Below, in pieces: positions 1 to 30,225 of a stretch of DNA of 30,225 nucleotides. The number at the start of each line of letters is the position of its first letter. Position 1 is the first letter of the stretch. A program made the translations under genes and the position numbers. The notes below the pieces were generated by a model. The model was given only the letters and a program-made list of their open reading frames with translations. It had not been told where the DNA came from and did not search any database. Source of the stretch: a virus (Duplodnaviria; Caudoviricetes); the IMG/VR virus record IMGVR_UViG_3300005764_000057, positions 1-30,225 of that record, one strand, 5' to 3'.

Positions 1-87
1 GGCACGATTAATCGCTATGTGGCTATCGCTGGCGATATTACCGGCACCGGAACGGTGACGGTCAGTGCAATGCTGCACCGGAACTAA
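1..87 (+). CDS. C-terminal fragment of the long tail-tube paralog (continuation of 29570..30225)
   Basis: Frame 1 reads GTINRYVAIAGDITGTGTVTVSAMLHRN* (TAA 85-87), a beta-rich end that fits the domain truncated at the window end. Confidence 0.7.
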   Translation, partial: GTINRYVAIAGDITGTGTVTVSAMLHRN

Positions 88-104
88 GGAAAGGACGGAC
101 TGAT

Positions 105-527
105 ATGGCTGCCGGTAAACATGGCTCCAGCGAAATAACCATCGCCTATGATGATGCATCCGGTGCCCCGCAAACCATTACCTGTGCGGTGCTGACCATG
201 GGCCCAATCAAGCTGACATCCGGGATGCAGACGGCCACGGCCTATTGCGATTCCATTGAAAAGCAATTGCCAACCGGGATGACAAAGATTGAACAGGTGA
301 CGTTGACCGGTTTCTGGGATACCACACCCACCACCGGCAGTCATGCCGTGTTCAAGGCCCCGGACACCAATCCGCAGGGCGCTACTCGCACCTTAACGGT
401 GATGTTCGGGGACGCGAAAACCTGGGCATCCGAAGGCTTCCAGATGTCGTATGCGGTGATTGGCAAGGTGGGCAGCCTGACGGAATTTGAAGCCGTTCTG
501 CAGCAGAACTCCGGAGCTTGGAGTTAG
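105..527 (+). CDS. Tail tube (major tail) protein, short paralog
   Basis: 140 aa, beta-rich, directly upstream of the tail chaperone. Motifs GKHGS, PTG, TLTGFWD and SY.V.GKVGSLT. AAGGA RBS-like sequence upstream. Confidence 0.75.
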   Translation: MAAGKHGSSEITIAYDDASGAPQTITCAVLTMGPIKLTSGMQTATAYCDSIEKQLPTGMTKIEQVTLTGFWDTTPTTGSHAVFKAPDTNPQGATRTLTVMFGDAKTWASEGFQMSYAVIGKVGSLTEFEAVLQQNSGAWS

Positions 528-528
528 C

Positions 529-1026
529 GTGTCCATCTTTGCCCATGAAGTTCAGGCCACCGCCACGGTGCCCCAGGATCCGCCGCATACCTTCACGTTC
601 CGGAAGCTCACCGGTCGTGAACTGGAGAAAGCGCAAGGGGATCATCTGGTGGCCTTCATGGGCGGCCATAGCCCACGATTATGGGCAGGCAGCTTGCGCC
701 GTATCCTGGAGCATGGCACCGCAGCCAATGACGCCAGCGTCCGGGATGCCCTGGCCGATCCACTGCTCGGGTTTGACCGTTATTCAATTGTCAAGGCCGG
801 GCTGGTGTCTTGGAGTTACAGCCAGAATGGCGATAAACCGAAGGCAGAGCAGATAGACGATCTGGACGATGAAGCGGTGGACCTGATGGCCCGGGCCATT
901 CTGAAACTCAGTAAACCGGCGCTATTCATGACAGCGGAGGAACGCGAAGACGCCAAAAAAAACGGCTCCGGAGACTTCACGAAGCCCTTGATGGAGACGG
1001 CCCCCAGCCCCTCACCTATATCCTGA
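529..1026 (+). CDS. Tail assembly chaperone (gpG-like)
   Basis: GTG start right after the tube stop. FTFRKLTGREL and LVSWSY...IDDLD motifs. Contains an A8 slippery run. Confidence 0.8.
   Translation: MSIFAHEVQATATVPQDPPHTFTFRKLTGRELEKAQGDHLVAFMGGHSPRLWAGSLRRILEHGTAANDASVRDALADPLLGFDRYSIVKAGLVSWSYSQNGDKPKAEQIDDLDDEAVDLMARAILKLSKPALFMTAEEREDAKKNGSGDFTKPLMETAPSPSPIS
957..963 (+). other. Programmed -1 ribosomal frameshift site (A AAA AAC) giving a gpGT-like fusion that ends at 1271
   Basis: GCC AAA AAA AAC. The -1 frame stays open (RLRRLHEALDGDGPQPLTYILSRLCEEFHCVPSVAWREL...) and joins ORF 1062..1271. Confidence 0.85.
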
Positions 1027-1271
1027 GCCGGCTGTGCGAAGAATTCCATTGTGTCCCATCCGTGGCGTGGCGCGAACTGGAACGGCTGCCGGCGGGGCTG
1101 CTGGAAGAAATTCTGGAAGCGCGGCACTATGCCAGGGCCAAAGCGTTATTTGATGCAGCGGATTCCGCCGAAGCCCAACGCCGGCTCCCGGACTCGGATC
1201 TGATGATGATGGCTAAATTGATAACCTTCGAAGTAGCCGCCGAACGGCTGGAAGCCCAACGCCGTGGCTGA
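963..1271 (+). CDS. Frameshift-accessed C-terminal part of the tail chaperone (gpT-like)
   Basis: Open -1 frame from the slippery site to TGA 1269-1271, with no convincing start of its own. Confidence 0.75.
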   Translation, partial: RLRRLHEALDGDGPQPLTYILSRLCEEFHCVPSVAWRELERLPAGLLEEILEARHYARAKALFDAADSAEAQRRLPDSDLMMMAKLITFEVAAERLEAQRRG

Positions 1272-1656
1272 TGCCAAGTTCACCATCGAATTAGAACATG
1301 CGGCGGTAGACGTGGCCCTGTCCAAACTAACGCCAAGCGTAAACGCCCTGACACTGAAGGTATCCCTGGCCACGGCGGAGAGTATCAAACAGGAAGCCTT
1401 AGGCCGGGTGGCCCGTCGCACGGGACTTACCGCCGCCGGGATTATCGTGGTGCCGTCCAAGGATGGTTACGGCTATCTGGTGAAGGCCAGCCGCCAGGGC
1501 CGCGATATGGTGCCCCGCTGGCTGGAATTCGGGACCAGACATATGAGTCCCCGGCCATTCCTGCTGGTCTCCGCCAAGCTGGAAGCCCCGAGTTATCCCG
1601 GCAAGATAGCCCAGGCGACACAAGCCGGTATTGATGATGTCGGGATGGGCGGGTAA
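1264..1656 (+). CDS. HK97 gp10-family tail completion protein
   Basis: RRTG and WLEFGTRHMSPRPFL motifs. Confidence 0.85.
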   Translation: MADAKFTIELEHAAVDVALSKLTPSVNALTLKVSLATAESIKQEALGRVARRTGLTAAGIIVVPSKDGYGYLVKASRQGRDMVPRWLEFGTRHMSPRPFLLVSAKLEAPSYPGKIAQATQAGIDDVGMGG

Positions 1657-1659
1657 GTC

Positions 1660-3492
1660 ATGGCCGGTGAATCCCCATCCTTAGTCGTTAAAGTAGCCGC
1701 AAACCTGGAAGCGCTCCAGAAGAGCATGCAGGATATGCAGGCGGCTATCGGCCAGGCGGCGGAGAATTTCCGCAGCATGGGTGGCGAAGGATCCGCCGCC
1801 ATGAACCAGGTCACCACCGCCACCGAAACCGCCGGGGAATCCATGGGACTGCTGGAAAGCGCTATCGGTGGCTTCCTGGGTGCTATGTCCGTGGAGAAAG
1901 TGCTTCAATTCGGGGAAGCTATCATTGCGACTGGGGATAAACTGCAAAGTCTGCACGATAAGACGAATCTCAGCACCGATACATTACAGACACTCGGGGC
2001 GATAGCACATCAGCAAGGCTCCAGTCTGGATCAGATGGCCCAGGCGGCTGTTCATCTTGGACATAAGCTGGCCACCGATAGCGATAGCACCAAGCAGGCA
2101 GTCGAAGACCTTGGTTACAGCATGGATCAGATCTGGGCCATGACGCCGGATCAGCGGTTTCTCACCCTGGCCAAGGCGGTGGCAGATGTGGAGGATCCGC
2201 TCCGCCGTGATAAAGACGCCACGGAACTCTTTGGCCGCAGTGCATCGGAACTTCAGGGCACGTTTAGTGCCCTGAAGGAAGGTGGAGACGCCGTTGTCAA
2301 GATGACGGAAGACCAGATCGGCGGATTGTCCTTCCTGGCGTCGGCATGGACCAAATTTAAGGATTCCATCATTCCGGCCACCGTGCAGTTCATCGACGGG
2401 GCCACCCACGCCAGTCAGTTCTATGACGCCATGAAACTGTTGTTCGGCAAAGTGGAGGAAGGCCCGAAAGTCTATGGAGATGCCGGCGTCGCCCTGGATA
2501 AATACAACAACAGTGTCAAGGACTGGGTGAAACAGAACCAGCTGAAAGTCACCAGTCAGGAGCAGGCGTTTGCTGCAGACAGGGAATTCGCCAAGGCTCA
2601 GAAGGAGAAGGAAGAAGCCGCCAAACAGGAAGAGCGAGAGTTGACGGAACTGGCCCGGGCCTATGAGGAATATACCAAGTCCGTGGAAATGTTCCAGCGG
2701 TTTACGTTCGAAAACCAGAAGAAGGTAGACAAGGAACTGATTGACTCCGCAAAGAAACGGGCTGTGGAAGTCAACGCGGCCGTCAAGACCGAATTTGATG
2801 CGCAAGCCAAACTCAATGAAGCCTACGGACTTACCGCCACCGGTGGGATCAAGACCGTCACCAGTGCCTATGATACCTATCTGCAGAAGATGCACGATTT
2901 GAGCCTGGCCAAGAAAGATGGAATCAGCCAGACGGCCCAGGAAGCCCTGATTACCAAGGAATATACCGATACGCTGTATGCCCAGGCGGTGGCCACTGAT
3001 ACCGCCACCACGGCCTATAAGGCCCAAACCACCGCCATGCAGGAGCGGAACGCTCTGCCACCAGCTGGGGAACGGGCGGCCTATGGCGGGGCCACCGGCT
3101 CCATCGATATGAGTAAGATGACGCCGGAGAACACCGATCCGATGGTGCTCTGGTATCTCTCACAGGGTTATTCGCTGAATGAAGCCATGGCCCTGGCCGG
3201 CGGCTATGGCGGGTATGTGAATATCCGGGGGCCGAATGTTCGGATGTTTGCCAGCGGTGGAATCATTGGTGCCGGGGAGCCGGCCATTGTGGGCGAACGT
3301 GGCCCGGAAGTGTTCATCCCGAGCAGCCCCGGCACGATTGTTCCGAATGGCGGCGGGGCCGGGGCCGTCACGGTGGCGGTGACAGTCAACGGCTCCGTGC
3401 TGGGTGATCCGGATCGGATCGCCAAGGCGGTGAGCCAGGCGGTGATTAGCAATATGCGCATGCAGGGCCGGCGGCTCCCAACTGGCGTGTAG
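1660..3492 (+). CDS. Tape measure protein
   Basis: 610 aa, Ala/Gln/Lys-rich and helical. N-terminal LVVKVAAN, ELFGRS, C-terminal FASGG...IVGERGPEVFIP. Confidence 0.92.
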   Translation: MAGESPSLVVKVAANLEALQKSMQDMQAAIGQAAENFRSMGGEGSAAMNQVTTATETAGESMGLLESAIGGFLGAMSVEKVLQFGEAIIATGDKLQSLHDKTNLSTDTLQTLGAIAHQQGSSLDQMAQAAVHLGHKLATDSDSTKQAVEDLGYSMDQIWAMTPDQRFLTLAKAVADVEDPLRRDKDATELFGRSASELQGTFSALKEGGDAVVKMTEDQIGGLSFLASAWTKFKDSIIPATVQFIDGATHASQFYDAMKLLFGKVEEGPKVYGDAGVALDKYNNSVKDWVKQNQLKVTSQEQAFAADREFAKAQKEKEEAAKQEERELTELARAYEEYTKSVEMFQRFTFENQKKVDKELIDSAKKRAVEVNAAVKTEFDAQAKLNEAYGLTATGGIKTVTSAYDTYLQKMHDLSLAKKDGISQTAQEALITKEYTDTLYAQAVATDTATTAYKAQTTAMQERNALPPAGERAAYGGATGSIDMSKMTPENTDPMVLWYLSQGYSLNEAMALAGGYGGYVNIRGPNVRMFASGGIIGAGEPAIVGERGPEVFIPSSPGTIVPNGGGAGAVTVAVTVNGSVLGDPDRIAKAVSQAVISNMRMQGRRLPTGV

Positions 3493-3494
3493 CA

Positions 3495-6125
3495 ATGGCG
3501 ATTAGTGGCAGCCAGAAGGCCTATAAGTATGCTCTGAGTAACATCCTGCGCTCCGGGGCCAGCCGAAGCAACTATACATCCACGCAACTGTTCCTCTCCA
3601 TTGGTGGAGTGCAGGTTGGCTGTGGCAAGCCGTCCGGCTCCACGGCCAAGGTCCGGGATATCACTATTACCGATACCCTGAACGATGCGGCCAATACCGC
3701 CAGCTTCACCGCTGAAGGCTTCACCCCGACGGTTGGCCAGGATGTCATCTGGACATTCGGATCCATCAACAATTTAGATCGGCTGTTTGCCGGGGAAGTC
3801 CTGTCCGTCAATCAGACCTATGTCGGTTCGCCACTGCGGCCCATGTTTCAGGTGCGGTGTATCGACTGGACGTGGGGGCTCAACCGCCGGATTGTCACCG
3901 CCAAGTATCAGAATCAGACCATTGGCTTTATTGCCCAGAGTTTGCTGACTCAGTTTGCGCCTGGCTATACCTTGGCCCTGACCGATACCGCCTTCACCAA
4001 TACCATCCTGAATGAAATTTCGTTCACCAATCAGGATTTACCGGGCGCCCTTAGTCAGCTGGTGAAGCGGGGCGGCGGTTACTGGTATTGCGACTATGCC
4101 AAGGCGCTACACCTGTTCCAGACGGAATCCTCGCTCACTGCACCGGCGCCGTTGATTGGGACGCATACCACGTTGTTCTCGGTGGAGTTCAGTCAGGACC
4201 TGTCCCAGATGGCCACCCGGGCCTTGATTGAAGGCGGTGGCGCCACGGCTATGGCGGCGGTGCTGCCCGGGGATACGATTATCCCCGTCGATACCGCCGT
4301 CTGGTATGAGGATGCCGGCGGGGTGGTGGTGTCAGGCCCCCAGCGGATCACGTATACCGGCCGCCTGGCGGGTGGCGGCGGAACACTGGTAGGCCCAGGG
4401 GCCGCCCCCACGGCCACGATTGTGGCCACGGTCCAGAGCGGAAGCGGAGTCACAGCCGGGAGCCATGATTACGCTGTAACCTTCGTCACCGGCTCTGGGG
4501 AATCGCTGGCCGGGCCGAAAACCACGGCGGTAGTCGGACTGTTTCCACCGCCGATTACGGCCCTGGGACTCGTGAGTTATGGCGCCGGCACCGGGCCTGA
4601 TGTAGGCAGTCATACCTATGTGATGACGCATATCACGGCCAGCGGTGAAACGGTGGCCGGTCCCAGTGCCACCGCCACTACCTATACCACTCAGACCGTT
4701 CCCCCGAGTTTCGGGCCCAACGCCGGCAACCCAATCACCGGGGTGGGGATGGATGCCGGGACGTATTACTACGCGGTAAGTTTCGTCAATGCCTTCGGTG
4801 AAACCACCGCCGGGCCGCTTAGCAATCCGGTCACGATTATCGGCGGCGGGAATCCGAATAATATCGTTCCACTGAGCGGCATTCCCATTGGCTCGGCGGA
4901 AGTCACGGCCCGTAGAATCTACCGGCAACTGGGTCAGACGCCGAATCTGAAACTGCTGCAAACGCTCAATAACAATACCGCCACCACTTTTACTGACAGT
5001 TACTCCAATGCCACGTTGGGCGGAAGTCCGCCGGCTTCCAATACCGCCATCACACCATACCGGCAACCAAAATTCAGCTTACCACTCGGGCCGGCAGGCA
5101 CCACGGCCAGGGGTATTTACCGCTCCACCGCCAATACCACGGCGCCGCTGCTGCTCATTGGCTCAGTGAACAACAATACGGATACCCAATGGATTGACAC
5201 CACGGTAGATGCCAGTCTGCTCAGCACCCAGCCACCCGCGACTGGCACCGCTCTGGCCAATCAGGTGGGCATTTCGCAGATTCCCGCCGGTCCGGCCACC
5301 GTCACCCAGCGGAAACTCTATCGCACCGCCGCCGGTCAGACGCAGTTGAAACTCCTGGCCACCCTGGCGGATAACACCACCACTACGTATACCGATACAA
5401 CTGCGGACGGCAGTCTCGGCGCCAATGCTCCTGTTTCGGATAGCTCCGGGCTGAGTCAGCCCCAGGGGGCCGTGCTGGCCGGCAATACGTCCATCATCGT
5501 GGCCGGCGCCGGAGCGTTTCAGAACGGCGGCGGCTGGGCGGTGATTGGCAATGGCGAACAGGTGATCCGCTACACAGGGATCAGCGGGAATACGTTGACG
5601 GGAATTCCAGCCAGCGGGGTGGGCGCGATTACCGCCACCGTCAACTATAACTCCACCATTACCCAGGCCCCACAGATTACCGGCGTGCCGGCGTCCGGCA
5701 CCGGGGCAATTGTCTGGCAGCTGAAGCCCGGAGATTCAGTGGATCTGTTTATCACGGTGGATGACACGGCGGCCCAGAGTCTTCTGGCCAGTTACGTGGG
5801 CGGGGACGGAATCCAGGAGCAATACGACAGTGACAATCGCATATCGGCCGTAGAAGCCCGGGCCCGTGGCCAGGCCATCCTGGCCCTGCGGAATCATGTC
5901 TCCATCACCGTTTCCTATACCGTCCGGGACCAGAATACCCGCACCGGCAGGATGCAAGAAGTCAATCTACCGACACCCACCAACTTTTCTGGCAGTTTCA
6001 TCATCCAGGAAGTGACCATCAGTCAATTTGAGCCGGCCCTGCTGCCGGTGCGTTCCGTGCGGGCTTCAACGGAAATTTTCAGTTTGGAAAACTTAATCGT
6101 GCAAGCCAGAAGGGATCAGGGGTAA
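3495..6125 (+). CDS. Tail tip / baseplate hub protein (T4 gp27/Mu gp44-like fold) with inserted nested beta-sandwich domains
   Basis: Follows the tape measure gene. Hub-like pattern (RLFAGEV, QVRCIDW, GGYWYCD) at the N-terminus and hub-like residues at the C-terminus, with repeated Y.V.F...GE...GP and R.IYR motifs between them. Confidence 0.8.
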   Translation: MAISGSQKAYKYALSNILRSGASRSNYTSTQLFLSIGGVQVGCGKPSGSTAKVRDITITDTLNDAANTASFTAEGFTPTVGQDVIWTFGSINNLDRLFAGEVLSVNQTYVGSPLRPMFQVRCIDWTWGLNRRIVTAKYQNQTIGFIAQSLLTQFAPGYTLALTDTAFTNTILNEISFTNQDLPGALSQLVKRGGGYWYCDYAKALHLFQTESSLTAPAPLIGTHTTLFSVEFSQDLSQMATRALIEGGGATAMAAVLPGDTIIPVDTAVWYEDAGGVVVSGPQRITYTGRLAGGGGTLVGPGAAPTATIVATVQSGSGVTAGSHDYAVTFVTGSGESLAGPKTTAVVGLFPPPITALGLVSYGAGTGPDVGSHTYVMTHITASGETVAGPSATATTYTTQTVPPSFGPNAGNPITGVGMDAGTYYYAVSFVNAFGETTAGPLSNPVTIIGGGNPNNIVPLSGIPIGSAEVTARRIYRQLGQTPNLKLLQTLNNNTATTFTDSYSNATLGGSPPASNTAITPYRQPKFSLPLGPAGTTARGIYRSTANTTAPLLLIGSVNNNTDTQWIDTTVDASLLSTQPPATGTALANQVGISQIPAGPATVTQRKLYRTAAGQTQLKLLATLADNTTTTYTDTTADGSLGANAPVSDSSGLSQPQGAVLAGNTSIIVAGAGAFQNGGGWAVIGNGEQVIRYTGISGNTLTGIPASGVGAITATVNYNSTITQAPQITGVPASGTGAIVWQLKPGDSVDLFITVDDTAAQSLLASYVGGDGIQEQYDSDNRISAVEARARGQAILALRNHVSITVSYTVRDQNTRTGRMQEVNLPTPTNFSGSFIIQEVTISQFEPALLPVRSVRASTEIFSLENLIVQARRDQG

Positions 6126-6129
6126 GCCA

Positions 6130-6651
6130 ATGGCGATTGGGCGGACGGCAATGGTGGATGATGATGGCTCCGGCACCACCGGAACGGTTGTGAATAATGC
6201 TTGGAAACAGGAATTCTACGATCAAATTGATGCGGCCCTGGCTGGTACCACGATCTCTTCTGGCAATTGGACTCCCAGTTTGCAGGGCTCATCGGGTGGC
6301 AGTGCGACCTATACCGCCCAGCAGGGTTTTTATGTGAAGTCTGGCCGCAATGTCACGGGATGGTATCTCATCCAAGTGAATAGCAAAGGCACGTTGGCTG
6401 GTGATATCTCAGTGGCCGGGATACCGTTCAGTTACAGCAGCCCGGTGGGATTTTTTGCCGGTGGGAATGTGCAGTGGATTGGGCTGGCCACCACCTGGGT
6501 GACTATCTTTCCCGTTTTTTCCACTGCCACAGTTTTTGCCTTGCAAGGTGCAACGGCTGCGGGTGCCAGTGCGAATACGACTGTAAAAGCTACGGATTTG
6601 GCGAACGGGTGTTACTTTGTGGGCATGATTATCTATCCAACCACCAGCTAG
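6130..6651 (+). CDS. Small tail fibre / receptor-binding protein
   Basis: Last gene of the tail operon. DDDGSGTTGT N-terminus and a WTP...G.Y.K.GR.V pattern typical of phage fibre head domains. Confidence 0.65.
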   Translation: MAIGRTAMVDDDGSGTTGTVVNNAWKQEFYDQIDAALAGTTISSGNWTPSLQGSSGGSATYTAQQGFYVKSGRNVTGWYLIQVNSKGTLAGDISVAGIPFSYSSPVGFFAGGNVQWIGLATTWVTIFPVFSTATVFALQGATAAGASANTTVKATDLANGCYFVGMIIYPTTS

Positions 6652-6669
6652 AATCGGTATCCCCGTGCC

Positions 6670-6858
6670 CTAAAGGTTTGCACGGATGGCAATCGCGGCG
6701 GCGGCGGCGCCAACTAAGATACCGACTGTCAGGCCAGCCAGAAAGCCCCGGAACCAGAGCCGGCCAGCAAATTCACTCAGCGGCAGGTTACGCCAGTTGG
6801 CCAGTAGCCGGGCCGCCTTGGAATCCTCCGGCGGCGGCCCGGACACTCTGTCGCTCAT
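6670..6858 (-). CDS. Small single-TM membrane protein
   Basis: Hydrophobic GFLAGLTVGILVGAAAAAIAI. ATGA overlap with the upstream gene. Confidence 0.65.
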   Translation of the reverse strand: MSDRVSGPPPEDSKAARLLANWRNLPLSEFAGRLWFRGFLAGLTVGILVGAAAAAIAIRANL

Positions 6859-7295
6859 TGGAGGGTCCTGGCTGTTCGAAGATAGCCGTCACCTTTCTTC
6901 GTCAGATAGCCGTGCCGAATCAGAACACCGATGTTCCGGCCCTGCTGGCCGGTAGCCTGACGGACTTCCGCCAGGGTTCGGACTTTCCGCCGGTCAAACC
7001 CAGCCAGAAAGGCGGCGGATGATTGCACCGGCTTGGGGGCCGCCTTGGCCGTGGTTCCCTCCGGCGGCCACGTCTTCAGGGCCGGCTCCGGCTCGGCGCC
7101 GTTGCCGCTTACAGCGATAGTCGGAGGAAGTCCGGTAATCGCTTCCTCCAGTCGGGCCTGGGCTTCCTCCAGCTTGACAATCAGGGCCTGACGGGCCCTG
7201 ACGTCGTTTTCCAGGGCTGTAATCATGGCCTTGAAGTTTCCGGCCATGTTGACGGCCAGATTGGCTGTCGTGATTGCTTCAACATCTTCCATCAT
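6855..7295 (-). CDS. Coiled-coil plus C-terminal winged-helix-like protein (paralog A)
   Basis: N-terminal heptads, Pro/Lys linker, C-terminal TLAEVRQATG...GVLIRHGYLTKKGDGYLRT. AGGTG RBS. Confidence 0.7.
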   Translation of the reverse strand: MMEDVEAITTANLAVNMAGNFKAMITALENDVRARQALIVKLEEAQARLEEAITGLPPTIAVSGNGAEPEPALKTWPPEGTTAKAAPKPVQSSAAFLAGFDRRKVRTLAEVRQATGQQGRNIGVLIRHGYLTKKGDGYLRTARTLQ

Positions 7296-7331
7296 CGCAC
7301 CTGCTGAACGGGAAACGTGTTTACGGTTTCT

Positions 7332-7730
7332 TCAAGATGGGGCTTCGGCATTATAGACCTTGGCCGTATGAAGGTAGCCACCGTCTTTCTTTTTCAGATA
7401 GCCGTAGCGGAAGAGCACGGCTGAAAGACTGGCTGCCATTCTGAGAGGGATATTCAATTCTGCGGCTACATCCGCAATATTTCGGGGCTGGTCCGTGTAG
7501 GCGGCATACACCCAGCCGGTGCGTTGACGTTGGCCTAACAATTTGCTGGCGTGCGAACCCTTGCCGGCCGGCCCTTTCCGCTGCTGGATGGCGCGTTGCA
7601 GTTTGCCAGGAAGTGTTTCGATGGCTTTGGCGTGCCCATTCTGCGAGAGTTCCGCAATCACCAGCCGGTAGCCGGCGGCTTTCTGTTCATGTTCTTTGGC
7701 CAGGGCTTCAAGTTTGTCTAAGAGTTTCAT
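7332..7730 (-). CDS. Coiled-coil plus C-terminal winged-helix-like protein (paralog B)
   Basis: N-terminal coiled coil, C-terminal NIADVAAELN...AVLFRYGYLKKKDGGYLHT. ATGA-coupled to the upstream gene. Confidence 0.7.
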   Translation of the reverse strand: MKLLDKLEALAKEHEQKAAGYRLVIAELSQNGHAKAIETLPGKLQRAIQQRKGPAGKGSHASKLLGQRQRTGWVYAAYTDQPRNIADVAAELNIPLRMAASLSAVLFRYGYLKKKDGGYLHTAKVYNAEAPS

Positions 7731-8152
7731 CGGGCTTTCCGTTTGCTCCTGGCCGGCACGGCGGCCTTGTGGTGTTCTTTCAACGTGTCAAAGGTTGTAA
7801 TGTGGCCATTCCCGCTGATGTGCTTCTTGGCCCATGATTCCAGCGGACTTGCCCCGCCCAGGCCCTTGGCTTGAAAGGCTGCCCCGAGCACTGCCAGGGA
7901 GACAGAGCCAAGACGCGGCACGGCCAGGTCAGCCGGGGCCACATTGTCAAACACATCCCTGGTGTGCTTGGCTGCAAAGTGTTCCTTGATGATGGCGGAA
8001 AGATTGGCGGCGGCCATGAAGTTGAAGCATTCCACGGCGGCCAGGTCCTTGCGGGTAAACCGGTCAGAGCCAATCACCAGCACGTAGCTGTCGGCTTTCT
8101 CCTGAAGCCTCCGTGCTTGATAGCGCCCCAGCAGGGCTTCCGAATAATCCAT
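7727..8152 (-). CDS. Hypothetical protein with an RNA polymerase alpha-CTD-like (HhH) domain
   Basis: Start re-assigned to ATG 8152 (141 aa). AAANL...KHTRDVFD..APADLAVPRLGSVSLAVLGAAFQAKGL resembles the alpha-CTD pattern N.L....I.T..DL.....DL.....LG.KSL..I...L...GL. Confidence 0.55.
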   Translation of the reverse strand: MDYSEALLGRYQARRLQEKADSYVLVIGSDRFTRKDLAAVECFNFMAAANLSAIIKEHFAAKHTRDVFDNVAPADLAVPRLGSVSLAVLGAAFQAKGLGGASPLESWAKKHISGNGHITTFDTLKEHHKAAVPARSKRKAR

Positions 8153-8161
8153 TAAGCCCAG

Positions 8162-8206
8162 AGTATCCACAGGTGGATTGCCGAATGCAAGCCCGCAGAC
8201 GATAAT
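8162..8206. promoter_or_regulatory. Overlapping divergent sigma70-like promoters with a palindromic operator
   Basis: Minus strand: TTGCAT-N17-GATACT (8190-8185, 8167-8162). Plus strand: TTGCCG-N17-GATAAT (8178-8183, 8201-8206). Palindrome ATCCAC-AG-GTGGAT at 8165-8178. Confidence 0.6.
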
Positions 8207-8230
8207 CGGCCCATTCAGGAGGTTGAAGAC

Positions 8231-8509
8231 ATGGCGGAAACAGCGTTGGACAAAGTGATCCGGGAAGGTGTGACGCGGGGGATGATTGGGAATATCTCCC
8301 GATTGTCGGAGAACATCGGGGACCAACTGGCGCGCGAACTGTGGGCCGATCCGGAATTCCGCGCGGACCTTCAAGTCTTGATGCGGCAGTTTGGCAAAGA
8401 CGCCTTGAAGCGGTTGACCACGGAGCCGGCTCCGGACGCCGTGGAGGATTTGGCCCGGCGGGTGGAGAAACTGGAAACGTGGCGGTCTCGCGGCGGTGGG
8501 CTACCGTGA
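8231..8509 (+). CDS. Hypothetical helical protein
   Basis: Strong AGGAGG RBS and a C-terminal coiled coil (VEDLARRVEKLE). Confidence 0.75.
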   Translation: MAETALDKVIREGVTRGMIGNISRLSENIGDQLARELWADPEFRADLQVLMRQFGKDALKRLTTEPAPDAVEDLARRVEKLETWRSRGGGLP

Positions 8510-8618
8510 CAGTAAGGGCCAGCCACGGGCCTGCAGTCACCGGGCCCAAGGGCAAACCATTGGCCCCTTCCCGTTCAGCCCTCCTGAGCCATCCTGAGCA
8601 GTCGAGCTAGGGGCCGGT

Positions 8619-9044
8619 TTGTGGAAACTTTTGTGGAAATTAGCCGGGCTAAACTGTTCTCAGAAAACAGGGGGTGTTTCGCCCTGGCTTTCGGGCCCCT
8701 TTTCGGGCGATTGTGGAAAGTGTCAAAAAATTGGATGGGCCGTGTCCCCGGAAAGTGATAGGCCCCAATCCGCGCCGATTTTCTTCCACAAACGGCTTCC
8801 ACAAATTTGGTCCTTATGGCCGCCCAGGGCCGCTAAGTGTTGATAGCGGGACTCCGGGCCGTTGGGCGGCCCGGAGTAACTTCTATGGATTTTGCTAGGA
8901 ATTCCGCTCTGAAAACGCGGATCGGAGAAGCGGCTTTACACGGCAAAGAGGAACAGGGGCCCACTTTCTACGGGTCATAGTCCGAGGGGCTATCCTGTTG
9001 ATTTTAAAGCAGTTGCATTTTTCTTCCACAATTTTTTTCCACAA
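8619..9044. repeat. Seven TTCCACAA/TTGTGGAA boxes, probable integrase arm-type sites of attP
   Basis: TTGTGGAA at 8619, 8631 and 8711. TTCCACAA at 8784, 8797, 9024 and 9037. Pairs have a 12-13 bp period and the last pair overlaps the int 3' end. Confidence 0.6.
8851..8877. terminator. Perfect 11-bp GC-rich hairpin between convergent genes
   Basis: ACTCCGGGCCG-TTGGG-CGGCCCGGAGT. The U-tract is weak. Confidence 0.4.
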
Positions 9045-10114
9045 TTCGCCCCGGTGCCGACCTTGGCGGCCTTGCCACGATGCACCCGGAAGGCGTCCCG
9101 CTGGGCCACCGAAAAAGATGCATTTACAGCCGCAATGGCCGCCCTGTCCACGTCTTCATGGACGCCCATGGTGTAGCGTCGGCTGACGGTGGAATTCTCC
9201 GCATGCAGGGCCAGCCGGGACACGGTGGCCAGGTCCCGCGTCACCTTGTAAACGTGACTCAGATAGGAATGCCGCAGGTCATACAGCCGGAAGCCGTCCG
9301 GCAGCATGAAGCCTTCCCGGGCGGCCACCCGCCTGGCGGCCCGTTGGACGGCCCGGTTAACTGCCTTGATACCGAAGTGACCGAAGCCGCCGGCTTCCTG
9401 CAAGTCCTGGAAGGCGGCCACGGCTTCGTCGCAGAGTTCCAAGCTCCGGGCTTCCACGCCAGCCCCTTTGAGCCGTGGCGGAATCTTGACCCGTCTGGTG
9501 ACCGGACTCCAATCGCGCGGGCCCAGCTGCCGGAGGATTCCGGGCGGGATACCGCTCCACGCGATGATGCGGGCCCGAATCTTGGCCAGGCTCTGGCGTC
9601 TGGATTTTTTGCTGGATGCGAACATGTCCTCCAGAATTAGCCGGACTTGATCCATGGACAGTCCACGGGCTTCCGGCTTCGGGGCCTTAGGGTTGGTGGT
9701 GCCGGTGACTGGGTTGTGGCCCTTGGGCCCGTTCACCTTCCGGAAGAATGCGTGGAGAATGCCCCGGCGCTTGCGGATGGTGGCAGCACTGACATCAGCC
9801 GCCGTCCAGTCCGTAATCATGGCTTCAATTTCCGTGTCGGTGATCGTATTGCGGTGCCGGTCCCGTCCCAGGGTTTCGGCAAAGAGTCCCAGGACGCCAA
9901 TCACGTGCTTGTAGCTGGGTCTATGTTTGTAGGTTTCAGCGTAGCGGAGGATATCAGCACCGAATGTATGGGCCACGGTGCCCAGCTGCATATCGCGGAA
10001 CTGTTCCAGGGCGGGGATGGGTGTGTCCAGTGGAAAGTAACCATATTTGCCGTCCGCCCTGCGGCGGACTTCCATCTGGTTCCCTTTGCGGCGGATGTTC
10101 TTCAAGCGTTCCAT
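8990..10114 (-). CDS. int: Tyrosine recombinase / phage integrase
   Basis: Arm-binding-like N-terminus, core-binding domain (SAATIRKR), RLYDLRHS, LALH and RRY. Box I reads SGIPPG, with no Arg. Confidence 0.9.
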   Translation of the reverse strand: MERLKNIRRKGNQMEVRRRADGKYGYFPLDTPIPALEQFRDMQLGTVAHTFGADILRYAETYKHRPSYKHVIGVLGLFAETLGRDRHRNTITDTEIEAMITDWTAADVSAATIRKRRGILHAFFRKVNGPKGHNPVTGTTNPKAPKPEARGLSMDQVRLILEDMFASSKKSRRQSLAKIRARIIAWSGIPPGILRQLGPRDWSPVTRRVKIPPRLKGAGVEARSLELCDEAVAAFQDLQEAGGFGHFGIKAVNRAVQRAARRVAAREGFMLPDGFRLYDLRHSYLSHVYKVTRDLATVSRLALHAENSTVSRRYTMGVHEDVDRAAIAAVNASFSVAQRDAFRVHRGKAAKVGTGANCGKKLWKKNATALKSTG

Positions 10115-10138
10115 AACGACCTTTCGATAGAGACTGAG

Positions 10139-10369
10139 TTAAAGACGGGCTGGCACCAGCCGCCAGAGGATGCCGACTAGGCCCCCGAGTGTCAGCAGCT
10201 GTAGTGTGATGGCGGTGCCCACCATCCACTTGAGAATGGTTAAATCCTGTTCAATCGAACGCAGCCGCGATTCATAGGCGGCCACTTCCTCGGCCGCAGA
10301 TTGGGCCGCCTCTTCACTCACGTGGCCTTCGACTAACGCGCGATAAAGGGCGCCGAGCATCATAGCCAT
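10139..10369 (-). CDS. DUF1640/CCDC90-like coiled-coil protein with C-terminal TM
   Basis: LYRALVEGHVSEEAAQSAAE...LKWMVG followed by a hydrophobic tail. AAGGA RBS. Confidence 0.65.
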   Translation of the reverse strand: MAMMLGALYRALVEGHVSEEAAQSAAEEVAAYESRLRSIEQDLTILKWMVGTAITLQLLTLGGLVGILWRLVPARL

Positions 10370-10381
10370 TTCAGAAGTCCT

Positions 10382-10558
10382 TTACTGGAGCCAAACAGAA
10401 TGATTGATGCCCAAGGCGTAATACAGCACCCAGAGCACAATCACCGAAGCCAGAGCCGCCGTCACCACCAGCGGGGACGGCCGGCCTTGCGTGGACTGGC
10501 CCGTCGGCTTGGCCAGGAGCCGGGAGAAGTCCGAGACGTAGAAACGGTTATCGTCCAC
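10382..10558 (-). CDS. Small single-TM protein (58 aa, not in the ORF track)
   Basis: GTG start with GGAG RBS. MDDNRFYVSDFSRLL...LVVTAALASVIVLWVLYYALGI. Confidence 0.6.
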   Translation of the reverse strand: MDDNRFYVSDFSRLLAKPTGQSTQGRPSPLVVTAALASVIVLWVLYYALGINHSVWLQ

Positions 10559-10645
10559 GGCGGTGGCTCCGTTTCTTCGGTGATTTTATTTTTAGTACCG
10601 GCGGTTTTGTCTGCGGCGCAAACGTGATTCGGCCAATGATATAAG

Positions 10646-10876
10646 TCACTTCTTCCCTCCGTTCAGTTGTTCCCGTAAGGCCCGTAACTCCCGGCCCTGT
10701 TCCATCACCATCTGTTCCAACCGTGCCAGCGTTTCCTTCAGTGAACCTTTTTCACGCATAGCATCGCGTTCCGCTTGCAGGGCCAGCGTTAGGGCTGCAT
10801 CCGCATCCATGAAGGCGGAATGGGCCGCGCGCATGGCGTTATGCATTCGTTCAATCGCATCATCGAAGGCGTCCAT
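10646..10876 (-). CDS. Hypothetical coiled-coil protein
   Basis: Start directly abuts the stop of the RHH gene. Heptad-rich. Confidence 0.7.
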   Translation of the reverse strand: MDAFDDAIERMHNAMRAAHSAFMDADAALTLALQAERDAMREKGSLKETLARLEQMVMEQGRELRALREQLNGGKK

Positions 10877-11032
10877 TTACTTCTTCGTTCCTTTCTCCAC
10901 CGTCGCATAGGCGGCCAACATGTCCATCAGGACCGAACGGATCGGCCGGTCCTGCTGCAAGGCCTTAATCTTCACGGCCTTCCACAAGTCCGCCGGAATG
11001 TCCCGCAGTAGATAAGTTGTAGTGGTTTGCAT
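10877..11032 (-). CDS. Ribbon-helix-helix (Arc/CopG-like) regulator
   Basis: Start re-assigned to ATG 11032 with GAGGT RBS. TYLLRDIPADLWKAVKIKALQQDRPIRSVLMDMLAAY. Confidence 0.8.
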   Translation of the reverse strand: MQTTTTYLLRDIPADLWKAVKIKALQQDRPIRSVLMDMLAAYATVEKGTKK

Positions 11033-11039
11033 TGCGCGT

Positions 11040-11291
11040 TTATACCTCGTTATAGAAAGCTGCTGCACATTCGTTGCACCGTTCCGCCGCATCCTCCACG
11101 CGATGATCTGGGCACGTTGGCCGGCCGCAGTCTCCGCAGAACGCCAGGGTGTTACCGGCGTCCGGGTGGGTAGAACAATCCGCCCCGCACATATGGCACC
11201 ACTGATGTTCGTAACATCCTTCAATCCAACCAGGTCGGCAGCCACGGATGTGGGCCGCCCGAACCGCCTTTGCCTTTCGTCCCGTCTTCAT
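11040..11291 (-). CDS. Cys/His-rich zinc-finger protein
   Basis: ATG 11291 with GAAGGT RBS. CHMC, CGDC, TCPDH and RCNEC motifs. Confidence 0.65.
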   Translation of the reverse strand: MKTGRKAKAVRAAHIRGCRPGWIEGCYEHQWCHMCGADCSTHPDAGNTLAFCGDCGRPTCPDHRVEDAAERCNECAAAFYNEV

Positions 11292-11312
11292 TACACCTTC
11301 CCCTAACGGCAA

Positions 11313-11341
11313 GATTATCACGATTAGCATGATTAGCACAA
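11313..11341 (-). promoter_or_regulatory. Leftward promoter overlaid with three 9-bp-period direct repeats
   Basis: TTGTGC-N16-GATAAT on the minus strand. GATTA(T/G)CA at 11313, 11322 and 11331. Confidence 0.6.
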
Positions 11342-11420
11342 TAACACATGGGCCCACCGGGGACCGGCTGGCAGCTGGAACGGCTGGGCTGCCGGAATGG
11401 TGGCAGGCGAAGGCCGGTGA

Positions 11421-11448
11421 TTGCCACATCTTTCCGGCCAGGTAAAAT
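11421..11448 (+). promoter_or_regulatory. Rightward early promoter candidate
   Basis: TTGCCA-N16-TAAAAT. Confidence 0.45.
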
Positions 11449-11604
11449 CGGCGTCACAAGTCACTGTCTTTTCTGTAAGTTCCGGATTCGGTGATTCACT
11501 GGTGGGTCTGTCCAAAGAGTCAGGCGAAACCACGCGAAATTGCTAGGGAATTAGCGCCAGAATCCGCCCTTGTGTTTCGCCTTTCCTGGCGGGACTATCC
11601 GCCC

Positions 11605-11895
11605 ATGCTGACCGATACGCGCGCGATGTATCTGGAGGCAGTCCGGCGGCGGCGGGGATTCAGTCAGCGGGAACTGGCGAAGCTGTCCGGCGTTCCTCAA
11701 CCGACCATCAACCGGCTGGAAAACAAGCCGGACCAAAACCCTGGCCTTCGCATCATCGATGCCCTGGCCAAGGCTCTCCGTATCCGGCCGGACCTGCTCC
11801 GGTTTGGACCGACACCAGCCAAAGCTAAGGCCAGGATGGCCAAGGCGGCTTTAAAAACCATTGATGCCAGCCACAACCTGGCGGTGCCGTCATGA
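11605..11895 (+). CDS. XRE-family HTH regulator (Cro-like position)
   Basis: RRRRGFSQRELAKLSGVPQPTINRLE...NP. Start at 11605 or 11626. Confidence 0.9.
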   Translation: MLTDTRAMYLEAVRRRRGFSQRELAKLSGVPQPTINRLENKPDQNPGLRIIDALAKALRIRPDLLRFGPTPAKAKARMAKAALKTIDASHNLAVPS

Positions 11896-12161
11896 CGGGG
11901 CCATCGGCCGCCAGTGTGGCGGTTTCTCCGGCCTGCTACACGGTTCGGGATATTTGCCGGCTTCTTCAGATTAAGCCCCGGCAGTTCCGGCGGCTTCGGG
12001 AACGCGGCTTACTGCCCTTCCTAGAAGAGATCCGGCCGTCTCTGGGGCCACGAACGCCACGTTACCGGGTGGCCCCGGTGGATGCTTACCTGCGGAACCA
12101 GTGGCAGGTGGACCTGTTCCAGTCACGGCGGTATTTCCGCTCAGTCAGGAAACTGGCTTAG
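11892..12161 (+). CDS. Excisionase/AlpA-like HTH protein
   Basis: YTVRDICRLLQIKPRQFRRLRERGLLP...PRYR. ATGA-coupled. Confidence 0.7.
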   Translation: MTGPSAASVAVSPACYTVRDICRLLQIKPRQFRRLRERGLLPFLEEIRPSLGPRTPRYRVAPVDAYLRNQWQVDLFQSRRYFRSVRKLA

Positions 12162-12168
12162 GTGGCCA

Positions 12169-12909
12169 ATGAATCAGCTGCAGACAAAAACAGACAGGTC
12201 GGACCTGTCAACTGAACTGGCGGCCCCGGTTCCGGTCCTGTCCGGGGCCCAGATGGCGGCCACCTTCAAAGCTCACCGGGATGTGCAACATGCGATTGAC
12301 GGAGCCTATCCGGAATCGCTGGTGCGGCTCGATGGGAAAATTTTCCGCACAAAAACCAACTGGCGCGCGACATCCGTGGCCTATCACGTCACAGTCACCG
12401 TGGAACGGGATGAACGGATTGTCCTGGATGGTGAACCGGACAATTACATGTGGATTGTCACCTGCCGGGCCACGGCTCCAAACGGCCGATCCGTGGTTGG
12501 TGACGGTGCATGCAGTGCAGCGGAGAAGTATCGCGGCCGGCTCCGTCCCACGGAGCATAACGTCCGGAGTCATGCACATACCCGCGCGTTCAACAGGGCC
12601 ATCAGTAACCTGGTCGGCTTCGGCGAAGTCAGCGCAGAGGAAATAGAAGATACTCCGCCGCCACAGGCCCGGAAAGCCTCGCCGCAGAAAGCAGCTGCCA
12701 CCATCACCGCCCCGCAACGGGCCAGGCTGTTTGCCATTGCTGCGGAAGTCTGGCCGGCGGACCAATACGGACCGGAACGGTCCAAAAGTGAACTCCGGGA
12801 CGTGCTGCAATCACAGGGCATAGAGTCCACATCAGATATCCCGACGATGGAATATGACCGGATTGTCAGTCTGGTTCAGAGTTATGGACAGGCGGAGCAG
12901 CACGATTGA
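12169..12909 (+). CDS. Single-strand annealing protein (Rad52/ERF-superfamily-like)
   Basis: ATG 12169 with AGGTGG RBS. VTCRATAPNGR..VGDG, AHTRAFNRAISNLVGFGEVSAEEI, and a C-terminal ITAPQRARLFAI helical domain. Confidence 0.65.
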   Translation: MNQLQTKTDRSDLSTELAAPVPVLSGAQMAATFKAHRDVQHAIDGAYPESLVRLDGKIFRTKTNWRATSVAYHVTVTVERDERIVLDGEPDNYMWIVTCRATAPNGRSVVGDGACSAAEKYRGRLRPTEHNVRSHAHTRAFNRAISNLVGFGEVSAEEIEDTPPPQARKASPQKAAATITAPQRARLFAIAAEVWPADQYGPERSKSELRDVLQSQGIESTSDIPTMEYDRIVSLVQSYGQAEQHD

Positions 12910-13171
12910 ACGGCGCCGGGAAAAACGCCACGCAGCTGAGACTGTCCCGGATCTGCGGGATGAAGACTGGTATCAGTTCCTGGTGGAGATAGATGGACTT
13001 CTGGGCAATCCACGGCTCCAGTGGGCCGAGCCGGTATTACGGAAAATCCGGGACACGGTGGAACAGACCCACTGGGTGACCGATTTACAGATTGCGGCGG
13101 TAGTGAATATTGAACGGGCCCGTAAGCCCATTCATGACTTCGCGCGGCGGTGGCCCTGGCCGGTTGATTGA
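12884..13171 (+). CDS. Hypothetical protein
   Basis: In-operon ORF with plausible composition. Start uncertain. Confidence 0.55.
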   Translation: MDRRSSTIERRREKRHAAETVPDLRDEDWYQFLVEIDGLLGNPRLQWAEPVLRKIRDTVEQTHWVTDLQIAAVVNIERARKPIHDFARRWPWPVD

Positions 13172-13209
13172 CGGACGGCACGTTCTTAACTCAGTAACCT
13201 ATCGAAGGA

Positions 13210-13776
13210 ATGCCTATGGCCCGTAGCTGTGCTGTGCTGCTGGTGGCTGTGCTTCTGGGCGGCTGCCGTCTGACGCTGAACACCACCAATACCAACGATA
13301 ACACCAGCACCGGCACAGGAACCGGCACCGGTGGCGGCGGCGGCGGAAACGGCGGCGGCAGTCCCACCGGCCCAAGTCCCACACCTGCACCAACGCCAAC
13401 GCCGGCCCCTGGCGGCCGGACTACTGATCCGAGTCCTGGCGTGGTACTGCCCCTGCCAAGTTATGCGGAATCGGTTGTGAGTTCTGTTCCCTTCGTGGCG
13501 GCTAATACCTGCCTGTCCTTTACCTATCTGGATACCGTGGTGGATCGGCTCCGCGCCCAAGATACCCGCTGGGGCTACGCCTGTGGATCATCGGGCTGTA
13601 GCACGGCTAGCTTGGATAAGTTGGCGTATCACGCGCTTGCTGGTCCGGAAGCGACCGGGGTGCTGGGCAATTGGATCATCGATGTGATTAGAGATGTATG
13701 CGGCGGGAATGCCGGCCCGTTCTTTTCGGCCGGCTATGAAGCGAATACGGGATGGACGAGTCGGGGACGATTTTAG
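13210..13776 (+). CDS. Putative lipoprotein with a Thr/Gly/Pro linker and a Cys-containing C-terminal domain
   Basis: Basic N-terminus, hydrophobic core and LLGGC lipobox-like sequence, then a TGTG/GGGG/PTP linker. Confidence 0.7.
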   Translation: MPMARSCAVLLVAVLLGGCRLTLNTTNTNDNTSTGTGTGTGGGGGGNGGGSPTGPSPTPAPTPTPAPGGRTTDPSPGVVLPLPSYAESVVSSVPFVAANTCLSFTYLDTVVDRLRAQDTRWGYACGSSGCSTASLDKLAYHALAGPEATGVLGNWIIDVIRDVCGGNAGPFFSAGYEANTGWTSRGRF

Positions 13777-13879
13777 CGCAGCAATGGCAGCGTTTTGGCC
13801 CTTGGCGAAAAGATGGCAGCCGTATTCAATGGCGGCCTTTGAAAGCCGAGGGACATATGGGCGGCCCAAGGAGGCAGAT

Positions 13880-14065
13880 ATGGATAGTTCGCGCGCGGTT
13901 GCTACTGCCGTGATGGCATTGGCAAGGTTACGACATGAAGTGGAATATCGGCTAGGAAAGGAGGACCGTGAGTTTTGTAAGTATGTTATGGCGCAATTGC
14001 GATTGATTGAATCGGCGGTGCAAAGGGTTAAAGGTGGCAATAGGAACCAAGGCAGCATCCAATAA
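13880..14065 (+). CDS. Hypothetical helical protein
   Basis: AGGAGG RBS before ATG 13880. Confidence 0.6.
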   Translation: MDSSRAVATAVMALARLRHEVEYRLGKEDREFCKYVMAQLRLIESAVQRVKGGNRNQGSIQ

Positions 14066-14119
14066 TAAGGTATTGGGGGTAGCCTGACACCTGCTAGCAG
14101 CCAATTACCAGGAGTAACC

Positions 14120-14428
14120 ATGATGGCAGAACAGTTTGTCTTACAACCGGCGCTTGATGCATTCGAAGAATTGAAGTCCGATGTACTGGATCGAGTAGGT
14201 CAACAGGGTGGCAATCTGAATCGGCGAATGAAGGCCAACTTGAATACTATCGGTCTGGCCCTGAATACCTTCTCCAGTATCGTGGCCCAACATAACACCG
14301 TGGCTCAGCAGACTCAGATCATCTCGAAGATGACGAACGATCTATCCAAGGACATGACTAGGTTGCTGAAGGCTGGTTCCTTTACTAACGGTGAGGATGA
14401 CGGCACATCAGAGACGAAGGGCCACTGA
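14120..14428 (+). CDS. Hypothetical helical protein adjacent to ParB-like gene
   Basis: AGGAG RBS. Stop lies 1 nt before the ParB start. Confidence 0.7.
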   Translation: MMAEQFVLQPALDAFEELKSDVLDRVGQQGGNLNRRMKANLNTIGLALNTFSSIVAQHNTVAQQTQIISKMTNDLSKDMTRLLKAGSFTNGEDDGTSETKGH

Positions 14429-14429
14429 T

Positions 14430-15398
14430 ATGTATAAGGACGTGCCGTTGACTGATATCGTGGATAACCCTTTTCAGCCGCGCGGTGACTTTGATAAGGC
14501 GACAATCCGTTCGTTAGCCGATGAGATTGCGGCGGAAGGGTTTTGGAACGGCACGCTTCAGGGCCGGCGCAATGCACGTGGGCGGATCGAATTGGTATTC
14601 GGTCATCGTCGCTTACGTGCATTGCGTCTCTTGAAGATACCATCGGTGCATGTCGAATTACTAAATCTCACCGATGACCAGATGGCCGTTCGTGCATTGG
14701 AAGAGAACCTGCAGCGGGAAGGACTTAAAGATTTTGAGAAGGCAGACGCCGTCAAGGCAGCTGTTGACTTGGAACGACAGCGGAGAAAAACCGCCGGCGA
14801 GTCTGAACGTGGCGCATCCGAGACAATCGCAAAAAGACTCGGGCTAGATGCCGGATGGGTGGCTAAACTATGCGCTATTTCGTTGTCTATAGACAACGAA
14901 GAACGTAGCCTAATCGATGGTGCTATTTCCGCCAAAACAGCACTTGCCGCCAAGGAATGGGGCGGCAAACGGTATATGCGGACACTCGTCCGTCAGGCAA
15001 AGGCTGCGACTAAGCCCGACGCCAAAGTATCAAAGCCGACGGAAAACACAGTGGCCGCGATGAAACGGGCGATCAAAACCGCCTCGGATGATGTTAGAAC
15101 CAAACTGGAAGAAAGCATCTTCAGTGGTGAGTTAATAACGCCGGAGCAAGTGGATCGAGCAGCACGGCGCGAACGAGCAGCACAAGTTAGACGCCGTAAA
15201 CCAATACCACCAGACTTGAAGGTTGTAATCGTCGGGTGGACGGATGATCTAAACGATTGGACCAAAAAGCTAAAAACCGTCGCGCCGTATATGGACTATG
15301 TGGAGGAAGAACCAACTACCGCCAGGAAATTCCGCGCGGCGTTAAAACAGCTGATCGATGTATCAACTGAACTTTTAAAGGCTGCCAGTGTGAAATGA
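14430..15398 (+). CDS. ParB/Srx-domain (CTPase-like) DNA-binding protein
   Basis: NPFQPR, GHRRLRA and EENLQRE motifs, followed by an HTH (ASETIAKRLGLDAGWV). Confidence 0.85.
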   Translation: MYKDVPLTDIVDNPFQPRGDFDKATIRSLADEIAAEGFWNGTLQGRRNARGRIELVFGHRRLRALRLLKIPSVHVELLNLTDDQMAVRALEENLQREGLKDFEKADAVKAAVDLERQRRKTAGESERGASETIAKRLGLDAGWVAKLCAISLSIDNEERSLIDGAISAKTALAAKEWGGKRYMRTLVRQAKAATKPDAKVSKPTENTVAAMKRAIKTASDDVRTKLEESIFSGELITPEQVDRAARRERAAQVRRRKPIPPDLKVVIVGWTDDLNDWTKKLKTVAPYMDYVEEEPTTARKFRAALKQLIDVSTELLKAASVK

Positions 15399-15784
15399 GT
15401 GCACCGATTTTGGAACATACTCTCTGGCCGGAAATAGCACGCTATCTCCAGGTCTCCGTCTACGGCCGGGACGGCGGGCCGGACCGGCCCCGGTGGCGGT
15501 TCGATATCCGGACGCCGGATGATGGGATCACGGAGCGGAAACTTTTGGCCATCGCTGTCCCGTGTGTCACCTGTGGCCGGATGATGCATCCGATTCGCAG
15601 CCGTCAGGGCCGCAACCACCTGTATCTGGCGGTGACCTGCAGCCTGGATGTCAACTTCGGTTGTGCACGGAGCAGTGCGGCGCGGAAAGGCTACGAAGCG
15701 ATCCGCCAGGTGGTGAAGGCCGCCGAACAGCGCCGGCAGCCGCGTTTAGCCTTTGACCTGGGGCCCATCAACGGCCGGCGGTAA
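15395..15784 (+). CDS. Hypothetical protein, possibly Zn-binding
   Basis: ATGA-coupled. CVTC...C......C. Confidence 0.6.
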   Translation: MSAPILEHTLWPEIARYLQVSVYGRDGGPDRPRWRFDIRTPDDGITERKLLAIAVPCVTCGRMMHPIRSRQGRNHLYLAVTCSLDVNFGCARSSAARKGYEAIRQVVKAAEQRRQPRLAFDLGPINGRR

Positions 15785-15789
15785 ATCAG

Positions 15790-15927
15790 ATGTTCTGGGC
15801 CCTGCTGGCATTCCTGGTGCTGGCCATTGTGGTGGCGGTGGTGGCCCTGCTGACCATCTTGGGCAACTTCGCGGATGAACTCCACGTTTCGGAATCGTGG
15901 CTGGATGACCATCACCGGCGCCGGTGA
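15790..15927 (+). CDS. Small single-TM protein (45 aa, not in the ORF track)
   Basis: MFWALLAFLVLAIVVAVVALLTILG followed by a charged tail ending DDHHRRR. Confidence 0.6.
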   Translation: MFWALLAFLVLAIVVAVVALLTILGNFADELHVSESWLDDHHRRR

Positions 15928-15941
15928 AAGGAGACTTGCAG

Positions 15942-16094
15942 ATGCCTTCGGTAGCCTTGCTGCTGTTGATTGTTGCCCTGCTGCTGTTCCTGCTGGCCGC
16001 CGCCGGGGTGCCCAGCCGCGTCAACCTGACGGCCCTGGGCCTGGCCATCTGGGTGCTGTCGCAGATTCTGAGTGTCTGGAAAACCATTCCATGA
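15942..16094 (+). CDS. Small two-TM membrane protein (50 aa, holin-like topology, not in the ORF track)
   Basis: AGGAG RBS. MPSVALLLLIVALLLFLLAAAGVPSRVNLTALGLAIWVLSQIL. ATGA overlap with the MTase gene. Confidence 0.7.
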   Translation: MPSVALLLLIVALLLFLLAAAGVPSRVNLTALGLAIWVLSQILSVWKTIP

Positions 16095-16714
16095 GAGTCC
16101 TTATCGGCTGTGAATCCTCCGGGGTGGTGCGGGAAGCCTTCCGGGCCCGTGGCCATGATGCCTACAGCTGTGATCTGCTGCCGGCTGATGATCGGTCGCC
16201 GTGGCACATCCAGGATGATGTGATAAGCGTGATCAATGGCGGCCGGATCTGGGACCTGGCCATCTTCCATCCGCCCTGCACCAGGCTGGCTAACAGCGGC
16301 GTACTGCGGCTGTATCTGGAAGGCAAGGCCAGGAACGGGGTGGATGAAACGAAATGGCAGGACATGGAACAGGCCGCCGCATTCTTCCTGACACTCTGGC
16401 GTGCTCCGATTGATAAGGTGGCAATTGAAAATCCGATTCTGCATGGCTATGCCATCCGCATTCTTGGCGTCCAGCCGCATCAGATCATCCAGCCCTATGA
16501 TTATGGCCACCCGGAAAGCAAAGCTACCTGTCTGTGGCTGAAGAATCTGCCACCGCTGTGGCCAACGAAGATTCTGCCACTGCCGTCCCGTGGTTACTGG
16601 GACAATCAGACGGCTTCCGGGCAGAACAGATTATCTCCGAGTCCGGATCGGTGGAAGAAGCGGGCCAGAACGTATGAAGGAATCGCAACTGCCATGGCGG
16701 AGCAATGGACATGA
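16091..16714 (+). CDS. Phage-type short DNA cytosine-C5 methyltransferase
   Basis: Start re-assigned to 16091. VLIGCESSG (motif I-like), FHPPC (catalytic PC), IENP, K.TCLW and AMAEQW. Confidence 0.8.
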   Translation: MRVLIGCESSGVVREAFRARGHDAYSCDLLPADDRSPWHIQDDVISVINGGRIWDLAIFHPPCTRLANSGVLRLYLEGKARNGVDETKWQDMEQAAAFFLTLWRAPIDKVAIENPILHGYAIRILGVQPHQIIQPYDYGHPESKATCLWLKNLPPLWPTKILPLPSRGYWDNQTASGQNRLSPSPDRWKKRARTYEGIATAMAEQWT

Positions 16715-18045
16715 CTACACAGGAACAGATTGCACTGTGCGATACCGCGATCCACGCCAATATGCTGCTCCGGGCATCACTCTCCGGCGTGCCACCGTCT
16801 GACGTCATCCACGTCAGGGCCGGGGAGTCCATCCAGGCGGCCATGGACTCAGCACCGGATGGAGCCACCATCAGTATCGAGCCGGCCACCTATGATGAAG
16901 CCCTGACCGTCAGGAAGTCCGTGCAGCTGACGGCGTCTACGCCACTGCGCCATGGCCGCGCCGGACGCAATGCCAGTGTCTGGCTGACCAGCCGCGCCGA
17001 AGCCACCATCCTGGTGACCGGGGCCGGTATCACCATCGCGGGACTTGGCATCACCAACCAGGAGCAGAGCTATGACGCCGTGGACATCTACGGGAGCCGC
17101 GTCCTGTTCGACCGGTGCAGCGTGGTCGGCAGCCCGGACCATGGGATGCGGCGCGGCTGGCTGACCCACGGAGACACCATCAAGATTACCGGGTGCCATG
17201 CCGATGATGTCTGGAACATGGGCCGTGATACCTGTGTGGTCGGCGGCTGGGAAGGTGGCAGCAACATCCTGGTGGATGATTGCTTCCTGTGCGGCGGAGC
17301 GGAAACCATTCTCTACGGCGGGGCCGATTGTTCCAGCCCTGAGAAGATTCCGCATCACATCACCATCACCCATAGCACACTCACCCATAACCCTGACTGG
17401 TATGCACGGGGTATCGACATCAAGACACCCTTTGAACTCAAATGCTGCCAACATGTCTACATGGCTGACTGCCTGCTGGAATGGGCTGGCGTGGCCGGCG
17501 GCCAGGGCGCGTATCTGCTGCTGCTGACGGTCCGCAACCAGGACGGAAATGCACGATGGGCCACCATCACTGATATCCTGATTGAACGATGCCATTTTCG
17601 CCACGGCGGCGGCGGAATCAATTTCCTTGGTTATGACGATACCTATGAATCCGGGCCACTGGCCAACGTCACCATCAATAATTGCGCCTTTACCGGCATG
17701 AATCCAGCCGGACCATGGTCCGAAGCCAGCGGCTATTACGGCTCTGGCCGCTGTACGATGTTTAACAATCAGGGCGAAGGCATCACCCTGGACGCCATCA
17801 CCATGGACGGTCAGAACATGGGAGCCTTGGCCAACTTCGCCAATACGCCCAAGCAGCCGATAGGCTTGATACTTCGCAACTGGAAATACTGCCAGACCGA
17901 ATACGGCTGGAAGATTGACGATGGCGGAATGGATGTTCCGCCGGCTCATACCAATATTTCCGCTCTGATGCCGGACATGATCTATGAAGTCACCGCCAAT
18001 GATCCCGGAGCCGTGGGTTATCCGGAAAGCGGACACCATCGTTAA
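16711..18045 (+). CDS. Right-handed parallel beta-helix (pectin-lyase-like) protein
   Basis: SIQAAMDSA.DG.TI.I.P.TY.E cap, followed by repeated NILVDDC / HITITHS / DILIERC / NVTINNC rungs. Confidence 0.8.
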   Translation: MTTQEQIALCDTAIHANMLLRASLSGVPPSDVIHVRAGESIQAAMDSAPDGATISIEPATYDEALTVRKSVQLTASTPLRHGRAGRNASVWLTSRAEATILVTGAGITIAGLGITNQEQSYDAVDIYGSRVLFDRCSVVGSPDHGMRRGWLTHGDTIKITGCHADDVWNMGRDTCVVGGWEGGSNILVDDCFLCGGAETILYGGADCSSPEKIPHHITITHSTLTHNPDWYARGIDIKTPFELKCCQHVYMADCLLEWAGVAGGQGAYLLLLTVRNQDGNARWATITDILIERCHFRHGGGGINFLGYDDTYESGPLANVTINNCAFTGMNPAGPWSEASGYYGSGRCTMFNNQGEGITLDAITMDGQNMGALANFANTPKQPIGLILRNWKYCQTEYGWKIDDGGMDVPPAHTNISALMPDMIYEVTANDPGAVGYPESGHHR

Positions 18046-18071
18046 AAATGCCCAGGCCTAAGAATGTCCGT

Positions 18072-18278
18072 ATGACTGGACGGATTAAGAAACTGATTCG
18101 GGACAAAGGTTTCGGCTTCATCCAGGCCGCTGATAGAACAGAACTGTTCTTCCATAGGAGCAACGTGGAAACCGGAGCCTGGGACGCGTTGATGGAAGGT
18201 ATGGAAGTCAGCTTTGTAGCAGTGGACAGCATGAAAGGGCCCCGGGCGGAACAGGTAATGGTAGCGGACGAATCATAG
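18072..18278 (+). CDS. Cold-shock domain protein
   Basis: KGFGFI (RNP1), LFFH (RNP2) and KGPRA. Alternative start at 18048. Confidence 0.92.
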   Translation: MTGRIKKLIRDKGFGFIQAADRTELFFHRSNVETGAWDALMEGMEVSFVAVDSMKGPRAEQVMVADES

Positions 18279-18289
18279 GCGGCGGAGTC

Positions 18290-19042
18290 ATGCGAAGCCG
18301 AATCTTGAAGCCGGGATTTTTCCAGAATGCGAAGCTGGCTGAGTTGCCGCCACGGGTCCGACTGCTCTATGCGGGACTCTGGCTTCTGGCGGACCGGGAA
18401 GGCCGTCTGAAGAATGCTCCGGGCGTTATTGCTGAGCAACTTTTTCCATTCGACGGGGATGGAAAATCATGCCGTCAATGGGTCCGCACGGCACTAAAAC
18501 TATGCCGTGAGGCCGGGTTTACGGCAGAATATGTTGGGGTTTACCCTGATGGAAAAAAAGTCAATGTGCTGTTTATTCCTGCCTTTCTGAAACACCAGAA
18601 ACCACATCCACGCGAAGCCGCAAGCCGTTTACCGGGGCCACCTTCGGAGCTTTTGAACGTCGATATCTGGGACGAAAAACTGACCCCAAAAGGTCCGCCT
18701 GAAGGTCCGGCAGAATTGTCACAAAAGGCCAACCTTCAGCCCGTCTTATTTCTTAATTCTTATCTTCCAGATCCTTCGGATCTGGATAGAGCACCGGCCG
18801 CTTCGCGTCCGGCCATTTTTCCGAATGCCAAAAAACACAAAAACCCGGACGGGAATCCGGCGGAGAATCTCCCGGTGATTGTCAAAATCGTACACATGTA
18901 TCTGGACTATGGCACCGCCACGTCAGATTTGCCGGAAGCCGTCAAATGCTTTTGTGCGGTCAGTCACATTGCCTATGATTCCGAAATAGTCGGGAAGGCT
19001 GTTGATGTCGCGTTAATCCAACGTGACAAGGTTGGCGTATGA
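18290..19042 (+). CDS. Phage replication initiator (O-like N-terminal wHTH)
   Basis: RSRILKPGFF...L....RLLY.GLW..ADREGR and FLKHQK. GGAG RBS. Confidence 0.8.
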   Translation: MRSRILKPGFFQNAKLAELPPRVRLLYAGLWLLADREGRLKNAPGVIAEQLFPFDGDGKSCRQWVRTALKLCREAGFTAEYVGVYPDGKKVNVLFIPAFLKHQKPHPREAASRLPGPPSELLNVDIWDEKLTPKGPPEGPAELSQKANLQPVLFLNSYLPDPSDLDRAPAASRPAIFPNAKKHKNPDGNPAENLPVIVKIVHMYLDYGTATSDLPEAVKCFCAVSHIAYDSEIVGKAVDVALIQRDKVGV

Positions 19043-19575
19043 CTCCAGCGTTATACCAGTTTCACGTTCCCGGGCTGCCACGTCCTAAAGGCTCAATCAG
19101 GTTCGTGCCGGTCATATCCCGGTTTCCCACCGTGGTGCAGTCCGCGAAGGACTTGCAACGGTGCGGCCGGCTGACCAGCACCACGGATGGACTCCAGGAC
19201 TGGCAACGGGCAATCAGCTGGGCGGCCTTCGCGGCTCGCGGAAACCTGCAGCCGTCGCAACTGTGCGGCTATGACTTGTCGGTGATTTTCAAACTGCCGA
19301 AGCCGAAGCGATTACGCTTCGCCAAGCCTATCGTGCGGCCGGATCTGGACAAGCTACTCCGTGCGGTGTGCGATGCGTTAACCGGTGTGCTATGGCATGA
19401 CGACAGCCAGGTATTGTTGCTCTCAGCGGAAAAAGTCTATGTGGACAATGTGGCCAATATCGGTGCTCTTATCACGGTAACCCAGGTCGCCACCGAAGCA
19501 ACTTTCCGCAAACTGGCCCAGCCGCCACGGCGGCCCAGACAAACAGCTTTACCGCTGATAGATTCCGGAGCATAA
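19039..19575 (+). CDS. rusA: RusA-family Holliday junction resolvase
   Basis: VPGLPRPKGS and RPDLDKL.RAV.DAL.G..WHDDSQV. Confidence 0.9.
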   Translation: MTPALYQFHVPGLPRPKGSIRFVPVISRFPTVVQSAKDLQRCGRLTSTTDGLQDWQRAISWAAFAARGNLQPSQLCGYDLSVIFKLPKPKRLRFAKPIVRPDLDKLLRAVCDALTGVLWHDDSQVLLLSAEKVYVDNVANIGALITVTQVATEATFRKLAQPPRRPRQTALPLIDSGA

Positions 19576-19580
19576 AAGCC

Positions 19581-19874
19581 ATGCTAACTGCCAAAGAACT
19601 CATGGAGAAGTTTCCACGGCTCAGGGCCGCGTTAAGTGCTCCGCCGCATGAGGGTGAATGTCTGATGGTCTATTTCCCCGGTGCGGAACCAGTTGGCCTG
19701 ATGATTCCAATCACCGTGGTGGTTGATACCACCATCCAGCTGCTGGACTTCATCCATCCGGAAGATATCCGGGACGCTAACCTTGAGAAGGCTAGTCTGG
19801 CAATGGCGTTACGCCAGGCTGCGGACACACTGGAAAACTCCATGGCCCCGGTGTCACAGGTCCGGGCGCATTAA
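19581..19874 (+). CDS. Hypothetical protein
   Basis: GGAG RBS, in operon. Confidence 0.65.
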   Translation: MLTAKELMEKFPRLRAALSAPPHEGECLMVYFPGAEPVGLMIPITVVVDTTIQLLDFIHPEDIRDANLEKASLAMALRQAADTLENSMAPVSQVRAH

Positions 19875-19885
19875 CCGGGGGCCCT

Positions 19886-20215
19886 ATGCCGGACTCCGCG
19901 CCAAAAGTCTGTCCCGTGTGCCGGGGGCTATCATGCGGGGGCCATCCCTCCAAACGCTGGGGATTAGATAACTCCGATGGTCGTATCGGGGGGGGAAGAC
20001 GTGGCGCCCTGCGGAAAAAGCTCCTGAAACAATTTCCCTGGTGTGTGGAATGCCGGAAGTCCAATCGCTGGGTATTAGCCGTGATTCGTGACCATATCGT
20101 TCCACTGGCGGAAGGTGGCACCGAAGACCCGAGTAACACGCAAGGTTTGTGTCTGTCCTGTCATACCTTGAAGACTCGGGCGGAGACCAGGCGTGGACAA
20201 TGGCGAAGTAGATAA
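19886..20215 (+). CDS. HNH endonuclease (terminase-associated, HK97 gp74-like)
   Basis: CVEC...DHIVPLAEGG....N.Q.LC..CH..KT, located upstream of terS. Confidence 0.9.
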   Translation: MPDSAPKVCPVCRGLSCGGHPSKRWGLDNSDGRIGGGRRGALRKKLLKQFPWCVECRKSNRWVLAVIRDHIVPLAEGGTEDPSNTQGLCLSCHTLKTRAETRRGQWRSR

Positions 20216-20339
20216 GCAGGCAAAACATGCGGAATTCCTCAGCAAATGCGCCGAATCCGTTCAGTGCGATGAAGCATCGTGATAGACTCAAACTGCTTTA
20301 CGTGCCAAAGCCCAATGTGCCTAAGTTGGGCCGCGTCAC

Positions 20340-20460
20340 TCACTTGCGGCCTGGGGGATAGGCGAAAGAAAAGTGAACGTTACGTCGCGGCGGCCGTTCC
20401 GGAGGCTTCCGGGGTTCGATTAGCTTTCCGTTCGCCCGATTTTGCGCGGGAAAATAGTGG
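20340..20460. other. Probable cos region
   Basis: Non-coding gap between HNH and terS, where cos lies in HK97-like phages. Exact site not identified. Confidence 0.35.
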
Positions 20461-20497
20461 ATTCTGATTCAGCAAGGGCATCACAGAGGTATTGCTG

Positions 20498-20947
20498 GTG
20501 GGTAACAAGAACTCCGGTGGCCGGTCCCACCCGGGTGTGTTCCGGGCCATCACAGGAAGAGCACCACAAAAGCTGAAGACCCAGCTGCATCTGGCTCCGA
20601 TGTTCGCGGAAGCCGGCCAGGACTTTGACATTCCGCCTGAGGAAGTTAAGGGCAACCCGGACGCTGTGGCGGAATGGAACCGGATATTACCAATCATGCG
20701 GGACGCCGGAGCGTTAACAGAAGCGGAGCGGCCGGCGTTAATTGCCGCATGTCTGGAATGGGCCCGGTATCTGGAAGCACATCGGGCGGCGGATTCTTTA
20801 AACGCCGAAGCTATGCAATTGGAGCATAACGCTTTGAAGCTGTGCAAGCAGCTATGGATAGAACTCGGCATGACGCCACGGAGCCGGAGCCGGATCCAGC
20901 CGGCCTTACAGCAAGCGAAGGAAGCGGTGGCGAAATGGGCCGTCTGA
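20498..20947 (+). CDS. terS: Terminase small subunit (P27-family-like)
   Basis: GTG start with GAGGT RBS. AVAEWNRI...L..AC...ELGMTPRSRSRI. Confidence 0.88.
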   Translation: MGNKNSGGRSHPGVFRAITGRAPQKLKTQLHLAPMFAEAGQDFDIPPEEVKGNPDAVAEWNRILPIMRDAGALTEAERPALIAACLEWARYLEAHRAADSLNAEAMQLEHNALKLCKQLWIELGMTPRSRSRIQPALQQAKEAVAKWAV

Positions 20948-20975
20948 AAGGAGCCGCACCCGTCGCGAAGGGTGC

Positions 20976-22517
20976 GTGAAGCGGGAATCGCACGCCAGCC
21001 GGAAGGTCCGCTACATCAACCAGCTGACGCATACCAAAGGTCCGTCCGCCGGGGAACTGTTCAAGCTGCGGCCCTGGCAGGAAAAAGAGATTATCCGGCC
21101 GCTGTTTAAGACACTCAATGGGCGGAGAGTCTACCGGACCTGTTTACTGATGATGCCCCGTAAGAACGGCAAGTCCGAGTTAGCGGCAGCTCTGGCCATA
21201 GACGGGTTACTGCTGGACGGAGAACAGGGCGCAGAGGTTTACTCGGCGGCGGCGGAACGGGACCAGGCCGCCCTGGTATTCAACGTGGCGGCCCAGATGA
21301 TCCGGAACGATCCGGAACTCTACGCCATGTGCGAGATATCCGATTCCTTAAAGCGGATTGTCCATAAGAAGACCGGGAGTATCTACCGGGCGATTAGCGC
21401 CGAAGCGCATAGTAAACACGGTTTCAACGCCAGCCGGGTGATTTACGACGAATTGCATGCGGCCCCGTCGCGTGATTTGTGGGACGTGCTGACATCCAGC
21501 ACCGGGGCCCGGGACCAGCCACTGGTGATTGCCATTTCCACCGCCGGCTATGACCGGAAGTCCATCTTGTATGAGCTATACATACACGCCAAGAAGGTTA
21601 AGGAGACACCGGAACTGGATCCGTCATTCCTTCCGATTCTGTATGAAGCCGGTGAGAAGGACGATTGGACGGACGAAGCGGTATGGCATAAGGCTAATCC
21701 GGCTCTTGGTGATTTTCGCAGTCTGGAGGAAATGCGGGTGGCCTTTCACCGGGCCCGGGCCATCCCCGCCCAGGAAAACACGTTTCGGCGGCTTTACCTT
21801 AATCAATGGACGGAACAGATCACCCGCTGGATATCGGTGGACAGCTGGGACCAGTGCAAGGCGGAGTTCATAGGCTGGGAAGCGTTCCGGGGCCGCCGCT
21901 GTTATGTCGGGATGGACTTATCGTCAACCAAGGATCTGACCGCGATTGTCGCGGTGTTTCCGGACATGGACGGTGGCTTTGACGTGCTGCCGCATTTTTT
22001 CTGTCCGTATGACCGGTTACGGGAACGCGGGTTGAAAGATCGTGTGCCGTATGAGGAATGGCAGCGGAGAGGGTATCTGCAGGCCACGCCGGGAAACTCC
22101 GTTGATTACGAAGCGGTGCGGGTGAAGCTGAATCAGTGGCATAAGCAGTATCAAATCAGGTCCATAGCGTTCGATCCGTGGAACGCGGTGGACCTGGTGA
22201 CGCGGCTGCGCGAACAGGACGGCTTACCGTGTGTGCAGCTGGGCCAGGGCTTTGCGGCATTGTCGGCACCAACCAAGAGTCTGGAACGGGCGATTCTGAA
22301 TCGCCAGTTACGTCATGACGGACATCCGGTTTTACGGTGGAACATCCAGAACATTTCCACGGAATCGGACGCCAACGGCAATATCAGAATCTCCAAGAGG
22401 GTCTCTACCGAACGGATTGACGGGGCCGCCGCGCTAATCATGGCGGTGGAACGGATGGACGCCGAGCAGGGGCAGAAACAACCCAGTTATCAAATCATCG
22501 TGCTATCAGGAGCCTAG
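20976..22517 (+). CDS. terL: Terminase large subunit
   Basis: LRPWQ, Walker A PRKNGKS, Walker B IYDELH, ISTAG, GMDLS and RIDG. Confidence 0.97.
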   Translation: MKRESHASRKVRYINQLTHTKGPSAGELFKLRPWQEKEIIRPLFKTLNGRRVYRTCLLMMPRKNGKSELAAALAIDGLLLDGEQGAEVYSAAAERDQAALVFNVAAQMIRNDPELYAMCEISDSLKRIVHKKTGSIYRAISAEAHSKHGFNASRVIYDELHAAPSRDLWDVLTSSTGARDQPLVIAISTAGYDRKSILYELYIHAKKVKETPELDPSFLPILYEAGEKDDWTDEAVWHKANPALGDFRSLEEMRVAFHRARAIPAQENTFRRLYLNQWTEQITRWISVDSWDQCKAEFIGWEAFRGRRCYVGMDLSSTKDLTAIVAVFPDMDGGFDVLPHFFCPYDRLRERGLKDRVPYEEWQRRGYLQATPGNSVDYEAVRVKLNQWHKQYQIRSIAFDPWNAVDLVTRLREQDGLPCVQLGQGFAALSAPTKSLERAILNRQLRHDGHPVLRWNIQNISTESDANGNIRISKRVSTERIDGAAALIMAVERMDAEQGQKQPSYQIIVLSGA

Positions 22518-22519
22518 CC

Positions 22520-22696
22520 ATGGACGAAACCCAGAAACCCAAGGGCCAACGTACCACGGAACGTATGGCCCCGATAATGACCCACTTAGAGCTACGGGAC
22601 CATGTCAAGATTCTGGAGTTAGCCAAGAAATATGACCGGACCGTTTCATCCGTGGTGCGGGTGTTGTTGAAGCGGAGTCTGCGGAACGAAGAATGA
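22520..22696 (+). CDS. Small ribbon-helix-helix protein (58 aa, not in the ORF track)
   Basis: AGGAG RBS. APIMTHLELRDHVKILELAKKYDRTVSSVVRVLLKRSL fits an RHH beta-alpha-alpha pattern. Confidence 0.7.
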   Translation: MDETQKPKGQRTTERMAPIMTHLELRDHVKILELAKKYDRTVSSVVRVLLKRSLRNEE

Positions 22697-22698
22697 AA

Positions 22699-22748
22699 AG
22701 TTCCCGGAGTTCCCGGAGTTCCCGGAGTTCCCGGAGTTCCCAAAGTTT
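22699..22748. repeat. 9-bp tandem array (AGTTCCCGG)x4 + AGTTCCCAA + AGTTT
   Basis: Directly visible, intergenic between the RHH gene and the protease-capsid gene. Confidence 0.95.
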
Positions 22749-22802
22749 GAAAAAAATGTTTTCACACACTACCCGGGGCCCGGCCGTATGCTCACTGGCC
22801 AA

Positions 22803-24689
22803 ATGGTCCACCGGGCGTATTCGGTCCTGATTGTCAAGTCCTTCGAAGAATCCGAACGCATCATCGAAGGAATCGCCACCACGCCAGCCATAGACCGGGC
22901 CGGGGATATTCTGGAACCGGACGGGGCCGAATTCAGCCTGCCCATCCCGCTGCTGTGGCAGCATGACCACCGCCAGCCCATCGGGGAAGTGACTCACGCC
23001 AAGGTGACGCCGGATGGAATTCAGATCCGGGCGAAGCTGGCGCGGGTGGATACGCCCGGGGCCCTGCAGTCCAGGTTGGATGAAGCCTACCAGTCGGTCA
23101 AGGCCGGACTGGTGCGCGGATTGTCGGTTGGTCTGAAGCCGCTGGAAGTCAAACCCATCAAGGGCGGCTACGGACTGCAAATCCTCAGATGGCTCTGGGC
23201 GGAGTTAAGCGCGGTGACGATTCCGCAGAACATCCAGGCCACCATCCACAGTGTCAAATCGGCCGATATTGGCCTTTACCCGGCCCTTACTGGGCCTGTA
23301 TCCCTGCACTACGAAGGTCCACCCATGACCATCAGCGAACAGGTCAAAGCATGTGAGAACACCCGGGCCGCCAAAGTGGCCCGTATGACGGAGCTTCTCA
23401 CTAAGGCCGGTGATAACAATCAAACCTTGGAAGGCACCACTGAAGCCACCGAATACGATTCCCTCTCGGACCAGGTCAAAGGCTTGGATAAGGATCTGGT
23501 GCGGCTGCATGGCCTGGAAGAGATCAACAAAGCCGCAGCAGTCACCGTGGTTCCGGTGACAACGTCCAGAGCCGCCGGAGAACTCCGGGCCGGTAATCCG
23601 ATTACCGTCAAATCAAACCTGCCACCGGGCACGGCATTCGTTCGTTACTGCCAGGCCAAAGCGTTTGGCCGTGGCGATTCCATGCGGGAACTGGCGTTCG
23701 CGCAGCAATGGAAGGATTCCACGCCGGAAGTGGAACTGATGCTGAAGCCGGAAACAGAACTGCTGGTCAAAGCCGCCGTAGCGGCCGGCACCACCAGCGA
23801 TGCCGTATGGGCCGGGCCGCTGGCCCCGATCAAACCGCTGGCCGATGAATTCCTGGCGTTACTGCGGCCGGCCACCATCCTGGGGAAGATTCCAAATTTT
23901 AAACGAGTCCCGTTCAACATCAGTGTGCCGATTCAAACCGGGGGCGGGACGTATAAATGGGTGGCGCAGAACGTCCCCAAGCCGGTAGGTTCGCTGGCTT
24001 TCAATACCTTGACGCTGGGCATTACCAAATGTGCCGGCATTATCGTTATTACGGACGAATTGGCGAAGAATTCCAGTCCATCGGCGGAAGCGGTGATCCG
24101 TGCCGACATGATTGCTGGTATCGCGGCCTTCCTGGACGTGGAATTTACCGATCCGTCCAAAGCCCCGGCTACCGGCGTTCCTGGTTCGATTACCAACGGC
24201 GTTACGCCCATCACCACCGCTGGCACCACGCCGGCCAATGCACGAACCGACATCCAGGCGCTTATCAACGCCATGACAGCCACCGGGATCAGCACCGTTG
24301 GCGCAGCCTTGATCATGTCGGAGACAAACGCGGCGGCCCTTGGTTCAGCCTTGAACGCGCTTGGCCAGCCGCTGTTCGGTGATTTGACGGTTAGTGGTGG
24401 CACTGCGATGGGGATTAAGGTCTTCCCGTCGCAGTCGGCCGGGAACAACGTGATTCTGGTGCAGCCGTCAACGGTGCTGTATGCGGATGACGGTGGAGTC
24501 ACCATCGACGTATCGACGGAAGCCAGTGTGCAAATGGATAATGCGCCGATGTCACCGCCGGATGCCACGGTAGTGATGACTTCGCTGTGGCAGAACAATC
24601 TAGTCGGACTAAGGGCAGAAAGATATATCAACTGGAAACGCGGCCGAACCGGTGGCGTGCAATACACCGTGGCCACTTACTCGGCTTAA
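22803..24689 (+). CDS. Fused HK97-type prohead protease + major capsid protein
   Basis: HRAYS, IEGIATT, LLWQHDH..PIG, GLSVG and ELSAVTIP (protease), then a coiled-coil delta domain and HK97 capsid motifs (WVAQ..PKP, SLWQNNLVGLRAERYINW). Alternative start at 22788. Confidence 0.93.
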   Translation: MVHRAYSVLIVKSFEESERIIEGIATTPAIDRAGDILEPDGAEFSLPIPLLWQHDHRQPIGEVTHAKVTPDGIQIRAKLARVDTPGALQSRLDEAYQSVKAGLVRGLSVGLKPLEVKPIKGGYGLQILRWLWAELSAVTIPQNIQATIHSVKSADIGLYPALTGPVSLHYEGPPMTISEQVKACENTRAAKVARMTELLTKAGDNNQTLEGTTEATEYDSLSDQVKGLDKDLVRLHGLEEINKAAAVTVVPVTTSRAAGELRAGNPITVKSNLPPGTAFVRYCQAKAFGRGDSMRELAFAQQWKDSTPEVELMLKPETELLVKAAVAAGTTSDAVWAGPLAPIKPLADEFLALLRPATILGKIPNFKRVPFNISVPIQTGGGTYKWVAQNVPKPVGSLAFNTLTLGITKCAGIIVITDELAKNSSPSAEAVIRADMIAGIAAFLDVEFTDPSKAPATGVPGSITNGVTPITTAGTTPANARTDIQALINAMTATGISTVGAALIMSETNAAALGSALNALGQPLFGDLTVSGGTAMGIKVFPSQSAGNNVILVQPSTVLYADDGGVTIDVSTEASVQMDNAPMSPPDATVVMTSLWQNNLVGLRAERYINWKRGRTGGVQYTVATYSA

Positions 24690-24692
24690 GCC

Positions 24693-25088
24693 ATGGCACC
24701 AGGAATGGAACAATGGCAGGTTGACGGTAAGGCAGTGACAGCCGTAGATGTCACCGCCACCATTTACCACACCATCGATCATGCGGTAGCGCATAACGAA
24801 GGCGATACCTACACGGTGGATGATTACAACCTGGCGATGACGCTCTATGGAATCGGGTTTGTGGATATCACGGGAACGGTGACCAGCGTCACCGTTCCTA
24901 ACGTAGTCGGTCAGACCCAGGCGGCGGCGGAATCGGCGATTACGGCGGCCGGTTTGACAGTAGGCGCAGTGACATCAGCACCGGATGCCGTGGTGCCGGC
25001 AGGGTCCGTGATCAGCCAGACACCGACAGCCGGAGCCGCCGCATCCTCTGGCACCGCCGTGGACCTGGTCGTATCGACGGGACCGTAA
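24693..25088 (+). CDS. Head-associated small protein with a C-terminal PASTA domain
   Basis: VTVPNVVGQTQAAAESAITAAGLTVG........VPAGSVISQTP.AG.......VDLVVSTGP is a canonical PASTA repeat. Confidence 0.85.
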   Translation: MAPGMEQWQVDGKAVTAVDVTATIYHTIDHAVAHNEGDTYTVDDYNLAMTLYGIGFVDITGTVTSVTVPNVVGQTQAAAESAITAAGLTVGAVTSAPDAVVPAGSVISQTPTAGAAASSGTAVDLVVSTGP

Positions 25089-25089
25089 G

Positions 25090-26457
25090 ATGTCCGTTGG
25101 GACATGGCTCCGCCGGTTAGTGCAGAAAGCCATGCCACCGCTAACGCCGTTTCTGCCCTATGCCGGCGGCGGCGGTTGGCGGGATGCCAAGTGGATTGTT
25201 CGTGAGCCCTATACCGGGGCCTGGCAGCTGAACGACTACCTGGCCCCGGCGACGGCCATTACAAATCCCACCGTCTATGCCTGTGCGACGCTCATTGCAT
25301 CGGACTGCGGGAAGCTGCCCCTTACGCTGGTGGAACAGGAAGAATCCGGAGCCTGGGAAGAAACCAGTAACCCGGCCTTTAGTCCTGTGCTGCGGAAGCC
25401 GAATCGCTATCAGACTGTCTCCACCTTCATCCAGCAGTGGCTTATCAGTAAGTTACTCCACGGGAATACCTACGTTCTGAAAGAACGGGACGGCCGTGGT
25501 GTAGTCATAGCCCTGTATGTGCTGGATCCGCTCCGGTGCTGGCCGCTGGTGGCCCCAGACGGGGATGTCTATTACCGGATTGATCGTGATGTCCTGGCAC
25601 AGACCACCGACCAGGTCACTGTTCCGGCGTCGGAAGTGATTCACGATCTGATGGTGCCGTTGTTTCATCCGCTGGTTGGTGTCTCGCCTATCTTCGCGTG
25701 CGGTTATGCGGCGGCCATGGGCCTGACGGTGCAGCAGAACTCCGCGAAGTTCTTCGCCAACGGTTCCAAGCCGGGCGGGATTCTGCTGGTCCCCGAATCC
25801 ATCAGCAAGGAACAGGCGGCGGACCTTAAAAATACATGGGCCACGGAGTTTTCCGGGGATAAGATGGGCGCGATTGCGGTGTTGACCGGTGGCGTGAAAT
25901 ACGAAGGCACCGCACAATCCGCCGTTGATAGCCAGCTGATTGACCAATTGAAATGGACCGATTCCAAGGTATGCGCCGTCTTCCATGTTCCTAACTTCAT
26001 GGTGACGGATGCCCAGCCGCCACCGTACGGGAACGCGGGCCCGCTGGTGCAGCAGTATTACAGCCAGTGTCTTCAGGGTTTGCTGGTGCAGACTGAACAG
26101 GCGTTAGACGAAGGCTTGGGCTTAGTCACGCCCATCAACGGGACGCAATACGGGACTTACTTTGACGTGGATGATCTGTTGTGGATGGACTTTGAAGCGC
26201 GTGGCAAGGCGGCCAAGGAATCATCCGGAACGCTATCGGTAAACGAAGCCCGGTTACAGTTCTATGGGAAGCCGCCGGTTACGGGCGGGGATTCTCCGAT
26301 GGTCCAGCAGCAGTATTACAGCCTGGAACAGGTGGCGGCCCAGACCATCCCGTCTACGACTCCGCAGCCGCCGCCGCAACTGCCACCGAAGGAACCGGAC
26401 ATGTCACCTGATGCCATAGCCGCTATGGCCGGCGGCTTGATGGAGCTACACCTGTGA
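25090..26457 (+). CDS. Portal protein, HK97 family
   Basis: VYAC..LIA, L.KPN.YQ, LLHGNTY, GVSPI, FFANG.KPGGIL, VFHVP and SVNEAR. Confidence 0.95.
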   Translation: MSVGTWLRRLVQKAMPPLTPFLPYAGGGGWRDAKWIVREPYTGAWQLNDYLAPATAITNPTVYACATLIASDCGKLPLTLVEQEESGAWEETSNPAFSPVLRKPNRYQTVSTFIQQWLISKLLHGNTYVLKERDGRGVVIALYVLDPLRCWPLVAPDGDVYYRIDRDVLAQTTDQVTVPASEVIHDLMVPLFHPLVGVSPIFACGYAAAMGLTVQQNSAKFFANGSKPGGILLVPESISKEQAADLKNTWATEFSGDKMGAIAVLTGGVKYEGTAQSAVDSQLIDQLKWTDSKVCAVFHVPNFMVTDAQPPPYGNAGPLVQQYYSQCLQGLLVQTEQALDEGLGLVTPINGTQYGTYFDVDDLLWMDFEARGKAAKESSGTLSVNEARLQFYGKPPVTGGDSPMVQQQYYSLEQVAAQTIPSTTPQPPPQLPPKEPDMSPDAIAAMAGGLMELHL

Positions 26458-27002
26458 CGGCCACCGAATTAGCCGAAGTCATCAAGGGTATCGCACCGGT
26501 CATTAGAGGCTGGATTGATCATTCCCAGAAGGATATCCGCGCCACTGTGGATATGCTGGCGAAGGCTCCGCCGCCAGCCCCGGGACGGGATGGCCGCGAC
26601 GGCCAGCCAGGGCCGCCAGGCGAACGCGGGATGCCTGGTATGGATGGGGCCCCGGGTGAAGCCGGCAAGGATGGGACGCTTGACAGTCTGGCGTTGGCCT
26701 ATGACGGGAAACGAACGATTACTTTTTGTCTGAAGGACGGGACGCCTATCGAAGGCGGATCGATTACCCTGTCCATTCCCACTTTTGCCGGTGCGTTTGA
26801 AGACGGAAAAACCTATGTTCCTGGTGATATTGTCCGGTGCGGCCATAGCCTGTATCACTGTGATCGGGTTACTACTATCAAACCGACTCTGATCAGCCGG
26901 GATGCCCTGAATCAGTTCCGGGGCCCACAAGGACGCGACAGCTGGAGTCTGTTCCTGGATGGCCGCAACGGTTTACCGGCTGAAGTCAAAGCCATCAGCT
27001 AA
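26454..27002 (+). CDS. Collagen-like (GXY) repeat protein with a CBM5/12-like C-terminal motif
   Basis: About 10 GXY triplets (GRDGRDGQPGPPGERGMPGMDGAPGEAGKDG), then G.F..GKTY.PGD.V...S.Y.C...W.L. Confidence 0.7.
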   Translation: MTATELAEVIKGIAPVIRGWIDHSQKDIRATVDMLAKAPPPAPGRDGRDGQPGPPGERGMPGMDGAPGEAGKDGTLDSLALAYDGKRTITFCLKDGTPIEGGSITLSIPTFAGAFEDGKTYVPGDIVRCGHSLYHCDRVTTIKPTLISRDALNQFRGPQGRDSWSLFLDGRNGLPAEVKAIS

Positions 27003-27003
27003 C

Positions 27004-27360
27004 ATGGCCGCCCTGTTTCTGACATTGGACCAGGCCAAGAACCAACTGCGCCAGTGGACGCCGGTCGGAGATCCGTCCGAGACGTGGCTAACGCTTGAAA
27101 TGCAGATGGCGGAAGCCCGGATCCTGAACTATCTGAGCCGGGATACGCGTGGCCAGACCTTCGTGGACGGCTGGAAAGCAAATCCAACCACGTTACCCGA
27201 TGATGTGCGCGGAGCCATGCTGTATCTGCTCGGGGAACTGGACGCGGCCCGTGGTGATGTCGGGTATAAGGATCCCGGGCCGCCCAGAAGTCCCGATAAG
27301 GACTTGCCCGATCCAGTGCTGGGCATCCTTACCCGCTACGCCGGGCCGGTGATTGCGTGA
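27004..27360 (+). CDS. Head-tail connector (HK97 gp6/SPP1 gp15-like)
   Basis: LTLDQAK.QLR...A...I.NYL...P..V..A.L.L...R...LP..V..IL..Y. Confidence 0.85.
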   Translation: MAALFLTLDQAKNQLRQWTPVGDPSETWLTLEMQMAEARILNYLSRDTRGQTFVDGWKANPTTLPDDVRGAMLYLLGELDAARGDVGYKDPGPPRSPDKDLPDPVLGILTRYAGPVIA

Positions 27361-27947
27361 CCACCCAGGTTACATCGTCGGTCGGGATGATGGTGGAGCG
27401 GATCCAGGTGGAGCAGAATGCCCCGGTGCCGATTGCCATCAGCACACTGACACGGGCCACGAATACGGCCACCGTGACCACGGCGGTTCCACATAATTTC
27501 GCACAAAGCGATTACGTCACCATTGCCGGGGCGGTGCCGGCCGGTTACAACGGGAAGTTCAAGATTACCGTAGCCGGTCCCACCACGTTTACCTATGTGG
27601 TAGCGTCCACCACGCTGGCCACGCCAGCTACCGGCACCATGACAGCCACCTATGTCTCGGACTCCATGGGCGGCCAGGAACAGGGCTGGACGGCCGTAGG
27701 CGGATTGATAGCGGCCGAATTGATGCCCGGGCTGCGCTCCTGGGAAGTCCTGCAGAATTCGGTCCTGCAATCGGAAATGGATTATCGCTTCCGGATTCAT
27801 CGGCGGACGGACATTACCACGTCCATGCGGGTGCAGTGGACGCCGGGCTGGCCGCCAAATGCTCCCAAGCAAACCCTGGCAATTGGGGGAATTCTTCTGG
27901 AAGGTGATGGCCGGCGGTTCATGGTGCTGGAGTGTAAGGGCGCATGA
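27357..27947 (+). CDS. Head closure protein (SPP1 gp16-like) with an inserted beta domain
   Basis: G.M.ERI.V ... DSMGG....W ... RFRI..R.DIT.SMRV.W, interrupted by an ~75 aa Thr-rich insert. Confidence 0.8.
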   Translation: MTTQVTSSVGMMVERIQVEQNAPVPIAISTLTRATNTATVTTAVPHNFAQSDYVTIAGAVPAGYNGKFKITVAGPTTFTYVVASTTLATPATGTMTATYVSDSMGGQEQGWTAVGGLIAAELMPGLRSWEVLQNSVLQSEMDYRFRIHRRTDITTSMRVQWTPGWPPNAPKQTLAIGGILLEGDGRRFMVLECKGA

Positions 27948-28417
27948 ATTCCGCTCTGCAGCCCGTCTCGGATGCTGTCTATACGCTTCTTCAGGCGGAT
28001 CAAACACTGGTGGGCATCGTGGGCGGCGGAATCTGGGATGTGGTCCCGGAAAACCCGGGTTACCCGTTTGTCTGGTATGAAGTGGGCCGGCCGATTGATG
28101 CGCGGGGCTTCGGGGCCGGCAGTCTGCCGCAACTGGATGTTCGGACGCATACCTATACCGTTGGCGGTTCGATGCTGGAAGCCTTCGCAATTAATAACCG
28201 GATTATCATGGCCCTTGCGGATCAACTGCTGCCGATTGATCCCACCGCGTGGAAGCCGGCCGGCCTGATTCTCTCGGAAGCCGAAGTGGTGCTCCCCGAT
28301 GAACAATTGCGGGGGATTCCGGTCCATGAAGTAGTCGCAATGTTCCGGCTCTATGTGGAGAGTTTGATCAATGCTCCGCTGGGGCCGGAAGAATGGGTGG
28401 CTGAAGGATGGCGCTGA
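27944..28417 (+). CDS. Tail terminator (DUF3168/gp17-like)
   Basis: AVY..L.AD..L...VGG.IWD.VP....YPFV, in the expected position. Confidence 0.8.
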   Translation: MNSALQPVSDAVYTLLQADQTLVGIVGGGIWDVVPENPGYPFVWYEVGRPIDARGFGAGSLPQLDVRTHTYTVGGSMLEAFAINNRIIMALADQLLPIDPTAWKPAGLILSEAEVVLPDEQLRGIPVHEVVAMFRLYVESLINAPLGPEEWVAEGWR

Positions 28418-29373
28418 GTCCCCCGCTCTTTGAGTCCCCGAAGGCGGATCCAAGTCCGGATCCCACCTTACTCCAGCCATCGCATTGGAATCGAATGATC
28501 AGTTTGCTCAAGCGGCTGTTCGATGGCGGGGACGCGCATGGATCCGTGTTAGTCCGGGATACGACGGATGCCACCGATGGCGGGGCCTGGGTGCCATCCG
28601 CGCCAGGCGTCTTAACGTGTGCGGGAGCCGGGAGCCTGCCCAGTTTCGGCCCGATCACAACGGCAGCACTGCCAGCCACCGTGGCGCGCACTGATATCAG
28701 TAATACATTCGCCCAAGCGCAAACGTTCAACATATCTATGGCTGTCGGCACGAATCCCGCGCAGAGTGGTGCGATACGTCTCGCAAATTATCAGGGGATT
28801 TATTCACGCAATGCTGGCAATACCGCCGATTACCAGATTATCGTTGTAGACAACGGGAATAGCGTGATCCTCGGAGAGAGCACGGCGGCACTGGTAACGC
28901 AAGGCACATCGATCAATATCAATAGCAGCATCGTGACCTATCTCAGCGCGGGCGGCACAACCTACGCGCAGTGCAATTCGAATGTCTTTTCACTTCTCGG
29001 ATCCGTCACCCTCGCGGTCGGCACGAATCCCGCGCAGAGCGGAGCTGTGCGGTTGCCAAATAATCAAGCGATTCGGTGGCGTAACGGCACCAATACTGCG
29101 GATTATGCGCTCACGTTGAACGTGTCCAATCAAGTTAGCGTGGGTGGCGCGGCTTTTATCCCTGATACGACAGGCGCGATTGATTTAGGAGTTGCTGGTG
29201 CACGATGGCGGAATGTTTGGGTAAGTAGTTCCGTGGTGAATAAAGTCAAGGCCGGCACACCCGTCGATGCCGATGTCATCGTGCCCACGGACGGCATGAT
29301 GGTACTTGATTCCACCGCGAACAAAATCTGGGTGCGGCTCGGCGGCGTGTGGAAGGGCGTGGCGGTGACATGA
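28408..29373 (+). CDS. Neck/collar fibre-like structural protein with an internal 91-aa repeat
   Basis: AVGTNPAQSGA.RL.N.Q.I..RN..NTADY occurs twice. DLG....RW motif and a C-terminal D.T..KIWVR.GG.WK. Confidence 0.6.
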   Translation: MALSPPLFESPKADPSPDPTLLQPSHWNRMISLLKRLFDGGDAHGSVLVRDTTDATDGGAWVPSAPGVLTCAGAGSLPSFGPITTAALPATVARTDISNTFAQAQTFNISMAVGTNPAQSGAIRLANYQGIYSRNAGNTADYQIIVVDNGNSVILGESTAALVTQGTSININSSIVTYLSAGGTTYAQCNSNVFSLLGSVTLAVGTNPAQSGAVRLPNNQAIRWRNGTNTADYALTLNVSNQVSVGGAAFIPDTTGAIDLGVAGARWRNVWVSSSVVNKVKAGTPVDADVIVPTDGMMVLDSTANKIWVRLGGVWKGVAVT

Positions 29374-29582
29374 AGGATGATGACGCAAAGCCGCCGGATC
29401 CGGCCGATGCCCTGGTCACCCCGCAGGGGATGCCGTGGCACCAGAAACGGGATGCGGACCGGACCTGTCCACGGTGCGGGGCATCGCCATCCAGGCGGGT
29501 AGCATCATCCGGCTTTGGCCATCCGCATGATGTGTGTGCCAACTGCGGCTTTGACTTTGAGGAATTCACATGCCAAGCGTAG
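29370..29582 (+). CDS. Small Zn-ribbon protein
   Basis: ATGA-coupled. CPRCGA and CANCG motifs. Confidence 0.65.
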   Translation: MKDDDAKPPDPADALVTPQGMPWHQKRDADRTCPRCGASPSRRVASSGFGHPHDVCANCGFDFEEFTCQA

Positions 29583-30225
29583 GCACCGGCAAGCATGGAT
29601 CGGCGGAATGGACAGTCTTTGTCGTTAACGGCTTCAACATGCTGACGGCCAAACCCAAGGCCGTGACCTGGAAACTGGCAAGCCAGATGGAACGCTCCGA
29701 TGGCCTGGGGGATCTGTTTGAAGCCGAAACCCCGACGGGACTGTCCAGGCTGACATTGACGCAAGCCGGGGCCTTCTGGGACACCACCGTCCAGGGCATT
29801 CACGACAAATTTAAGGTGCCAAGCACCGTGCCGTATACGGTGCTCCTGGGGCCGGCAGGCCAGGGGCCCGGGGCCTATGCCCTGACGATTCAGGGCGTGC
29901 TGACAGTGAGCTATGACGTGGTGAGCACCGTGGGCCAGCTGACAAAGGCCAACGTAGCCTATCAGGTGAATGGGCCGGCGGCGGAAGGCAATGTCCTGCA
30001 ACCCTACGCGGTAAAGTCTGCCGACTGGGACACGAAGACGGCCCCATGGGACAACGGCGCGGCCACCGCCCTGGGTGGCACTGCGTATCTGACCGTGGCG
30101 GCCATGGACGCTGGCGTCACATCCCTGGTGGTCACGGTGCTGCATTCAACCGACAATGTCACCTATACCACGGCGGGCACCTTTGCCACGGTGACTATCG
30201 CCCCGAACCAGCAGCAGATCCCAAT
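29570..30225 (+). CDS. Tail tube protein, long paralog with an extra C-terminal beta domain (runs off the window end, not in the ORF track)
   Basis: GAGGA RBS and a frame open to the end. MPSVGTGKHGSAEW...PTGL...AFWDTT...SYDVVSTVGQLT matches 105..527, then continues GGTAYL...VLHSTDNVTY. Confidence 0.8.
   Translation, partial: MPSVGTGKHGSAEWTVFVVNGFNMLTAKPKAVTWKLASQMERSDGLGDLFEAETPTGLSRLTLTQAGAFWDTTVQGIHDKFKVPSTVPYTVLLGPAGQGPGAYALTIQGVLTVSYDVVSTVGQLTKANVAYQVNGPAAEGNVLQPYAVKSADWDTKTAPWDNGAATALGGTAYLTVAAMDAGVTSLVVTVLHSTDNVTYTTAGTFATVTIAPNQQQIP

What the first reader, a model, noticed from the sequence alone, without database searches (positions are those of the whole stretch)
4240..5760. Russian-doll tail tip protein: domains nested inside copies of themselves
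Seen: three N-half motifs (HDYAVTFVTGSGESLAGP ~4461, HTYVMTHITASGETVAGP ~4608, YYYAVSFVNAFGETTAGP ~4761) come first. Three C-half motifs follow (ARRIYR..LKLL..LNNNTATTFTD ~4911, ARGIYR..LLLI..VNNNTDTQWID ~5106, QRKLYR..LKLL..LADNTTTTYTD ~5307). The order is AAABBB rather than ABABAB. A second domain type is nested the same way: VLPGDTIIPV..QRITYTG, then a complete VLAGNTSIIV..QVIRYTG..LTGIPASGVGAI, then the orphan half ITGVPASGTGAI. All of it lies inside the hub. Inference: repeated insertion of Fn3-like domains into the same loop builds an out-and-back rigid arm whose length can be tuned.
Basis: partly seen in the sequence, partly recalled or inferred. Interest (0 to 1): 0.8.

Follow-up and report, generated by a model that had tools for sequence, protein, structure and literature searches.

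The report
Self-nested, length-variable phage tail arm
A phage tail-tip protein carries one small domain inserted into copies of itself, three layers deep here and one to eight in relatives, predicted to form an out-and-back arm whose fast-changing tip likely helps the phage grip its host.

Summary
Confirmed. ORF 3495-6125 (876 aa), right after the tape measure gene of a temperate siphophage, is a Mu gp44-type baseplate hub with a ~495-aa insert ordered c-AAA-BBB-c-d-d. Nested pairs give 17-20 of the 40 top covariation couplings, against 0-3 for controls. In an arm model (pLDDT 94.5), 49 of 50 single-domain matches span nested ranges. Of 232 relatives with a bounded arm, 192 have equal A/B counts; 38 of the other 40 have an unassigned gap at the tip. 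Length steps by 117 aa per unit (n=1-7, r=0.998); one close pair differs by two matched indels flanking a shared tip. Identity falls from base (0.8) to tip (0.4). The unit best matches crAss001 muzzle IG1 (Z 9.4), Fn3 only partly. Likely an adhesion arm with a swappable tip (inferred); rigidity untested. Self-nesting is known (cyanobacterial RNA polymerase Si3), and this scan noted similar nests on other DNA; my ten paper searches found no such variable ladder in a hub.

The parts
3495..6125 (+). Whole gene: baseplate hub protein, 876 aa (P0001)
   Evidence: hub fold
3495..3584 (+). N-terminal extension, low confidence in the monomer model; possible fibre anchor (inferred by analogy only)
   Evidence: pLDDT 41-62 for residues 1-30
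3585..4250 (+). Hub core, N-terminal part (residues 31-252)
   Evidence: weak PF05954 in relatives
4251..4379 (+). c1: first half of the outer small barrel-like domain C1, which hosts the whole insert
4386..4538 (+). A1: first half of the base unit; pairs with B3
4539..4691 (+). A2: first half of the middle unit; pairs with B2
4692..4844 (+). A3: first half of the tip unit; contiguous with B1
4857..5045 (+). B1: second half of the tip unit (the most variable unit among relatives)
5052..5249 (+). B2: second half of the middle unit
5250..5444 (+). B3: second half of the base unit
5463..5669 (+). C2 (c2+d1): complete inner copy of the small C domain, sibling of the arm inside C1
5670..5735 (+). 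d2: second half of outer domain C1
5736..6122 (+). Hub core, C-terminal part (residues 748-876)
1660..3492 (+). Context: tape measure protein, directly upstream; no separate distal-tail gene in between
6130..6651 (+). Context: 173-aa gene with a conserved N-terminal motif and variable remainder; likely a fibre or receptor-binding protein (inferred)

Best explanation
The protein is a siphophage baseplate hub whose insert holds three copies of one Ig-like beta-sandwich nested as A1[A2[A3-B1]B2]B3, predicted to stack into an out-and-back arm that likely acts as an adjustable adhesion appendage with a swappable tip. Shown by calls: hub fold, nested pairing, matched gain and loss, a 117-residue ladder, and divergence rising from base to tip. 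Inferred: a trimeric hub, so three arms per virion; the tip binding host surface; and how length changes. Two routes fit the sequences. A whole A-B unit drops into the central A|B junction in one event, or recombination out of register in the A run and again in the B run swaps the inner cassette. Only balanced products would fold, so selection would keep the counts equal. The variable end lies in mid-gene between conserved flanks, like a tail fibre turned inside out.
For: Hub: Foldseek E 6e-12 to 3CDD, 4e-11 to Mu gp44 1WRU; follows the tape measure gene. Pairing: inter-half couplings among the top 40 are 20 for nested pairs, 17 without the tip, 18 for middle units only, against 0 parallel, 0 and 0 random, 1 and 3 off by one, 0 with partners from another protein. 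Models: pLDDT 91.2 whole, 94.5 with pTM 0.78 for the arm from three-unit relatives only; 49 of 50 structural matches span A3+B1 (22), A2+B2 (18) or A1+B3 (9). Matching: 192 of 232 equal; span = 116.7 n + 21, r = 0.998 on 139 gap-free proteins; P0108 versus P0045 (84% identical) differ by 49- and 65-residue indels flanking a shared tip. Lability: n = 4, 5 and 6 within one 34-protein cluster linked at 80% hub identity. Tip variability: at about 90% hub identity, unit identity falls from 0.80-0.82 at the base to 0.36-0.43 at the tip. Swappable site: some relatives carry a ~305-residue repeat insert instead of the arm, or nothing; 3 carry a LamG lectin domain elsewhere in the chain.
Against: No binding data; high tip variability also fits relaxed constraint. 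A separate fibre-like gene follows the hub in 36 of 81 other loci (2 of 31 aligned members carry a PF13884 fibre chaperone), so the arm need not be the main receptor binder. 40 of 232 relatives have unequal detected counts; reading 38 of them as a diverged tip half is inference from gap position and size, and 22 of 232 spans lie 0.25 step or more off the ladder. The within-protein similarity test is weak once the tip is removed (rho 0.24 against a random maximum of 0.21). Whole-protein pTM is only 0.61, so the arm's position on the hub is not fixed by the model. The recombination route was not tested on DNA.
Confidence: 0.62

Rival explanations
1. Same nested arm, but a scaffold: it docks or braces the downstream fibre protein or neighbouring subunits, and length sets geometry rather than presenting a binding tip.
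For: The related IG2 domain of the crAss001 muzzle is a platform for inserts (PMC10172136 passages); an out-and-back rope ending in an Ig-like domain docks fibre dimers in phage A1002 (PMC13730344 passages); basal units are well conserved.
Against: The fibre-like gene keeps one N-terminal motif whatever n is, and relatives with n = 0 exist, so its dock is more likely on the hub core; in HFTV1 the fibres attach to the hub N terminus (PMC12494034 passage). A dock should not be most variable at its tip.
Confidence: 0.15
2. The arm is a mechanical lever that relays receptor contact to hub opening, like the FNIII strings of the T5 central fibre.
For: T5 pb3/pb4 FNIII strings rearrange on receptor binding (PMC10038345 passages); a doubly anchored arm could transmit torque; arm pTM 0.78.
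Against: n runs from 0 to 9 units with branches, hard to square with fixed trigger geometry; the T5 strings are tandem and C-terminal.
Confidence: 0.1
3. Near-neutral accretion: the unit is a promiscuous inserting domain, balanced products survive because they fold, and length and tip sequence are not selected.
For: The contiguous unit turns up in many unrelated virion proteins and in a flagellar hook protein; at least 98 changes of n on a 238-tip hub tree.
Against: The insert is kept in most relatives, costs 350 bp per unit in a 30-kb genome, and shows a regular base-to-tip gradient.
Confidence: 0.1
4. No nesting: A and B halves are independent small domains, or pair in parallel (A1-B1, A2-B2, A3-B3).
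For: 40 of 232 relatives show unequal detected counts.
Against: A3+B1 matches single solved domains by sequence and structure.
Confidence: 0.03

Closest known systems
Si3 insertion of cyanobacterial RNA polymerase beta' (HABAS/SBHM domains inserted into HABAS domains)
   Same: One domain family recursively inserted into itself, up to six levels, with branching, forming an elongated appendage (PMC11515920, PMC13114784, PMC10895346; passages).
   Different: Other fold and other machine; Si3 is irregular and partly domain-swapped, with 8-10 domains. Here the order is a regular A^nB^n ladder whose n changes among relatives with 80-95% identical hubs.
Mu gp44 / MuSo2 3CDD (gp27-type) baseplate hubs; lambda gpJ, T5 pb3, evolved Tal proteins
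   Same: Hub fold and gene position; hubs are known to take inserts (OB domain in lambda HD IV, PMC13243795 section 13; CBM-like inserts in streptococcal Tals, PMC7533335 passages).
   Different: Known inserts are single domains or C-terminal tandem FNIII strings; none of the passages read describes self-nested repeats. No distal-tail gene lies between tape measure and hub here.
crAss001 muzzle IG1/IG2 (7QOK), SPO1 capsid Gp6.1 domain (9VEL), 8JOV chain A residues ~98-220
   Same: Fold of one A-B unit: Z 9.4 over 112 residues, rmsd 3.1, to exactly IG1; Z 9.2 to 9VEL; profile E 7e-8 to 8JOV_A. IG2 hosts inserts in its loops.
   Different: There the unit is contiguous or hosts an unrelated domain; it is not stacked inside copies of itself. 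That 8JOV is from podophage GP4 is recalled, not from a call.
Multi-domain phage tail sheath proteins
   Same: Extra Ig-like domains built from an outgoing and a returning chain segment, proposed to aid adhesion (PMC9230969 abstract and passages).
   Different: Sheath, not hub; the passages read do not show the added domains to be copies of one another in matched numbers.

Membership tests
gp27/Mu gp44-type baseplate hub | Hub fold (two tube-like barrels plus alpha/beta domains) | tested here: met
   Foldseek: 52 matches at E <= 0.001, top rows all hubs, 3CDD rmsd 3.6 over ~231 columns
gp27/Mu gp44-type baseplate hub | Gene downstream of the tape measure gene | tested here: met
   (tape-measure homolog directly upstream in 40 of 81 other loci)
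gp27/Mu gp44-type baseplate hub | Pfam PF05954 above cut-off | tested here: inconclusive
   No Pfam hit for P0001; relatives P0049, P0052 and P0169 pass
gp27/Mu gp44-type baseplate hub | Trimer closing the tail tube | not tested
   Inferred from the family
Fibronectin type III | Sequence family match | tested here: not met
   No fn3 Pfam hit for the protein, the tip unit or tandem relatives
Fibronectin type III | Seven-strand sandwich in canonical strand order | tested here: inconclusive
   Many Fn3 chains align only 62-75 residues at Z 3.2-4.0; a circular permutation would explain this but was not tested
crAss001 muzzle IG1-type Ig-like domain | Ig-like sandwich with altered strand order over the whole unit | tested here: met
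   Z 9.4, 112 aligned, chain range 162-291 = IG1; weak PF25731 leads
Si3-type recursive self-insertion (works like) | Homologous domain inserted into itself over several levels | tested here: met
Si3-type recursive self-insertion (works like) | Branching (one host with several inserts) | tested here: met
   P0093, P0110, P0149, P0255, L009-L011, P0269, P0270; sequence order only, not folded
Si3 proper (membership) | HABAS/SBHM fold within RNA polymerase beta' | tested here: not met
   Host is a phage hub and the unit is an Ig-like sandwich
Receptor-binding appendage | Binds the host surface; sets host range | not testable with these tools
   Only indirect: tip variability

The most novel reading that the evidence does not exclude
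A large family of uncultured temperate phages tunes reach and host binding with a bracket-grammar arm: one domain nests, branches or runs in tandem inside itself, units are gained and lost as matched pairs at two distant sites by cassette recombination, and the diversified tip sits in mid-gene. It would be a natural series in which recursive domain insertion can be watched among close relatives, and a template for length-programmable, doubly anchored protein rods.
Probability: 0.5. Interest if true: 0.78.

Novelty: new variant of a known kind. Interest (0 to 1): 0.64.

Why it matters
How nested domain architectures arise is mostly inferred from old, fixed cases such as RNA polymerase Si3. Here near-identical hubs differ in nesting depth, and one pair shows the two matched indels directly, so the routes (tip insertion, double crossover, stepwise duplication) become testable. 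For phage biology it suggests a host-recognition module whose variable end lies in mid-gene, on phages whose relatives are prophages of poorly studied Acidobacteriota. For annotation it explains why Pfam sees nothing here. It also offers a modular rod for protein design.

Tried and rejected
Parallel, off-by-one and shuffled pairings: no coupling signal. Pfam on P0001: nothing; phmmer against solved chains: nothing, only the profile found 8JOV and 9VEL. Foldseek on the arm: no match at E <= 0.001. DNA repeats in 4200-5800 are old (one 31-nt family at 71%; the rest look like chance), so no recent duplication or recombination site is visible in this genome. Complex prediction of the hub with three copies of the downstream protein's first 41 residues: no answer, score 0.02; no evidence either way. 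HFTV1 hub (rank 2): the passages read describe no nesting. No solved relative of the downstream gene family. The head-closure insert is unrelated to the unit. Paper searches; none listed a paper on this hub family or an A^nB^n ladder in a hub. Subscription journals are not in the library, the GP4 structure paper was not read, and no supplements were opened, so a mention there cannot be excluded. The result (extra unit placed at the same depth from A and from B halves in 149 of 173 pairs, about 44 expected; 142 at the tip) is biased by tip divergence and non-independent pairs, so I give it little weight. No model coordinates were available, so contacts and arm length were not measured directly.

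Full report
Setting. The window is a 30,225-base virus record, 96% complete by CheckV: terminase, capsid, portal, connectors, integrase and tape measure are recognisable. The finding lies in ORF 3495-6125 (876 aa, P0001), which follows the tape measure gene directly. It has no Pfam hit; PHROGs matches only residues 385-513.

Observation. Every motif is present within 3 nt of the stated place. Profiles seeded from the query's halves and iterated on relatives give c A A A B B B c d d, between an N-terminal and a C-terminal hub part.

Host protein. AlphaFold2 on a 99-sequence alignment gave pLDDT 91.2 and pTM 0.61. Foldseek returned baseplate hubs: 3CDD at E 6e-12, Mu gp44 1WRU at 4e-11. The insert replaces the turn between strands 242-252 and 748-756.

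Relatives. Three searches listed 120 of 617 hits, 34 of 34 and 150 of 1,630; the last two used the hub N-terminus alone, so they are not biased toward arms. Together they gave 265 distinct proteins including the query. 232 have two c halves bounding the arm; the 33 dropped are fragments, arm-less forms or lack the inner C domain. 192 of 232 have equal A and B counts, all in balanced bracket order. The other 40 differ by one; 38 have an unassigned gap of 50 residues or more at the A|B junction, where a diverged tip half would lie (inference). In 139 gap-free proteins the span is 116.7 n + 21 residues for n = 1 to 7, r = 0.998; 210 of all 232 lie within a quarter step of the ladder. In 77 locus ORFs, 64 are equal and 13 differ by one. 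Forms with no arm exist: a bare single C domain (P0240, P0260) and about eight with a ~305-residue repeat insert instead. Branched and tandem-in-shell forms exist too: P0093, P0110, P0149 (nine units, eight deep), P0255, L009-L011, P0269 and P0270 with a run of tandem units inside a shell, and P0272 with eight A and eight B. In unrelated proteins the unit is mostly contiguous, A-B or A-B-A-B.

Pairing. Mean-field covariation on 574 half pairs from 140 clean proteins put 20 inter-half couplings in the top 40 for nested pairs, and none for parallel or two random pairings. The signal stays when the contiguous tip is removed (17 of 40) and for middle units only (18 of 40). It goes with off-by-one pairing (1 and 3) and with depth-matched partners from other proteins (0). 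The within-protein similarity test agrees but is weaker without the tip: rho 0.63 against 0.02, then 0.24 against 0.05, random maximum 0.21. The arm alone, folded from 55 three-unit sequences whose register is the same under either hypothesis, gave pLDDT 94.5 and pTM 0.78. No coordinates are returned, but the structural search reports model ranges: of 50 rows, 22 span A3+B1, 18 span A2+B2, 9 span A1+B3, 1 fits none, and none spans A1+B1 or A3+B3. For the C domains the same top coupling appears in c1-d2 and c2-d1 (z 6.5, 6.9) and not among the top couplings of the controls; 10 and 12 of the top 20 are inter-half against 5, 6 and 1, so this nest is supported less sharply. The arm and C2 are siblings within C1.

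Fold. The unit matches crAss001 muzzle residues 162-291 (Z 9.4, 112 aligned, rmsd 3.1), which the paper names IG1, an Ig-like fold with a different strand order (PMC10172136 passages), and SPO1 capsid Gp6.1 (Z 9.2); a latrotoxin domain follows at Z 7.8. A profile also finds 8JOV chain A (E 7e-8). Fn3 chains align only 62-75 residues at Z 4.0 or less. The order of motifs suggests a permuted Fn3-like sandwich (my reading, untested). C is a small unnamed domain common in phage proteins.

Dynamics. One cluster of 34 proteins linked at 80% hub identity holds n = 4, 5 and 6. n, inferred from span, changes at least 98 times on a 238-tip hub tree (shuffled mean 146). P0108 and P0045 are 84% identical and differ by a 49-residue A half and a 65-residue B half that flank a shared tip; P0097 against P0071 shows a single central block instead. 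At about 90% hub identity, unit identity falls from 0.80-0.82 at the base to 0.36-0.43 at the tip. DNA repeats in this genome are old.

Context. A tape-measure homolog lies directly upstream in 40 of 81 other loci, and a homolog of 6130-6651 directly downstream in 36 of 81; many loci are cut short. Two of 31 aligned downstream proteins carry a fibre chaperone domain. Near-full-length relatives lie on 0.1-5.4 Mb contigs titled Vicinamibacterales or Acidobacteriota (L003, L008-L011) and on shorter contigs titled Polyangia and Pseudomonadota. The host of this phage is not shown.

Mechanism. Shown by sequence and prediction: a hub with a self-nested insert that changes length in whole units. Inferred: three arms per trimeric hub, each anchored twice through C1, with a variable tip that contacts the host surface, probably as an accessory adhesin beside the small fibre. 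Length would change by a unit dropping into the central junction or by out-of-register recombination in both runs; unbalanced products would leave a half-sandwich and be lost. I put this at 0.62, against scaffold 0.15, lever 0.10, neutral accretion 0.10 and no nesting 0.03.

Comparison. Recursive insertion of a domain into its own kind is known from cyanobacterial RNA polymerase Si3 (passages of PMC11515920, PMC13114784, PMC10895346). Out-and-back Ig-like domains are described for tail sheaths (PMC9230969), and hubs take inserts (PMC13243795 section 13, PMC7533335 passages, PMC10038345 passages). The protein is a hub by fold, works like Si3 in architecture, and is neither Si3 nor shown to be Fn3. 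Ten searches listed no paper on this family; subscription papers and supplements were not seen. Unchecked notes of this scan report similar nests on other DNA; I had reached the nesting result and the Si3 precedent before reading them.

Verdict. Real, well supported, a new variant of a known kind. Interest 0.64.

Noticed in passing
L041:1-2247: Tandem A-B-A-B units sit inside a flagellar hook protein (FlgE D1 and D2 Pfam hits) on a contig titled Granulosicoccus; an Atlas cluster of Planctomycetota FlgE also aligns with the unit.
   Followed up: partly
P0123, P0169, P0171, P0195, P0199, P0214, P0219, P0239 (relatives): The arm and C2 are replaced by a ~305-residue repeat insert that looks like a beta-propeller by eye; these forms are scattered on the hub tree next to arm-bearing ones.
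   Followed up: partly
P0241 (relative): The C domain itself is repeated three times in tandem inside its outer copy.
   Followed up: no
window 1660-3495: No distal-tail (Dit) gene between tape measure and hub, and none recognised elsewhere by Pfam or PHROGs; a neck-1-like gene precedes the tape measure.
   Followed up: partly
window 105-527 and 29570-30223: Two tail-tube-like ORFs by eye (similar N-termini), one cut by the end of the record; either might stand in for Dit.
   Followed up: no
window 22788-25088: Protease-capsid fusion upstream of the portal, with a small PASTA-domain gene (24693-25088) between them.
   Followed up: no
window 16705-18045: 446-aa right-handed beta-helix protein among replication genes.
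   Followed up: no
L009:7923-10875, L065, L109: Hub relatives split into two ORFs (frameshift or stop); assembly error or decay not resolved.
   Followed up: no
L044:3-19619: A 6,539-aa ORF on a contig titled Nitrospirota with over 30 B-like repeats at ~115-residue spacing and no detected A halves; probably another repeat family.
   Followed up: no
L019, L020, L026: Nested A-A..B-B-like order in unrelated large proteins outside this hub family.
   Followed up: no
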